Shown here: positions 1 through 64,000 of the stretch, piece after piece | Numbering within the stretch: the first letter of the stretch is position 1 | Layout of the letters: every line of letters starts with the position of its first letter | Assembly (NCBI GenBank): GCA_036677365.1 | Contig: JAVBWN010000003.1 | Coordinates: 1 to 64,000, forward strand | Direction: 5' to 3' | DNA: 64,000 bases | From: Acholeplasma sp. | Lineage (GTDB): Bacteria; Bacillota_I; Bacilli_A; Acholeplasmatales; UBA5453 | Notes under the pieces: generated by a model | Told to the model about the DNA's origin: nothing | Databases searched by the model: none | What the model saw: only the letters and a program-made list of their open reading frames with translations | Made by a program: the position numbers and the translations under genes

Positions 1-173
1 TCATAACGCAGCGATCAATATCAACAAAGAAGGATTTAGAAAGTATAAGTTAGCATTTCTGTTATAAACAATTAAGAACCGTAGGGACTACGGGGATAGC
101 CTATTGAGTCACTGGCGGGTACGCTGGTTTGGATAGGAAGCCCCCACTTCTAGTTAAGTGGTGGGTAGTTCAC
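1..173 (+). mobile_element. Right end of an IS200/IS605 (IS1341-like) element
   Basis: tnpB tail, then ACCGTAGGGACTACGGGGATAGCCT...GAAGCCCCCACTTC-TAGTT-AAGTGGTGGGTAG-TTCAC: a subterminal hairpin plus the TTCAC end motif at 169-173. Confidence 0.85.
2..67 (+). CDS. tnpB: C-terminal fragment of TnpB RNA-guided nuclease (IS200/IS605 family), runs off the window start
   Basis: Frame 2 reads HNAAININKEGFRKYKLAFLL*. (D)HNAAINI is the terminal RuvC-III motif of TnpB, and a typical IS605 right end follows. Confidence 0.85.
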   Translation, partial: HNAAININKEGFRKYKLAFLL

Positions 174-190
174 AGATAAGCCATTCATCA
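68..190 (+). ncRNA. TnpB omega-RNA (reRNA): scaffold to 173, predicted guide from about 174-190 (AGATAAGCCATTCATCA...)
   Basis: Lies downstream of or overlapping tnpB with hairpins at the IS right end. The guide is inferred as the flanking DNA, as established for TnpB. The 5' boundary is uncertain. Confidence 0.65.
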
Positions 191-192
191 AA

Positions 193-1308
193 GTGATTAC
201 GGGTATGCGGCGTGTGGGTAAGTCCACGTTGATTGATTTATATATTCAAAAATTAATTGAAACAGGGGTATCCAAAGATCAAATACTGAAAATCAATCTA
301 GAATTACCAGATTTTTTCAATATAGATAATTATCGCGATTTATCCGATTATGTTCTCTTTTGGGCGAAAGAGAAGACAGCCCCACTTTATGTATTTATCG
401 ATGAAATCGGTCGTGTTCAATCATGGGAAAAAGCCATCAATGGTTTTCATACAATGAATCGTTTCGATTTATATATCACCGGATCAAACGCTTATTTGTT
501 ATCAACGGATTTATCCACATTCTTAGCCGGTAGATATGTTGAAATACCTGTCTTACCTTTGTCATATAAAGAATTCACCCGTTTATATCCAAATTCTAAT
601 TTTGATGATTTTATTAGATTTGGTGGTATGCCATCCATATCACCATTGGGTTTAGTGTATGAAACTTCTATGACTGTGCTGAGAGATTCATTTCGATCAG
701 CGGTTTTACAAGATGTTATAACGAGACATCAAATCAGACAAACCGTTGTTCTTGAGCGACTCATTCAGTATATTTTTACGAATACAGGCAAAACATTTTC
801 AGCTTTATCCATTGTCAATTACTTAAAATCCCAAAGAATCGCCGTATCTGTTGACACCATTTTATCTTATCTAACGATTTTGGAGGATGCATTCTTAATT
901 TATCGAATCAAAAGGCATGATTTGATCGGTAAAGTCATATTGAAAACCGAAGAGAAGTACTATATCTCTGATCATGGATTTAGGGAAGCCATCGCAGGTA
1001 ACAATTTTTCTGTGATTGAAATGATTCTTGAAAATATCGTTCTGATTGAACTTAAAAGAAGAGGATATCAAGTCTATATCGGTAAAGTAAATGATCTAGA
1101 AATCGATTTTGTTGTCAAGAAAGATGGTCAAACTGAGTATTATCAAATTGCCTATTTACTTACAAATGAATCGACACGTTCAAGGGAATTCGATGTGTAC
1201 CAACATATTACTGACAATCATCCAAAATATGTATTGTCGATGGATACAATCAACTTTTCAAAAGATGGTATTATCCATAAAAATATGATTGATTTTTTAT
1301 TAGAGTAA
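193..1308 (+). CDS. AAA+ ATPase (AAA_14 + DUF4143 type), 5' end interrupted by the IS element
   Basis: Walker A GMRRVGKS, Walker B FIDEI, ITGSN, LAGR, C-terminal EIDF. The frame continues upstream as DKPFIKV to the IS end at 173. No SD before the GTG. Confidence 0.85.
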   Translation: MITGMRRVGKSTLIDLYIQKLIETGVSKDQILKINLELPDFFNIDNYRDLSDYVLFWAKEKTAPLYVFIDEIGRVQSWEKAINGFHTMNRFDLYITGSNAYLLSTDLSTFLAGRYVEIPVLPLSYKEFTRLYPNSNFDDFIRFGGMPSISPLGLVYETSMTVLRDSFRSAVLQDVITRHQIRQTVVLERLIQYIFTNTGKTFSALSIVNYLKSQRIAVSVDTILSYLTILEDAFLIYRIKRHDLIGKVILKTEEKYYISDHGFREAIAGNNFSVIEMILENIVLIELKRRGYQVYIGKVNDLEIDFVVKKDGQTEYYQIAYLLTNESTRSREFDVYQHITDNHPKYVLSMDTINFSKDGIIHKNMIDFLLE

Positions 1309-1314
1309 AGCCAA

Positions 1315-1350
1315 AAAATCCCCATTCATCATCGAACGGGGATTTTATTT
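1315..1350. terminator. Bidirectional intrinsic terminator
   Basis: AAAATCCCC...GGGGATTTT hairpin between convergent genes. Confidence 0.7.
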
Positions 1351-1775
1351 TAATATGTTTTTTTCTTTCTCGCACCAATCGTAATTCGAACATAATCAAT
1401 TTGCAAATCCTTGAGTTCAGGGATTTGTTTGATGAATTCGAAAACATCGGTGTTATTGATTTCTGTGATTTTATTGGTATCTTTGACGACCACGTGGATG
1501 TGGCTATCAGCGTTATGCATTGGGTTATCAATGGCTAAATCGTAGTACTTGGTATCGTTAATAAATAACTCAACCACGATGCGTTGCTCGATTAAAAAAT
1601 CTAAGTTGTTGTAAATCGTTGAAATGTTCGTAAACCCTTTTTTCGCAAGCGCAGTCTGAATTTCCTTGAAGGTTAAATGGTTATTTTCAAGGACGTCGAT
1701 CATCGCTTTACGGCTATTGGTGATACGAAGATTTTTCTTACGTAATTTATTGAAATAGGTCTCACGAGAATCCAT
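1350..1775 (-). CDS. fur: Fur-family transcriptional regulator
   Basis: LRITNSR, STIYNNLDFL helix-turn-helix, HSHIH metal site. Confidence 0.85.
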   Translation of the reverse strand: MDSRETYFNKLRKKNLRITNSRKAMIDVLENNHLTFKEIQTALAKKGFTNISTIYNNLDFLIEQRIVVELFINDTKYYDLAIDNPMHNADSHIHVVVKDTNKITEINNTDVFEFIKQIPELKDLQIDYVRITIGARKKKTY

Positions 1776-2549
1776 TTAATTACCCCCTACGTAGTCACTA
1801 TGCGTAGTGTAGTATGCAGTAATTATCTTTTGGAGTTCATCCGTATTGTAAGATAATGTTTCATATTTCGTCTCTAAATGCTTCAATTGATAGGGCGGTA
1901 ATATGTGCAGTTCTACGCATGGCTTGCGCTTTAAGTACTTATAAAGCCCTGTTGGCTTCTTAAATATAAATACCATAGGTATTATATCAACATTTGCGTT
2001 AAAAGCGAAACGAAATGCTCCTTTTTTAAAGGGACGGATGTGGTCACAGTAGGGTCTTAAGGACGCTTCTGGGAATACAGCAATCATATTGTTGCCAGCC
2101 AATTGCTCGTTTAACAACTTTTGATAACGCACAATGCCTTCTTTAGAGTCAGGAATGGGTGCGCCACCAATGATGTGGAATAGCTTGCCAACGATGGGCA
2201 ACCCAAGGTTTGTTTTCAACATGGTATAGTATATACGCTTTGGAAAAAAAGAAGCACCCAATAAGAAAGAATCAAACTGGTGGACGTGGTTAGAAACGAT
2301 GACCGCGCCTTTTTTTCGGTAAGCTTTGAAGATTTTTTTATTTCTCACTCTAAAGCGTAAGAAGATGAACCCATAAAAATAGACAAAAACAACCTTGATT
2401 AAAAAAACCAAGATCTTTGATAACATACGGGTATGCCATTTTTGCCCAAAATAATCGAAATCCTCGGGTAAATCTACCGGTTTCGCTTCGATGGTCTTAA
2501 ACGTGTGTTCGTTTTCGTCTTTGGGTTTTAAATCTTCATTGTTTGCCAT
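1776..2549 (-). CDS. 1-acyl-sn-glycerol-3-phosphate acyltransferase (PlsC family)
   Basis: NHVHQFD (NHx4D) and FPEA motifs, PFKKGAF. Confidence 0.85.
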   Translation of the reverse strand: MANNEDLKPKDENEHTFKTIEAKPVDLPEDFDYFGQKWHTRMLSKILVFLIKVVFVYFYGFIFLRFRVRNKKIFKAYRKKGAVIVSNHVHQFDSFLLGASFFPKRIYYTMLKTNLGLPIVGKLFHIIGGAPIPDSKEGIVRYQKLLNEQLAGNNMIAVFPEASLRPYCDHIRPFKKGAFRFAFNANVDIIPMVFIFKKPTGLYKYLKRKPCVELHILPPYQLKHLETKYETLSYNTDELQKIITAYYTTHSDYVGGN

Positions 2550-2658
2550 GGAGACACCTTAAAAAATAGATACTTCTTTTCTATTATATCATAGGTCAAA
2601 CCATTCATGTGTGACTATAAATAGTCATATTGTATGATATAATGAATTGGGTGAGGCC

Positions 2659-3222
2659 ATGATCTTAGTATACGGTGGGGCGTTTAATCCGCCAACCAAA
2701 GCACATAAAACGATATTTGAAACACTTATGAAGCAGTATCACCCATCATGCTTTATTTTTATCCCCGTAGGTAAGGCTTACCCAAAATCCAACCTCATCG
2801 ACTTTCACCATCGTAAAAAAATGATTGAAATCATGACCCAAGGGTACGACCAAGTGATCGTGTCTGACTTTGAACAAACAGATGCTTTCAAAGGCACCAT
2901 CAGTGCGCTTGATTATTTCAAACAAATGTATCAGACTGAGATCAAATTTGTCTTGGGTTTAGACAATGTCCTCGATTTACCGAATTGGATCGAATACCCA
3001 AGATTATTAGCTGAAAACCAGTTCATCGCGATTGACCGTCAAGGTTCTGTGAGAAACATCATTGCACAACAGTATCCAAATCATCAACACCAATTTGAAA
3101 CCATCGAACTCGATATCCCAATGTCGTCTACCCTGTTTAGACAAGACCCGAAATCTTTCAAACACCTGATTGACGAACCGGTATACGATTATATCCAAAA
3201 GCACCATCTATACGGAGTGTGA
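2659..3222 (+). CDS. nadD: Nicotinate-nucleotide adenylyltransferase
   Basis: YGGAFNPPTKAH (HIGH-like), GLDN, SST. ATG at 2659 follows GGTGAGG. Adjacent to NAD synthetase. Confidence 0.9.
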   Translation: MILVYGGAFNPPTKAHKTIFETLMKQYHPSCFIFIPVGKAYPKSNLIDFHHRKKMIEIMTQGYDQVIVSDFEQTDAFKGTISALDYFKQMYQTEIKFVLGLDNVLDLPNWIEYPRLLAENQFIAIDRQGSVRNIIAQQYPNHQHQFETIELDIPMSSTLFRQDPKSFKHLIDEPVYDYIQKHHLYGV

Positions 3223-3226
3223 TTCT

Positions 3227-5089
3227 ATGTATCATCAAGGCTTCCTAAAAATTGCGTTGGTTACCCCTAGTCTAGAGGTAGGGAACCCCGAATATAACGT
3301 TTCGGAAATCCTTAAAACCATTCAAACATTGGATGTTGGGGTTACGTTATGTCCAGAACTATCGATCACAGGCTATGCTTGTGGCGATTTATTCTATCAA
3401 GACGCCCTCATCATGAATGCGAAAAGACAACTCAAACGTTTGTTAGACACATCCACCTTTAAAGGTGTTTTAGTTGTAGGCTTACCACTCGATATCGAAG
3501 GCGTTTTATACAACACAGCTGTGGTGATTCAAGGGTCTAAACTCTTGGGTATCATCCCTAAAAAGTACTTACCAAACACGTATGAATACTATGAAAAACG
3601 TTGGTTCAACTCTGGTTTAGACATTCAAATCAAAGAAGTTGAATTATTAAATCAAGTGGTACCATTTGGCGATTTGATTTTTGAAGATAACGATAAAAAT
3701 ATCCGCTTTGGTGTCGAAATTTGTCAAGACATGTGGACCAATTTCTCCCCAGGCAACGCCCTCGCTTTGAATGGTGCGAATATGATTTTAAACTTATCCG
3801 CATCTAATGAATATCTCGATAAAGAAGCTTCTAGACGGATGGTCGTGGTGGAAAACTCTAGACGTAATGCAGGGGCTTATGTGTATGTGTCTTCTGGGAT
3901 GATGGAATCCTCTTCGGATACCGTCTTTTCTGGACACAACATGGTCGCTGTCAATGGGCAACTCAGGGATGAAAAATTCTTCAATACCCCGAAGACGCAA
4001 GTGTTATTAACTGAAGTGGATTTCGGTGAAATTCACTTCACGAGAAGACACGATACCAATTTAAAAGATGCGTTACATCGCGTTAAAATGGACATCACAA
4101 GAATCCCTGTTCATTTTGAAGACAACCCAAACTTTATATTTTCAAAACCACTCAATGAATTACCGTTTGTTCCAAAACCAAAACAAGCCAAAAAAGCCTT
4201 TGAAGACATCAAACGCATTCAAGTCCAAGCACTGGCGAAACGTTTATTACACGTCAATATGCCAACCTTAGTGATTGGTGTTTCCGGTGGCTTAGATTCC
4301 ACCTTAGCCTTACTCATCGCCCATGAAACCTATCAGTTCTTAGGGTGGGACCCTAAAGGTATTTTAGGGGTGACCATGCCTGGGTTAGGCACCTCTGACC
4401 GCACTAAAAATAACGCGGTTCAATTGATGTCATTGTTGGGGATTACCCATCAAGAAATTTCGATTGTTGAAGAGACCCACAAGCATTTTGAGATGATTAA
4501 ACAAGATAAAAACCAAACCGACATTACCTATGAAAATACCCAAGCGAGAATTCGTACGATGACACTCATGAACCTCGCCAATAAACACAATGGTATTGTC
4601 TTGGGTACAGGGGATTTGTCTGAGATTGCTTTAGGCTTTATGACGTATAATGGCGATCAGATGAGCATGTATGGCATCAATGCAGGACTACCAAAAACCT
4701 TGGTCAGATTCATGGTTGAGATGTACGCTTCGGTCCATTTAAATCTATCTGAGATTTTAATGGATATCGTGTTAACGCCGGTATCCCCAGAACTCATCAA
4801 AAACCAAAAAACAGAAGACATCTTGGGTAAATATAAAATCAACGATTTCCTCCTTCATCGCTTATTGAGATGTGGCGATGAACCGGAAAAAATGGTCTTC
4901 TTATTGAAATCTATTTTCCAAGTGGATGACAAAGAAGCGTCCACCCGTGTGAATTATTTCTTAAACCGTTTTTACAACCAACAATTCAAACGTCAGGTAT
5001 TGCCTGATGGTCCAAAAATCCTAGACATTACACTCTCACCTCGAGGGGATTTTAGAATGCCTAGCGATATCAAAGTGGTGATTAAATGA
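3227..5089 (+). CDS. nadE: Glutamine-dependent NAD+ synthetase
   Basis: Nitrilase domain (PEL, K, EICQD) plus SGGLDS and ENTQARIR synthetase motifs. Confidence 0.95.
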   Translation: MYHQGFLKIALVTPSLEVGNPEYNVSEILKTIQTLDVGVTLCPELSITGYACGDLFYQDALIMNAKRQLKRLLDTSTFKGVLVVGLPLDIEGVLYNTAVVIQGSKLLGIIPKKYLPNTYEYYEKRWFNSGLDIQIKEVELLNQVVPFGDLIFEDNDKNIRFGVEICQDMWTNFSPGNALALNGANMILNLSASNEYLDKEASRRMVVVENSRRNAGAYVYVSSGMMESSSDTVFSGHNMVAVNGQLRDEKFFNTPKTQVLLTEVDFGEIHFTRRHDTNLKDALHRVKMDITRIPVHFEDNPNFIFSKPLNELPFVPKPKQAKKAFEDIKRIQVQALAKRLLHVNMPTLVIGVSGGLDSTLALLIAHETYQFLGWDPKGILGVTMPGLGTSDRTKNNAVQLMSLLGITHQEISIVEETHKHFEMIKQDKNQTDITYENTQARIRTMTLMNLANKHNGIVLGTGDLSEIALGFMTYNGDQMSMYGINAGLPKTLVRFMVEMYASVHLNLSEILMDIVLTPVSPELIKNQKTEDILGKYKINDFLLHRLLRCGDEPEKMVFLLKSIFQVDDKEASTRVNYFLNRFYNQQFKRQVLPDGPKILDITLSPRGDFRMPSDIKVVIK

Positions 5090-6213
5090 AAGTCATATTA
5101 GGTTTATCTGGTGGCGTCGACAGCAGTGTCGCTGCCATCAAACTTTTAGAACAAGGCTATGAAGTCGAAGCTGTATTCATGCGTAACTGGGACTCCGCAG
5201 CCAACCAAGACGTTTATGGGAATCCCACCGTCAATGATGACATGTGTGCCCAAGAAGTCGATTACCAAGACGCCTTAAAAGTAGCCAATCAAATTGGCAT
5301 CAAACTCCATAAAGTCGATTTTACCCAAGAGTATTGGAACCAAGTATTCCAGTACTTTTTAGGCGAATATAACCGTGGTAGAACACCCAATCCAGACATT
5401 TTGTGTAACACTGAAATCAAATTCAAAGCATTTTTAGATTACGCAAAAGGGCTCAAAGCAGACTACATCGCGATGGGTCACTACGCCAAAACCGAAGTCG
5501 TTGATGGTAAAGTTTTACTCAAACGTGCCCACGACGATAACAAAGACCAAACCTATTTTCTATCACAACTCACCGAAGCACAAATCGAACGTGCTTTGTT
5601 TCCACTCGGTGACATCGATAAACCAGAAGTCAGAGAGATTGCGAAAAGACACAACCTCGCGACTGCGGTTAAAAAGGATTCTACCGGGATTTGCTTCATC
5701 GGAGAACGCCAGTTCAATCAATTTTTAAGCAATTATCTGTATAAGAAACCTGGAAAGATGACCAAACTCGATGGCACATTCATCAAAGCCCACGATGGCT
5801 TGATGAATTACACGATTGGTCAACGTAAAGGGTTGGGCATTGGCGGCTTAAAAGCGTACGATTTAGAACCGTGGTTTGTGGTTGGAAAAGACGTCACCAA
5901 TAACATTCTTTACGTCGAACAAGGCTTCCATCACCCTTATTTATATTCCAACCGTTGTATTGTCAAAGACGTTGTTTGGCGCTATGACAAATCCTTGGAA
6001 CAAAGACAATTTTCCGCGAAATTTAGATACCGTCAAAAAGATACCGACGTCTTTTTGAAATGGATTGACGATACCACCTTAGAAGTATCCTACCCAACCA
6101 CCGTCCGTGCGGTGACCCCAGGTCAAGCCTGTGCGATTTATGAAGGCGATGTGTGTGTCGCTGGTGGGTTCATCGATACAGTTTATATGAATGAAGAAAG
6201 AAGAAACTATTGA
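5086..6213 (+). CDS. mnmA: tRNA 2-thiouridine(34) synthase
   Basis: SGGVDS, TPNPDILCN, KDQTYFL, DSTGICFIG, TPGQ. Confidence 0.97.
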   Translation: MKVILGLSGGVDSSVAAIKLLEQGYEVEAVFMRNWDSAANQDVYGNPTVNDDMCAQEVDYQDALKVANQIGIKLHKVDFTQEYWNQVFQYFLGEYNRGRTPNPDILCNTEIKFKAFLDYAKGLKADYIAMGHYAKTEVVDGKVLLKRAHDDNKDQTYFLSQLTEAQIERALFPLGDIDKPEVREIAKRHNLATAVKKDSTGICFIGERQFNQFLSNYLYKKPGKMTKLDGTFIKAHDGLMNYTIGQRKGLGIGGLKAYDLEPWFVVGKDVTNNILYVEQGFHHPYLYSNRCIVKDVVWRYDKSLEQRQFSAKFRYRQKDTDVFLKWIDDTTLEVSYPTTVRAVTPGQACAIYEGDVCVAGGFIDTVYMNEERRNY

Positions 6214-7382
6214 TGCGAAAAGCGTGGCTCTTATTGGCCTTTTCCTTGCTGGTTGGCTTGGGGATGAATTTAGCTCACCCCGTGACACCAGCCCATTTAA
6301 ATACGATTGGCATTCACAAATCGATGTTTGGTGTGATGTTCGCCAGCATGAATTTAGGCCAATTCATATTCGCCCCATTTTGGGGTAATTTAGGTGACCA
6401 GAAGAATCGAACTTGGGTCGCCGTTATTGGCTTATTAGGCTATGCCATTTCACAATTTTTCTTTGGCTATGTGACCAATGTCTACTTGGTCATTTTGGTG
6501 CGATTTACCGCTGGGGTATTCGCTTGTGCCATTTTATCCAATGGGTTGGCACACATTTCTGTGAATAAAGAATTTGGGACTCACAAAGCCAAACTGATTT
6601 CTTTATTTGTCGCTTTCAATGTGATGGGTTCGACTCTAGGCTATTATATCGGTGGGTTCATCGGTGACCATTTTGTGGGTCAAGAATACATCTTAATGTA
6701 TACCCAAGCGGTCTTCAATTTGGTACTTGCAGGATTAACCATGGCATTTTTACACATGGATGAAGAAATCAAAATCGTGAAGAAACGCCAAAGCGCGATT
6801 GCACAATTGGCTCAAATCAAAAAGCTCTCAAAAGAACTGTTTTTACTGATCATCATCATCGCGCTTGTCTCTATCGCGCAAACCAATTTTTCCAAGTATT
6901 TAGATTTATACATGACGGACTTAAGATACACCCCTTCACAAATTGGTTCATTGGTATTTGTCACAGGCATCATCACTTTAATCATGAGTTTCTTCGTCGT
7001 TCCTCAGTTAAGCAAGCGATATAAGGAAACCAAAACCATTTTCGTTGTCGTCATTTTACAGGCCATTTTTACCGCACTTACCTTTAGTCTGGATCAAAGC
7101 ATATTCCTCGTTTGGGGGTATACCTTCTTCATGGTCTATATCGCCGGTAAAGCCATCTACGAACCGACCATTGCCTCTCATTTATCGAAATATACCGATG
7201 TATCTCCAGGGGTATTGATGGGGTCAAGACAAAGTGCAATATCACTGGGTGCCATCATCGGCCCACTGGTCGCAGGTGTCATTTATGATGACATCGGGGT
7301 GTATTTATTCATCGTATTGTCTGGCATTTTAGCGCTCAGTGCGGTCTTATTATCGATCTATAAAAAGCGGGTGAAAGTATGA
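6213..7382 (+). CDS. MFS transporter
   Basis: About 12 hydrophobic segments; WGNLGDQKNR resembles MFS motif A. Confidence 0.85.
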   Translation: MRKAWLLLAFSLLVGLGMNLAHPVTPAHLNTIGIHKSMFGVMFASMNLGQFIFAPFWGNLGDQKNRTWVAVIGLLGYAISQFFFGYVTNVYLVILVRFTAGVFACAILSNGLAHISVNKEFGTHKAKLISLFVAFNVMGSTLGYYIGGFIGDHFVGQEYILMYTQAVFNLVLAGLTMAFLHMDEEIKIVKKRQSAIAQLAQIKKLSKELFLLIIIIALVSIAQTNFSKYLDLYMTDLRYTPSQIGSLVFVTGIITLIMSFFVVPQLSKRYKETKTIFVVVILQAIFTALTFSLDQSIFLVWGYTFFMVYIAGKAIYEPTIASHLSKYTDVSPGVLMGSRQSAISLGAIIGPLVAGVIYDDIGVYLFIVLSGILALSAVLLSIYKKRVKV

Positions 7383-9580
7383 GAACCTTAATCGGCAATG
7401 TCACCCATTATTTATTTAGAAATCAAGACAATGGCTATTCGATTGCGAAAGTGATCCTAGAAGATGAATCTGAAGTCATCATGACGGGGTATTTCCCGGA
7501 ATTATCCAAAGAAGTGACGTATAGTTTTACGTGTGAAGAAACCACCCATCCGAAGTATGGGATACAATATAAAGTCATCCAATTTGATAAGGCGGATGTT
7601 CAAAATAAAGAAGGTTTAATCGCGTATTTATCCTCCGATTTGTTCACAGGGATTGGTCCTGTCAAAGCCAGAAAAATGGTGGAACTTTTTGGCGACCAAA
7701 CCATTAAAAAGATTTTAGATGATAAACTCATCTTAATGCAAGTCGGTTTGAACCGTCTTCAAATTGAACGCTTTTACCAACAACTGTATGACAATCAAGT
7801 GATTGAATCGACTTTAGTTAAACTCTATGGTTATGGCTTATCTTCAAAGATGGCGATGAAGCTCTTCAATAAATATAAAGATGAAACCCTATCGGTTTTA
7901 CAAAAGAACCCATACCGTTTGATTGAAGACATCGATGGCATTGGCTTTCAAAAAGCAGACGCCATCGCTGAATTGTTTTCAATCCAAAAGGATGACCCAA
8001 GACGAATTGAAGCAGCGATTTTATATGGCATCAAAACATTCTCTTTTTCGAAAGGGGATACGTTCTTGTATGAGACACAATTAGACTACATTTATCAAAC
8101 TTTCTTAAGAGAAATTGACTACCTAAAAATCCAAACCGGACTTTCAAATCTCATCCAAAATAATCAAATTCTCAACATTGAAAACAAATATTTCTTAAAG
8201 CAAATTTACGATACCGAACTCTCGGTATCCAACCACATCAAACGGTTGATGATTTCTGTTGAAGACCGAACCAATGAGATCTTAAACCTCATCGAACGGG
8301 CACAATTCGATTTAGGCATCGAATACACCGAAAAACAAAAAGAAGCCATAGTATCGGCACTCAGTTCATCCATATCGGTCATCACTGGCGGACCAGGGAC
8401 AGGGAAAACCACCGTCATTTCTGGCATCCTTTATGTATATTCAAAACTCCACCGCATCGATTTAACCTTAGAATCGGCCAGTGAAGACATCCTATTGGTC
8501 GCTCCAACCGGACGCGCTTCAAGGCGGATGCAGGCAGTGATGAATGTCAAAGCGATGACCATTCACCGGGCTTTGGGTTATAACTATGATGGTATCTTTT
8601 ACTACAATGAGCACATCCAACTCCCTCAAGATTTGATCGTCATCGATGAAGCCTCGATGATTGATATCTTCCTCGCTGAGAATTTATTTAAATCGATTCC
8701 AGCCCACACCCAAGTCATCATCGTTGGGGATGAAGACCAATTGCCATCGGTTGGACCAGGGTATGTCTTAGGCGATATCATCGCATCCAATCAAGTCCCT
8801 GTGATTAGACTCAAAGAAATCCACCGTCAAGCGAAGAATTCAAACATCATTTCCTTGGCCCAAGTCGTGAACGAACAACGGGTTGAAGACACCGATTTTG
8901 ATTCGAAAGAAGACATCAAGTTTATGAATCTAGATTCCAGCAAAATCATCGATGCTATACGCTATACCGTGAAAGCAGCCCTCGATTTAGGCTATGATTT
9001 ATATGAAGATATCCAAGTCTTAATTCCGATGTATAAAGGCCCCCTCGGGATTGACGCAGTCAATAAAGTCTTGCAAGAATCCTTGATGGATTTTAAAAAG
9101 ACCATCACCTATGGCGAAAAAATCTTTACCATCGGAGATAAAGTCATTCAACTTTCCAACTCACCTGAAAAAGGCATCATGAATGGGGATATTGGGATCA
9201 TCAAAGACATCTCTAAGTCGAAAGACAATGAAGACATCATTTATATCTCTTTCGATGACCACGTGATTCCTTTCCAAAAAGGGGATTTAGAAGATTTAAA
9301 TCACGCTTACGCGATATCTATCCATAAATCTCAAGGCAGTGAATATAAAGTCGTGATCATGCCTCTAGTACGTGCGTACATGCGTCTTTTAAGAAAAGAA
9401 CTGTTATACACAGGCATCACAAGAACCAAAACCCATCTATCTTTATTGGGGGACTTAAGTCTCATTGAACAAGCTTCTAAAGTATTGAATGAAAAACGTC
9501 AAACCCGATTGGCGCATTACTTAAATGAATCGATTGAATCGGTAGAAGTAGAACTATCCCCTTATGATTTTTTAGAATGA
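7379..9580 (+). CDS. recD2: ATP-dependent RecD2-like DNA helicase
   Basis: HPKYG, HhH GIGPVKA, GGPGTGKT, DEASM, GDEDQLPSVG, HKSQGSE. Confidence 0.93.
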   Translation: MRTLIGNVTHYLFRNQDNGYSIAKVILEDESEVIMTGYFPELSKEVTYSFTCEETTHPKYGIQYKVIQFDKADVQNKEGLIAYLSSDLFTGIGPVKARKMVELFGDQTIKKILDDKLILMQVGLNRLQIERFYQQLYDNQVIESTLVKLYGYGLSSKMAMKLFNKYKDETLSVLQKNPYRLIEDIDGIGFQKADAIAELFSIQKDDPRRIEAAILYGIKTFSFSKGDTFLYETQLDYIYQTFLREIDYLKIQTGLSNLIQNNQILNIENKYFLKQIYDTELSVSNHIKRLMISVEDRTNEILNLIERAQFDLGIEYTEKQKEAIVSALSSSISVITGGPGTGKTTVISGILYVYSKLHRIDLTLESASEDILLVAPTGRASRRMQAVMNVKAMTIHRALGYNYDGIFYYNEHIQLPQDLIVIDEASMIDIFLAENLFKSIPAHTQVIIVGDEDQLPSVGPGYVLGDIIASNQVPVIRLKEIHRQAKNSNIISLAQVVNEQRVEDTDFDSKEDIKFMNLDSSKIIDAIRYTVKAALDLGYDLYEDIQVLIPMYKGPLGIDAVNKVLQESLMDFKKTITYGEKIFTIGDKVIQLSNSPEKGIMNGDIGIIKDISKSKDNEDIIYISFDDHVIPFQKGDLEDLNHAYAISIHKSQGSEYKVVIMPLVRAYMRLLRKELLYTGITRTKTHLSLLGDLSLIEQASKVLNEKRQTRLAHYLNESIESVEVELSPYDFLE

Positions 9581-9593
9581 CAAATATAAAATC

Positions 9594-9622
9594 AAACACC
9601 CCTTTCAAACGGGTGTTTTTTT
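9594..9622 (+). terminator. Intrinsic terminator after recD2
   Basis: AAACACCC...GGGTGTTT followed by a T-run. Confidence 0.75.
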
Positions 9623-9753
9623 CAAAATCACCTCATTACAAATGCATTACAAAATTATTAATGGTTTGGAGTGCAAAGCATTTTTTTTATAAGAATTATC
9701 ATTGTATAATTTCGAGTAATGGTGAGTAATTTTTTATTCACCGGACAGGAGAA

Positions 9754-12609
9754 ATGAACATGATAAAAAGAATGTTCGGTTTGTTTGTCGCATTGAGCTT
9801 TGTTCTGATTTTAGCTGCCTGTGTTCAACCATCGAAATTGGGTGAATCATTCAAGCAGCAACCATTAAGTTATGATATTCATATGAAAGTACTACAAGTG
9901 ACTGGTTATTTAGATGATGTTGATTCTTGGCATGTTTATGAAGACGGTAGATCAAATCTGGCACGTTCAATTTTTGCTTATCCAGATGTTTTATACAAAC
10001 AATTATTTACAGAGTTAGGCATCAGTGAACGCGATTTTTATTGTACACCAACATTAGACGTATTTGCGAGAAGTACCATTTTTGATATGAAAACGTTATT
10101 TTCATCTTATAATTACTATGGTCCAAACGCAACTTTCCAATTCTTGCATGTACCAACCTTTTCTGGGGATCGCTATTCCATGGAAAGTATCGTTTTTGAT
10201 AGCAATAACAATAAATTCATCTCGGGTTCTTTAATAAGCAATCCTGATTTAGATCAATATTTGTCCGAGGGTATCATCCCAGCAAGCGCCATTACTACCA
10301 TGGGTGAATCCTATTTTGACATTCTTAAAGGACCAAACCATAAGAGGATTGAACTGATTGATGCGGTCAAATATGAATTTGGATATTACTATGTTCCAAA
10401 ACAAATATTATGGCCACAAGGTGTTGAAAAACCTGCACCAGGTGTTTACTGTAATGTGGCTAAAGCCTTAGAGTTTGAGACAAAAACATCAGCGTTCTTT
10501 GGTTTAGTTAAAGGAGCGAATTCGCTTTCTACGTTAACTACTGAAGATAATCATACTGTTTTTGCACCAACCAACACCATTATTGATAATATATTAAACA
10601 ATAAAAATGGACTATTTACGAAAGATGAAGCTTCGAGAGATAAGGACATCATTCTTAAAGACCATACCGTTGAAGGTAACTATAGTATCGCTGATTTAAG
10701 AGATATGGCTCCAGTAACATTGGATGCTTTATCCGGTAAAAAGCTTTATGTGGTGTCGAATGGTAGGGATGTATTCATCAATGGATTTAAGATTACGAAT
10801 CCCGATATGATTGCTACCAACGGTATCATTCATAATTTAGAAGGCGTTTTGTATCGTCCAGTACGTTCTTCGGATAAAACTATAGTCGATGTGATCAATG
10901 CCAGTGAGGAACTCGATGTATTGGCAGAACACATTGAAACCCTTGAGTTAGCACCAACATTGGTCGACGGTGACTTTACTGTATTTGCTCCAGGTAAAAA
11001 AGGCTATGAAGCATGGTTAGCTGCAGGACAACTATCGATTGAACGCACATCAGATCATGATTTAATAACCACCGCATTATTATCGCATATAACCGCAGGT
11101 GCCTACTCACGTGCACAATTATTAAGCATGACCAAATCCTCACCGTTATTATTAGAAAGTTTGGTTGAAGGTGTATTTATTGAAATATCACAAGATGCTT
11201 CTGAAAATTTATATGCCAATGGTGTATTATTCACCACCGATTCGTTATCAGCGACCAATGGATTTGTGCACATAGTCGAAACGGTGATTTTAGAAGAACC
11301 ATTGCCAGATTTATTTGAACTCATCGCTACGCAAGATGACATCTCACGTTTTGATGAGCTCTTGGATATTCTCGCATTTAACGGGATTTTCCTAAATGCT
11401 GAAAGCTATACCTTCTTCACCCCACGCAATGATTCGATATTGGATTGGATGACTGAAACCAACATCGATATTTTCAGTCCAAATAACATTGATCAAGTGG
11501 TCGCCTTCGTCTATGCACACACCGCAGTTGGTGTCTACACAAGACAAGAATTATTGACCTTGTCGTTGAATCAACCATATAACATTGAATCCTTATTACC
11601 AAATGTATCCATCACCATTACACAAGACTCTGAAGGCAAACTTTACGCCAATGGTGTCCTCATCGTGAATAGTTATGATGCAATCAATGGTGCGGTTCAT
11701 ACACTAAATGGCACCATTGAACCAGAAGTACCAAATACGCTGTTGGACACGTTGAATTTAGCGGGATCATTCTCCATTTTCATTCAACTGCTAGAAGAAG
11801 TATCTCTGGATGTCTTGCTGACACAATTAACCCCACAACATACGGTAGTCGCGCCAACGAATCAAGCGTTTGAAAACTTGATGTTAGAACTTCAAATGGA
11901 TTTAAATGGACTGCTTGCTTTAGAAGGGTTAGAAAACATCTTAAAATACCACTTCATCCCTGGCGTGGTATCGATGGACAACCTGAATAGTTTATACAAT
12001 GATGAATTGACCTCATTGGATACCTTACTCAATGACCGATTCATCCTCATAGGACAAGACCTTGAAAGTCAAATCACGTTGAATGGTTACAATTTGAGTC
12101 CACTACATGGCGCAGTAGATAATGGTTATCTCTATTTCATCGAGACGGTACTCATACCTGAACCATTTGAGGAAGAACCAGTGATGGGCAACCTCGTTGA
12201 AGTATTGACTGAAGGTGGCGTCTTTACGACATTAGTAGCAGCCCTTCAAGAAACAGGATTAGATCTGTTATTGACTGGTACTGAAAACTACACCGTATTC
12301 GCACCACTCGATGGGTATTTCATGGTGAAGATGATTCAAGAAGAAATCACTTTAGAAACCTTATTGGCTGACCCAGGTCTATTAGAATTCTTGAGATCCC
12401 ACATCGTTTTGGGTTCTTGGGATGCCGATAGCCAAAAAGCATTGGTACTCAGTGGTCAAAACACCCTTAACACATTGAATGGTACAGCCCTTGTAATCAC
12501 AGAAGTGGATGGGTACTTATTCGTCAATGGTAAAGACATCATAGTTCCGAATACTTTCGCAACCAATGGTGTGGTGCATTCCATGGCTGGGTTCTTGGTC
12601 GAATTCTAA
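9754..12609 (+). CDS. Fasciclin (FAS1) repeat lipoprotein with five FAS1 domains
   Basis: Lipobox LAAC and five H1/H2 pairs (TVFAPTN..NGIIH; TVFAPG..NGFVH; TFFTPRN..NGAVH; TVVAPTN..NGYLY; TVFAPLD..NGVVH). Confidence 0.9.
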   Translation: MNMIKRMFGLFVALSFVLILAACVQPSKLGESFKQQPLSYDIHMKVLQVTGYLDDVDSWHVYEDGRSNLARSIFAYPDVLYKQLFTELGISERDFYCTPTLDVFARSTIFDMKTLFSSYNYYGPNATFQFLHVPTFSGDRYSMESIVFDSNNNKFISGSLISNPDLDQYLSEGIIPASAITTMGESYFDILKGPNHKRIELIDAVKYEFGYYYVPKQILWPQGVEKPAPGVYCNVAKALEFETKTSAFFGLVKGANSLSTLTTEDNHTVFAPTNTIIDNILNNKNGLFTKDEASRDKDIILKDHTVEGNYSIADLRDMAPVTLDALSGKKLYVVSNGRDVFINGFKITNPDMIATNGIIHNLEGVLYRPVRSSDKTIVDVINASEELDVLAEHIETLELAPTLVDGDFTVFAPGKKGYEAWLAAGQLSIERTSDHDLITTALLSHITAGAYSRAQLLSMTKSSPLLLESLVEGVFIEISQDASENLYANGVLFTTDSLSATNGFVHIVETVILEEPLPDLFELIATQDDISRFDELLDILAFNGIFLNAESYTFFTPRNDSILDWMTETNIDIFSPNNIDQVVAFVYAHTAVGVYTRQELLTLSLNQPYNIESLLPNVSITITQDSEGKLYANGVLIVNSYDAINGAVHTLNGTIEPEVPNTLLDTLNLAGSFSIFIQLLEEVSLDVLLTQLTPQHTVVAPTNQAFENLMLELQMDLNGLLALEGLENILKYHFIPGVVSMDNLNSLYNDELTSLDTLLNDRFILIGQDLESQITLNGYNLSPLHGAVDNGYLYFIETVLIPEPFEEEPVMGNLVEVLTEGGVFTTLVAALQETGLDLLLTGTENYTVFAPLDGYFMVKMIQEEITLETLLADPGLLEFLRSHIVLGSWDADSQKALVLSGQNTLNTLNGTALVITEVDGYLFVNGKDIIVPNTFATNGVVHSMAGFLVEF

Positions 12610-12619
12610 AACATAAAAT

Positions 12620-12665
12620 AAAAGTCTAAACTCAAATAAAATTTACTTGGGTTTAGACTTTTTTT
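12620..12665. terminator. Bidirectional terminator
   Basis: AAAAGTCTAAAC...GTTTAGACTTTT inverted repeat between convergent genes. Confidence 0.75.
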
Positions 12666-12926
12666 CTATATTTTTTTGACTCTCAATCGTTGAAAGTTTT
12701 CAATCAATCGTTTGGTTTCTTCGGTCGTTAAAACGCGACCATAAGATATGATGACATTATCCACAATCAACCCTGGGGTTCTGAGCAACCCCGATTGCGC
12801 GATGGATTTCATGTCAGTCACATAAAGTACCTGTGCTTCTAAACCCATTTCAGAGACTGCTCGAACCACATTTTCATGAAGTTTTTTACAATTGGCACAA
12901 CCCGACCCTAATACTTTGATTTCCAT
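12666..12926 (-). CDS. Small thioredoxin-like redox protein (MTH895-type, ars-associated)
   Basis: IKVLGSGCANC and TPGL motifs; downstream of the ArsP-type permease. Confidence 0.85.
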   Translation of the reverse strand: MEIKVLGSGCANCKKLHENVVRAVSEMGLEAQVLYVTDMKSIAQSGLLRTPGLIVDNVIISYGRVLTTEETKRLIENFQRLRVKKI

Positions 12927-12936
12927 GTCTTTCCTC

Positions 12937-13950
12937 CTATAGGAATAAATAACCTAATGCGTTAAACAAATAACCAACCAACAATATACCAACAGTGACG
13001 ATCCCTACAAAAGTCACGAGCAACTTTGTCTTGACGACCTTTTTCAACATCACAATCGATGGCAAGGATAAAGCCGTGACCGCCATCATGAAGGATAAGA
13101 CGGTGCCTAAACCTACCCCTTTTAATATCAATGCCTCAGCAATCGGCAGTGTACCGAAGATATCAGCGTACATAGGGATACCTACCACAGTAGCCAATAC
13201 CACAGAGAACGGGTTATTTTGACCTAAGACCATTTCGATGAAAGCTTGTGGGATATAGCCATGAATGATGGCACCAATGCCGACCCCAATCAAGACATAT
13301 AACCATACCTTGTGGATGACTTCTTTCACTTGAGCGAACCCGTAATTCACACGGGCCTTTTTGGTCATTTCCACCGGTTCACCCAAATCGGTCATCATCA
13401 TCGGGCTAGGTTCTTTGACAAAGTCTTCGACGTATTTATCCATTTTAAAGATGGATATCAAAGTACCGCCAATGATCGCGATGAGTAAGCCCGTAACGAC
13501 ATAAGCCAACGCGACCCAACCGTTAAAGATGGTAGCGAGAAGTAGTATAGATGCGAGATCGACCAAAGGCGATGAGATCAGAAAGGAGAAGGTGACACCA
13601 ATCGGTAAACCCGCTTTGGTGAACCCAATAAAAATCGGAATTGAAGAACATGAACAAAACGGGGTCACTGTACCCAATAAAGCACCAATGGTATTCGCCC
13701 AAATGCCTTTAAATTTACCCAAGATGGCTTGTGTTTTCTCGGGTGTGAAATACGATTGGATATAACTGGATATGAAAATGAGGATCGATAACAAGATAAA
13801 AATCTTAATCACATCATAAAAGAAGAATACCAATCCATCGAATAAAGGGGAATCGGCTTCTACCCCTAAAGATTGGAACAACCATTCAAAAAAATTATTC
13901 AACCAAGTCATCTTTAAAAACGTATCGGAAAACCATGACCATATATTCAT
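12937..13950 (-). CDS. ArsP/DUF318-family permease
   Basis: TPFCSCSSIP motif, multiple TM segments, GIPMY and SLP motifs. Confidence 0.88.
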   Translation of the reverse strand: MNIWSWFSDTFLKMTWLNNFFEWLFQSLGVEADSPLFDGLVFFFYDVIKIFILLSILIFISSYIQSYFTPEKTQAILGKFKGIWANTIGALLGTVTPFCSCSSIPIFIGFTKAGLPIGVTFSFLISSPLVDLASILLLATIFNGWVALAYVVTGLLIAIIGGTLISIFKMDKYVEDFVKEPSPMMMTDLGEPVEMTKKARVNYGFAQVKEVIHKVWLYVLIGVGIGAIIHGYIPQAFIEMVLGQNNPFSVVLATVVGIPMYADIFGTLPIAEALILKGVGLGTVLSFMMAVTALSLPSIVMLKKVVKTKLLVTFVGIVTVGILLVGYLFNALGYLFL

Positions 13951-13961
13951 ATAAGAACCTC

Positions 13962-13981
13962 ATATAGATAAAACTCTATAT
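13962..13981. promoter_or_regulatory. Palindromic operator (ArsR/SmtB-like) upstream of the permease
   Basis: ATATAGA-N6-TCTATAT between a minus-strand TATAAT and the RBS. Confidence 0.55.
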
Positions 13982-14026
13982 ATCATTATAAACAAAAAAA
14001 GGCGTTTTGTATACGCCCTTTTGGGT

Positions 14027-14686
14027 TTATTCTAATTGTTTTGAAACGTGTGCTGCTAAAACTGAACCCAAGAGTGGGAACACGATAAATACCCAGACTT
14101 GTTCTAAAGCGATACCACCTTGGAATAAAGCGGGGGATAAACTTCTCGCTGGATTGATACCCACACCGGTTAAATCAAATCCAAATAGAATGATGGTAAC
14201 TAAAGATAACCCAATGACCAAACCAGCGAATGGTTGAGTTTTTTCAGATTTAGTCACACCTAGAATGACCAACATGAAGAAGAAGGTCAATAAGAGTTCA
14301 ACCAAACCACCATATAGCAATTCAACGAACCCATCTTGTGGAAGAGCTACAGATACGGTATTCGCACCCAGTGCAGCGTTTGAACCTAAGAATAATACCA
14401 GTAAACCAGACCCTACGATGGCACCCAATACTTGAGCGAGTACATAGACACCGAGTTCTACTGAAGATAGTTTTTTCTTCAAAAACATCGTAAATGACAC
14501 CGCTGGGTTGAAATGACCCCCAGACACATGTCCCACAGCGAATGCCATTAAGACTACGCTTAGACCGAATGCTAAAGCAGTCAATAAACGGTCACCACCA
14601 GTCATTACAGCAACCCCTGTACCAAATAATACGAGTACGAATGTACCCAAAAACTCTGCTAAACCTTTTTTGAAATTGATTGACAT
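14027..14686 (-). CDS. MIP-family aquaporin
   Basis: Two NPA motifs (HFNPAV, INPARS). ATG at 14686 follows GGAGG. Confidence 0.95.
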   Translation of the reverse strand: MSINFKKGLAEFLGTFVLVLFGTGVAVMTGGDRLLTALAFGLSVVLMAFAVGHVSGGHFNPAVSFTMFLKKKLSSVELGVYVLAQVLGAIVGSGLLVLFLGSNAALGANTVSVALPQDGFVELLYGGLVELLLTFFFMLVILGVTKSEKTQPFAGLVIGLSLVTIILFGFDLTGVGINPARSLSPALFQGGIALEQVWVFIVFPLLGSVLAAHVSKQLE

Positions 14687-14763
14687 GATTATATTCCTCC
14701 AAAACATATTGTATCACTTGTCATGATAGAGATAAAATGAAGTGCCTATGTTTCAATCGGGTA

Positions 14764-14940
14764 TTGCATAATCTTTTTAGATTTTTTATAATGAGTATAG
14801 AAATTGGAGATGAGAAGATGTTGATTTAGTCTATGTATTACCGAAATACACCTTTTTTTGTGTTACAGGTAAGGATAGACGAATAAAAACAACCTCTTTT
14901 TTTGCGTTCTATCCTTATATAAAAAAAATCATAAGGAGAA
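14764..14940 (+). promoter_or_regulatory. Sigma-A promoter and structured 5' leader with a micro-ORF (putative translational attenuator)
   Basis: TTGCAT-17-TATAAT; GGAG followed by ATG TTG ATT TAG (14818-14829); alternative complementary segments covering the downstream SD. Confidence 0.6.
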
Positions 14941-14948
14941 CACGATAT

Positions 14949-15908
14949 ATGATCACATTCAAATACTACGAAGACAAAGACTTTTATACCATAGAACAAT
15001 TCGTCCTAAACAGTTACACCTACGATGTACCTGCTTGGGGATTAGCACGACATGAATTTTGTCGTGCACTACACCCAGATTTCAAAAATACCCACAAAGT
15101 GTGGACAGAATCGATGGGTGTCTTTTTAGAGGATGGCAACATCATTTCTGCCGTAATTTCAGAAGGGGCTTACGATGGGGATGCTTTCTTCCTATTCGAT
15201 TCTAAAGCACGTGGTGAAGACACCGAATTACTCAGACGCATGATTAAATTCGCGATCACACATTTATACAAGATTGAATCGGATGATATAGAGAGAACAC
15301 TGCATCTGTATGTCCCACATTGGCATACCACCTTAAGAGACTTGGTCTTATCGATGGGGTTTACGAAAGAGGATTACGAAGAAGCCTCGATGCATATCGA
15401 TACCCCAAAAACACCGTTTGAAGTCAAACTGCCAGAAGGGTATCATTTCAATACGACGCCCGTACCCGCCTTTTATTTATCGAATATCCACAGACATGCT
15501 TTTGGCTATGATTTACCACATGCCGAATCAGGGTCTACAGCGTTTTCTAAACTCAGAACGATGAGACATTATGACCCAAGCCTTGAAGTGGTTGTACTAG
15601 ATCAAGATGAAATACCGGTGGCTTTTGGTATCGGTTGGATGGATGATAAGATGCCTTACGCCGAACTAGAGCCGCTAGGTGTGGTTTGGTGGGAAAGACG
15701 AAAAGGCTTAGGTAAAGCCGTCATTTATGAACTGTGTAACCGAATCAAAGCGAAATACCCGCATGTAAAGAGCATGACTGGGGGAGACCAACCATTTTAT
15801 TCAGCCATTGGTTTCAAGACCAAATCCACTACCCCAAGGTATGCATTTAAAATGAACATCTATAAATCTTGGGACGCACGTTCAAAAACAGAAAATTATC
15901 GGTTTTAG
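14949..15908 (+). CDS. GNAT-family acetyltransferase (tandem-domain size)
   Basis: C-terminal EPLGV..ERRKGLGKA acetyl-CoA motif and FYSAIGF. Confidence 0.75.
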   Translation: MITFKYYEDKDFYTIEQFVLNSYTYDVPAWGLARHEFCRALHPDFKNTHKVWTESMGVFLEDGNIISAVISEGAYDGDAFFLFDSKARGEDTELLRRMIKFAITHLYKIESDDIERTLHLYVPHWHTTLRDLVLSMGFTKEDYEEASMHIDTPKTPFEVKLPEGYHFNTTPVPAFYLSNIHRHAFGYDLPHAESGSTAFSKLRTMRHYDPSLEVVVLDQDEIPVAFGIGWMDDKMPYAELEPLGVVWWERRKGLGKAVIYELCNRIKAKYPHVKSMTGGDQPFYSAIGFKTKSTTPRYAFKMNIYKSWDARSKTENYRF

Positions 15909-16019
15909 GCTAGGGAAACCTAGCTTTTTTCTTTGTTTTGTCCTTGAAACATGAATAAAAACCGTATATTTTCAGTTCTTTACCATGATATAATAGGAAA
16001 GTAAACACAGGAGTCACAG

Positions 16020-17285
16020 ATGAAATCACTACTACACACCAAACCACTCACTTACATCACTTTACTCATATTGCTCATCCTACCATTTTTGGTCGATGAC
16101 CTTTCTGCCATTTATGAAGGCTCATTGGCCATTTTAACCCACCCATCGTTACTGATTTCAGACTATCTTCGTATTGGTGGCTTAGGGGCGTCCTTACTCA
16201 ATTTGGCTTTATTGATGGTGATGAATATCACCTTGATTCGATTACTGAAACTTAAACTCAATGGACCCATCTTTGCGGGATTACTCACGATTGCTGGTTT
16301 CGCATTTTTTGGTAAGAATTTAATCAATGCGTTACCGATTTATCTCGGGATTTATTTAAATAGTAAGTTTCAAAAGGTGGAGTTTAAATCGCTCATCATC
16401 GTCTTATTGTTTTCAACCGGGATTGGACCGATTGTCTCTTATCTCATATTCGGTACGGGTTGGGCGTACTATCTATCGATACCAGCTGGGCTTGTGATTG
16501 GTATCCTCACGGGGTTTATCCTACCCATCCTTTCAGCACACATGGTTCGCTTTCACAAAGGCTACAACTTATACAACATCGGATTTACGATGGGGTTGGT
16601 ATCTTTATTCTTTTCAGCCATTTTAAGGGCTGTATTCAAACTGGATTTATTCTCTTTTGATACCTCGACTACAGAAACTTACCATACATTTTTATACATC
16701 CTGATTTTGGTGGGTTCTCTTTTAACGTTGATATTTTCCTATATAAGCAAACCTAAAGCCTATAAAGATTACCCGAAAATACTCAAGAGCAGTGGTCGCT
16801 TAGCTTCGGATTATATGAGAGAAACCTCCAAAGAAACCACGATGCTCAATGTGGGTATCATGGGATTGATCTCTTTACTATTCATCACCATATTGGACAT
16901 TAAAATCAATGGACCGGTATTCTCTGGAATCCTCACGGTGGTGGGTTTCGCAGCCTTCGGGAAACACCCCAGAAATTCCATCCCTGTGATGCTTGGGGCT
17001 ACGATTTGGTTCTTATACGTGAGACATACCACCGGCAGCGTGGGTACAGGTCTACAAATCGCGGTATTATTTGTTACCGCCATCGCCCCAGTCGCGGGTA
17101 GACATGGGTTTTGGGTGGGGATCCTCGCGGGATTTACCCACGTGATGTTCACCCCACTTGCTTACCCATTCCAAGGTGGATTTGACTTATACAACAACGG
17201 CTTCGCTGCAGGCTTTGTCGCGGCGATCATGATACCGTTATTTGACTTCATTCGAAAAGATAAAATCGGGGAGGATACACCATGA
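16020..17285 (+). CDS. DUF1576-family membrane protein
   Basis: Internally duplicated NGP..G...GFAFFGK/GFAAFGKH and LYNIGF/LYNNGF motifs. Confidence 0.85.
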   Translation: MKSLLHTKPLTYITLLILLILPFLVDDLSAIYEGSLAILTHPSLLISDYLRIGGLGASLLNLALLMVMNITLIRLLKLKLNGPIFAGLLTIAGFAFFGKNLINALPIYLGIYLNSKFQKVEFKSLIIVLLFSTGIGPIVSYLIFGTGWAYYLSIPAGLVIGILTGFILPILSAHMVRFHKGYNLYNIGFTMGLVSLFFSAILRAVFKLDLFSFDTSTTETYHTFLYILILVGSLLTLIFSYISKPKAYKDYPKILKSSGRLASDYMRETSKETTMLNVGIMGLISLLFITILDIKINGPVFSGILTVVGFAAFGKHPRNSIPVMLGATIWFLYVRHTTGSVGTGLQIAVLFVTAIAPVAGRHGFWVGILAGFTHVMFTPLAYPFQGGFDLYNNGFAAGFVAAIMIPLFDFIRKDKIGEDTP

Positions 17286-17623
17286 AACCTAAACAAGAAA
17301 TCAAAGTGATGGCTCAAATCATTCAAGAGTTGGCGTTGTTTTTGATGTATCACGGTTATAAATCCTATGCCATTTCGTTTGAAGATGGCGATCACGATGA
17401 AACGTTTTTATTAGAGTTGCCAAACTTAGACCAAAAACTCATCGAACAAATGAGACAACAAATCGAACAACCCAGAGAAGAATCGATTGAAGCGTATTAT
17501 TTTGAATTGCTCGGTGATTTAGACACCAAAGAGGATTTAGAACTTTTAGGTATTTTCATCGATTCGATGGCAGTTAAACAAACCGAATCCTCGGTTCAAA
17601 TCACATTAAAACGAAAAAAATAA
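17282..17623 (+). CDS. Hypothetical acidic protein
   Basis: Coupled to the DUF1576 gene by an ATGA overlap, with a GGAGG RBS. Confidence 0.7.
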   Translation: MKPKQEIKVMAQIIQELALFLMYHGYKSYAISFEDGDHDETFLLELPNLDQKLIEQMRQQIEQPREESIEAYYFELLGDLDTKEDLELLGIFIDSMAVKQTESSVQITLKRKK

Positions 17624-17651
17624 CAGGTTTGGCCGATGCCAAACCTGTTTT
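17623..17651. terminator. Bidirectional terminator
   Basis: AACAGGTTTGGC-CGAT-GCCAAACCTGTT perfect hairpin. Confidence 0.8.
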
Positions 17652-17653
17652 AC

Positions 17654-18217
17654 TTATTTGAGGAGTTTCTTCATTGGGTTGATATAGCCACCCGAAACAT
17701 TCGAGATTTCATTGGATACGATCATCGCTTTTGGATGGATCGCCTTCACCCCTTGAATGACTTTTTGTGCGTCCCTACGGTTCGCGTAAATCATGAGTAC
17801 CGATTTAGGATCGTCTTTACCCATCGCTTCTAAGGTGGTCACACCAAAGCCAGCTTCACGTAACGATTTCGCAATCTCATTAGACAACGCTTTGGTTGTG
17901 ATCGCTTGAATGAGCACTTTACCAAAAGCGAGCTTTTGTTCGATGAGTGAACCTGCATATACCCCAGCAGCGAAACCAAAGCTATAAGCGACACCACGCA
18001 TCGGTGATTCCGTAATGCCATTGATCACTGAACTCGCGATGAATACCCATAAGAAGATTTCAACAATCGCTAAAGATGTACCGATTTTACGGTACCCTTT
18101 CGAGATTAAAATGATTCTCATCGTACCAATAGAGACTTCAACAATCTTGGCCAAAAAGATAAATAATAGTTCATAGAACGGGGTTACCGTCAACATGTCT
18201 TGGATGTTATTCCACAT
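17654..18217 (-). CDS. DUF5698/DUF2179 membrane protein (UPF0316-like)
   Basis: EVSIGTMRII, GFAAGVYAG, LREAGFGVT...G. Confidence 0.8.
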   Translation of the reverse strand: MWNNIQDMLTVTPFYELLFIFLAKIVEVSIGTMRIILISKGYRKIGTSLAIVEIFLWVFIASSVINGITESPMRGVAYSFGFAAGVYAGSLIEQKLAFGKVLIQAITTKALSNEIAKSLREAGFGVTTLEAMGKDDPKSVLMIYANRRDAQKVIQGVKAIHPKAMIVSNEISNVSGGYINPMKKLLK

Positions 18218-18276
18218 ACAATCACCACCGAAAACATTCTATCACATCCGTATTAAAAATGATATTCAAAAACCCT

Positions 18277-18984
18277 TCATGAAACCACTTTTTTGAGGGC
18301 TTCAATTTCAGCTTCGGTGAGGGGTCTGAATGACCCTTTTGGTAAAGTCTCGTCCAGCTTTATTGGGCCGAAAGATACCCGTTTTAAATAGGTCACGGTC
18401 ATCCCTAAAACCATAAACATCCGTTTGACCTGATGGTATTTGCCTTCTTTGATGGTCAAGCGGGCTTGGTTTGAACTCAACAATTCAATTTGGCTTGGCA
18501 TACAAAGATACCCATCCTCTAAGGTTACCCCGGTTTCGAAGAGTTGTGTATAGATTTGCTTGTAATCGCCAGAAAATTCCACATAATAGGTTTTATCGAC
18601 ATGATACCTTGGTGATAAGAGTTGATGAGCCAATAAACCATCATTGGTGATGATGAGTAACCCTTCGGTATCTAAATCCAACCGACCCACGGGAAATGTA
18701 GGGTAATGTTCATAACCTTTGATCAAATCCTTGGTGGTTTTATGCACGGGGTCGTAATTCGATGAAATCACCCCTGCAGGTTTATGTAACATCAAATAGA
18801 CGTGTTTGGTATAACTGGATAATTCACCTGCAACGATGATATCATCTTCGATTTCGTTGATCTTTTGGTCGTCTTTTTTAATGACTACCCCATTGACTTC
18901 AACCAACCCTTTTTGAATGATTTTTTTCACTTCACTCCGCGTGCCATAACCGGCATGGGCTAAGTATTTATCAAGTCTCATCAT
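18277..18984 (-). CDS. RsuA-family rRNA pseudouridine synthase
   Basis: S4 domain MRLDKYL, GRLDLDTEGL, EGKYHQVKRM. Confidence 0.93.
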   Translation of the reverse strand: MMRLDKYLAHAGYGTRSEVKKIIQKGLVEVNGVVIKKDDQKINEIEDDIIVAGELSSYTKHVYLMLHKPAGVISSNYDPVHKTTKDLIKGYEHYPTFPVGRLDLDTEGLLIITNDGLLAHQLLSPRYHVDKTYYVEFSGDYKQIYTQLFETGVTLEDGYLCMPSQIELLSSNQARLTIKEGKYHQVKRMFMVLGMTVTYLKRVSFGPIKLDETLPKGSFRPLTEAEIEALKKVVS

Positions 18985-19469
18985 AATGTTTTATACCTCT
19001 GGTAAATTTTATAAGCTACCCCATGTGGGTTTAGTAGTGTTTCATCGATCGGCAGTTTATACCACGCCGCGTCATCGACTTCTGAAGATAAGACGAAAGG
19101 GGCTTTATGGACTTTAGAAATGTAGCACAAGAAAAGCGTATCAAGACGCTCGTGGTAAAACGATTCGACGTAAGAAAGCGCATCGACCGTTTGCCCGATT
19201 TCTTCATACACTTCCCGTCTAACCGCCTCTTCGGCCGATTCCCCGGGTTTATAATACCCAGCCACGAACACAAGGTGCTGTTTGGTGACATAGTCTTGTT
19301 TGAGTAACGCCACTTCATTGTATTCATTGATGACCATGGTTAAGATGCATACAGGGCTGTGTTCAAATATCGGTTTTACACACGCGATGCAATAGGGTAC
19401 GAAGCCCTCATCGCCAATTTTTTTTGGAGTTAATACGTGTCCACAGTGCGGACAAAAGATGGATTTCAT
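18981..19469 (-). CDS. NUDIX hydrolase, NudC-like with zinc ribbon
   Basis: FCPHCG...C..C and Nudix box AG..KPGESAEEAVRREVYEEIG. Confidence 0.88.
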   Translation of the reverse strand: MKSIFCPHCGHVLTPKKIGDEGFVPYCIACVKPIFEHSPVCILTMVINEYNEVALLKQDYVTKQHLVFVAGYYKPGESAEEAVRREVYEEIGQTVDALSYVESFYHERLDTLFLCYISKVHKAPFVLSSEVDDAAWYKLPIDETLLNPHGVAYKIYQRYKTL

Positions 19470-19620
19470 AGACATAACCTCTTTAGACCATTGTAACAAA
19501 AAAAAGCGCGGTTTTGAAAAAATCATACCTTTATGATTAAAATCATATATTTTATTGTAAAAATCTTAAATTTCCCTTATAATGATGATTGTTAGGATTT
19601 AGAAACCGGGGAAAATATCA

Positions 19621-21792
19621 GTGTATAAAAACATTTATGAAAGGCTCTTTGAAGAGTCCAGTTTGGGATTTGTTCATAATAAAATGATCTTCGATGAGAA
19701 CCATCGAGCCATCGATTTTATCATATTGAACGTGAATCAAGCGTACCTCACACAGATGAACGCAACCAGAGAACAACTGATTGGAAAATCCATCAGTTTG
19801 TTTTCGAATGAAACCAATGCCCATTTAGGCAATTGGATCAAATCGTATGAACAAGTATTTTCCACCGATAGAACCATCGAGTTTATACAATATTCGGCTT
19901 TATTGAGAAAGACTTTTTTTGTGAAAGCTTTTAAGATCAGTGAGGATGAATTTGTCGCGAGCATCGACTTATATGATTCGTATAAACAGACCTATGAAAG
20001 TGCGAAAATCGAACAAAACTTAATCTTAAATGCGATTGCAGAAGGCATCATTGTTGTGTCTAATGACTTTTTAATCACGCACATCAACCAAAGTGCCAAT
20101 CACATCCTTGGTCATGACAACGATTTGTCGTTGTTGGGTAAGGATGCTTTTGAAGTCTTATTTCTAGATGAACACGAGTTAAAAAGACAACAATTTAGAC
20201 AAACTTTAAGTGCATTGCCACTATACAACCGCATCACTCAAATCCGTAAAGCGGATGGGTCATGGATTGACGTATCGGCATCGATTTTACCGAAAATCGG
20301 TAGAGCTAGTGACATCGGTTATGTCATCTCTTTCCAAGACATTTCACAACTACAAGGCTTAAAACGTGACCTACAACAAAGTGAATATACCAAACAAATA
20401 TTGGTGGACCACCTACCAGGGATGATCTACCGTTGTCAAGTCGATGAAAATTGGACGATGACGTATATCAGTGAAGGCGTCAAAACCCTCACAGGGTATG
20501 AAGTGAGTGAAGTATTAGACAATAGCCAAATCGCTTTCAATGACATCATCCACCCGAACTACCGTAAATTGCTCTCTAAAGAGTGGGAAACGGTCATCGC
20601 CAATAAGAAAACCTTTGAAAAAGAATACATGATCATCACCAAAGAAGGTAAGAATAAATGGGTCTATGAACAAGGAAAACCCGTCTATGATGATTTAGGT
20701 AACGTCATCGCGTTAGAAGGCATCATTATTGACCTCAATAAACGCCGTGAACGCGATTTAGAAATTGAACACATGATTTACCATGACCAACTCACCGGAT
20801 TGAAAAACCGCCTCTATTTTGATGAATCTGTCGCCCTTTTAGATGAACAAGGGGCTTACCCATTTGGGCTATTGATCGCCAACATCGATAATATGAAGAT
20901 GATCAATGATAACTTTGGTAGAGCCGCCGGTGACCAAGTGATCTTAGATTTTACAAGCATTTTGAGAAATTACGAGAAAAAAGACATTGTGGTGGCGAGA
21001 ACCGGTGGCGATGAGTTTACGATGTTGCTTAAAAATTCAAGCAGCCAAGTGACCTACGATACGATGATTGAGATTCAAGAAAAAGCGAAAGCTTTCAGTT
21101 ATCAAGATCCGAGTGGGTTATCGTATCAACTCACCGTATCTTGTGGTTTTGAAACCAAACTCGACCATAAGACATCGATCAAAGACATCATCCGAAGTGC
21201 AGAAGATTTCATGCACAGACGTAAATTATTGGCACACAGTCGTTCAAATCGTGACTCCTTATCCTCGATTAAAGCAACCATGATTGCGAACTCACAAGAA
21301 ACCCAAGACCACATGGAACGCATGGGCGAAATTGCCTTGAGGGTGGGTGTGAAATTGGGCTTGAAACAAACCACCATGGACGATTTATATTTGCTCGCGA
21401 TGTTACACGATATCGGGAAAATTGGGGTGCCATTCCACATCATCAATAAACCAGGACCACTTTCTGAGGACGAATGGGAAGTCATGAAACGACACCCGCT
21501 CATTGGCTATCAAATCGCCATTTCATCGGTGGATTTAAAACCGATCGCAGAAGGCATTTTGAACCACCACGAACGTTTTGATGGTAAAGGTTATCCAAAC
21601 CAAGTGAAGGGCAGAGACATCCCATTGATTGCGAGAATTGTCTCGATCATCGATGCCTATGACGCCATCACTCAAGACAGACCATACCGACCGAAAAAAT
21701 CGCACGAAGCAGCGATGGCAGAAATTAAAAAACACGCAGGTACACAGTTTGACCCAGATATCGTAGAGGTATTTGTTCATATATTCGATTAG
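19621..21792 (+). CDS. PAS-PAS-PAS-GGDEF-HD-GYP c-di-GMP enzyme
   Basis: PAS motifs, DQLTGL, GGDEF, HDIGKIG, HHERFDGKGYP. Confidence 0.92.
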   Translation: MYKNIYERLFEESSLGFVHNKMIFDENHRAIDFIILNVNQAYLTQMNATREQLIGKSISLFSNETNAHLGNWIKSYEQVFSTDRTIEFIQYSALLRKTFFVKAFKISEDEFVASIDLYDSYKQTYESAKIEQNLILNAIAEGIIVVSNDFLITHINQSANHILGHDNDLSLLGKDAFEVLFLDEHELKRQQFRQTLSALPLYNRITQIRKADGSWIDVSASILPKIGRASDIGYVISFQDISQLQGLKRDLQQSEYTKQILVDHLPGMIYRCQVDENWTMTYISEGVKTLTGYEVSEVLDNSQIAFNDIIHPNYRKLLSKEWETVIANKKTFEKEYMIITKEGKNKWVYEQGKPVYDDLGNVIALEGIIIDLNKRRERDLEIEHMIYHDQLTGLKNRLYFDESVALLDEQGAYPFGLLIANIDNMKMINDNFGRAAGDQVILDFTSILRNYEKKDIVVARTGGDEFTMLLKNSSSQVTYDTMIEIQEKAKAFSYQDPSGLSYQLTVSCGFETKLDHKTSIKDIIRSAEDFMHRRKLLAHSRSNRDSLSSIKATMIANSQETQDHMERMGEIALRVGVKLGLKQTTMDDLYLLAMLHDIGKIGVPFHIINKPGPLSEDEWEVMKRHPLIGYQIAISSVDLKPIAEGILNHHERFDGKGYPNQVKGRDIPLIARIVSIIDAYDAITQDRPYRPKKSHEAAMAEIKKHAGTQFDPDIVEVFVHIFD

Positions 21793-21803
21793 GAGAAAAC
21801 CCT

Positions 21804-23168
21804 ATGGATGGCTTATTAAGAAGAATCAAAATCTTTTTGATCACTTTCATCAGCCTCCTTTCTCTATTGACGATTTTTGGTATATATAGCCCTTTATCCA
21901 GAACGATTGAAACAGAAAAACGGTTAAACTTCATCACGGCAGCGGAAATCTACCGTGATTCGGTCCAATCGTTCATTTCAATCTCGCTTCAAGAAGCCAA
22001 CATCATCGCTTCAAACTACGATACCAAGACGAAAATGAAACAATATTGGGAGGGAGACATCGACCAAGCAGCTGTGACTGCTTATTTTGCTGCGTCTTTT
22101 CCTGCCAATATGGCACTGTTTGACCATGTGGTGTACGCTGAGATTGGTACCAATCAATTTGTTTTATCGACGTATGGTACCCCGGTAGAAACGTATACCT
22201 ATGCCGAAATCATCTATGATTTTTACGACCACGAGTTGATACCATTAGAAAGTAAGAACGTCTTACGTGTGACTTACCCAGTCACGATGAATTTCACCAA
22301 TATTGGTTATTTAATGATTTACTTCGATTTGAGTGACGCTTTGTCTTCGAATGAGACCTTGACCCTCAGTTTATTCAAGAATGACACCGCACTACAGTCC
22401 ATCTATGCAGAAGCGAAAAGACTTGAAGTCGATGGTCGAATCGTGTATGTCCATCAAGACCACATCGATTTTGTCGGTGCCTTCGCAGGCAATCAAATCT
22501 TTTATGTCATATCGATGGCAAATGATGTTTTATATGGCAACACCAATTCGATTGTCAAATACGCGATCATCGCTTTGGTACTCATCATCATCATCGCGTT
22601 TACCCTCTTCAATACACTGATTTATCAAAAGGCAGATTCAATCGTTAAAGAAACCACGACCTTAAAAGATGAAATCACGTTGATCGCCGATATCGATTCA
22701 TTGACCGGGGCGTATTCTAGAAGTTACTTTGACCGCTACGCCAATGCTTTTGATTCACGCTATGAGGCAGGTTGGTTAGCCAGCCTCATCATGATTGACT
22801 TTGATAACCTGAAAGCCATCAACGATACCTATGGTCACTTGGCTGGGGATACGGTTTTACAAAATATTTCGAAACTGATCAAAGAATCACTGCGTGCCAA
22901 TGACCTATTCTTCAGATTCGGTGGCGATGAGTTTGTCCTTATTTTAGAAGACTGTGAATTGGAACTCGCTGAAAAGATTGCGAGAAGGTTGAATCAAGAG
23001 ATTTTGAAATCCTCCGAATCCTTACCTTATGTCGTATCGATTTCTTATGGGATTGCGAAACTGACACACAACAGTGATTTAAAGAAAGTCATCCATGAAG
23101 CCGATTTGAATATGTATCAAGATAAAAAACAAAAAAATAAAAAAGATTACGATTTATTCGACGTTTAG
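21804..23168 (+). CDS. Membrane-anchored sensor diguanylate cyclase
   Basis: Two TM helices flanking an extracellular domain; DSLTG, NDTYGH, GGDEF. Confidence 0.92.
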   Translation: MDGLLRRIKIFLITFISLLSLLTIFGIYSPLSRTIETEKRLNFITAAEIYRDSVQSFISISLQEANIIASNYDTKTKMKQYWEGDIDQAAVTAYFAASFPANMALFDHVVYAEIGTNQFVLSTYGTPVETYTYAEIIYDFYDHELIPLESKNVLRVTYPVTMNFTNIGYLMIYFDLSDALSSNETLTLSLFKNDTALQSIYAEAKRLEVDGRIVYVHQDHIDFVGAFAGNQIFYVISMANDVLYGNTNSIVKYAIIALVLIIIIAFTLFNTLIYQKADSIVKETTTLKDEITLIADIDSLTGAYSRSYFDRYANAFDSRYEAGWLASLIMIDFDNLKAINDTYGHLAGDTVLQNISKLIKESLRANDLFFRFGGDEFVLILEDCELELAEKIARRLNQEILKSSESLPYVVSISYGIAKLTHNSDLKKVIHEADLNMYQDKKQKNKKDYDLFDV

Positions 23169-23213
23169 ACCTCAACAATCTAAACGTTTTGTTTTATAAT
23201 AAGGGTAGGAGGT

Positions 23214-23663
23214 ATGGCCATGAAAAAATATGAAAAATGGATTTACCTTGGCTTATATGTGGTATTCACATTGATTTATCTTCAATTACTCTTTGGATTT
23301 GCCCGTTATGAAGGGGCATCCGGCATTGTACTGTTTTTACTTACTATGATTTTATTCAATATCCCGTATGGTGTCTACGCAGTTAAGGTTAAAACCAACC
23401 CGACAGCTTTAGCGTTATCCATACTATATTTCATTTGGTTCACAGTGGCTTTCTTCTTTATTGAAACCGAAGGTGCGGTATTACTGCCAAGATATTCAAT
23501 CCATTATTTATGGATCGATGGGGCGTACTACCCAGCGAAACTGACAGCACTGAATGGTTATTTTGAAACGGTACTCGCGGTATCGGTTTACGCCATCCCA
23601 TTATTATTGTTACTCAATATGGAACTCTTCAATAAATTCAAAAAGGACATCAAGAAAGGATAA
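23214..23663 (+). CDS. Hypothetical membrane protein
   Basis: About 4 TM segments; GGAGG RBS. Confidence 0.7.
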   Translation: MAMKKYEKWIYLGLYVVFTLIYLQLLFGFARYEGASGIVLFLLTMILFNIPYGVYAVKVKTNPTALALSILYFIWFTVAFFFIETEGAVLLPRYSIHYLWIDGAYYPAKLTALNGYFETVLAVSVYAIPLLLLLNMELFNKFKKDIKKG

Positions 23664-23667
23664 TACC

Positions 23668-23847
23668 ATGGACGAACAAAACAAAGTTTTACAAGTATTA
23701 GAAGACGCAGGGATCCCGTTATCTCAAAAGGAAATCGAAGCCAAATCAGGTCTCGATACCAAAGTCGTCGAAAAAGCCATGAAAGCACTGAAGAAAGAAG
23801 AAAAGATTGTTTCTAAAGTGCGTTGTAAATGGGAACCGAATCGTTAA
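23668..23847 (+). CDS. Small winged-helix DNA-binding protein
   Basis: 59 aa MDEQNKVL...SQKEIEAKSGLD...VEKAMKALKKEEKIVS..RCKW; AAGGA RBS. Confidence 0.7.
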   Translation: MDEQNKVLQVLEDAGIPLSQKEIEAKSGLDTKVVEKAMKALKKEEKIVSKVRCKWEPNR

Positions 23848-23889
23848 TGTAAGTATCCCTTTTGGGATATTTTTTCTAAGGAGGTACCG

Positions 23890-24891
23890 ATGGAACCAAA
23901 AATCAAAGCATTATTCGATGAATCGATGTTAGAAGGTGCGAAAACTCTTTATGATATGGATGAAGGTTCACTCAAGCTTTTAGGTGGGTTTGAATCATTT
24001 GTCTATGAATACACGAAGCACCAACAAAGTTATATTCTGAAAGTGACACACAGTTCCCACAGAACCAAAGATCAAATCGATTCAGAGTTTGATTTCGTGA
24101 ACTACTTATTTCTAAATGGTGGTAGGGTATCCAAACCAACCCTTACTCGTCATGGCAACTATACCCACAGAATCCCCCTCGATGAGGGTTATTTTACCTT
24201 GTCATCGACACAAAAAGCGGTGGGTAATCGACCAACCGATATATTAAATAATCCTGATTTGATTGATCAGTACGGTCAGACGATTGGTGGTTTTCACCAC
24301 ATCACGATGGGTTACCAACCTTCATTCAATATCGACAGAAGGTTCACCTGGTATGAAGACCCGTTGATTGTGGATTGTAAGAAATATTTAGATGAATCAG
24401 ACCTGTTTGTGTATGACGCCTTAATCTCTGTGATGAATCAAATCAAACAAATCCCAATGACAAGTTCAAACTACGGGCTTATCCATACCGATATCCACCG
24501 TTCAAATTTCTTGGTGGATGAAGAAAACAAACTCACGGTATTTGATTTTGATGACGCGGCTTATTTTTATTTTATGAGTGATATCGCCATCGCAATTTTC
24601 TATACTGTCTTTTTCCATCCAAATAGACAAAATGTTTCAAAGGATTTCATCGTTAATTTGATGAAAGGGTATATGAAGAAACATACCATCACCAAGAGTG
24701 ATTTCATGACACTCGATTTATTCTTTAGGTTGAGAATGATCATTTTATATGTGGCTTTGAAACGAAGTACACAAAAAACAGATCCTTTCACTGAAAAATA
24801 TAACAACTTATACCTCAATCTTATCCGCGACAATCAGCCATTTTTAGACCTCGATTTTGATAAGCTTTATGATGAAATCATTCAAAAGTAA
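23890..24891 (+). CDS. APH/homoserine-kinase-type phosphotransferase
   Basis: Brenner motif LIHTDIHRSN and FDFDD. Confidence 0.85.
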   Translation: MEPKIKALFDESMLEGAKTLYDMDEGSLKLLGGFESFVYEYTKHQQSYILKVTHSSHRTKDQIDSEFDFVNYLFLNGGRVSKPTLTRHGNYTHRIPLDEGYFTLSSTQKAVGNRPTDILNNPDLIDQYGQTIGGFHHITMGYQPSFNIDRRFTWYEDPLIVDCKKYLDESDLFVYDALISVMNQIKQIPMTSSNYGLIHTDIHRSNFLVDEENKLTVFDFDDAAYFYFMSDIAIAIFYTVFFHPNRQNVSKDFIVNLMKGYMKKHTITKSDFMTLDLFFRLRMIILYVALKRSTQKTDPFTEKYNNLYLNLIRDNQPFLDLDFDKLYDEIIQK

Positions 24892-24922
24892 TGTGATATA
24901 ATACAGGAGGGAGAACGATATT

Positions 24923-25927
24923 ATGGCGAACATTAAAGGTGTCAATTTGGGTGGTTGGTTTGTCTTAGAAATGTGGATGAGACCTGCATTATTCGAAGGC
25001 TTATCTGGACCAGATGAAACCCACTTTATGCAGCACCACAAAGACCCTCATGGGGCATTAGAAAGACATTACCAAACCTTCATTACGGAAGAAGACTTTA
25101 AGTATTTAAAAGAACATGACGTCAAACAGGTGAGATTACCTGTACCTTGGTGGTTTTTAGGGACTGAACTCTACCACCGTTCAAAAGAACACATCGACCG
25201 GGCATTTGAATATGCGAATCGATATGGCATTCAAATTCTTGTAGATTTACACACCGCCCCAGGGTGTCAAAATGGCTTTGACAATGGTGGTATTACCGGT
25301 GTCATCGACTGGCCAAAAGAAAAAAAGAACATCGATCAAACGATTGAAGTCTTAAAGACATTGACACAACTTTATCATAAGAATGACGCCTTCTTAGGCA
25401 TCCAAGTATTGAATGAACCGCACAGTTCAATCGATATCGATATCATTTTGGATTTTTATGAAAGAAGCTATAAAGCCATTCGTAAAATCACTCAAAAGCT
25501 GATTGTATTCCATGACGCTTTTAGACCAAAACTCGATGTATGGCAAACCTTCTTTAAAAACAAAGTGAATGTGGCTTTCGATTTACACTTATACCACTGT
25601 TTTGACCCTAAAATCTATAATGGCGGTGAACTCAATCATTTGAAGGTCGTCCTTGAAGAACGTCATCAAATGATTCAAGACATCTCTAAATTCGTCAGAG
25701 TCATTGTTGGCGAATGGTCGTTAGGTCTGAAAGAAAATAAAGATGACTATAAAGACGCCTTCTCACACGACATTTTTGTTAGACTATTGGCCGATGCTCA
25801 ACTCTATGTATATAATCAAGCATATGGGTTTTATTTCTGGAGTTATCGAATTGACCGCGAATCTCATTTGAACTGGGATTTTAGACGTATGATTGAAGCG
25901 GAATTGTTACCAAAAAATTATAAATAA
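24923..25927 (+). CDS. GH5 glycoside hydrolase (exo-beta-1,3-glucanase-like)
   Basis: GVNLGGWFVLE.W, VRLPV, DLHTAPG.QNGFDN, NEP, GEWS. Confidence 0.9.
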   Translation: MANIKGVNLGGWFVLEMWMRPALFEGLSGPDETHFMQHHKDPHGALERHYQTFITEEDFKYLKEHDVKQVRLPVPWWFLGTELYHRSKEHIDRAFEYANRYGIQILVDLHTAPGCQNGFDNGGITGVIDWPKEKKNIDQTIEVLKTLTQLYHKNDAFLGIQVLNEPHSSIDIDIILDFYERSYKAIRKITQKLIVFHDAFRPKLDVWQTFFKNKVNVAFDLHLYHCFDPKIYNGGELNHLKVVLEERHQMIQDISKFVRVIVGEWSLGLKENKDDYKDAFSHDIFVRLLADAQLYVYNQAYGFYFWSYRIDRESHLNWDFRRMIEAELLPKNYK

Positions 25928-25941
25928 TAAAGGAGAATCCC

Positions 25942-26247
25942 ATGAAAGCACTGTTTCATATCGATGAGAGACATAAATGGCCGTTATTATCGATGAATAT
26001 CAAAAACCTTCTCCAGGTGAGTCCAGTGATCAACATCGCTGTGATCATCAATTCGGAGGCGGTAGAATTATTCATAAAATCCACCGTGAAGCTTGAACCC
26101 AACGTGAAATATTACTTATGTGAGAACTCTTTAAAAACGAGAAATTTAAACCCAAACGATATCTTGCCTGGCACAGAAATCGTAAAGAGTGGGGTCTATC
26201 AAATTGTCTTACTTCAAAACCAAGGCTATGCTTATATTAAACCGTAA
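25942..26247 (+). CDS. DsrE-family protein
   Basis: LCENSL, SGV..IV.LQ.QGYAYIKP. Confidence 0.8.
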   Translation: MKALFHIDERHKWPLLSMNIKNLLQVSPVINIAVIINSEAVELFIKSTVKLEPNVKYYLCENSLKTRNLNPNDILPGTEIVKSGVYQIVLLQNQGYAYIKP

Positions 26248-26266
26248 AAATCTTACGGTTTTTTTC
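26240..26266 (+). terminator. Intrinsic terminator
   Basis: AACCGTAA-AAATC-TTACGGTT followed by a T-run. Confidence 0.7.
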
Positions 26267-26308
26267 TTGTTGAAATGTTATAATTAAATCAATGGTGAGG
26301 TTAATCCA

Positions 26309-26716
26309 ATGAAAAAAATATATATAATTATGATCTTATTTCTCATAACACTGTCTGGCTGTCAACAAAGTGATTTGATTGTTCGTTACGCTGATAACTT
26401 GAATATCAAACAAGATGGGTTGATTTATCTTGTAGATGCATTTTATGAGAATGGGTCAAATTTGACCTTTAGAATCTCCATAGAAAATACCAACGATGAG
26501 TCACAAACAATCAAACTAGAAAACTTTTTTATCACAAGATTGAGTAATGATGTGGGTTACCCTGTCAATTGTCGAATATTTGATAATGAGGTAACAATAT
26601 CAGCCGAATCAAAACAAAATCTATCGTGTGTGGTTGTTTTACCAACATCGATTGAAGATGAACATTATAAATTAACATTCAACAAGTTTGTTTTTAACTT
26701 GTTTGAAAAGAAGTAA
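26309..26716 (+). CDS. Hypothetical lipoprotein (possible Ig-like fold)
   Basis: Lipobox LSGC; beta-rich sequence. Confidence 0.7.
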   Translation: MKKIYIIMILFLITLSGCQQSDLIVRYADNLNIKQDGLIYLVDAFYENGSNLTFRISIENTNDESQTIKLENFFITRLSNDVGYPVNCRIFDNEVTISAESKQNLSCVVVLPTSIEDEHYKLTFNKFVFNLFEKK

Positions 26717-26756
26717 GAAAGAAGTATTTAAATTTTGCAGTGATTAGGGGAAAACA

Positions 26757-27983
26757 ATGAAAAAAAGTAATGATATTAAAGTGGTTGAGTTATTCGCAGG
26801 TGTTGGCGGATTTAGAGTAGGCTTAGAGCAAGCATCGACAAGATTTAAAACAGTATATGCAAATCAATGGGAACCTGGGAAAAAAAGTGATTATCAATAT
26901 GCGTATAAGTGTTACACATCTCATTTTGGAATTAGTGATAATTACACAAATATTGATATAGGAATCGTCAAAGACTCTATCCCCAAACATGATTTATTAG
27001 TTGGTGGATTTCCGTGTCAAGATTATAGTGTTGCTCATGGAAACAGTGCAAAAGGTATTGAAGGAAAAAAAGGAGTACTTTGGTGGGAAATAAGGGACAT
27101 AGTATCAAACAAAAAACCTAGTTTCATTTTATTAGAGAATGTAGATAGATTGATTAAATCTCCATCAAAACAAAGAGGAAGAGATTTCGGTATCATGTTA
27201 AGGACTCTACATGATGAAGGATACAATGTTGAATGGAGAATAATAAACGCTGCTGATTATGGTGAGGTTCAACGAAGAAGACGTGTATTCATTTTTGCTT
27301 ATAAAACAGATATTTTGGGTTTATTTAATGATTATGACGATTGCAGTTTGTTGCTAAAAAATGGATTCTTTTCGGATATCTTTCCAGTGGATTCTACGTA
27401 TTCAAAAATCAAAGATGTGAAAATAGGAAATAATGAGTTCAAAGATTTAGTTGAAGTATCAGATAACTTCACGTTCGAATTCTTAAATTCAGGAATAATG
27501 AGAAGCGGAAAAATCGTGACAATTGATACAAAACCGATTAAAACACAGAGTATGACTTTATATGATATTCTTGAAAAAAATGGTGTAGATGACAAATATT
27601 TCATCCTGAAAGATTTAGATAAGTTTCACGAATTAAAGGATACAAAAAGAATCCCAAGATTTACACCGGATTTAGAAATCTATTACTATACAGAAGGAAA
27701 AATGAAATTACCTGATCCCATGGATAGACCAGCAAGGACGATATTGACTAGTGAAGCAAAAATAGCACGCACAACTCATGTTGTTATTGATCCATTAACC
27801 AATAGAATGAGATTGTTAACCCCTTTAGAGTGTGAAAGACTAAATGGATTCAAAGACAATTGGACACTAACAGGAATGCCTGAAAGTTATAGATATTTTT
27901 GCATGGGTAATGCTCTTGTAGTACCTCTTGTTACCAAAATGGGAAAAAAAATTATAGAAATGGTGGATAAAAAAGATGAATGA
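26757..27983 (+). CDS. dcm: DNA (cytosine-5)-methyltransferase, M.Sau3AI-like
   Basis: ELFAGVGG (I), GGFPCQDYS (IV), ENV (VI), QRRRR (VIII), MGNA (X); the GKKGVLWWEI and SPSKQRGRDF blocks are typical of the Sau3AI-type subfamily. Confidence 0.95.
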   Translation: MKKSNDIKVVELFAGVGGFRVGLEQASTRFKTVYANQWEPGKKSDYQYAYKCYTSHFGISDNYTNIDIGIVKDSIPKHDLLVGGFPCQDYSVAHGNSAKGIEGKKGVLWWEIRDIVSNKKPSFILLENVDRLIKSPSKQRGRDFGIMLRTLHDEGYNVEWRIINAADYGEVQRRRRVFIFAYKTDILGLFNDYDDCSLLLKNGFFSDIFPVDSTYSKIKDVKIGNNEFKDLVEVSDNFTFEFLNSGIMRSGKIVTIDTKPIKTQSMTLYDILEKNGVDDKYFILKDLDKFHELKDTKRIPRFTPDLEIYYYTEGKMKLPDPMDRPARTILTSEAKIARTTHVVIDPLTNRMRLLTPLECERLNGFKDNWTLTGMPESYRYFCMGNALVVPLVTKMGKKIIEMVDKKDE

Positions 27984-28650
27984 AGTGATTAGAAATGAAA
28001 TAAAAGAAAAAATCCAAGAAATATTTCAACCTTATTATGGATTATCAACAGATTGTATAAAACAAAAATTTCAAATTAAATCTTCAGCAAAGAGCATTAA
28101 CTCTATAATAATTTCTAAAATTTTCGATTTACCATCTCTAGATTTGGAAGTTGTGAAGTACATGAAGGATTACTTTTCTTTTAAGACAGTGTGTATTAAT
28201 GACAAAAATCGTGTTACAGAAAGTATGTCTTTTCCGGCAATAAACTACTACGATATGATAAAAAATGATTGGGAAAATTCAATCACATATAAGTATTTTT
28301 CAAGTAGATTAATTACTATTTTTACATTTAGGAAAAACGAAGATTCTACAATTTTTGAGAATGTTTGTTTCTTAGAGCTTAATTCTGAAGAATTGGTTCA
28401 TATTGGAAATGTATGGAGGAAAGTAAAAGATCTTATAGTTAGTGATTCTTTAGTAATAGGTGGTAAAAACAACACTTCTGTAGAAAATTTCCCTAAGAAA
28501 GATGAAAATCCTATTATTCATGTGAGACCACATGATAACAATACTAGGGAAGGAAAAGTACTTCTTCCCAACGGAAGTAGGATTATCAATTATTGTTTCT
28601 GGTTAAACAACAACTTTATTGAAGAAAAAATCAAGGAGAAACAGTTATGA
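27976..28650 (+). CDS. Single-domain MutH/Sau3AI-family protein (resembles the Sau3AI C-terminal domain)
   Basis: KTV...ESMSFP...WENS, HVRPH, CFWLNNNFI. Only 224 aa, with no clear PD...ExK catalytic motif. Confidence 0.8.
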   Translation: MNEVIRNEIKEKIQEIFQPYYGLSTDCIKQKFQIKSSAKSINSIIISKIFDLPSLDLEVVKYMKDYFSFKTVCINDKNRVTESMSFPAINYYDMIKNDWENSITYKYFSSRLITIFTFRKNEDSTIFENVCFLELNSEELVHIGNVWRKVKDLIVSDSLVIGGKNNTSVENFPKKDENPIIHVRPHDNNTREGKVLLPNGSRIINYCFWLNNNFIEEKIKEKQL

Positions 28651-29924
28651 AGCAAAATATTAATGTTTTAGAATATGCTAATAAAATTGGTAAAGAAGTT
28701 CCTGACTGGTCGACAGATGGCATTCTTCTTGATGTGTATTTAGTGCCAATTAACAAGCTATACTACAACGATGAAAATGGTAGAATTGCTACTTGGATTA
28801 GTGGATATAATGACGACCAAGGGGTAAAACCTTTAGAGGAACTTACTATCAAAGAATATAACGATTTGATTTCTAGCTATATAAAAAAATCAAATTCTAC
28901 ATCATCATTCAAGAAAACATACGACGATATAAAAACAAAAGGTCAAATTAGACCAGGAGTTGTATTAATCGATGGTAGGGTAGTTAGTGGTAATAGAAGA
29001 TTTACAGTATTACGCGATTTGTACGAGGATACATCTGATGACAAATTCAATTACTTTAAATGTTTTATAATTGACAAGGACTTAAATGTTGATGAAAGTA
29101 GAAAGCAAATCAAGACTATTGAAAGGTTAACCCAATTTGGGGTAGATGAGAAGCAAGATTATGATCCAATTGATCGACTAGTGGACATTTACAATGACTT
29201 AATTGGACCAAATAAAATTTGGACTATTGATGAATACCAAAAAAAGTTAAAATTAACAAAATCTGCTGTTTATCAGATGTATTACAAAGCATTAGTAATG
29301 GTAGATTATCTTGAATACATAAATAAACCTGGAAAATTTCACATAGCCAGATATAAAAAGCTTGATGGTCCGTTACAAGAATTAGGCAGGCTTTACAAGG
29401 ATTTAAATAGAAAAGAATGGAATAAGATTCGTATTTATTTTTATTCACAACTACAAAAAAATGGCGATAGGACTCGAGATATCCGGGATTCTATTACAAC
29501 TTACAAAAACAAGACAAACGAATTCTATGATTTATGCAGTCAATTGGAGAAAAGCATTCAAGAAGAAGAAAGAAATCACATAATAAATGAAAGTCAATAT
29601 TCGATTGCAGAAAATGCGGATAGTCAATTATCGTCAGATAGTCAATTATCACCAGATAGTGAAAAACCAATTTTTGATTTAGGCACAACAATTATAGACA
29701 AAGTGTTGACTCCAGAAACAAATAATCAGTTTTTTGATTTAACATTTCAAGCAATTGCAGAGAAAAAAAGAGCAGACAAAATCAAAAAAATTGGTGACTC
29801 CCTTGACAGTTTAATACTTAACATTCAAGATGCTGTTAGTATAGCCAAAGAAGATGAAAAACATATGCTGCTCCTAAAAATAGAAGAATTTATCCGTATA
29901 GTAGCAATCTTTTCTGAAAAGTAA
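28647..29924 (+). CDS. ParB/Srx-like N-terminal domain protein
   Basis: VPINKLYYNDENGRI and GQIRPGVV..DGRVVSGNRR arginine patch; helical C-terminus. Confidence 0.75.
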   Translation: MKQNINVLEYANKIGKEVPDWSTDGILLDVYLVPINKLYYNDENGRIATWISGYNDDQGVKPLEELTIKEYNDLISSYIKKSNSTSSFKKTYDDIKTKGQIRPGVVLIDGRVVSGNRRFTVLRDLYEDTSDDKFNYFKCFIIDKDLNVDESRKQIKTIERLTQFGVDEKQDYDPIDRLVDIYNDLIGPNKIWTIDEYQKKLKLTKSAVYQMYYKALVMVDYLEYINKPGKFHIARYKKLDGPLQELGRLYKDLNRKEWNKIRIYFYSQLQKNGDRTRDIRDSITTYKNKTNEFYDLCSQLEKSIQEEERNHIINESQYSIAENADSQLSSDSQLSPDSEKPIFDLGTTIIDKVLTPETNNQFFDLTFQAIAEKKRADKIKKIGDSLDSLILNIQDAVSIAKEDEKHMLLLKIEEFIRIVAIFSEK

Positions 29925-29929
29925 CGACA

Positions 29930-32506
29930 ATGGAACAATTAAAAATTAAACCTTTCTATAATTCAAAAATAGACAATTTAATAGAGGATTTCTACAATCC
30001 ATTATTATCAAAATGTACTAATTATAAGCGCGTTAGTGCATATTTTGATTCTGCTATAATAGAACATTATTCAAAAGGAATCGAAAACATAGTTAAAAAC
30101 CAGGGGAAGATACAATTCATTTTTTCAGCTGATATATCACGGGAAGATTTTGAAATAATAGTTAATGGTTATCAAGAAAGAGAAAAAATATACGACGATT
30201 TAGCTAATGGTTTAAGTTTTGAAAATACTTTTTATGAAATTTCAAATTTGGCGTATTTGATTAAGTATGGTTATGTTGATATTAAAATTGCGTTCACTAG
30301 AAAAAGTGGGGTTTTTCATGATAAATTTGGACTATTTGAATTAGGAGATAAGACTGTATATTTTCGCGGATCAAATAATGAAACTGTAGCTGCTATTAAG
30401 TCAAATTTTGAATCATTTGAAACCACCGCATCATGGACTGCTGATAACAATGAAATATCAAAACTAATTTTAGCCCAAAAGACATTCAATGATTTATGGA
30501 ATAATGAGTTTGATGATAGTATTTATGTTGTTGATGTTCCAAAGGCTATAAAATTAAAAATCATGACATATGATAAAAACAAACTAATCATTGATTGGCC
30601 ACTCGATTCCAATTGTTTGATAGTTAGTTACGAAAATGATAAATTAATTTTTACAAATAATCTCGAAAACAAAAATTTTCTGTCCAGAGAGTTGACCTTT
30701 TACAAAAAAGTATTATCGAATTACTTGGAGAAAACCGAGAATAACCAATTCTATTTTGATAAGGAATTAACATATGCAGATATTAAATACATTGTCAGTG
30801 AAACTCTTTTGTATGGACAAAATATGGGTTTTATTGTAACATTAATGCCTAACTTAAAAAAATTTCTTCTTGATTACAATATTGTAATAGAAAAGAGACG
30901 TACATTAGGGTTAACAATTAAGTCGAAACATGAAATCCTTCAAAAGGATTTTAATGAGTTTTCTAGAATTGTTAACAAAGAAATGAAACGTGAACTTCGC
31001 TTACCGCAGCTTTGGGATGCTTATCATATGGCAAATATGATGAGAAGTGCTAATTTTTCAGTGCCAGGTTCAGGTAAAACATCTATTGTTTATGGGGCAT
31101 ATGCCTATTTGTCATCTTCAGAGAAAGCTTTAGTCAACAAAATTGTTGTGATTGGACCCTTGAATGCTTTTTCGTCATGGAAAGATGAATTTGACAATTG
31201 TTTTGGTGACAAGAGAAGGTTAAATGTTCTTGATTATCAAAAAATTAAATCACTACCAAAAGCCAATAAATACGACTATGTCGTTTATGAAAGTCAAGAT
31301 TATAACGTGATGCTCTTCAATTATGAAGCAATAAATTCTAACTTAGATATATTAAGAAGGATAATTGACGATAAGACAATTTTGGTTTTTGATGAAGTGC
31401 ACCGTATAAAATCAATTGAAGGTATAAGAGCAAAGGCTGCATTAAGTATCATTGACAAGGCTAAGTACAGAATTGTATTAACGGGTACACCGATGCCAAA
31501 TGGGTTTCCTGATTTACACAACATGTTAAAAATATTATTTTCGGAAGATTATGACAATTATTTTGGATATAGCAGAAGAGCTTTAGAAATTGCTAATCAT
31601 GATAAAAATCAACAAATAGAAATCAAAGAAAAAATCAACCCATTCTATTGTAGAATAACAAAAGAAGATTTAAGAGTACCACCAGCAGAAAAAGATGACA
31701 TTCAAAGTGGTTATATAATCGCAAATAATGATGAAATCAAAATTTTCGAATTGCTATACCGGCATTTTCATAAGAACTTTTTGACATTATACATTAGATT
31801 AATCCAAGCATCGTCAAATCCTGCATTACTGCTAAAAGATATTAACTTGAATGAGCTAGTAATCGATTACCATGAAGATTTTTATAATATAGAATTAGGT
31901 TCAGTTATAACTCGACCTAGTTTAAGCGCAACTGATATAGAATTAATTCAAAAGGTAAAGTATAGTTCTAAATTTCTTAAAGGTATTGAACTAATTGAAT
32001 CGTTAACATCAAAAGGCTCTGTTATAGTGTGGGGTATCTTTATTGACACGATTCATTCCATTAGTGACTTTCTTAATAATCGAAAGATTTCAACAAAGGT
32101 CATAACAGGGAATACTAGTTTAATCGAGAGAGAACGAATATTGTCCGAGTTTAAAAAGGGAGAATTCAATGTTCTAGTCACGAACCCACATACACTTGGC
32201 GAATCAATTTCGTTACACAAGGTATGTCATCAAGCAGTATATTTTGAACTAAGCTACAATCTTGTACACCTATTACAATCGCGAGATAGAATTCATAGAT
32301 TAGGATTAGAAAATAATGAAAAAACCTATTACTATTTTATGTTATTAGATTCTCCGTTTGCCTTATATCCACCGATTGATGTTAGAATCTATAGTAGATT
32401 AAAAGAAAAAGAAAGGCTTCAAAACATGCTTCTACAAAAAGATGAAATATCATTTATTGAGGATGACATCATGCAAGATATCAAAGCTATCATAGGGGAC
32501 TTGTAA
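29930..32506 (+). CDS. PLD-family nuclease fused to SNF2/SF2 helicase
   Basis: SAYF and HDKFG...GSNNET (HxK PLD motif); PGSGKT, DEVH, LTGTP, GESISL, QSRDRIHRLG. Confidence 0.88.
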   Translation: MEQLKIKPFYNSKIDNLIEDFYNPLLSKCTNYKRVSAYFDSAIIEHYSKGIENIVKNQGKIQFIFSADISREDFEIIVNGYQEREKIYDDLANGLSFENTFYEISNLAYLIKYGYVDIKIAFTRKSGVFHDKFGLFELGDKTVYFRGSNNETVAAIKSNFESFETTASWTADNNEISKLILAQKTFNDLWNNEFDDSIYVVDVPKAIKLKIMTYDKNKLIIDWPLDSNCLIVSYENDKLIFTNNLENKNFLSRELTFYKKVLSNYLEKTENNQFYFDKELTYADIKYIVSETLLYGQNMGFIVTLMPNLKKFLLDYNIVIEKRRTLGLTIKSKHEILQKDFNEFSRIVNKEMKRELRLPQLWDAYHMANMMRSANFSVPGSGKTSIVYGAYAYLSSSEKALVNKIVVIGPLNAFSSWKDEFDNCFGDKRRLNVLDYQKIKSLPKANKYDYVVYESQDYNVMLFNYEAINSNLDILRRIIDDKTILVFDEVHRIKSIEGIRAKAALSIIDKAKYRIVLTGTPMPNGFPDLHNMLKILFSEDYDNYFGYSRRALEIANHDKNQQIEIKEKINPFYCRITKEDLRVPPAEKDDIQSGYIIANNDEIKIFELLYRHFHKNFLTLYIRLIQASSNPALLLKDINLNELVIDYHEDFYNIELGSVITRPSLSATDIELIQKVKYSSKFLKGIELIESLTSKGSVIVWGIFIDTIHSISDFLNNRKISTKVITGNTSLIERERILSEFKKGEFNVLVTNPHTLGESISLHKVCHQAVYFELSYNLVHLLQSRDRIHRLGLENNEKTYYYFMLLDSPFALYPPIDVRIYSRLKEKERLQNMLLQKDEISFIEDDIMQDIKAIIGDL

Positions 32507-33276
32507 TGAGATCATTCAGGGTTACATTTTCAGAAGATGAAGAAGAAATTCTAAAGAAAAACTCTATTAGGTTCAATAAAAATGAACGTAACTATCTTTA
32601 CTATGGGAGTAAAAGAAAAATAATTAAAGATTTTGGTGTTCCTATGGAACTTGATTCTGAGGATTTTAAATGGTTTGGTTCTTCATGGAAAAAACTATTC
32701 GAAGATTTTTGTAATCATTTCATAACAATAATACCTGATTTCAAGGTATTGCTTACGATGAACCCAGATTTTTCAAACAAAAAAATATTTTTAAGAGAAA
32801 AAATTACAAATTCAATTGGTCCTTTATCAAATGGTTTATTCATCGATGGTAATAGAAGCCCAACTCACATTTGGTGGTCTATAATCTACTTATCAGAATT
32901 AATAAATAGTGATTATGCTAACAGTTTAATACTATACGTACATTATCCCTCAGCAATTGAACCAAAAGAAATTATTGATATAATTTGGAAAAAAGAAATA
33001 ATAACTCTTCATAATTATCTCAATGCTTACGGTTACAATAGGGAAAAAATTGATTCTGTTATAAATTCGGTACGTAATCTGAATAAAATATATAGAGAAA
33101 AAACAAAGAATTATGTATTTTATTTAATTGATAGAAAACAAGATCTTAGCAATGCCATAAGTTATATCAAGAAAACTAATCTGTATCAACAAAATGCAAG
33201 GGATTTTGATATCTACTTTGAACACATTACTACAATTAAAAGTGAATTATTGTATCCTGATTTTACCTATAGATAA
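32506..33276 (+). CDS. Hypothetical protein, last gene of the island operon
   Basis: TAATG overlap with the helicase gene; same AT-rich codon usage. Confidence 0.75.
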   Translation: MRSFRVTFSEDEEEILKKNSIRFNKNERNYLYYGSKRKIIKDFGVPMELDSEDFKWFGSSWKKLFEDFCNHFITIIPDFKVLLTMNPDFSNKKIFLREKITNSIGPLSNGLFIDGNRSPTHIWWSIIYLSELINSDYANSLILYVHYPSAIEPKEIIDIIWKKEIITLHNYLNAYGYNREKIDSVINSVRNLNKIYREKTKNYVFYLIDRKQDLSNAISYIKKTNLYQQNARDFDIYFEHITTIKSELLYPDFTYR

Positions 33277-33300
33277 GAAGTTCAGGCGAACTTCTTTTTT
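33275..33300 (+). terminator. Intrinsic terminator closing the defence-like operon
   Basis: AAGAAGTTC-AGGC-GAACTTCTT followed by a T-run. Confidence 0.8.
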
Positions 33301-33405
33301 GCTAAATATAAAAAGTTTCACTTGATTAGATAGTGGTTATAAAAACCATATAACTATGTTATAATACCAATGTAAACGCTTTTATTTCGAAGGGAGAAAT
33401 TTAAC

Positions 33406-34488
33406 ATGAATGAATTTAAAGTATTTGAGTACATGGAAAAACACAAGTACGAACAAGTAGTCTATTTCTATGATAGAACTACAGGCTTGAAAGGTATTAC
33501 GGTGATTCATAATACCACATTGGGGCCAGCCCTTGGTGGCACTAGAATCTGGAATTATGAATCAGAAGACGCAGCAGTTATGGACTGCTTAAGACTCGCT
33601 AGAGGGATGACCTATAAAGCTGCAGCTGCAGGTTTAAACCTCGGTGGTGGTAAAACCGTATTGATTGGTGATGCTACTAAAGTAAAGAGCGAAGCGTATT
33701 TCAGAGCATTGGGTAGATATGTACAATCCTTAAATGGTCGTTATATCACCGCTGAAGACGTTAATACCAGCACCAAAGACATGAGTTATGTCCATATGGA
33801 AACAGACTTCGTTGTCGGATTAGAAGGTAAATCAGGGAACCCATCCCCAGTCACTGCTTTAGGTGCCTTATATGGTATCAAAGCATCTTTAAAGTATCGT
33901 TTTGGTAATGAAGACATTTCTAAATACACATTCGCAGTTCAAGGCGCAGGTCAAACGGGTTATTACCTCATCAACCACCTCGTTGAATTAGGTGCGAAAA
34001 AGGTATATTTCTCAGAAATTAACCCTAAATACATTGAAAGAATGAAAAACGAACATCCAGAAGTGGAATTCGTGAACCCAGATCAAATCTATGGCTTGGA
34101 TGTCGATGTATTCGCACCATGCGCATTAGGTGGCGTACTCAACAATCAAACAATCCCACAAATCAAAGCGAAAATCATTGCAGGTACTGCCAATAACGTC
34201 TTACTAGATGAAGATATCCACGGTCCTATGATCAAAGAACGTGGCATTTTATATGCCCCAGACTTTGTCATCAACGCTGGTGGTTTAATCAACGTTTATG
34301 TTGAACTCATGAATTGGCCTCAAGAAAAAGCACTCGCAGACGTTAAATTGATTTATGATCGTCTATTGGAAATCTTTGAAATTTCTAAAGCACAAGACAT
34401 CCATACTCAACAAGCAGCCAAAGTGTTTGCGAAAAACAGAATCGAAACCATTAAAAACTTACACGATAACTATATACCCAAAAGATAA
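33406..34488 (+). CDS. Leu/Phe/Val (branched-chain amino acid) dehydrogenase
   Basis: GPALGGTR, LARGMTYK, GGGK, TAEDV, APCALGG, NAGG. Confidence 0.93.
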   Translation: MNEFKVFEYMEKHKYEQVVYFYDRTTGLKGITVIHNTTLGPALGGTRIWNYESEDAAVMDCLRLARGMTYKAAAAGLNLGGGKTVLIGDATKVKSEAYFRALGRYVQSLNGRYITAEDVNTSTKDMSYVHMETDFVVGLEGKSGNPSPVTALGALYGIKASLKYRFGNEDISKYTFAVQGAGQTGYYLINHLVELGAKKVYFSEINPKYIERMKNEHPEVEFVNPDQIYGLDVDVFAPCALGGVLNNQTIPQIKAKIIAGTANNVLLDEDIHGPMIKERGILYAPDFVINAGGLINVYVELMNWPQEKALADVKLIYDRLLEIFEISKAQDIHTQQAAKVFAKNRIETIKNLHDNYIPKR

Positions 34489-34500
34489 GGAGTGATTCTA

Positions 34501-34722
34501 TTGGCTAAGTATCAACTCGATTTTAACAACGATGCCTGCAAGGGCTGCGAACTGTGCGTCAACAGTTGTCCTGTTAAAATTTTGGGTATGTCCAATACCC
34601 GCATGAATGCCTCTGGTTACGCACTCGTGGATGTATTAGACATCGACAAGTGCATTGGTTGTACATTTTGTGCAATCATTTGTCCAGATTCTGTCATTAA
34701 GGTGGTAAAAAACGATGCCTAA
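34501..34722 (+). CDS. 2x[4Fe-4S] ferredoxin, delta subunit of 2-oxoacid:ferredoxin oxidoreductase
   Basis: CKGCELCVNSCP and CIGCTFCAIICP. Confidence 0.9.
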   Translation: MAKYQLDFNNDACKGCELCVNSCPVKILGMSNTRMNASGYALVDVLDIDKCIGCTFCAIICPDSVIKVVKNDA

Positions 34723-35782
34723 AAAACTCGTCAAAGGGAATGAAGCGATTGCTTTAACCGCCATCAAAGCCGGTGTAGATGCCTATTTCGGGTATCCGAT
34801 TACCCCACAAAATGAAGTACCAGAATATTTATCGAAGTATTTACCAGAACACGGTAAAGTCTTCGTTCAAGCAGAATCCGAGGTTGCAGCGATTAACATG
34901 GTGTATGGTGCAGCAGGGTGCGGTAAGCGCGTCATGACGTCATCATCATCTGTAGGGATTGCTTTAAAACAAGAAGCGATTTCGTATATTGCTGGGGCTG
35001 AATTGCCATGCTTAATTGTATCTGTGATGCGTGGTGGTCCAGGCTTAGGTGGCATTCAACCCTCACAAGCCGATTACTATCAAGCGACCCGCGGTGGTGG
35101 AAATGGTGACTATCATTTGGTCGTCATCGCGCCTGAATCCATTCAAGAAACCGTCGATTACATCAAAGAAGGGTTTGATATCGCCGATACTTATCGAAAT
35201 CCAGTCATGATTTTGATCGATGGACTCATCGGACAAATGATGGAAGCTGTGGATTTAGATAAAGAAGTACCAAAAAGAAAACTACCAGACAAACCTTGGG
35301 CAACGATTGGCACAGACCATCATGCCGGAAGGAACATTGTCAATTCGTTATATTTGGATGCACCAAAACTAGAAGAACACAATTTAAATTTAAAAGCGAA
35401 ATATGACGCCATCAAACAACATGAAGTCAAATTTGAAATGATCAATATGGAAGACCCAGATTACGTCATCGTGGCTTATGGGTCGGTGGCGAGAATTGCG
35501 AGAAGCTCGATTGAAATGCTCAAAGAAGTGGGCATCAATGTCGGTATGATTCGTCCAATTACCGTTTGGCCGTTCCCTAAAAAAGCATTTGACCTCATTC
35601 CAAGTTCTTGTAAAGGTATTTTAGTGACTGAAATGTCTTTAGGACAAATGCTCGATGACGTTGAAATTGCGAATAAGGGCAGACATGAAATCGCCTTTTA
35701 TGGGCGTACTGGCGGGATGGTTCCAGATCCAACTGAAATCAGAGATGCCATCATAAACTTTAAGAAGTGGGTGATATCATGA
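34715..35782 (+). CDS. 2-oxoisovalerate:ferredoxin oxidoreductase (VOR-type) alpha subunit
   Basis: GNEA, GYPITP, QAESEVAA, RGGPGLG. Confidence 0.9.
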   Translation: MPKKLVKGNEAIALTAIKAGVDAYFGYPITPQNEVPEYLSKYLPEHGKVFVQAESEVAAINMVYGAAGCGKRVMTSSSSVGIALKQEAISYIAGAELPCLIVSVMRGGPGLGGIQPSQADYYQATRGGGNGDYHLVVIAPESIQETVDYIKEGFDIADTYRNPVMILIDGLIGQMMEAVDLDKEVPKRKLPDKPWATIGTDHHAGRNIVNSLYLDAPKLEEHNLNLKAKYDAIKQHEVKFEMINMEDPDYVIVAYGSVARIARSSIEMLKEVGINVGMIRPITVWPFPKKAFDLIPSSCKGILVTEMSLGQMLDDVEIANKGRHEIAFYGRTGGMVPDPTEIRDAIINFKKWVIS

Positions 35783-36525
35783 CCGTCAGATATGAGAAAT
35801 CACTAGGTTTAACAGAACGTAAAACGCATTATTGTCCAGGGTGTACACATGGTATTTTGCATAAAATTGTAGCGGAAGTTTTAGTCGAACTTGGCGTCTT
35901 AGGTAAAACCGTAGGTGTTGCTTCGGTTGGCTGTTCGGTCTACTCTTACGAATATTTTAATTGTGATATGCAACAAGCCCCACACGGTAGAGCTTGTGCC
36001 ACAGCGACTGGCATCAAACGTGTTTTACCAGATAATGTGGTATTTACCTATCAAGGGGATGGTGACCTCGCTTCGATTGGTATCGCTGAAACGATTCACG
36101 CAGCGAACCGCGGCGAAAACATCACCGTTATATTTGTGAATAATGCTACCTATGGTATGACTGGTGGTCAAATGGCACCAACCTCCTTAGTTGGTCAAAA
36201 AACAACCACCTCTCAAGGTGGACGTGACCCACACAATCAAGGTTATCCAATTAAGATCAGCGAAATGTTTTCACACATCGAAGGTGTAGCGTATCTTGAA
36301 AGAGTCGCGCTCACTGGTCCACAAAACGTTAAAAAAGTCAAAAATGCAGTCAAGAAAGCTTTTTCTTTACAACTTGAAAAGAAAGGCTTTACGATGATTG
36401 AAGTCTTATCCACTTGCCCAGTGAATTGGGGCATGTCTCCAATCGATGCCTTGAAATGGGTCGATGAAAAGATGGTCCCTGTATTCCCGTTGGGTATTTA
36501 TAAGGATGTGACTAAGCATGACTAA
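35779..36525 (+). CDS. 2-oxoacid:ferredoxin oxidoreductase beta (TPP-binding) subunit
   Basis: YCPGC, GDGD...NN, YGMTGGQ, CPVNW. Confidence 0.92.
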   Translation: MTVRYEKSLGLTERKTHYCPGCTHGILHKIVAEVLVELGVLGKTVGVASVGCSVYSYEYFNCDMQQAPHGRACATATGIKRVLPDNVVFTYQGDGDLASIGIAETIHAANRGENITVIFVNNATYGMTGGQMAPTSLVGQKTTTSQGGRDPHNQGYPIKISEMFSHIEGVAYLERVALTGPQNVKKVKNAVKKAFSLQLEKKGFTMIEVLSTCPVNWGMSPIDALKWVDEKMVPVFPLGIYKDVTKHD

Positions 36526-37048
36526 AACCATCCGTATTGCTGGATTTGGTGGACAAGGGGTTATGTTATTGGGTCAAGTACTCGCTTACAGTGCCACTTT
36601 AAAAGGCATGCATGCGATCTGGGTGCCCACCTATGGCCCTGAAACCAGGGGTGGGACTGCCAATTGTATGGTAACCATTTCCGATACACCCATTTACTCT
36701 CCTGTATTTAAAGATTCAGATGACTTAATCGTTCTCAACGAACCGAGTTATCAAAAATTCAAACACACCGTTAAATCCGATGGATTCATGCTATATAATG
36801 CCTCTTTAATCCATGTCGATGAACAACCAAAATACCAAATCAAAGGCGTCAAAGCCAATGAGCTGGCATTATCGATTGGCGAATCGAAAACGATTAATTT
36901 CGTCTTATTGGGGGCTTATCTCAAACAAAACAACTTATTTTCAGAAGAAACCATCATCGAAGCGCTTAAATACTTCTTTGGTTCTAAAAAAGAACACTTG
37001 ATTGAAGTCAATAAGCAAGCGTATAATTTAGGTCAAAACGCACAATAA
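36518..37048 (+). CDS. 2-oxoacid:ferredoxin oxidoreductase gamma subunit
   Basis: AGFGGQG and YGPETRGG. Confidence 0.92.
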   Translation: MTKTIRIAGFGGQGVMLLGQVLAYSATLKGMHAIWVPTYGPETRGGTANCMVTISDTPIYSPVFKDSDDLIVLNEPSYQKFKHTVKSDGFMLYNASLIHVDEQPKYQIKGVKANELALSIGESKTINFVLLGAYLKQNNLFSEETIIEALKYFFGSKKEHLIEVNKQAYNLGQNAQ

Positions 37049-37115
37049 GTGAACAAACTGCACGTTATCATGTTATGATAAAAGCGTGCAGTTTTTCTTT
37101 TCATGAGGTGGCCAT

Positions 37116-38528
37116 ATGAAAAAAGTTGTTTTATTGACACTGAGTACGATGTTATTAATACTGGTAGGGTGTCAAAAAAAATCCATTCAGTCTTATACAT
37201 TTACCCCCTACTTAACCGCAGGCGATAAATCTGCCCTCTTACAAGAAGGCATTTCAATCCATACCGATGAAGCGAACCCTTCCATCTATAAAATCACAGT
37301 GGATACCAAAAAGAAGTATCAGACCATCGATGGTTTTGGTGCAGCGATGTCAGAATCTGCAGCCTATGTCTTGTCCAATTTAAACGAATCGAAACGCAAC
37401 GAAGTCATGGAAGCCTTGTTTGGTGAATCTGGCATCGGTATCGATTTTGTTCGAATCCCGATGGGTGCGTCTGATTTTGCTTTAAATAATTACACGTATA
37501 ATGACCTTACCAGTGGCACAGATTTGACATTAGAACAGTTTTCCATCCAAAGGGACTTATTATACGTCGTGCCGCGCTTACAACAAGCCTTGGCCTTGAA
37601 CCCGGACTTAAAACTCATGGGTTCGCCGTGGAGTGCACCTGCATGGATGAAATCCCCTCAAAAATTGAATGGGGGGTCACTCAATCCAATTTATCACGCC
37701 GCTTATGCGGATTACTTTGTGAAGTTCATCGAAGCTTATGCCGCTTTAGGGTTACCTATATACGCGATTACCCCACAAAATGAACCCTTACATGAAACCA
37801 GTGGTTACCCATCGATGTTGATGACTGTGGCTCAACAGATCAATTTCTTAAAAGTCTTAGGACCTAAATTTGAGGAAAATCAAATCGATACTAAAATCAT
37901 TGGGTATGATCACAACTGGGACAATACTTTCTACCCACAGGCTTTACTCAATAACGAAGACATCAAACCTTATTTAGATGGTGTTGCATTCCACTGTTAT
38001 GCAGGCAGTTACACGGCTCAACAAACGATTCAAACCAATCACCCAGACCGTGACATTTGGTTTACCGAATGTTCGGGTGGACGCTGGGCAACCAATTTTG
38101 GTTCAAACATCAGTTGGAACCTCGAAAATGTCTTTTTAGGGTCACTCAATTATGGTTCACGTTCGGTGTTATTATGGAATCTGGCTTTAGATACCCAAGA
38201 TGGACCACAAAACGGCGGATGTACCAACTGTAGAGGTGTGGTCACTGTGGATGGGACTGACAGTTTTACCCTCAATGAAGAATACTACATGATTGGTCAT
38301 TTTTCGAAGTTTATCGATAAAGACGCGAGACGGGTGGATGCGAAATCGACTTCGCCCAATTTATTGACAGGTGCGTACTTGAATCCAGATGGGTCATTAG
38401 TCATCGTTGCTCATAACAAAACCAACGCTGACATGCTCATCCAAGTGGATATCAACGGACATCTATTCAATTATTCCTTAAAGCGCATGTCTACAGTCAC
38501 CTTTGATGGGATCCCTACATATGCCTAA
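37116..38528 (+). CDS. GH30 glycoside hydrolase lipoprotein (beta-1,6-glucanase/glucosylceramidase-like)
   Basis: Lipobox LVGC; GFGAA, SPWSAPAWMK, QNEP, DHNWD, FTEC, WNLALD. Confidence 0.92.
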   Translation: MKKVVLLTLSTMLLILVGCQKKSIQSYTFTPYLTAGDKSALLQEGISIHTDEANPSIYKITVDTKKKYQTIDGFGAAMSESAAYVLSNLNESKRNEVMEALFGESGIGIDFVRIPMGASDFALNNYTYNDLTSGTDLTLEQFSIQRDLLYVVPRLQQALALNPDLKLMGSPWSAPAWMKSPQKLNGGSLNPIYHAAYADYFVKFIEAYAALGLPIYAITPQNEPLHETSGYPSMLMTVAQQINFLKVLGPKFEENQIDTKIIGYDHNWDNTFYPQALLNNEDIKPYLDGVAFHCYAGSYTAQQTIQTNHPDRDIWFTECSGGRWATNFGSNISWNLENVFLGSLNYGSRSVLLWNLALDTQDGPQNGGCTNCRGVVTVDGTDSFTLNEEYYMIGHFSKFIDKDARRVDAKSTSPNLLTGAYLNPDGSLVIVAHNKTNADMLIQVDINGHLFNYSLKRMSTVTFDGIPTYA

Positions 38529-38988
38529 TTATATAAAAGAGATCCGAAGCCTCGTTGGACACACCCCGATTCGTAGTGTATCCACAGGCATCATCGTAGA
38601 ATACAAAAATCAAATTCTTTTACAACACAGAAGCGATACGAACGATTATGGTACCCCAGGGGGGAACGTAGAACTCAATGAAAAATTGAAAGACGCAGCG
38701 AAAAGAGAACTTTTTGAAGAAACCGGTATTGAAATTACAGACTTGTCCTTATTTGGGATTTATTCAGGGGACGATCAAATAACGGTGTATCCCAATGGGG
38801 ATGTTACCCACTATGTCGTGGTTGTATTTTATGTCAAACTCGATAAGAAACCTAAATTAACTAAAGATGATGAATCCCATGGTTTGGATTTTTATGATAA
38901 AAACGCATTGCCTTCGCCATTAAAACCCACCGATGCCTTTTGGATCGATGCTTGGGTCAAGGGTGAGTTTGAAATTGAAATCGATTGA
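38521..38988 (+). CDS. NUDIX hydrolase
   Basis: PGG.VELNE....AAKRELFEETG. Confidence 0.9.
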   Translation: MPNYIKEIRSLVGHTPIRSVSTGIIVEYKNQILLQHRSDTNDYGTPGGNVELNEKLKDAAKRELFEETGIEITDLSLFGIYSGDDQITVYPNGDVTHYVVVVFYVKLDKKPKLTKDDESHGLDFYDKNALPSPLKPTDAFWIDAWVKGEFEIEID

Positions 38989-39155
38989 AAATGTGTCTAT
39001 GGCACATTTTTTTTCTTTTTTTGATTTGTTCATAACTTTGACACAATCTTTTACTATAATACAGTTGAACAAGACAGCTATAGTCATTTCAAAATATTAA
39101 ATATCAAATTACATATATACAATACTTTTGAAAAAGTCTATAATCATAAATAGAG

Positions 39156-39869
39156 GTGATCGATTTGGACAATATTGTCAGTATTAAGAACTTAAATAAA
39201 TCCTATGGTCAAACCAGAGCATTGGTGAATGTCAACTTAGACCTCACCAAAGGGAAGATCATTGGTTTACTCGGACCCAATGGGTCGGGTAAGACAACCC
39301 TCATCAAAATCTTAACAGGCCTTTTACAACAATTTGAAGGCAATGTTACGATCGATGGGATGAAGATTTCTCCAGCAACCAAAAATGTGGTCTCTTACTT
39401 GCCAGACCAACTTTATTTTGAATCTTGGATGAAAATTGATGATTTAAAGCAGTATTTTGAAGACATGTATAGCGATTTTAACCCACTCCGTTTCAATGAA
39501 TTGATGTATCAATTTCAAATTCCTTCACGTGACTTGATCCGCAAACTATCCAAAGGGAACCAAGAAAAGCTACAATTGGCGATGGTATTGTCGAGGGATG
39601 CGAAATTATACATCTTTGATGAACCCATCGGTGGGGTAGACCCAGCACTCCGTGAAATCATATTGGATACCATCATGAATTACCGAAATACTGAAGCGAC
39701 GATTTTATTATCAACCCATCAAATCTATGATGTGGAAGAATTGTTTGACGAAGTGGTCTTCCTCAAACAAGGCGAAGTGATGTTACATCAAAACTTAGAT
39801 GAACTTATTATGGAAAGAAATAAATCACTGCTTGAAATATTCAAGGAGGTATTCAGATATGCTCGCTAA
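39156..39869 (+). CDS. ABC transporter ATP-binding protein
   Basis: GPNGSGKT, LSKG, DEPIGG. Confidence 0.92.
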   Translation: MIDLDNIVSIKNLNKSYGQTRALVNVNLDLTKGKIIGLLGPNGSGKTTLIKILTGLLQQFEGNVTIDGMKISPATKNVVSYLPDQLYFESWMKIDDLKQYFEDMYSDFNPLRFNELMYQFQIPSRDLIRKLSKGNQEKLQLAMVLSRDAKLYIFDEPIGGVDPALREIILDTIMNYRNTEATILLSTHQIYDVEELFDEVVFLKQGEVMLHQNLDELIMERNKSLLEIFKEVFRYAR

Positions 39870-40602
39870 ATTGATGAAACATGAGATTCTATCCTCCTAT
39901 CGTAAGTTTTTACCGATTTATGCCGGTGTGATTTTGCTTACACTCATCACGTCATTCAGTTTTAATATTCAAAGCATTTCTGCAGCAGCTACATTCACCA
40001 GTTTGTTATTCACATTGGTGGGGATTACCATGTTGTTTACATTCTATACCATCATCATCAACTTGGGCCAACGTGTCTTCGGTAAACCAGGGTATTTATT
40101 ATTCACTACCCCGGCATCGACCATCGAAATCATGTTATCTAAAGTCTTAATCAATATGATGTGGCTCATTGTTTCGATATTGGTCAGTATGTTCGCTGCT
40201 TCCCTATTCATTTTGTCAGCCTTTAGAGAAAACGTCTTTACGATCCTTGGACAACTGATCGATTTGGTCATTCAAAACCCTTATGAATCCTATACCATCA
40301 TTGTTGCAGGTTTTACGTATGCACTCTATATGATTGGGATGTTGTTCTTCTTATTCGCCTTACTCAATATGATTTATAAAGGTGAGAAGAAGATTTTAAT
40401 CGGGATTTTGTTGTATTTCGCGATTGGTCAAGTGGTCAATGTGATCACATCGATTTTCTTAGGTGCGTATATGTCCTTTGGTACAGCATTCATCGAAGAC
40501 TTCAATTCGATTTGGGTATTCACGGGGACGTTCTTCGTACTCAGTGCTGCTTTCTATGTTTTAACTTATATCATCATCGATCGTAAACTTGAAATACAAT
40601 AA
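39859..40602 (+). CDS. ABC transporter permease
   Basis: 6 TM segments; overlaps the ATPase gene; GGAGG RBS. Confidence 0.8.
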   Translation: MLAKLMKHEILSSYRKFLPIYAGVILLTLITSFSFNIQSISAAATFTSLLFTLVGITMLFTFYTIIINLGQRVFGKPGYLLFTTPASTIEIMLSKVLINMMWLIVSILVSMFAASLFILSAFRENVFTILGQLIDLVIQNPYESYTIIVAGFTYALYMIGMLFFLFALLNMIYKGEKKILIGILLYFAIGQVVNVITSIFLGAYMSFGTAFIEDFNSIWVFTGTFFVLSAAFYVLTYIIIDRKLEIQ

Positions 40603-40725
40603 AAAAACAAAAGTGTATGCATTTTCGTTCTATCATGGTATACTGGGTTGTAACAAAAATATAAAAGCAATTTTTATGGGGTGTTACCAAACACCTCATA
40701 TTTTTTTTGAAGAAAGTGAAACGAC

Positions 40726-42129
40726 ATGACATTTAGAGATTTAAACATTATTGACCCCATTTTAAAATCGATCGCAATCGCAGGGTATAAGGAACCTACA
40801 CCCATACAAACAGACGCGATTCCTGTGCTTTTAAGCAAAAAAGACATTTTAGGTAGTGCGCAAACAGGCACCGGTAAAACCGCTGCGTTCGCGATACCCA
40901 TCCTACAAAACCTATATATCGAAAAACCCGATTCGAACCACAAACACATCCGTGCGTTGATTTTGACACCAACCCGAGAACTCGCAAGTCAAATCTATGA
41001 GAATTTCACTTTATACGCGAAATTTGTCAATCAAAGAAGCGCTGTGATTTATGGTGGGGTTTCTCAAAAGAAACAAGAAGAAGCGTTAGCCAAGGGTGTC
41101 GATGTTTTGATCGCAACCCCAGGAAGATTGCTGGATTTGATGTATCAAGGGTTCATATCCTTACAACACGTTTCTTACTTGGTACTCGATGAAGCCGACC
41201 GTATGCTCGATATGGGATTCATTAAAGACGTCAACAAAATCATCGAATTCGTGCCTAAAGCACGTCAAACGATGTTGTTTTCAGCAACGATGCCAAAAGA
41301 AATTGAAACCTTATCCAAAACCATCTTAAATGACCCTGTGCGTGTATCGATTGTCCCAGTCAATCAAACGATTGACGTCATTGAACAATCGATTTATCAT
41401 GTCAATAAAGGCAATAAAACCAAACTATTGGTAGATTTAATCACCTCGTATCAAATGAAATCGGTCTTGGTTTTCATGAGAACCAAACACACGGCCAATA
41501 AGCTCGTGACAGAACTCTTAAAAGCCAATGTGTCGGCTGAACCGATCCATGGTAACAAGTCTCAAAGTGCCCGTGAACGTGCACTACTCAACTTTAAAAA
41601 AGGCAAAACCCAAGTTTTGGTCGCAACCGACATCGCTGCTAGAGGGATTGACATCGAAGCGCTCAGTTTCGTGGTCAATTATGATTTGCCTGAAACCCCT
41701 GAAACCTACATCCACCGCATTGGTCGTACCGGACGTGCTGGGTTAGATGGTAAAGCCATTTCTTTATGTGATCCTAAAGAACTCAGCCTCTTAAAAGACA
41801 TTGAGAAACACATCAAGATGACGATTCCAGAAATCGCGCATGGCTACCCTGTGACTAAAGAGTCTACCAATAAGCCAGCTCAACCAAAAACCAGTAGTCA
41901 ACCGAAAACAAAAGCATTCAACCCACTCAAACCAAATTACGATACCAAACCAAAAACGAAGACAAAAAAAGAACAACCTGAACAAAAACCGGAGAAGAAG
42001 GATATGAACGGATTAAAAAACTTAGCCCCTAAAAGCAAGTTTGGACCGACCAAGCCAGTGAATAACTACTTAAAAGTCCAACAACCTAAACGCAATCAAA
42101 ACAACAAAAACAGAAGAGCAGTTAAATAA
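40726..42129 (+). CDS. DEAD-box RNA helicase (RhlE-like)
   Basis: Q-motif, AQTGTGKT, PTRELA, DEAD, SAT, HRIGRTGR; basic C-terminal tail. Confidence 0.96.
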   Translation: MTFRDLNIIDPILKSIAIAGYKEPTPIQTDAIPVLLSKKDILGSAQTGTGKTAAFAIPILQNLYIEKPDSNHKHIRALILTPTRELASQIYENFTLYAKFVNQRSAVIYGGVSQKKQEEALAKGVDVLIATPGRLLDLMYQGFISLQHVSYLVLDEADRMLDMGFIKDVNKIIEFVPKARQTMLFSATMPKEIETLSKTILNDPVRVSIVPVNQTIDVIEQSIYHVNKGNKTKLLVDLITSYQMKSVLVFMRTKHTANKLVTELLKANVSAEPIHGNKSQSARERALLNFKKGKTQVLVATDIAARGIDIEALSFVVNYDLPETPETYIHRIGRTGRAGLDGKAISLCDPKELSLLKDIEKHIKMTIPEIAHGYPVTKESTNKPAQPKTSSQPKTKAFNPLKPNYDTKPKTKTKKEQPEQKPEKKDMNGLKNLAPKSKFGPTKPVNNYLKVQQPKRNQNNKNRRAVK

Positions 42130-42130
42130 T

Positions 42131-42160
42131 AAATCGGAGCCAACCAAAGGCTCCGATTTT
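42131..42160. repeat. Terminator hairpin, copy 1 of a direct repeat
   Basis: AAATCGGAGCC-AACCAAA-GGCTCCGATTTT. Confidence 0.8.
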
Positions 42161-42260
42161 ATTATAATAATGAATGTGAGATTGACCATCTCTCTTAATA
42201 AGTGTATAATTTTTGTATAATTGATTAACTATTATAAATATTAGATAAAACAATGGATAA

Positions 42261-43466
42261 ATGAGGTTTGACATGAACGATTACGATTTATCGAGCATTA
42301 GAAGACATATAAAATATACCTATGCCTTTTATCAACTACAACTCTTTTTAAGCGTTTGTTTGATCATCATTTATGGATTACCTTTGTTTAACCCCTTCTT
42401 TTTGTTTTCACAAGCCATCGGTGTTTTTATCATCACAATCACCAAACTATTGAAGCCAAACACTTTAACAAAAAGTAAACTCGTCTTTTGGAGTATCATA
42501 CTGCTAACATTATCATCGTTAGGCACACTATCCTATTTGGAATATGGGGTTATCACCATCTCTTCTGCAAAACAGTTAGAACGATTTTCATGGAATCCTA
42601 GAGGTCATTTTCGATTAACTGAAGACATCGATGTCGAATCCATGAAACCCTACTCAGATGACTGTTTAATCAACGTGTTTTACGGTTCTTTGGATGGTGA
42701 TAACCACCAGATAAACCAACTATCCATGCCATTGTTTTGTTTGATTAACGATGGTGTCATTAAAAACGTATACTTAAACGATGTGAATATCAACCTGTCA
42801 ATAGCACAAAGTATTGGGAGTATAACCAATGTCAATAGCGGTGTGATTGAGAACGTTCATGTGAAGGGAACTATTCATAATACTGGTGGTATCGGTGGAT
42901 TGACCGGTACAAGCAGTGGTATTATTCTTAGAAGTTCTTTTAGGGGAACCATCCATGCCCCAAATTCGAACATAGTTGGCGGTATCACCGGAACCAATAC
43001 AGGATTGATTGAAGAGACGTTTACCCAGGGTAGTATTACCGCGAAACATGTCGTTGGTGGCATTGTTGGTAACACACATGGAGGTATCATTCGAAACTCA
43101 TATAGTTCTATCGATGTTACCGGAGAAACATATGTGGGGGGCATTGCCGGTCAATCATCTGAAACTGAACTGAGTGGTTTGGTTGTTCATGGGGACATCA
43201 CCGGTGCATCATCTGTGGCAGTGATTACCCCAACATACCACACGTATGATCATAAAATATTATTCACAGGTCATATCTATTGTGATACTTACGTGATTGA
43301 ACCATCTGTGTTATATTATGAGCAACAAACATTCTTAGTCCCACCATGGAATCAAATCGATGTATCTCAAATGGATTCTGATTTTTGGACTCAAACGTTA
43401 GGACTGGATTTAAGCATCTATCGAATGGATCATATATACCCAAAACTCATCCAAAATGATGAGTAA
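42261..43466 (+). CDS. Membrane-anchored GLUG-motif repeat protein
   Basis: 3 N-terminal TM segments, then repeated (I/V)GG(L/I)xG...G.I.NS motifs. Confidence 0.75.
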   Translation: MRFDMNDYDLSSIRRHIKYTYAFYQLQLFLSVCLIIIYGLPLFNPFFLFSQAIGVFIITITKLLKPNTLTKSKLVFWSIILLTLSSLGTLSYLEYGVITISSAKQLERFSWNPRGHFRLTEDIDVESMKPYSDDCLINVFYGSLDGDNHQINQLSMPLFCLINDGVIKNVYLNDVNINLSIAQSIGSITNVNSGVIENVHVKGTIHNTGGIGGLTGTSSGIILRSSFRGTIHAPNSNIVGGITGTNTGLIEETFTQGSITAKHVVGGIVGNTHGGIIRNSYSSIDVTGETYVGGIAGQSSETELSGLVVHGDITGASSVAVITPTYHTYDHKILFTGHIYCDTYVIEPSVLYYEQQTFLVPPWNQIDVSQMDSDFWTQTLGLDLSIYRMDHIYPKLIQNDE

Positions 43467-43471
43467 AATAG

Positions 43472-43501
43472 AAATCGGAGCCAAACAACGGCTCCGATTT
43501 T
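43472..43501. repeat. Terminator hairpin, copy 2 of a direct repeat
   Basis: AAATCGGAGCC-AAACAAC-GGCTCCGATTTT. Confidence 0.8.
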
Positions 43502-43503
43502 CA

Positions 43504-43914
43504 TTATTCAAGTTCCAAATATTTCTTGGTTTCAATTTTCTTGGATTCTTTCGGGATTTGAATTTTCAAGACCCCTTTATCAAAGGACCCTTTGATTTCA
43601 TCCATGTGGACATCCCCCACATAGAAACTGCGTCTCATGACGCCATAGTAGCGTTCACGACGGATAAATTTGCCTTTAGGGTCATCTGAATTGGTTTCAT
43701 GCTTTCTTTCCGCTTCTACCAATAGATACCCTTCATCTAGGCTCACTTTTACATCCTGCTTGTCAAAGCCAGGCATTTCGATGGCCAATTCATAGCCATG
43801 GTCATTTTCTTTGATATCTGTTCTCATGGAGACATCATTACCAAATGGTGCGACTCTAAATTCATCGAACAAGCTATCAAAGAAGTCTCGGTCTTTTTTG
43901 AGTAAACTCAACAT
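43504..43914 (-). CDS. Hsp20/alpha-crystallin small heat-shock protein
   Basis: MRTDIKE, EMPGFDK, RRERYYG, GVLKIQIPK. Confidence 0.95.
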   Translation of the reverse strand: MLSLLKKDRDFFDSLFDEFRVAPFGNDVSMRTDIKENDHGYELAIEMPGFDKQDVKVSLDEGYLLVEAERKHETNSDDPKGKFIRRERYYGVMRRSFYVGDVHMDEIKGSFDKGVLKIQIPKESKKIETKKYLELE

Positions 43915-43985
43915 AAAACATCGCTCCTTTTCTCTATTGTTCTTGAACTTATCCCCTAAGTTCACTTATATTATAATACAACAAT

Positions 43986-44012
43986 TTGGCACTGTCAAGT
44001 ATAGAGTGCCAA
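43986..44012 (-). promoter_or_regulatory. CIRCE (HrcA operator) overlapping the hsp20 sigma-A promoter
   Basis: Minus strand TTGGCACTC-N9-CAGTGCCAA; TTGACA-17-TATAAT overlaps it. Confidence 0.85.
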
Positions 44013-44044
44013 AAAAATGATAAAAAAAAGAGACATGAAGTCTC

Positions 44045-44737
44045 TTAATTGTTCAAAACGTCCATATTGATTCGACCATCTTTGATTTCAATGATACGAT
44101 CGGCTTTTTCAGCTATCTTTCTATCATGCGTAATGATGATGAATGTAGTTTTGTATTTGGCATTGATTTCTCTTAATAGCGTATACACTTGTTCTGTAGA
44201 ATCGCTATCTAAGTTACCTGTGGGTTCATCAGCTAAAATGATCTTTGGATTATTGATCAAACTTCTCGCAATCGCGACCCTTTGTTGTTGACCCCCAGAC
44301 ATATTTTTAGCGAGATTGTTTTTAACTTTCTTTAACCCAACAAAGTCTAATAGTTCATTGGCACGGTCTAAAATCTCTGGTGTTATCTTTTGTTTCGAGA
44401 TTTTATAAGGCATCAAGACGTTCTCTAACGCAGTAAACTCTGGTAACAAATAGTGGAATTGGAAGATGAATCCAATGTTTTGATTTCTCAAGAAGGAAAT
44501 CTCATTGGCTTTCATCGATTTGGTATTTTGACCATTGATGAAGATTTCACCATCGGTTGGGTTATCAAGTGTTCCTAGGATATTCATCAATGTGGATTTA
44601 CCGGAACCACTTTGACCAATGATGGCGTTGAATGAACCCGATTCAAATTGTAAATCGACACCAAACAAGACTTGTGTTTTGATTTTTTCACCATACACTT
44701 TGGTGATGCCTTTGAGTTCCATGACGGGATTAAGCAT
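44045..44737 (-). CDS. ABC ATP-binding protein (LolD/MacB-like)
   Basis: GQSGSGKS, FQFHYLL, MSGGQQQR, DEPTGNLD. Confidence 0.93.
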   Translation of the reverse strand: MLNPVMELKGITKVYGEKIKTQVLFGVDLQFESGSFNAIIGQSGSGKSTLMNILGTLDNPTDGEIFINGQNTKSMKANEISFLRNQNIGFIFQFHYLLPEFTALENVLMPYKISKQKITPEILDRANELLDFVGLKKVKNNLAKNMSGGQQQRVAIARSLINNPKIILADEPTGNLDSDSTEQVYTLLREINAKYKTTFIIITHDRKIAEKADRIIEIKDGRINMDVLNN

Positions 44738-45893
44738 TGCGGATCACCTCAATGACGGATAATTTAGAAGATTTACGTGCGGGTACCAAAGCCGCCAATG
44801 TAGATACACCCACCGCGATTAAAGCGGATAGAGCGATGAAGCTGTATTCGATATTGAGCGGAATCACTGGGTCACCGGTGGTGGCGTCAATCGCGAAGGT
44901 TTGGAAGGATACCAATAAACCAATACCAAGCAGTACCCCAGTCAATGCTCCAAAGATACCTAAGATCAAGCCTTGAAATAAGAAGATTAAGGAAGCGTCA
45001 CTGTTTTTAATCCCCATCGCTTTTAAAATACCAATTTGTTTGGATTTTTGTAAAACGATGATGGCTAAGATTGAAGCGATCCCTAACACAACAGAAATCA
45101 AGACGAATACTTGAATCATTAAAGAGGAAATACTTTGACCTTGTAAACCAGAGAGTAAGGATGCGTTATTTTCTATCCAGTTTACAGTCACATAATCAGA
45201 CCCGATTTGTTCTGAAACCTTAATTGAGATGGCATCGGCTTCAAAATAAGCCGATGCTTTCACTTGAGATTCAATCGAAGACACGACATCCCCCACTTGG
45301 AAGAGTGTTTGGGTGGTATTTAAAGTGGATACGGCCCACAACTCATTGATGGCTTTCACTTCAAAATTGAAGAAACCAACCACAGTTAACGTGGTATTGC
45401 CTTTGAGTGGGACTTGAATCGAAAGGGTATCCCCCACGTTTAAATTGAATTCGGATTTAAAGAAGATCCCTAAGATGACTTCGTTGTTAGCGTTTGGTAG
45501 TCTACCTTCAGTGAGTTTATCACTAAATTTATATATCCCATCGGCTTGACTGAGTTCAAACCCACGAACCAAGACGGGTAAGGTATCACTGTTTTTTTCT
45601 AACGTACCAGCGACATTGAAGTTTCCTGCAGCGACACGAATACGTGAATCGCTTGCGAGAATGTCTTCGATCAAAGCGTCATAATTGTCTATGTAATCTT
45701 CATCGGTACGGGTAATGGTGATTTGAGAACTGTTACCAATGGTGGTATCTACCAAGCTTTTTTGAAGCCCTGAAATCAACGCCCCAATGAATACTTGAAC
45801 CGATACACCCACACCAATCCCTAAGATGATGAATAAGGTTTGAAGTTTACCTGATTTTAAAAACCGAGATGCGATTTGGAAGGCGAGTTTCAT
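44730..45893 (-). CDS. ABC permease (FtsX/LolE/MacB-like)
   Basis: TM1, large extracellular domain, IGILKAMG, then 3 TM segments. Confidence 0.88.
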   Translation of the reverse strand: MKLAFQIASRFLKSGKLQTLFIILGIGVGVSVQVFIGALISGLQKSLVDTTIGNSSQITITRTDEDYIDNYDALIEDILASDSRIRVAAGNFNVAGTLEKNSDTLPVLVRGFELSQADGIYKFSDKLTEGRLPNANNEVILGIFFKSEFNLNVGDTLSIQVPLKGNTTLTVVGFFNFEVKAINELWAVSTLNTTQTLFQVGDVVSSIESQVKASAYFEADAISIKVSEQIGSDYVTVNWIENNASLLSGLQGQSISSLMIQVFVLISVVLGIASILAIIVLQKSKQIGILKAMGIKNSDASLIFLFQGLILGIFGALTGVLLGIGLLVSFQTFAIDATTGDPVIPLNIEYSFIALSALIAVGVSTLAALVPARKSSKLSVIEVIRNA

Positions 45894-46531
45894 TAATGTT
45901 TACCCCCCAATTTGAATATATCCTCTTTATGAGTGAGGTGATAATCATACACCAAATGGTCTAAAGCACCGGGTTTATTGAAGGCATTACCACCCACAAT
46001 GATTTTTACATTGGGGAATAAACCTTTGACTTGTTCGGTGATTTGTTTGGTCACAACAAGATTATAATAATTGGTTACCGACAAAGCCAAATAATCGGGT
46101 TTCAACGCTTTTACAGCCGATAAAATGTCGTTTTTAGGGGTATTGGCACCGATGTACTGAGCGTCAAATCCAGCCAGTGAGAAGTAATTGGTGACGATGA
46201 TGGCACCCACTTCATGGAATTCCTCACTTGGACAAACGACCATCACTTTTTGGTTGTTCTTTGGTACTGATTTCTTGATTTCGATCAAATAAGGGTAGGT
46301 GGATTCGAGGATGGTACGAACAATCGATGTTCTCACGTGTTCTTTCCATATACAAATTTCTTCATCTTCAGAGCTACATACAAATTCATTCAATACAGGT
46401 CTTAAGAAGAAGTCATACAAATCATACAATTCAATTTTCTTGTCTTTCAATAAGTTCAGTACATAAGTCATCGCCTCGTCTTTATTTTCTTCATTGACGA
46501 GTTTTAGAAACGGTTCATAATAAGGATGCAT
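45893..46531 (-). CDS. Stand-alone cobalamin (B12)-binding domain protein
   Basis: Helical cap with WKEH; Rossmann domain EEFHEVG, YIGANTP, LSVT, IIVGG. Confidence 0.82.
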   Translation of the reverse strand: MHPYYEPFLKLVNEENKDEAMTYVLNLLKDKKIELYDLYDFFLRPVLNEFVCSSEDEEICIWKEHVRTSIVRTILESTYPYLIEIKKSVPKNNQKVMVVCPSEEFHEVGAIIVTNYFSLAGFDAQYIGANTPKNDILSAVKALKPDYLALSVTNYYNLVVTKQITEQVKGLFPNVKIIVGGNAFNKPGALDHLVYDYHLTHKEDIFKLGGKH

Positions 46532-46688
46532 ATTTTCCTCCTGTAGGTTTACTTAACTATAGTATAACAACTTTATCACTTTCTTGTTATAGTCTACCAA
46601 CAATTATTTCTAATTTCAACTAAAAAGCATTGTATACAATTTAATTTTACACAATTGAATTGATGAGAAAAAAAAGAGGTTTTACCCT

Positions 46689-47645
46689 CTAGTTTTTCGA
46701 TGCGAGAATGGCTGTGATTGGTACCAATAAGAAAGCGATCCAAGAGATATAGAACAAGTCGAAGAAGTAACCCAAGGAATAGAATATGATGACTGAGAAG
46801 AAAGGCATGAGGGCGATGATGTTCGCTTTTCCAAAGATCGAAATTGCCATCATTGGGATGAATAAGACAAATTGCCAACTCCAAGCCCACGCGTTATAAA
46901 AATATCCAATCAATAGGAATAACGCAATCATACTGATACTAAAACCCAAGAATAAGATGGTTTTACGTCTTTCTTGACCCTTGAGATTGCCAAAATTGAT
47001 GGCGATATCGCCTCTTAAAATACTATAAATAATCGCAGGTGCGAATGATAGCCAAGAGACGTTGAATCCATACATTTGGCCGAAAACAACATACCCTGCA
47101 ATACCTAAAACGATGAGCATGAAGAATACCCACGCATCGAGTTTTTTACCATGGGTGAAGTAACCCAAAACCGGTATCGATAAGAATGGCAACCAAGCAT
47201 ATTCCCAAAACCCAGTTAAGAACCCAATCAACATCATCGCGATGACGGATATAAACGGTGCGAGTGCGACGATACGGTCGCGTCTTGGTGAGTTGAATAT
47301 AATGCCCAACATCGGAATCATCAAGAAGAAGAGCCATCCGTATTGCCAACCATCGAAATAGAACCCACTGATGAAGAAGCAGATGGTTGCGACAAATGGC
47401 GATACAGCGACGATTTTATTGCCTTGTGTACGTCTGACTTGTTTTTGTGTTAGAGTGTCTTTTAATGCTTCGACCACTTCGTGTGGGTCTCCCAACATCG
47501 CTTCAACAGCCGCTTCCGATTTACCTGAGGATAAAGCGTCATCATACATTTCTTCATAATCTTTGAGAATGTCTTTAATATCTGCGTAATTGTTGGTGTA
47601 TTTGTTTAATGCCTCTTTGAGTGATCCTAAATAATCTGCTTTCAT
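46689..47645 (-). CDS. DUF1700-like membrane protein
   Basis: N-terminal DILKDYEE..D..LG.P helical domain plus repeated TM hairpins; coupled to padR. Confidence 0.75.
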   Translation of the reverse strand: MKADYLGSLKEALNKYTNNYADIKDILKDYEEMYDDALSSGKSEAAVEAMLGDPHEVVEALKDTLTQKQVRRTQGNKIVAVSPFVATICFFISGFYFDGWQYGWLFFLMIPMLGIIFNSPRRDRIVALAPFISVIAMMLIGFLTGFWEYAWLPFLSIPVLGYFTHGKKLDAWVFFMLIVLGIAGYVVFGQMYGFNVSWLSFAPAIIYSILRGDIAINFGNLKGQERRKTILFLGFSISMIALFLLIGYFYNAWAWSWQFVLFIPMMAISIFGKANIIALMPFFSVIIFYSLGYFFDLFYISWIAFLLVPITAILASKN

Positions 47646-47956
47646 TGTTTTTCCTCCATGATCTTCATGACCCCTGATAAGAATGAACTCCATTCATCCT
47701 GATACAACTTCAATGCTTCTTTACCTGATTTGGTAGTAACGTAATATTTACGTGGCGCACCATAGACGGTTTCTTCCATTTGAATGTCGAAATACCCTAA
47801 GGTGGTCAGTCGTCTTAAAATGGGATAAACGGTATTTTCGGACACATCGATGATTCTGGATAAGGTATCGATCACTTCATACCCATACATCTTTTTATCA
47901 TCGATGAGTTTTAAAATACACATCTCGAGGATCCCTTTTTTGAATTGTGAATTCAT
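47642..47956 (-). CDS. PadR-family transcriptional regulator
   Basis: QFKKGILE, YGYE, TVYPILRRL, RKYY..T..G. Confidence 0.93.
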   Translation of the reverse strand: MNSQFKKGILEMCILKLIDDKKMYGYEVIDTLSRIIDVSENTVYPILRRLTTLGYFDIQMEETVYGAPRKYYVTTKSGKEALKLYQDEWSSFLSGVMKIMEEKQ

Positions 47957-47966
47957 ACATGCCCCC

Positions 47967-48018
47967 TACTGTGTCTTGCACAATACCAGTATACAACAGT
48001 ACTGTGCGAAACACAATA
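47967..48018. promoter_or_regulatory. Tandem palindromic operators upstream of padR
   Basis: TACTGTG-N5-CACAATA at 47967-47985 and again at 48000-48018. Confidence 0.65.
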
Positions 48019-48100
48019 CCCAATTTAATAAAAATAAAAGACGCAGATTCAGGGGGTCTGCGCCTTTGCTATATAACCACACAAAACGGGGGGATGTGTG

Positions 48101-49807
48101 TTATAAGTTTGGTTGATCAATCATTCGAATGGCCGTGTTGATCCAAGTTAAGATGGACATCGATAACCCAACGGTAATCCACATAAATCCACCAGCCGCG
48201 ATGCCAGAAGGATAGTAACTGATGACTTGAATCATCATACTACTAAAATCAAAGGAAAGGATACACGTGAACAAAGCCAATGCTAGGAATAGTATTGAAA
48301 ACAAAGTATCTATGCCTAAGTGAATCCATTTGTTTTTCAACAAGAAGTGTTTTACACCGAACAATAGTATCAATACAAACAAACCAATCGGTGGAATTAA
48401 TATATAGTAGGTACCATGAACATTGAATGCAGGATTGACAATGCTAAAGCCTTTTACGACATCCCATAGATAGGCATCGAAGCGGTGCTTAGTATATAAA
48501 ATAGGTTGTGTCAAACTAAGTAGCAGGATGACTACCATGGAAATGATGAAAATTTCAAATGCCTTTTTTAAGTACTTTGGATTTCTAAATAGTAATTCAA
48601 AACCAAAGCCAATCAAAATGGCTGGGATGGTGATGAATCCAGGAAAAGCATGCATGCTTCTATGTGTATACGTGAAGAATAGTACGACAAACGCTAAAGT
48701 GATGATGACATTTCTTAAATAGCTGAAGAAGCGTTCATTGTATCTATGTTCTGTTCTTACCTCATAAATCATCATGATGGTTGAGCATACCCATGTAATC
48801 AAAAAGAAAGCAAATGAATAATCAAAGTATTCCATGAAATGGCCTGGTTGGTCAAAAGGCACTGTACCATCATGTGAAAAACCTGTGATGATTAAACCGA
48901 TGGATAATACAATGGAAATCAACAATCCAATTGCACCTTTTTTATCAACGATGGCTAAATAGACATTAGGTAACAAAATGACAATTGGAATGAAGAAAAT
49001 CAAACGATTCATCGTACCCCAAACAAAATCATAGATCAAGATACCGAAGAAAATAAATACAAATAGGAACATCCCAATCATAATGGTTCGATAAATATTT
49101 TGATTATGAACGATGCTTTCGTGCTTGTAAGTTACAGATTTATACATTTTCAAGACAACCATCGATATGGGAATTGATAACATCAAGGCCACTGCAGCTG
49201 ACCATAAGAAACTTAAGAAATCGATATAATGATCATTCAGCACATATACCAGTCCATAGCCCATTTCTTCCACGATGTATTTCAAAATAAATTGTGGTAA
49301 TAAAATCGCGATGGCAGAGATGAGTGTAACGATTTGAAGTTTAGATTGACGATAAATCGTAAACTTATCCAAATCATTGAACACCGATGCTCGAATGAAT
49401 TGGTATTTGCCATATTGGTAAATGATAAACCCAATGAACCACCCGATGGATAATGGAATCAAACTCACAAATTTGTCTTCCTTCAAATAAATCAGACCTA
49501 TCCCAATCAACAATCCAAATAATATAAACGCGAGTGATACACGTGAGATCATTTCAAATAAAGATACAACTTTGACGGAAGTGGTTTCACAACCAATCGC
49601 TTGATCACCATTCAATAATTCATCGACAGACACGCCCAAAGTGTAAGCGAGTTTAGGTAGAATGGTGACTTCAGGGTACCCCTCACCAGTCTCCCAACGT
49701 GAGATGGCTTTGTCGGTTACTTGCAATATTTCAGCCAATTCACTTTGAGTCATTTTCTTTTCTTTTCGTTTTTTCGCAATAAACTGCCCAGTTGTTTTTG
49801 TGTTCAT
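48101..49807 (-). CDS. XRE/HTH_3 regulator fused to a multi-pass membrane domain
   Basis: MTQSELAE...DKAISRWETG..P followed by many TM segments. Confidence 0.85.
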   Translation of the reverse strand: MNTKTTGQFIAKKRKEKKMTQSELAEILQVTDKAISRWETGEGYPEVTILPKLAYTLGVSVDELLNGDQAIGCETTSVKVVSLFEMISRVSLAFILFGLLIGIGLIYLKEDKFVSLIPLSIGWFIGFIIYQYGKYQFIRASVFNDLDKFTIYRQSKLQIVTLISAIAILLPQFILKYIVEEMGYGLVYVLNDHYIDFLSFLWSAAVALMLSIPISMVVLKMYKSVTYKHESIVHNQNIYRTIMIGMFLFVFIFFGILIYDFVWGTMNRLIFFIPIVILLPNVYLAIVDKKGAIGLLISIVLSIGLIITGFSHDGTVPFDQPGHFMEYFDYSFAFFLITWVCSTIMMIYEVRTEHRYNERFFSYLRNVIITLAFVVLFFTYTHRSMHAFPGFITIPAILIGFGFELLFRNPKYLKKAFEIFIISMVVILLLSLTQPILYTKHRFDAYLWDVVKGFSIVNPAFNVHGTYYILIPPIGLFVLILLFGVKHFLLKNKWIHLGIDTLFSILFLALALFTCILSFDFSSMMIQVISYYPSGIAAGGFMWITVGLSMSILTWINTAIRMIDQPNL

Positions 49808-49966
49808 GGACTCACCTCACTCATAGGATACAATTTCCTTATAAAAACCACTACCCACGCAAACTAGAATCGCTCTATGAATCGTGGACAACCCCATTTT
49901 ACCTTAAATCAGAAAAAAATAAAACCACTAAAAAATAGTGGTTTTTCGCTTATTTAAGCCTTTTTA

Positions 49967-50608
49967 CTAATTCACGTATGGACGTTCTTCTTTTTGTTCA
50001 TCCAAAATAACTTCTTTTTGCTTTTCAACTTCTTTTTGTTTTTCTTTGCCTTGATTGAGTTCAAGTTGGAATTGACGATACTTCTTATAACCACCAAAAC
50101 CATCGACACCTAGGTATCCAGCACCAATCAACGATACGATGAGTAAGAAGATGCCTACAGTTTCATAAGAGAAGTCTGGTGTGACAGCGATATAAGTACC
50201 TAAGGTAATCGCTAGGATGTGAATCCAAAATTTTGGAATTTCTGTTTTTTCACCAAGGAAGACAACCGAGTTCAAGAACACCAACGCTCTAGCATAGAAG
50301 AAGAAAGCGAGTGAATAACGGTAGACTTCTTTCCATAAATCACTATTATCCATTTGACCGGTTGCAGCGACATATATGAGCACACCACCAATGATGGTAT
50401 CAAAAATGATTTCAATCAAATTGATGGTTCTGAGCACTTCTTTTTTAAGTGTTTTTAATAAAGGAACCACCCTAAACAATGAGAAGATGACAATGACCAC
50501 ACCTGTAATCAAGTAGACAACCTCATTGGCAAATACCATATAGATGCCTACCCCAAGTAGGATGGCAGCAAGTACAAATTTTAATACCCAACCATAACCA
50601 TATTTCAT
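49967..50608 (-). CDS. Hypothetical membrane protein
   Basis: About 6 TM segments, charged C-terminal tail, GGAGG RBS. Confidence 0.7.
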   Translation of the reverse strand: MKYGYGWVLKFVLAAILLGVGIYMVFANEVVYLITGVVIVIFSLFRVVPLLKTLKKEVLRTINLIEIIFDTIIGGVLIYVAATGQMDNSDLWKEVYRYSLAFFFYARALVFLNSVVFLGEKTEIPKFWIHILAITLGTYIAVTPDFSYETVGIFLLIVSLIGAGYLGVDGFGGYKKYRQFQLELNQGKEKQKEVEKQKEVILDEQKEERPYVN

Positions 50609-50708
50609 GTAATTAAATCCTCCTCTAGTTTCTCTCATTATAGTGCATTCAATCTCATTTATCAACGAGATTAGAATGGTTTTAGAAATGAATTAGTAAA
50701 AACAAAGA

Positions 50709-51443
50709 CTAACCTATCAATTCTGATAGTTTTTTAATCGGTACTCGGATGTCGAACATCCGATTGTCATAAATGAATGCGGTATCCTCTTCAATCTTGA
50801 TCAACGGATGTAGCTTCTTCAAATACAGGCCAATCTCATATAAGCTGTATTTGTGGTTACTGTTCAGTAAGTAGATGTCAGGTGGTAAATGCAAGACCAC
50901 GTGATAGATGGCATTGGCGGTATCTTCTAGGAAAGAGGCTGAAGGGTAAAATCTTGAGGACAGTTTACACACACCATGGGCTTTCATTTGCTCATGGATG
51001 TAGTGTAACATTTGATTATGATTTTCATCATAACCAATTTGCCAGCCCAACCTTAAAATATAAGCCTTCGGGTTGATCGCAACACATGCCTCTTCACAAG
51101 CTTTCTTATAAGTACCATAATCATCATTGGGGATCACAGGGTCTGATACGACAAATGGGCCTTTTTGATTATTTCCATATACCGATACGGTGGAGGTATA
51201 AACAAATGTGATATCGAGCATGCGTGCCAGTTTTGCCAATATTTCTGCCCAAGTCACCGGACCTAAAGCACAGTGGATGATGACCCGTGGGTCATGGGAC
51301 TCGATGAACTTTTGTATGGCAGTTTCATCGTCGATGGAAACCACGCTACGGTCATAAGGTATGATTTCATAGCCTTTGGCTGTATACACTTTTGCAATCC
51401 ATGGGGCAACCGTCCCATTCATGCCAGTGATGATGACTTTCAT
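50709..51443 (-). CDS. RmlD-like NAD(P)-dependent sugar-nucleotide reductase (extended SDR)
   Basis: ITGMNGTV, STVSVY, YGTYK. Confidence 0.8.
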   Translation of the reverse strand: MKVIITGMNGTVAPWIAKVYTAKGYEIIPYDRSVVSIDDETAIQKFIESHDPRVIIHCALGPVTWAEILAKLARMLDITFVYTSTVSVYGNNQKGPFVVSDPVIPNDDYGTYKKACEEACVAINPKAYILRLGWQIGYDENHNQMLHYIHEQMKAHGVCKLSSRFYPSASFLEDTANAIYHVVLHLPPDIYLLNSNHKYSLYEIGLYLKKLHPLIKIEEDTAFIYDNRMFDIRVPIKKLSELIG

Positions 51444-51522
51444 AACATCACCTCCCCTTACTCATATTATAACGAATCGAACTTAAAAAAACAAAAAGCG
51501 AAACGATGTTCGCTTGAGGTAG

Positions 51523-52104
51523 TTATGCAGGTAATGGATCATCTTTATTTTGGCGAAACCAGTAGAGTACAGTAGAAATCATCAATAGACCATAAAACAT
51601 GTGTGTTATCGTATATATGACAAAGAATTTTTGCATGAATGCAGTATCAAATGGACTGATGTAGTATACTGCGTATAAATAGTAACCATAGAATAATATA
51701 AGCATGGATTGCATCCAAATGATCAATGCCTTACCTGCTTTGGTATATACCATCAATAAACCCAATAAGGTAATACCATGAAAAGCAAATGGTGTAAAAA
51801 TTAGGATAAGATCGATTGTCATTATGGGTTCGCTAAAATCTAAGTTTTGAAGTATGTCAATCACATTTTGAAAAATACCAAGTACACTACTAACCAACAA
51901 TATCATAAATAAGCTTGGTTTGTGCTCTACGACCAAAATAATCGCAATCCCTAAAGCAACCAACACACCTAATATATGATTCAACCCGAAAGTCATGATG
52001 TTTTGAATCGATAGACTATATTCCAATCCCCGAAACATATACACACGGTATACAATCGATAATACCAAATAAATCAATCCGGCCAACTTCAATATCCATT
52101 TCAT
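51523..52104 (-). CDS. Hypothetical membrane protein (apparent paralogue of the next gene)
   Basis: About 6 TM segments; IAIILVVEHK motif. Confidence 0.7.
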   Translation of the reverse strand: MKWILKLAGLIYLVLSIVYRVYMFRGLEYSLSIQNIMTFGLNHILGVLVALGIAIILVVEHKPSLFMILLVSSVLGIFQNVIDILQNLDFSEPIMTIDLILIFTPFAFHGITLLGLLMVYTKAGKALIIWMQSMLILFYGYYLYAVYYISPFDTAFMQKFFVIYTITHMFYGLLMISTVLYWFRQNKDDPLPA

Positions 52105-52120
52105 AGGGGCATTTCCTCTC

Positions 52121-52726
52121 TTAATCAAACGAAATATCGCTAGGAGACTTTTGAATGATCGTCTGTTTTGTTTTATCGTAATAAGTTAATGCAAACACTA
52201 ATATAATCAAAGCGGAGAATCCATAATAGATGGCGTAGGATAGAAATGTCATTTTCATCGTATAACTTGGGTAATCTGTGGTTACCAAGATGGACCCAAT
52301 TAAGAATAGTGCAAAACATATCGTTAACATTTTCGATACGATTAAGGTCAATACACCCCGTTTTTGCTGAATCAGTATCAAACCAACCAAAGACACAATG
52401 ATCAATACGACTGGTATAGTTTCAGTCAGCCAAAACATCCAGTGTAATGATATGCGAAACGTACGATAGGCTAACAACTGATATATTCCAGAAAAAAAAC
52501 CAATGCCGTGACTGATGAGTAATACAACCCATGTAAGCATCTTATGCTCAATCCATAATGCAATCGCTATGGCAATCGATAGGATCAAACTTAAGCCATT
52601 GCTTAGAATAAAATTCACTATCCATGGTGCTGATGCATGTAAAAGTATCATTTCCCATTTGAAAAAGATATTTACCATCAGTAATACCAATGAAACAATG
52701 CCACCAATCTTCACAAATTTTTTCAT
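52121..52726 (-). CDS. Hypothetical membrane protein
   Basis: About 6 TM segments; IAIALWIEHK motif. Confidence 0.7.
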   Translation of the reverse strand: MKKFVKIGGIVSLVLLMVNIFFKWEMILLHASAPWIVNFILSNGLSLILSIAIAIALWIEHKMLTWVVLLISHGIGFFSGIYQLLAYRTFRISLHWMFWLTETIPVVLIIVSLVGLILIQQKRGVLTLIVSKMLTICFALFLIGSILVTTDYPSYTMKMTFLSYAIYYGFSALIILVFALTYYDKTKQTIIQKSPSDISFD

Positions 52727-52911
52727 ACGACCTCCGAAGAATAATTATTATGAATGAAAATAATTAATAATTTATTTTTTATCGACATAACTGTCTATAT
52801 TATATCAAATAAATGTGATTAATCAATCATTATTTTGACTCGATCATATCGAAAAAAAAGACTAGGAGATGTCTCCTAATCTCAGGTTACGAAAAGATGA
52901 TTTCACACCGT

Positions 52912-53658
52912 TTATTCTTTTGGTTGTTCTGGTTCTTTGGGTTCTTCAAATGTGATTTCAGTATTTGGTGCTTCCACCGATTTTGGAAGTTTTGCTTTCT
53001 TAACAGGTTTTTCTTCCACAATCACTTCAGGTTCAATGCTGACTTTCTTGTCAAAGATTTCTTTGAAGAACATGATGTCTACAATCATGATTTCTGCGAA
53101 AATGAGTGGCATAATTAAAACGTAACCTAAGGATAGTATCATACCGATGAATGGAACAAGTCTAGCGAAAATGGCGATGACTAAGCTGATACCTAGTGGA
53201 ACAACAGCACCCAATAAACGAAGCATGAACAAATTGACTTTATTGCCATTCATGACTTCAAAAGAAGATTTGAATGCTTCAGAAGTCGTCATATCTGGTT
53301 TTTCAGTGATGATATAAAATAATGGCGCAAGTGAGAATGCAAAGATGATCCCTGGAATGAAGAATAAAGCAAAACCGGCAGCAATGACCACAATTTGTAG
53401 TAATGAAGCAATCAACAATCTGAGGTAACGATCTGCGGTCATATCGACCCCTTTTAAGGTTTCAAACAAATCGGCTTCCCCTTTTTCTAAGAAGGCTTTG
53501 AAGAAAGATACCGACGCAATCATCGCAATCGGTGTGAGCACGGGCACGGCTAGTGATAATATGAGTATCACTGAAAATAACAAAAGCTTCACCAAATTCA
53601 TGAGCCCTTTTTTGAAGACGAGTTTATAAGCCTCGACGTGGTACTGAACAAAATTCAT
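52912..53658 (-). CDS. DUF975-like membrane protein
   Basis: LFFIPGII...YII.E.P......A.K.S..VMNGNK..LF pattern. Confidence 0.75.
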   Translation of the reverse strand: MNFVQYHVEAYKLVFKKGLMNLVKLLLFSVILILSLAVPVLTPIAMIASVSFFKAFLEKGEADLFETLKGVDMTADRYLRLLIASLLQIVVIAAGFALFFIPGIIFAFSLAPLFYIITEKPDMTTSEAFKSSFEVMNGNKVNLFMLRLLGAVVPLGISLVIAIFARLVPFIGMILSLGYVLIMPLIFAEIMIVDIMFFKEIFDKKVSIEPEVIVEEKPVKKAKLPKSVEAPNTEITFEEPKEPEQPKE

Positions 53659-53912
53659 AAATCCCCTTTCTCCCTCAAGGGAAACGTCTATCTACTGACG
53701 TTTACTTTTCAAGGTCATTATACCCTAAAAACGCATCATTTCAATCAAAAATCGTCAAAATTTGAATATTTATTTCAACAGATTGTGCTAAAATAGATGT
53801 GGATTTGTGGCGATACACGTATTGGATAGCATGAACTATTTTTTTTGCAACCAAGCGTTGCGTGACAGATCTATTGTTGGCATATACAATAAAGTTGTTG
53901 GAGGGTAAAGAC

Positions 53913-53960
53913 ATGTGGATTACATCAAAAATACAAAACATCGTTGTTATAACGAAATAG
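53913..53960 (+). other. Putative 15-aa leader peptide MWITSKIQNIVVITK
   Basis: Strong GGAGG RBS; lies in the structured leader of the ABC operon. Confidence 0.5.
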
Positions 53961-54014
53961 CTTTACCTCAACACAATAAGCATCATCAAACCAACACAGT
54001 AGGAGAATATAATT

Positions 54015-55019
54015 ATGGAAATCATCAAAGTAGAAAATTTGAAAAAAGAGTTCATCATATATGAAAAAGAACCTGGACTCAAAGGCGTCATCAAAAGTTT
54101 TTATAACGCGAAAAAGATTGTTAAAAAAGCTGTGGATGACGTATCATTTACGATCCAACAAGGGGAAATTGTTGGATACATCGGACCCAATGGGGCCGGC
54201 AAATCGACCACCATCAAGATGCTGACAGGCATTTTAACACCAACCTCTGGTGAAGTTAGAGTCGATGGCATCATCCCTTATCAAAAACGTACCGTCAATG
54301 CGAAAAAGATTGGGGTTGTTTTTGGTCAACGTACACAACTCTGGTGGGATTTACCACTGATTGAATCGTTCACCGTCTTAAAAGAAATTTATCAAATTAG
54401 TGATGCAGATTATAAAGAACGTTTGGCGTATTTTACGGAACTCTTTGGTTTAAATGAGTTCATCAAACAACCGGTGAGACAACTGTCTTTAGGTCAGCGC
54501 ATGAAAGCGGACATCGTCGCCTCGTTATTGCACAACCCAAAATTATTATTTCTAGATGAACCAACCATTGGTCTAGATGTCATTGCGAAAGAAAACATTC
54601 GTAAGACATTGAAAGACATCCATGAGAAGTACCAAACCACCATCATCTTAACTACCCATGACTTGGCTGATATTGAAGAGTTGTGCGATCGTATCATGAT
54701 GATTGACCAAGGGAAAATCATTTACGATGGTAGTTTGGAAACCATCAAAGCGAAGTTTGGATCGAAGAAAATCGTTTGTTTCACTTTAAAGAACGATTCA
54801 GACATCGATTTAAAAGTCTTCGAAACCTTGAAACAAAAAGACACCGATTTGACGTGTTCAATTGAGAATAAACAATTGACCGTCATCTTCAATAAACTCA
54901 AAATCAACGTGGGCGACATCATTGGCCCTGTATTGACACAAACCGAAGTACTCGATATCGATATTTCCGATGACCATCTCGAAAATATCATCAAAGCGAT
55001 TTATAAAAACGGTCTATGA
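54015..55019 (+). CDS. ABC exporter ATP-binding protein (drug-resistance type)
   Basis: GPNGAGKST, FGQRTQLWWDLP, LSLGQRM, DEPTIGLD. Confidence 0.93.
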   Translation: MEIIKVENLKKEFIIYEKEPGLKGVIKSFYNAKKIVKKAVDDVSFTIQQGEIVGYIGPNGAGKSTTIKMLTGILTPTSGEVRVDGIIPYQKRTVNAKKIGVVFGQRTQLWWDLPLIESFTVLKEIYQISDADYKERLAYFTELFGLNEFIKQPVRQLSLGQRMKADIVASLLHNPKLLFLDEPTIGLDVIAKENIRKTLKDIHEKYQTTIILTTHDLADIEELCDRIMMIDQGKIIYDGSLETIKAKFGSKKIVCFTLKNDSDIDLKVFETLKQKDTDLTCSIENKQLTVIFNKLKINVGDIIGPVLTQTEVLDIDISDDHLENIIKAIYKNGL

Positions 55020-55825
55020 TATCCAAGATTAAAAAGTATTTACCGTTCTTTAGAACGAGTGTCATGAACATGTTCATCTATCGGGGTACGATTATATTAT
55101 GGCTTTTATTAGACGTATTCCAATTCTTTATGATGGTCTTTTTATGGATGAGTGTTTATGAATACAACCAATCCATCCAAGGGTTTACCTTGCATGAAAT
55201 GTTACTGTATTATTTAATCACCAATTTGTTGTATGTCTTTTCTGATACTGAAGCGATGTATATCATGAGTGAGGAAATCAGAGAAGGTAGAATCAGTATG
55301 ATGCTGATCAAACCGATTTCTTATAAAGCACGTTTATACTCAGAAGTATTTGGACGTGTGATTGGTATATTCTCATTGACATTACCGATTGTTGGGATCA
55401 CAGCAGGGGTTTTGTTATGGGCATTTAAAATCCCTTTCCCAATCACAGGGTTACAAGTTTTACTCGCGATTGGATTTGTCCCTTTGATCTTCATGTTGAT
55501 GTTTGAATTTACCTATTTCTTTGGTACGATATCCATCCATACCACCAACGTATTTGGTCTAGCGATATTAATGAATGTGGTCATCCGTATTGTTTCAGGA
55601 CAACTCATTCCACTGGCATTATACCCAACCGCCATTTTAAACGTGATTGATTATCTCCCTTTCAAATACATCAGTTACCCTACATTAGTCATGCTCGGTA
55701 AAATATCGACCACAGATGCGTTACAAGGTTTACTGATCTTAGCCATTTGGGTTCTCGTATTCAATCTCTTTTCTAACCTCATCTTCAAACTCTCGATGAA
55801 GAAAATTGTGGTCTTTGGAGGTTAA
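55016..55825 (+). CDS. ABC-2 family permease (DUF990-like)
   Basis: 6 TM segments; IREG.I...LIKP, LPF, C-terminal GG. Confidence 0.88.
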   Translation: MISKIKKYLPFFRTSVMNMFIYRGTIILWLLLDVFQFFMMVFLWMSVYEYNQSIQGFTLHEMLLYYLITNLLYVFSDTEAMYIMSEEIREGRISMMLIKPISYKARLYSEVFGRVIGIFSLTLPIVGITAGVLLWAFKIPFPITGLQVLLAIGFVPLIFMLMFEFTYFFGTISIHTTNVFGLAILMNVVIRIVSGQLIPLALYPTAILNVIDYLPFKYISYPTLVMLGKISTTDALQGLLILAIWVLVFNLFSNLIFKLSMKKIVVFGG

Positions 55826-55826
55826 T

Positions 55827-56612
55827 ATGAGACATTTAAAAATTTATGGTATATTCTTTAAACAATACTTAAAAGGGTTGATGGAATACCGTGTCGATTT
55901 CTTGATCGGGATGGTAGGGTTCTTATTTACCCAAGGGGCAGGGTTGTTGTTCTTATACATCATTTTCCAAAACATCCAAGCTTTGGCTGGGTTCTCATTG
56001 GATCAAATCTTATTGATGTATGGGTTATCCTTAATTCCCAAAGGGATTGACCACTTGTTTTTTGACAATATATGGTTGTTACCAAGGTATGTCAGACAAG
56101 GCGGGATGGACAGATACATGTTACGTCCAATCAATGCGTTATATGTATTTCTAATTGAACGCTTTCAACCGGATGCGTTTGGTGAAATCATTTTAGGTTC
56201 ATTCTTAGTCATCACGACCTTATCTAATTTGAACTTAGGGCTAGACCCCGTTCAAATCATTGTGATCGTGATTACATTATTCATTGGTATATTCATATTT
56301 ACAGGGCTAAAACTCGCCACAGCATCCACATCGTTCTGGTTGAAAAACAGCTATCCACTCATTCAAGTGACCTATAATTTGAGTGACTTTATGAAATACC
56401 CAATCACCATATTCCCAAAAGTCATGCAACTCATTTTGACCTACATCATCCCATATGCATTGGTGTCTTATTATCCAGCGATGTATTTGTTTGGTGCAGT
56501 ATCGCTCATTGAACTGACACTATATTTACTTTTGGTGACACTCTTCATCATTGGGTTGGGGTTATTTGTTTGGCAAAAAGGCTTAAAACATTACGAATCC
56601 GCAGGTAGTTAG
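55827..56612 (+). CDS. ABC-2 family permease (DUF990-like)
   Basis: MEYRVDF, G.MDRYMLRP, YP..IFP, YESAGS. Confidence 0.88.
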   Translation: MRHLKIYGIFFKQYLKGLMEYRVDFLIGMVGFLFTQGAGLLFLYIIFQNIQALAGFSLDQILLMYGLSLIPKGIDHLFFDNIWLLPRYVRQGGMDRYMLRPINALYVFLIERFQPDAFGEIILGSFLVITTLSNLNLGLDPVQIIVIVITLFIGIFIFTGLKLATASTSFWLKNSYPLIQVTYNLSDFMKYPITIFPKVMQLILTYIIPYALVSYYPAMYLFGAVSLIELTLYLLLVTLFIIGLGLFVWQKGLKHYESAGS

Positions 56613-56638
56613 AAAAATAAAAACAGATTCCATCATCG

Positions 56639-56707
56639 TGATATGATCCCCTTAAAGTAGACACTACAAATAATTAAAGTTTGTAGAAGTATACAGAGAG
56701 GGGATCA
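56639..56707. mobile_element. 69-bp IS3-like miniature inverted-repeat element in a terminator loop
   Basis: TG...CA ends, TGATCCCCT/AGGGGATCA and CTACAAA/TTTGTAG inverted repeats, flanking 3-bp TCG duplication. Confidence 0.6.
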
Positions 56708-56724
56708 TCGGAACCTGTTTTTTT

Positions 56725-57768
56725 CTATTCTTTTTTGGAAACAACGATTTGTGGGAATGGAATTTCGATGTTATGCGCATTCAATATTTCTTTGATGAGC
56801 TTGCGCATGCCGCGTTCAACCACGTAATGTTGTTCATTTTCCGTTTTCGCAATCGCCCTTAAGGTGACCTGTGAGGCATCTAAAGCGGTGACACCGACCA
56901 CGGTTGGGTCTTCAACAATTTGCGGGAACATTGTTTTCAATACTTGGAGCTCCTTGTTCAAGATGTCCATCACGGATTGAATGTTTTCTTCATAGGCAAT
57001 GCCAAATTCAACCACAGCCACAGAAATGTTTCTGGAGTAGTTGATCATATTGGTGATTTCACCATTGGCTAAAATCATGACATCGCCCTTCCAGTTACGG
57101 ATACGGGTGGTTTTTAATCCGATGTCAGATACCTGGCCTTTAAAACCTTTGACTTCCACGGTATCACCGACATCAAAGTGTTGTTCGAAAATGATGAAAA
57201 ATCCAGCAATCAAGTCATTGATGAATTTTTGAGCACCTAAACCGATGACCAAACCCATGATGCCTAAACCAGCCAAGGCAGGTACGACATTCACACCCCA
57301 CATCGCTAAAATAATCAATATGGTGAGTAAACCTACGGTATATCGAATGATGGATAAAGTGACTTTCGCAATCGTTTTCTTACGTTTTTGGGTCGCCGTG
57401 GGTTTGACCCCCACTTTCTTTAAAGCAATCTTCGCGATTCTAACAATCATCATGGAAACGAAGAATACCAAAATTGTACCAATTATACGTCCAAGAGAGG
57501 CTTCAATATAGGCCAATGTACCGTCTTGTAAATCTTGAATGAGGGTATTGTAGTCAAATGACCAAATCCATAGAATGAGCAATAAACCACCAGTCATCAG
57601 GAAGAAAGATACAATATAGGCGGAAATAATGATGAATTTGTTTAGATTGTCTTCGTGTTTTTTAATCCATTTACCCTCTATAATAAATAGAAGAATGAGT
57701 AAAGCAATGATTCCAACGGTTAGTCCAGCGTTGAGATAAACCGAATTGGATAATAGAATAGTTAACAT
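56725..57768 (-). CDS. mscS: Small-conductance mechanosensitive channel
   Basis: GLVIGLGAQ...D.IAG, VGD.V, IGLKTTRI, IEIPFPQ. Confidence 0.92.
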   Translation of the reverse strand: MLTILLSNSVYLNAGLTVGIIALLILLFIIEGKWIKKHEDNLNKFIIISAYIVSFFLMTGGLLLILWIWSFDYNTLIQDLQDGTLAYIEASLGRIIGTILVFFVSMMIVRIAKIALKKVGVKPTATQKRKKTIAKVTLSIIRYTVGLLTILIILAMWGVNVVPALAGLGIMGLVIGLGAQKFINDLIAGFFIIFEQHFDVGDTVEVKGFKGQVSDIGLKTTRIRNWKGDVMILANGEITNMINYSRNISVAVVEFGIAYEENIQSVMDILNKELQVLKTMFPQIVEDPTVVGVTALDASQVTLRAIAKTENEQHYVVERGMRKLIKEILNAHNIEIPFPQIVVSKKE

Positions 57769-57918
57769 GATAATCATCCTTTCTATGAATACTATAACAT
57801 AGGTTTGGATACAAAACCAATGACAACCCCAGTTGAATTATATTTCGAATTCGAAGCAAATGATTTGATTTCGAAATAATTGAATGATAAAATCGAATCA
57901 TACGGAGGATATTATTAT

Positions 57919-58455
57919 ATGAATCAATTAAACATCGGCATCATCACAGGTTCAACCAGAGAAGGCAGGGTTTCCCCACAAGTAGCTGCATGGGTACTCG
58001 ATTACGCCAATCAAAAAGGATCAGCAAACTTTGAAGTCATCGACATCAAAGACTACCATTTACCATTTTTAGGGGAAGGCTTTAATGAAGGCGTGGTAGC
58101 ATTTCAAAACAAACTCAAACAAATGGATGGGTTCATCTTTGTGGTAGCTGAATACAACCATTCCATCACAGGGGCATTGAAGAATGCACTTGACTGGGCA
58201 AGAGATGAGTGGCACAACAAGTCTGCTGGCATCGTATCCTACGGGTCTGTCGGTGGCGCAAGAGCAGCAGAACATTTAAGAGGGATTTTAGGTGAATTGA
58301 TGGTTGCTGACGTAAGAAGTCATGTATTGCTGTCACTATTTACCGATTTTGATGGACAAACCTTTAAACCCCAAGCCTTACATCAAACCAACTTAGACGC
58401 ATTATTGAATCAAGTGGTACTATGGGGCACAGCACTCAAGACCATTAGAAAGTAA
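57919..58455 (+). CDS. NADPH-dependent FMN reductase
   Basis: GSTREGR, EYNHSITGALKNALD, GGARA. Confidence 0.93.
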   Translation: MNQLNIGIITGSTREGRVSPQVAAWVLDYANQKGSANFEVIDIKDYHLPFLGEGFNEGVVAFQNKLKQMDGFIFVVAEYNHSITGALKNALDWARDEWHNKSAGIVSYGSVGGARAAEHLRGILGELMVADVRSHVLLSLFTDFDGQTFKPQALHQTNLDALLNQVVLWGTALKTIRK

Positions 58456-58534
58456 AACACTACCATTTGGTAGTTTTTTTTCTATAATGAGATACTATAT
58501 AGGTTATAATATAAGTAGAATTGGAGGGATTCCA

Positions 58535-60055
58535 ATGACCTTTGACGTAAGAACACTATTTCTAGCGAATATGATCATTTATGGTATCAATATCTTCGCC
58601 ATCGCTCTGCTTTGGCAAAACAACGCAAACCGCTATAAAGGCCTTTTCCAATGGATGATCTCCATTGTTTTGGTGTTTATCGGTAACCTGCTCATCGTTT
58701 TCAGGGGAACCATACCTGATTTCTTTTCAATTTGGTTGGCCAATGTCATCATCATGTTTGCTTTTCAAATCAATGTGTATGGCTTGGTCCGATTCTTCTT
58801 GTTGCGTTATAGAAAGTTTTACCACATACTCTTTGGATTTTTCTATGTAGCTTTATTCAGTTATTTCACCTACATTGAACCCAACCTCAATGCGAGAAAC
58901 GGTTTAATTGGCTTATTGGGCCTATTCACTTTTGGTAGTATGTTTATCTATATTCACTTTGATTTATCGGCTTATTTCAAACGTATTACACGCTCATTCG
59001 AACTTGTTCTCATTCTATTCATGATTGGTAATGTCATTCGTATTATTTATGCCATCATTGATCCAACCCACCATGAAGATATTTTTGCGAATCACCCAAG
59101 AGATGTGCTCTCGAATATTTTCGTGACCGTATTCGCCATCATTTTACCACTCGCATTCATCATTCTTGTCAATAAACGGACACTCGATGAAGTCGATGTC
59201 GAGGAAGCGAAGTTTAAGAGTGCCTTTGAAAACTCGCCAATCATCATGATCATTTCAAGATTATCCTCCGGTGAAATTTACGATGTAAATCAAGCCTTCT
59301 TAGAGACCTTTGAATTTACCAGAGACCAAGTGATTGGTAAAACCACAGGTCAAATCAAGATTTGGGGTCCCGATAATACCAGAAGATTGGCCTTGTTAAA
59401 GCGGATTGAAAACAGAGAAAACATTGAACACCAAGAAATGACATTTTATAAGATGAATGGAGAACCGGTTGAAACCATTTATTCGTGTCGTGTCATCCGT
59501 ATGTTTGGTGATGATTTCTTATTGTCCACGGCCTCGGATACCACTTTATTGGGCAGAGCGAAAAGAGAACTCATTTATATCGCCACCCATGACGCTCTCA
59601 CGGGGTTACTCAATAGACACGAACTCGAGCATTACTTCCAAGAACTTAAAGAAATCTATACCAAAGAATTGAAACCATTCTCATTGATTCTAATCGACTT
59701 AGACCGCTTTAAAGCAGTCAACGACACGTATGGACACAATGTTGGTGACGATCTTTTGGTTCACATTTCCAAACGTTTATCACTCATATTTAAAGACCAC
59801 TTTGTGGCACGACTTGGTGGCGATGAATTCATCATTCTCTTAAAGAATATGAGTCAAGAAACCGAGATCATTAAATTCATGATTAAAACCAGAAATGAGA
59901 TTACAAGCATGAAAGCGATTAATGATAAACCAATCGATATTGGCGCATCCATAGGATTCTCCATCTATCCAAAAGATGGCTTATACCTAGAAGATTTGGT
60001 CCGTCAAGCCGATAAGATGATGTATAAAGAAAAGGATTCGAAACGACGCGTATGA
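58535..60055 (+). CDS. 7TM-PAS-GGDEF diguanylate cyclase
   Basis: About 7 TM segments, PAS (VNQAF...GKT), DALTGL, GGDEF. Confidence 0.92.
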   Translation: MTFDVRTLFLANMIIYGINIFAIALLWQNNANRYKGLFQWMISIVLVFIGNLLIVFRGTIPDFFSIWLANVIIMFAFQINVYGLVRFFLLRYRKFYHILFGFFYVALFSYFTYIEPNLNARNGLIGLLGLFTFGSMFIYIHFDLSAYFKRITRSFELVLILFMIGNVIRIIYAIIDPTHHEDIFANHPRDVLSNIFVTVFAIILPLAFIILVNKRTLDEVDVEEAKFKSAFENSPIIMIISRLSSGEIYDVNQAFLETFEFTRDQVIGKTTGQIKIWGPDNTRRLALLKRIENRENIEHQEMTFYKMNGEPVETIYSCRVIRMFGDDFLLSTASDTTLLGRAKRELIYIATHDALTGLLNRHELEHYFQELKEIYTKELKPFSLILIDLDRFKAVNDTYGHNVGDDLLVHISKRLSLIFKDHFVARLGGDEFIILLKNMSQETEIIKFMIKTRNEITSMKAINDKPIDIGASIGFSIYPKDGLYLEDLVRQADKMMYKEKDSKRRV

Positions 60056-61299
60056 ACCACGTATATACCATTAATGACATCGTTATCGATGCGAAAAAGC
60101 AATATCAAACATTGATTCATCTGGTGGAAACAAATCAAAACAAACCATTTTTGTATACAGGTAGAGATGAAAACTGTCGTGATGTCTTATATCATTTGTA
60201 TGGTTGGCATATCATCTTGTTAGAATTGGTTAAAAAAAACCCAAAAAGTCCATTCGAATTGAGACCAGGCTTTACCTGGAAAACACTTGAGCAGTTGAAC
60301 TATACCATCAAAAAAGAAACCGAGGCGTTTGATTTATCCACGGTATTATCGATGATTGAACAAACACACCAGGCAATATTATCCTGGGTTCAAACCCTAT
60401 CAGATGCTTTATTGAATGACCCAAACGTATACCCGTTTACCGCACCTTCTAACTTAGGTGAGTTTGTCCATGAATGTATGGGTGGTCATTATGCTTGGGC
60501 AATCCAATCGATCCAATTTCATTTGGGCGATGATGACATCAGACCTTTATTTGAACGGTTCAAAACCATACCAGAGGTAGAAGCCATTGTCTTGGGTGGG
60601 TCTAGAGGTAAACAACAAGGCGATGAGTTGTCAGATTACGATATTTATGTCTATACGACCAAACCAATCGATGTCGAAATTAGAAAGAAAATCATCAATC
60701 CATCTGTCAGTTTGATGGAATACAACCACCAATTCTTTGAAACAGAGGATGATGGCATCCTAAACAACGGGGTTGGGATTGAATTCATTTATCGAAACTT
60801 AGCGGATTTTAAGTCGATGATGGTTCGGTTATTTGAAGGCCAGGTCAACCGTGGCTACAGCACTTGTTTCTTGGACAATTTACTGACCACAAAAATCATT
60901 TACGACCCAAAAGGCGCTTACAAGCTTTTACAAGATACCTATCGATTCAAAGATAAAACAGCCCTCTATCAACAAGTCATCCAACAAAATATCCCACTGT
61001 TATATGGGACCCAACCAAACTATGTAGATCAAATTGAAAAAGCAGTCAAACGGGGTGACATCGTCGCGATCAATCACCGCTTAACTGAGTATTTCAGTTT
61101 ATTCTTCGATACCTTGTTCGCCATCAACAGGATCAATCACCCAGGTGAAAAGCGGATGTTAGAAAAGGCACTCACCTTACCAAAACAACCGAAAAACCTC
61201 AAAGAAATCATGAAAAAAATCTTGAATAACCCTACTTCAGGGTTGTACATGGATGATTTAAAAGCACTCACTATCAACTTGATTTCCCTATCCAAATAG
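60052..61299 (+). CDS. ClbS/DfsB (DinB-like) domain fused to a Pol-beta nucleotidyltransferase (DUF4037-like)
   Basis: N-terminal RD...RDVLYHLYGWH...F.WK...HYAWA; C-terminal LGGSRG....DELSDYD and NHPGEKR. Confidence 0.75.
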   Translation: MNHVYTINDIVIDAKKQYQTLIHLVETNQNKPFLYTGRDENCRDVLYHLYGWHIILLELVKKNPKSPFELRPGFTWKTLEQLNYTIKKETEAFDLSTVLSMIEQTHQAILSWVQTLSDALLNDPNVYPFTAPSNLGEFVHECMGGHYAWAIQSIQFHLGDDDIRPLFERFKTIPEVEAIVLGGSRGKQQGDELSDYDIYVYTTKPIDVEIRKKIINPSVSLMEYNHQFFETEDDGILNNGVGIEFIYRNLADFKSMMVRLFEGQVNRGYSTCFLDNLLTTKIIYDPKGAYKLLQDTYRFKDKTALYQQVIQQNIPLLYGTQPNYVDQIEKAVKRGDIVAINHRLTEYFSLFFDTLFAINRINHPGEKRMLEKALTLPKQPKNLKEIMKKILNNPTSGLYMDDLKALTINLISLSK

Positions 61300-61514
61300 A
61301 AGAACCCGACAGGGTTTTTCTTTTGTTATGAAGAATTAATAATTTTAGAATATGGCTTTAAAAAGCGATTTAAAAACAGTTTGAAAATCAAATAGTTGGA
61401 AATTCAAAATAAATTGTCAAAAAATGCTTTGAAGTTCTAAATAAATGTGTTACAATGAGCGTGGTCTGTCTAATTGGACAGGGAGTTAACGTGAAAGGGG
61501 GATCTTTCAAAGAT

Positions 61515-61979
61515 ATGAATAAATCACTGTTACTCAAAGTTTCAAAATCCGTTTTACTGGGCTTATTTGCGTTAGGTTACTTTTTACCTTTCGTAGTAGG
61601 TAAGGCTATGGGGGCTGACTATAGCGATTCGCTATGGAACGTTCAAGATTTCGCAACCCGCTTAGGTAGTTCTTCAGATTCACCATTACTATTGGTGGTA
61701 TTGGCATTATTGGTTAGCGTCGCTGCTGTGGTTGTATTCTTCTATAAAGAATCACTCAGCAGATATGTTCACCTCGCTGCTGTGGTTGTGGGTTTAGGTG
61801 TTGTCTTATATGTTTATTATCAAGTATTCATTGACAAATCGGCTGCATTAGAAGGTGCGATTGGTGCTGGTTTTGTGACCATGAGCTTAGGTTTAGGCGT
61901 TTATCTACAAATCGTATTTGCTTTACTATCTGTAGTCTTAGAATTCTTAGGCGAAAAAGTATTCTCCTTCTTAAAATAG
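61515..61979 (+). CDS. Hypothetical membrane protein
   Basis: 4 TM segments. Confidence 0.7.
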   Translation: MNKSLLLKVSKSVLLGLFALGYFLPFVVGKAMGADYSDSLWNVQDFATRLGSSSDSPLLLVVLALLVSVAAVVVFFYKESLSRYVHLAAVVVGLGVVLYVYYQVFIDKSAALEGAIGAGFVTMSLGLGVYLQIVFALLSVVLEFLGEKVFSFLK

Positions 61980-61991
61980 TTCACTCCAACA

Positions 61992-62022
61992 AAAAAGGAA
62001 CCTTCAAAAGTTCCTTTTTTTT
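61992..62022. terminator. Bidirectional terminator
   Basis: AAAAAGGAAC-N9-GTTCCTTTTT between convergent genes. Confidence 0.75.
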
Positions 62023-62028
62023 GATTAA

Positions 62029-62841
62029 TTAGGCTGGAATGACGGACCCACCATACGTTTGTGTGATGAAATCTTTCACCGCTTGGCTATTTAAAATTTC
62101 AGCTAGCGCTTTGATTTTCGCCGATTCTAACAATGAAGATTTCACTGCTAAAATGTTGACATATGGGTTGTTTCCTGTAGACTCAATGAAAATCGAATCT
62201 TCAAGTGGGTTTAAATTACCTTCTAAAGCATAGTTGGAGTTGATGATGTACAAATCCGCTTCTTTGGCGTTATATGCAGAAATCAAGAAGTCTGGTGCGA
62301 CATTCGCACGGATGACTAAGTTCTTTGGATTGGAAACAATGACTTCACTGAAGTTGATGGAAGATGCTAAAATATCAAAATTTTCAGACAACCCAATCAA
62401 ACCGGCTTGAGCGAGTAAGTTCAATGCTCTACCATGGTCTGAGGTCGAATTAGACAGTAATACCGTCGCGCCATCTGGGATATTTGATAATGACGTGATG
62501 GTGTTGGCGTATAAGCCAATGGGTTCAATGTGGACATAAGAAGCAATGACCAAAGTTTTGTTTGGGTTTTCGGTGTTGTATTTATTTAAGAAAGGGACAT
62601 GTTGGAAAAAGTTCGCATCTGCATCCCCAGCAGCCACCGCTGGGTTAGGGAAATAATAATCGGATGTGATGATGACTTCTAGGTTATAGCCGCGTTCTTT
62701 TAATAATGGTCGCGCAAACTCTAAGATTTCTGCGTGTGGGATCGATGTCGCGATGACCTTGATGGTTTTTTCTGAATTGTTGCATGCTGCTAGGGTGAAA
62801 CTTGTCAATAATACGACAAGCAACGTGATGATTTTTTTCAT
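62029..62841 (-). CDS. metQ: Methionine ABC transporter substrate-binding lipoprotein
   Basis: Lipobox LAAC; PHAEIL, DANFFQHVPFL, HIEP. Confidence 0.92.
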   Translation of the reverse strand: MKKIITLLVVLLTSFTLAACNNSEKTIKVIATSIPHAEILEFARPLLKERGYNLEVIITSDYYFPNPAVAAGDADANFFQHVPFLNKYNTENPNKTLVIASYVHIEPIGLYANTITSLSNIPDGATVLLSNSTSDHGRALNLLAQAGLIGLSENFDILASSINFSEVIVSNPKNLVIRANVAPDFLISAYNAKEADLYIINSNYALEGNLNPLEDSIFIESTGNNPYVNILAVKSSLLESAKIKALAEILNSQAVKDFITQTYGGSVIPA

Positions 62842-62855
62842 GAGAATCTCCTTTT

Positions 62856-63521
62856 TTATTGATGGTTTAATTTTTTAGATAAATAATCCCCAGTGATCTG
62901 GATGATGAATACGAGTAATAAAATGGTGAAGATGGCTAGATACATCAAGGTGTAATTGTTGCCAAACTTTCCATTTTCATACGCAAGAAATGCGAGTCCA
63001 CCGGCACCGATGACGGCAGCAGCGGACATGAAGCCGACCAAAGTCACTAAAGTCAATGTGAACCCAGACACCAATGGGCTTAAGGCTTCTGTAAATACGA
63101 TTTTAATGAGGGTCCATTTGGATGCACCCATCGATTTTAATGCTTCTAAGGTATTTTCACTGACCGATTTTAAAGCATTATTGACAACACGAGCGAAAAA
63201 CGGGGATGCCGATACAATGAGTGCTGGCAGGGCACCTTTAGCCCCCAACATCGTACCCACCAACGCACGGGTCAATGGAATCATCATGATGAGTAAAATG
63301 ATGAATGGAATCGAACGCGCGATGTCATTGATCGTCGATAGAACTCGATAAGCAAGGGTTCTATATAAGCTGGGTTTAATGATCGTATCATTGGCTAAGA
63401 TATAGATCAAAAACCCAAGAATCAGGCCAATCACTAAGACAAACGCACCTGTTCCAAAGGTTAAGAACAAGGTTTCATACAATGCCTTTAAAAACTGGTT
63501 CCAATCATGACTACTGAGCAT
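62856..63521 (-). CDS. metI: Methionine ABC transporter permease
   Basis: RSIPFIIL, PFFAR, EA..SMGA, IGAGGL. Confidence 0.92.
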   Translation of the reverse strand: MLSSHDWNQFLKALYETLFLTFGTGAFVLVIGLILGFLIYILANDTIIKPSLYRTLAYRVLSTINDIARSIPFIILLIMMIPLTRALVGTMLGAKGALPALIVSASPFFARVVNNALKSVSENTLEALKSMGASKWTLIKIVFTEALSPLVSGFTLTLVTLVGFMSAAAVIGAGGLAFLAYENGKFGNNYTLMYLAIFTILLLVFIIQITGDYLSKKLNHQ

Positions 63522-64000
63522 AGAGGTTCACCTCCACGTTGTGTGCTTTTAAATAAGCAATGGCTTCACTGGTTTGCTTACCGAAGAATTGAACGTATAA
63601 GAAGCCAATGGTTTCAGATTTCAATGCTAAAGTTTTAGCGTATTTGATATTGACATCGATGTTATATTGCTTGATACAATCGGAAAGAATCGTATCGTCA
63701 CTATTTTTATGGTTATAAACCAATTCATAAACCATCGACTCGGTGGTTTCATATTTGAAGGTTTGTAATAAGGATTTCGCAACCAACGATGTTGGATGGA
63801 TGAATAAGTGCTTGATTGGGGTATCCTCGACAATGCGACCTTGATCCATCACCACCACACGGTCACACAACGCTTTAACCACTTCAATTTGGTGGGTGAT
63901 GAAGATGATGGTAACACCTGTTTTTTCATGAATTTGTTTAAGTAAATCTAAAATATCTGTGGCTGTCTTTTGATCCAAAGCAGACGTTGCTTCGTCACAA
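63511..64000 (-). CDS. metN: Methionine ABC ATPase, C-terminal part with NIL domain; runs off the window end
   Basis: CDEATSALD Walker B/D-loop at the window edge; ITHQ H-loop. Confidence 0.9.
   Translation of the reverse strand, partial: CDEATSALDQKTATDILDLLKQIHEKTGVTIIFITHQIEVVKALCDRVVVMDQGRIVEDTPIKHLFIHPTSLVAKSLLQTFKYETTESMVYELVYNHKNSDDTILSDCIKQYNIDVNIKYAKTLALKSETIGFLYVQFFGKQTSEAIAYLKAHNVEVNLYAQ

Follow-up and report, generated by a model that had tools for sequence, protein, structure and literature searches.

A horizontally acquired, AbiR-like five-gene operon in Acholeplasma sp., with a stand-alone Sau3AI C-terminal domain in the place of AbiRa

What kind of system is encoded by five tightly packed genes that lie in a 64,000-nucleotide stretch of Acholeplasma sp. 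DNA (the whole stretch that was analysed, referred to here as the window)? A first-pass annotation, made from the letters alone, had read them as a candidate undescribed defence system. All five genes are on the + strand. Gene 1 (26757–27983; 408 aa) encodes a C5 cytosine DNA methylase of the Sau3AI/LlaKR2I type, gene 2 (27976–28650; 224 aa) a stand-alone homolog of the Sau3AI C-terminal domain, which we call SauC, gene 3 (28647–29924; 425 aa) an AbiRb-like protein with a ParB/Srx fold, gene 4 (29930–32506; 858 aa) an AbiRc-like fusion of a PLD(HKD) domain with an SNF2 domain, and gene 5 (32506–33276; 256 aa) a protein of an unnamed family. Genes 1 and 2 overlap by 8 bases and genes 2 and 3 by 4; genes 3 and 4 are separated by 5 bases, and genes 4 and 5 share a single base within TAATG. 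A terminator-like hairpin with a 9-pair stem (33275–33296, + strand) closes the operon, and another (26239–26261, + strand; a 9-pair stem, then a T run) belongs to the upstream DsrE-like gene. Between these two hairpins no comparable + strand hairpin was found, the lone other + strand site being a 5-pair stem at 32638. The co-orientation, overlaps, gap and single terminator in the first-pass annotation were thus confirmed, and its domain calls (C5 methylase, Sau3AI/MutH domain, ParB-like, PLD-SNF2 and an unknown gene 5) held up in the searches described below.

The operon lies in a low-GC island of ~7 kb (26292–33290, without strand), which was delimited by GC content and by alignment to the sister genome G005 and whose left edge is marked by the upstream hairpin. 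The first-pass annotation was also right that the genes are more AT-rich than their surroundings: the GC content is 0.27–0.32 in the five genes and 0.27–0.33 across the island, versus ~0.40 in the flanks and 0.383 in the whole genome. The flanks (24910–26291 and 33291–34618) align to G005, and the cargo between them differs. With the borders at ~26292 and 33290, a small lipoprotein-like ORF (26309–26716, + strand; 135 aa; LPAM_1 at E 0.0019, under the cut-off) is therefore also inside the island; it is probably not part of the defence system. The insertion point is a variable defence hot spot upstream of a Leu/Glu dehydrogenase gene, and two sister species carry restriction-type cargo at this site, G005 having NERD together with a PLD-helicase-DUF3427-NUDIX protein and G009 a Z1/DUF4420 cluster. 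The occupant of the site in G005 includes a relative of SauUSI. Among 41 related genomes the ParB-like gene was found in one, the window's own, and the island was absent from the 40 relatives examined. The five-gene operon is horizontally acquired and is probably a compact member of the AbiR kind, as set out below.

Gene 1 matched the Pfam DNA_methylase family (3.9e-63) and, over its full length, the PADLOC model MTase_II PDLC03329 (1.4e-152); its sequence contains the motifs FAGVGG, GFPCQ, ENV, QRRRR and GNA. Gene 2 covered positions 238–475 of the 475 in the NCBIfam model NF040973 (3.1e-38; score 131.9 versus a cut-off of 300) and matched the C-domain of Sau3AI in the PDB (2reu; 1.2e-12), with no match to the MutH Pfam family (PF02976). 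No homolog of the catalytic N-terminal half of Sau3AI was found anywhere in the genome that carries the operon. Thirteen residues are invariant in SauC (K70, T71, E82, S85, F86, W99, H182, R184, P185, H186, F208, W209 and N211), and the same 13 are common to the C-domains of full-length Sau3AI enzymes, at 24–50% identity. The position presumed, by MutH numbering, to be the catalytic Glu is not conserved. According to the accessible part of a preprint (bioRxiv 10.64898/2026.04.21.719898), the Sau3AI C-domain has no catalytic role and acts as an effector by binding a first GATC. The accessible part of another source (PMC4471560) states that LlaKR2I cleaves GATC, that a partner methylase of the Sau3AI family yields 5mC at GATC and that cytosine methylation blocks cleavage by Sau3AI. 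We propose SauC as a candidate reader of both sequence and methylation; the predicted target of gene 1 is GATC, and its product would be GAT(5mC).

In the AF2 model of the gene 3 protein (pLDDT 84.2), an N-terminal NTPase-type domain with a GNRR motif is followed by a helical domain in the middle and a coiled coil at the C terminus. Its top Foldseek matches were ParB-N 5k5d (the best), ParB-CDP 7bnk, Noc and KorB, and all 18 sequences compared have G115-N116-R117-R118, E159 and Q163. The protein thus has the feature of a ParB-type CTPase clamp, namely a ParB/Srx N-domain with a GxxR nucleotide motif. No PADLOC v2 or NCBIfam model matched it, and a TerB match (E 0.002, under the cut-off) was taken as chance. 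Gene 4 consists of a PLD/HKD domain (residues 2–219) and an SNF2 domain (residues 380–800), and it matched PADLOC PbeA (4.2e-62 over residues 2–216) and the Pfam families SNF2-rel_dom (2.8e-19) and Helicase_C (9.7e-11). Invariant in 18 orthologs are the HKD residues H130, K132, G147, S148 and N150, the Walker A residues G380, G382, K383 and T384, D488, E489 and H491 of the DExH motif, the TGTP motif (T518–P521) and Q783, R787 and R790 of the arginine motif. A search of PDB sequences with the PLD domain alone returned nothing relevant, and gene 4 matched no AbiR model, should PADLOC v2 contain one. We propose gene 4 as a putative translocase-nuclease effector. Each chain has a single HKD motif, and therefore two chains probably must meet to form one active site.

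Gene 5 was searched without a family match in Pfam, PADLOC and NCBIfam, and Foldseek against the PDB returned nothing under E 1. Its AF2 model is of high confidence (pLDDT 96.1, pTM 0.91). Residues 50–144 resemble the C-domain of SeqA (3fmt; Z 7.6, rmsd 2.9, 92 residues aligned), and residues 150–254 resemble the core-binding domain of Xer/integrase proteins (1a0p; Z 7.0). Two SeqA entries head the VIA-align list (Z 7.6 and 7.2), at values of Z that are common for unmatched models. The gene 5 profile had chance-level matches to PDB sequences and Pfam, with no sequence support for the likeness of fold, and the ESM Atlas returned unnamed clusters only for gene 5 and for one short A protein (defined below). 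The gene 5 family has 177 representatives. From its model, gene 5 is predicted to be a two-domain DNA-binding accessory protein.

We compared 80 loci from several phyla that were anchored on gene 3 homologs, naming the gene 3-type protein B, the gene 4-type protein C and the protein that precedes B as A. The search found 1028 homologs of gene 3, and the module was located at 326 places in genomes of several phyla; it is also carried by 69 plasmid records, of which 52 are of Enterococcus. In 76 of the 80 loci gene 4 comes directly after gene 3 in the same orientation. Of the four exceptions, L002 is decayed, L010 and L063 lie at contig ends, and in L035 no C gene was found. In L018, B and C are fused into a single ORF of 1024 aa. 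The A position ahead of gene 3 is occupied in 74 of the 80 loci, mostly by a large sigma70/alpha-CTD-like protein that resembles AbiRa. Long forms of A combine a conserved core of ~600 aa with RNA_pol_A_CTD repeats and Sigma70_r4, and no PADLOC v2 or NCBIfam model matched the A protein. A tblastn search found no A core in the island or in the rest of its genome, the lone match being the alpha-CTD of rpoA on contig C30. Genes 2 and 5 showed no relation to the A core; gene 5 was considered as a substitute for it and rejected (hhalign probability <1%). With neither an A core nor the catalytic half of Sau3AI in the genome, the PLD domain is therefore the system's sole recognisable nuclease.

Sau3AI-type genes were present in 21 of the 80 loci. 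Homologs of gene 1 (1e-99 to 1e-171) occurred in all of these Sau-linked loci versus none of the remaining 59. Full-length Sau3AI lies nearby in 11 of the 21, each time with a methylase of the gene 1 family beside it. Full Sau3AI is fused to the A core in L013 and SauC to the A core in L039, and a stand-alone SauC (227–238 aa; 224 aa in the window) occurs in seven loci with the order MTase-SauC-B-C. A Spiroplasma locus (L002) is a visibly decayed version with Sau3AI-type fragments; it and L001 are the only ones of the 80 loci with a member of the gene 5 family. A Lactiplantibacillus plantarum plasmid (NZ_CP110243) has another order, dcm, ParB-like, SNF2, SauC and vsr. In a quick tree with long branches, the eight B proteins of the SauC-alone loci and those of three loci with Sau3AI plus A form one well-supported clade, and the window with L001 is sister to L003. 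The first-pass annotation had asked for the gene order to be compared across genomes; the B-C pair is conserved, and the linkage to Sau3AI-type genes recurs. Around 18 loci of the sigma/alpha-CTD type, no DNA methylase was found in the 92 neighbouring ORFs scanned (of 109 listed), and the module therefore generally needs no methylase in cis.

Public records gave the ParB-like and first proteins generic names, as partition or hypothetical proteins. AbiR of Lactococcus lactis plasmid pKR223 provided the closest architecture. In the accessible part of PMC13064643, AbiR is described as abiRa-abiRb-abiRc with the LlaKR2I methylase in a two-locus layout, encoding a sigma70-like protein, a ParB-like protein and a nuclease/Snf2 protein. 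The same part of that source states that the phage block by AbiR was reported in 2000–2006 (Twomey 2000; Yang 2006), that AbiR is classed as Abi and lowers phage DNA replication, that it requires M.LlaKR2I and is toxic without the methylase, that the best PDB match of AbiRii is 5K5D and that the interplay of the AbiR parts was still called unclear in 2026. The operon shares with this system the ParB-like protein (gene 3 corresponding to AbiRb/AbiRii, with the same top PDB entry, 5k5d, as given in that portion of the source), the N-terminal nuclease plus Snf2 protein (gene 4 corresponding to AbiRc/AbiRiii) and, by the same accessible account, the tie to a GATC-specific R-M system of the Sau3AI family with a C5 methylase. 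Unlike AbiR, the operon is without the large sigma70-like AbiRa/AbiRi and has SauC in that place; it begins with its own methylase gene, has an extra fifth gene and encodes no Sau3AI-type nuclease. We would equate the A-B-C triad with AbiR, an assignment made by matching architecture and context. No protein named AbiR was present among the gene 3 homologs, and the plasmid collection contained neither a pKR223-like record nor a Lactococcus plasmid with a Sau3AI-family gene. The proposal of an undescribed system was therefore only partly upheld: the widespread ParB-SNF2 module matches AbiR by architecture, whereas we found no description of the SauC-alone variant in the literature searched. The operon appears to be an unreported variant, in which a stand-alone, nuclease-dead Sau3AI C-domain replaces AbiRa, the methylase is in the operon and a Sau3AI nuclease is missing.

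Several other known systems have part of this architecture. CglI and NgoAVII are ATP-dependent type II systems in which a C5 methylase accompanies an SF2 motor and a PLD-family nuclease that has its own domain for reading DNA. The operon shares the logic of methylase, PLD nuclease and SF2 motor with these systems. In them a PLD plus B3-domain R subunit is accompanied by a separate helicase, whereas the operon has PLD and motor in one chain, a MutH-fold Sau3AI domain as its reader and an added ParB-like protein; no solved NgoAVII chain was matched in the PDB sequence searches. The type II R-M systems Sau3AI, LlaKR2I and DpnIII have their methylase family and GATC-binding effector domain in common with the operon, but the operon is without their catalytic MutH-like N-terminal half, and its cleavage would be NTP-dependent and come from the PLD-SNF2 protein. 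SauUSI, a type IV PLD-helicase-DUF3427 protein, similarly has an N-terminal PLD fused to an SF2 motor, whereas gene 4 is without DUF3427 (which Pfam readily detected in the proteins of G005 and L012) and is accompanied by a protecting methylase. DISARM class 2 also has a C5 methylase, an SNF2 helicase and a PLD nuclease, but DrmA and DrmB, whose absence had been pointed out before, had no PADLOC match among the five genes and the two upstream ORFs, and DrmD (4e-9) and DrmMII were matched only weakly and in part. HKD-Snf2 fusions have been described for PbeA/CxC-ABC and for type-2 BREX-related systems in the accessible parts of PMC10853773 and PMC12839542. The window has the same HKD nuclease plus SF2/Snf2 architecture, but shares only the PbeA-like HKD domain with PbeABCD/CxC-ABC, having no CxC ABC ATPase or DndE among the island genes, and differs from the type-2 BREX-related systems by a C5 methylase and by the absence of DUF499, an N6 methylase and DUF3780 from the island in Pfam searches.

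We consider it probable that the operon encodes a methylation-gated, NTP-dependent restriction system of the AbiR kind, with SauC instead of AbiRa to read the DNA. The gene 1 methylase would turn the GATC sites of the host into GAT(5mC), and SauC would bind unmethylated GATC on incoming DNA, like the same domain inside Sau3AI. The ParB-like NTPase may then be recruited or licensed by SauC, serving as an adaptor or clamp, and the PLD-SNF2 protein would translocate on ATP and then cut, with gene 5 as a putative accessory DNA-binding protein. The division of labour suggested in the first-pass annotation, with a methylase that marks, a MutH-fold subunit that reads, a ParB-like adaptor and a PLD-SNF2 protein that cuts, fits our findings; we infer the specificity for GATC, the sequence of steps, the physical contacts and the DNA cleavage. 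The SauC-only form, which is without the defining first gene of AbiR, might differ in its way of working or be crippled. A predicted complex of SauC, the gene 3 protein and residues 1–350 of gene 4 scored 0.00 without controls, a value that is uninformative either way. No other 4-base palindrome is as under-represented in the genome as GATC (observed/expected 0.46), and its depletion was rejected as a sign of activity because it is equal in sister genomes without the island (0.41, 0.47 and 0.58).

The alternative that survives best is that the operon is an abortive-infection or addiction module, in which the ParB-like and PLD-SNF2 proteins form a self-directed toxin that is restrained as long as GATC methylation continues. 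Disturbance of methylation by a phage, or a surge of replicating phage DNA that is unmethylated, would trigger an attack on all DNA, with cell death or a halt of replication as the outcome; the island would also be stabilised. The mobile, strain-specific nature of the island is consistent with this, as are the classification of AbiR as Abi, its lowering of phage DNA replication and its toxicity without the methylase in the accessible part of PMC13064643. Toxicity without the methylase, however, is equally shown by any R-M system, the combination of a reader dedicated to unmethylated GATC with a nuclease fused to a motor suggests that unmarked DNA is attacked directly, and no separate trigger-sensing domain is present in the window variant. 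We regard the abortive or addiction reading as unlikely.

A little less likely still is that two unrelated neighbours lie side by side, one a decayed remnant of a Sau3AI-type R-M system, reduced to an orphan methylase and a truncated nuclease gene, and the other an incomplete, perhaps inactive ParB-SNF2 module minus A. Defence genes do cluster without cooperating, full-length Sau3AI lies near the module in 11 loci, the genome has no A core, and the Spiroplasma version (L002) is decayed. Against such chance proximity, SauC of constant length (224–238 aa) recurs in seven further loci of different families in the same overlapping order, and it still keeps its 13 invariant residues at 24–50% identity. 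The second gene order on the L. plantarum plasmid, the fusion to the A core of SauC in L039 and of the full enzyme containing it in L013, the intact catalytic motifs of genes 1, 3 and 4 and the overlapping start and stop codons likewise argue for cooperation.

In a modification-dependent (type IV-like) system, SauC or gene 5 would recognise foreign DNA by its methylated GATC sites, with another role for the methylase. SeqA reads methylated GATC and part of gene 5 resembles its C-domain, and PLD-helicase fusions such as SauUSI, one of which is at the island site in G005, are of type IV. This reading is nonetheless very improbable: an in-operon cognate methylase would make the host DNA a target, gene 4 is without DUF3427, the likeness to SeqA has a middling Z and no sequence support, and cytosine methylation blocks, rather than stimulates, recognition of the Sau3AI type in the accessible part of PMC4471560. 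Least probable of all is a role in repair or segregation and not defence, combining MutH-like strand discrimination, a helicase and a ParB partition protein, as the 'ParB/RepB/Spo0J partition protein' label of gene 3 homologs in public records and the vsr gene of the L. plantarum version might suggest, since no ParA or parS context was found, the low-GC island is absent from 40 relatives and sits at the restriction-cargo site of two sister species, a PLD nuclease is present with a SauC that is without its catalytic half, and the related AbiR confers phage resistance in the accessible part of PMC13064643.

A methylation-gated restriction system of the AbiR kind thus remains our preferred reading. 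The series begins with a Sau3AI that lies beside the module, continues with fusions to A, first of Sau3AI and then of SauC, and ends with the stand-alone SauC; it is a clear example of a restriction enzyme domain that is re-used. It may be, at slightly less than even odds, that the operon contains a dismantled type II enzyme, whose nuclease-dead, allosteric SauC has become the specificity subunit of an NTP-driven machine made of a ParB clamp and a PLD-SNF2 nuclease. If so, AbiR and its relatives would be not abortive-infection systems but modular, ATP-dependent restriction machines with swappable DNA readers, such as a sigma/alpha-CTD protein, Sau3AI, SauC or type III or type IIG partners, and a ParB-family NTPase would have an immune role, as a loader or clamp. 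The phage-resistance phenotype of AbiR dates from 2000 and is still without a mechanism, and the SauC variant suggests a route by which self and foreign DNA may be discriminated. With the sensor position taken by the effector half of Sau3AI, a domain known to bind GATC, the requirement for the methylase would become a concrete model of self/non-self recognition.

The five ORFs of the operon all lie on the plus strand: the C5 methylase gene (gene 1, 26757–27983), the gene for SauC, a stand-alone homolog of the GATC-binding C-terminal domain of Sau3AI (gene 2, 27976–28650), the ParB-like gene (gene 3, 28647–29924), the PLD-SNF2 gene (gene 4, 29930–32506) and a gene for a 256-aa protein (gene 5, 32506–33276). 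The overlapping or near-abutting junctions reported in the first-pass annotation were confirmed, as was its single terminator at the operon end: terminator-like hairpins with 9-pair stems are found at 26239–26261 and 33275–33296, and the hairpin scan revealed no comparable plus-strand hairpin between them. The operon is also AT-rich as described, with a GC content of 0.27–0.32 over genes 1–5 versus ~0.40 on either side and 0.383 for the 1.97-Mb genome. It occupies an island of ~7 kb, which includes a small lipoprotein-like ORF (135 aa, 26309–26716) behind the upstream terminator and ahead of gene 1; the lipobox signal of this ORF is under the Pfam cut-off. The sister genome G005 aligns with the window to 26291 and resumes at 33291, with different cargo between these points, namely a NERD nuclease together with a PLD-helicase-DUF3427-NUDIX protein whose architecture is that of SauUSI (L088, G005:C2, 1359–5410). 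In another sister genome, G009, a Z1/DUF4420 cluster (L087, G009:C2, 2483–9846) lies upstream of the same Leu/Glu dehydrogenase gene. Thus, the site upstream of this gene holds restriction-type cargo in two sister species. The ParB-like gene was found in only one of the 41 related genomes searched (nine of the same genus), the window's own.

Gene 1 encodes a C5 DNA methylase (Pfam DNA_methylase, 3.9e-63), which a PADLOC type II methylase model covers over its full length (1.4e-152) and which has the usual motifs FAGVGG, GFPCQ, ENV, QRRRR and GNA. Gene 3 had no match in the Pfam library. Its structure, predicted with good confidence (pLDDT 84.2), starts with a ParB/Srx N-domain, continues through a helical middle domain and ends in a coiled coil, and its best matches in the PDB are ParB-N from a pNOB8-like plasmid (5k5d), ParB with bound CDP (7bnk), Noc and KorB; residues G115-N116-R117-R118, E159 and Q163 are invariant among 18 homologs. 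The gene 4 product has an N-terminal HKD/PLD domain (PADLOC PbeA, 4.2e-62, residues 2–216; NCBIfam phospholipD_antiphage, 4.9e-18) and an SNF2 ATPase (Pfam, 2.8e-19), and its HxK...GSxN, Walker A, DExH, TGTP and arginine motifs are all invariant among 18 orthologs. PLD nucleases need two chains per active site when each has a single HKD motif. As each gene 4 chain has one such motif, two chains would be needed for one active site.

The match of gene 2 to the Sau3AI family model is confined to the second half (positions 238–475 of 475; 3.1e-38, under the full-length cut-off). Gene 2 also matches the solved C-terminal domain of Sau3AI (2reu, 1.2e-12), and it has no MutH match in Pfam. Stand-alone SauC proteins are only 24–50% identical to each other, and their alignment with the C-domains of full-length Sau3AI enzymes reveals 13 invariant residues common to both. 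The position that we take to be that of the catalytic glutamate, assigned from MutH numbering, is not conserved in SauC. LlaKR2I, Sau3AI and MutH are described as cutting GATC, cytosine methylation as blocking Sau3AI, and the partner methylase of DpnIII, a related system, as producing 5mC at GATC (PMC4471560). The C-domain of Sau3AI is described as a non-catalytic effector, and the first GATC bound by it is reported to open the catalytic N-domain (bioRxiv 10.64898/2026.04.21.719898).

Among 4-base palindromes, GATC shows the strongest depletion in the window's genome (observed/expected 0.46); another genome from this order shows a weaker one (0.73). We dropped this depletion as support for the locus, because GATC is equally depleted in samples of sister genomes free of the island (0.41, 0.47 and 0.58); the depletion therefore belongs to the lineage and not to the locus. 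Both GATC and GGCC are strongly under-represented genus-wide (observed/expected 0.41–0.58 and 0.38–0.57, respectively, in G000, the window's genome, and samples of sister genomes G005, G008 and G009), irrespective of the presence of the island.

To place the operon in a wider family, we used gene 3, for which a search of a large protein collection returned 1028 homologs (E up to 0.001). The best 80 of 326 places confirmed in species-representative genomes were kept; since these loci are those most like the window's gene 3, the proportions among them are not those of the whole family. The first-pass annotation had singled out conservation of gene order for checking: a gene 4 homolog lies directly behind the gene 3 homolog on the same strand in 76 of the 80 loci. 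Of the other four, L002 is a decayed locus of Spiroplasma, L010 and L063 are at contig ends, and no gene 4 homolog was found in L035. The two genes form a single 1024-aa ORF in Staphylococcus pasteuri (L018). The PLD domain is present in the gene 4 homologs of 34 loci and absent in those of 43. A third protein, hereafter referred to as A, is encoded directly upstream of the gene 3 homolog in 74 of the 80 loci. In its long forms (~900 aa), a conserved C-terminal core of ~600 aa, which has no Pfam match, is accompanied by a Sigma70 region-4 helix-turn-helix and by one to three repeats that resemble the RNA polymerase alpha-CTD; its short forms (437–526 aa) retain only about the last 400 residues of the core. 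Two tandem A-type genes (~900 aa and ~660 aa) precede the ParB-like gene in L014 (4200–8902), L015 and L019. ParB-like homologs also occur in 52 Enterococcus plasmid records; the sole one annotated (L105, NZ_CP098027.1, 4342–10017) encodes a sigma-like A protein, a ParB-like protein and a PLD-less helicase, for which PGAP gives generic names only.

Sau3AI-related genes were found in 21 of the 80 loci, and a gene 1-type methylase accompanies all 21 of them versus none of the other 59. A full-length Sau3AI-family gene (457–489 aa) lies within a few kb in 11 loci; in one of them (L003), it is directly upstream of, and overlaps, a short A gene. The connection extends to fusions: L013 encodes a single 1311-aa protein consisting of a complete Sau3AI (residues 1–461, NCBIfam 2.2e-148) and the A core, and in L039 the A core is fused to the Sau3AI C-domain only. 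Seven loci (L001, L011, L022–L025 and L079) have the window layout of methylase, SauC (227–238 aa), ParB-like and PLD-SNF2 proteins with no A core, and the Spiroplasma locus is a decayed copy of this layout. A conjugative plasmid of Lactiplantibacillus plantarum has the four parts reordered (dcm, ParB-like, SNF2, a 247-aa protein and vsr), its 247-aa protein matching the C-half of Sau3AI (3.2e-46) and not the N-half. A search of the window's own genome found neither the A core nor the catalytic half of Sau3AI. A quick tree built from the ParB-like proteins groups the eight SauC-only loci with three Sau3AI-plus-A loci in one well-supported clade, in which L003 branches as sister to the window and L001; the SauC-only label requires two changes on this tree, with details unsure owing to long branches.

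The organization of these loci resembles that of AbiR, a three-gene system of plasmid pKR223. As summarized in a review from 2026 on the Abi systems of lactococci (PMC13064643), AbiRi/AbiRa is sigma70-like, AbiRii/AbiRb is ParB-like with 5K5D as its best PDB match, and AbiRiii/AbiRc joins a restriction-endonuclease-like domain at its N-terminus to an Snf2-type ATPase at its C-terminus. According to Twomey 2000 and Yang 2006, as cited there, AbiR was first mapped as two loci with the LlaKR2I restriction-modification genes between them, lowers phage DNA replication, requires the LlaKR2I methylase and is toxic without it. The module of A, ParB-like and SNF2 proteins with its repeated Sau3AI-type neighbor thus matches AbiR, compared by its description, in architecture and context. 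None of the gene 3 homologs among the records searched is named AbiR, and neither PADLOC v2 nor NCBIfam has a model matching gene 3 or the A protein. PbeA and type-2 BREX-related helicases are HKD-SF2 fusions partnered by CxC-ABC/DndE or DUF499/DUF3780 (PMC10853773, PMC12839542); they have the HKD-SF2 part in common with the window locus, which lacks CxC-ABC, DndE, DUF499 and DUF3780. DISARM differs as well, as its core genes DrmA and DrmB, already noted as missing, were not matched by PADLOC. Our literature search found no description of a stand-alone Sau3AI C-domain acting with ParB-like and SNF2 proteins. The first-pass observation is confirmed and its interpretation is supported in part: the mechanistic sketch holds up, but the locus is best seen as a variant of a known, mechanistically unsolved AbiR-like system, and not as an undescribed one.

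The link to methylation does not hold for the module at large. No DNA methylase was found among 92 neighbor ORFs (of 109 listed) of 18 sigma/alpha-CTD-type loci, many of these neighbors being other defense genes. On a Lactococcus lactis conjugative plasmid (L107, NZ_CP087603.1, 4011–12025), a type III Mod-Res pair directly precedes, and overlaps, the ParB-like gene and a PLD-less helicase gene, showing that the module also pairs with type III restriction-modification. The Collinsella/Bifidobacterium form is flanked by an Eco57I-like methylase, a large ResIII protein and a GmrSD gene. In L046 (2153–13883), the order is Eco57I-like methylase, 1127-aa ResIII protein, short A, ParB-like protein, PLD-less SNF2 protein and GmrSD. 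Loci of this type (L047–L080) are near-identical in Collinsella, Bifidobacterium, Paraeggerthella, Senegalimassilia, Alistipes and a Ruminococcus bin, which points to recent transfer across phyla.

Gene 5 had no family match. A word-based search gave three relatives and a full profile search 177 representatives at E up to 0.001; 6 of the 24 members scanned have an N-terminal HTH_73 domain. The model is very confident (pLDDT 96.1, pTM 0.91), and Foldseek found nothing for it in the PDB. With VIA-align, two SeqA C-domain entries ranked top for residues 50–144 (Z 7.6 and 7.2), followed by Xer/phage integrase core-binding domains for residues 150–254 (Z 7.0 and below). Because unmatched models often give Z values of this size and the profile searches gave no sequence support, these likenesses are only a lead. 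Of 399 genomes sampled from the phylum, 10 have a member of this family; among the 80 loci, only L001 and L002 do. Six places were annotated: one is a plain housekeeping context, and the contexts include a GmrSD-like gene, clusters of D12 (Dam-class) methylase and DUF6339, and Ssp-like phosphorothioation genes. The gene 5 product may plausibly serve modification-linked systems as an accessory DNA-binding protein. Fused forms (~475 aa) come first in a conserved cluster (L102, 9694–16419; L103, 9520–16222) with two unknown proteins (554–640 aa and ~303 aa), DUF6339 and a Dam-class D12 methylase with DUF7226, which may be another uncharacterized modification-linked system. In L104 (1–9963), a fused protein lies beside Ssp-like genes (PAPS reductase, DUF4007 and cysteine desulfurase), and a gene 4-like PLD-helicase fragment is at the contig end.

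The most economical reading, which retains the mechanistic sketch of the first-pass annotation, is that the operon encodes an NTP-dependent, methylation-gated restriction system. The methylase would mark host GATC sites, SauC would read unmethylated GATC on incoming DNA, the ParB-like NTPase would couple this reader to the effector, and the PLD-SNF2 protein would translocate and cut. Such gating by methylation would fit the reported toxicity of AbiR without its methylase. This reading also suggests a role for AbiRa-type proteins as interchangeable sensors of DNA or of a target. The SauC variant offers a direct, testable handle on DNA recognition by AbiR-type systems.
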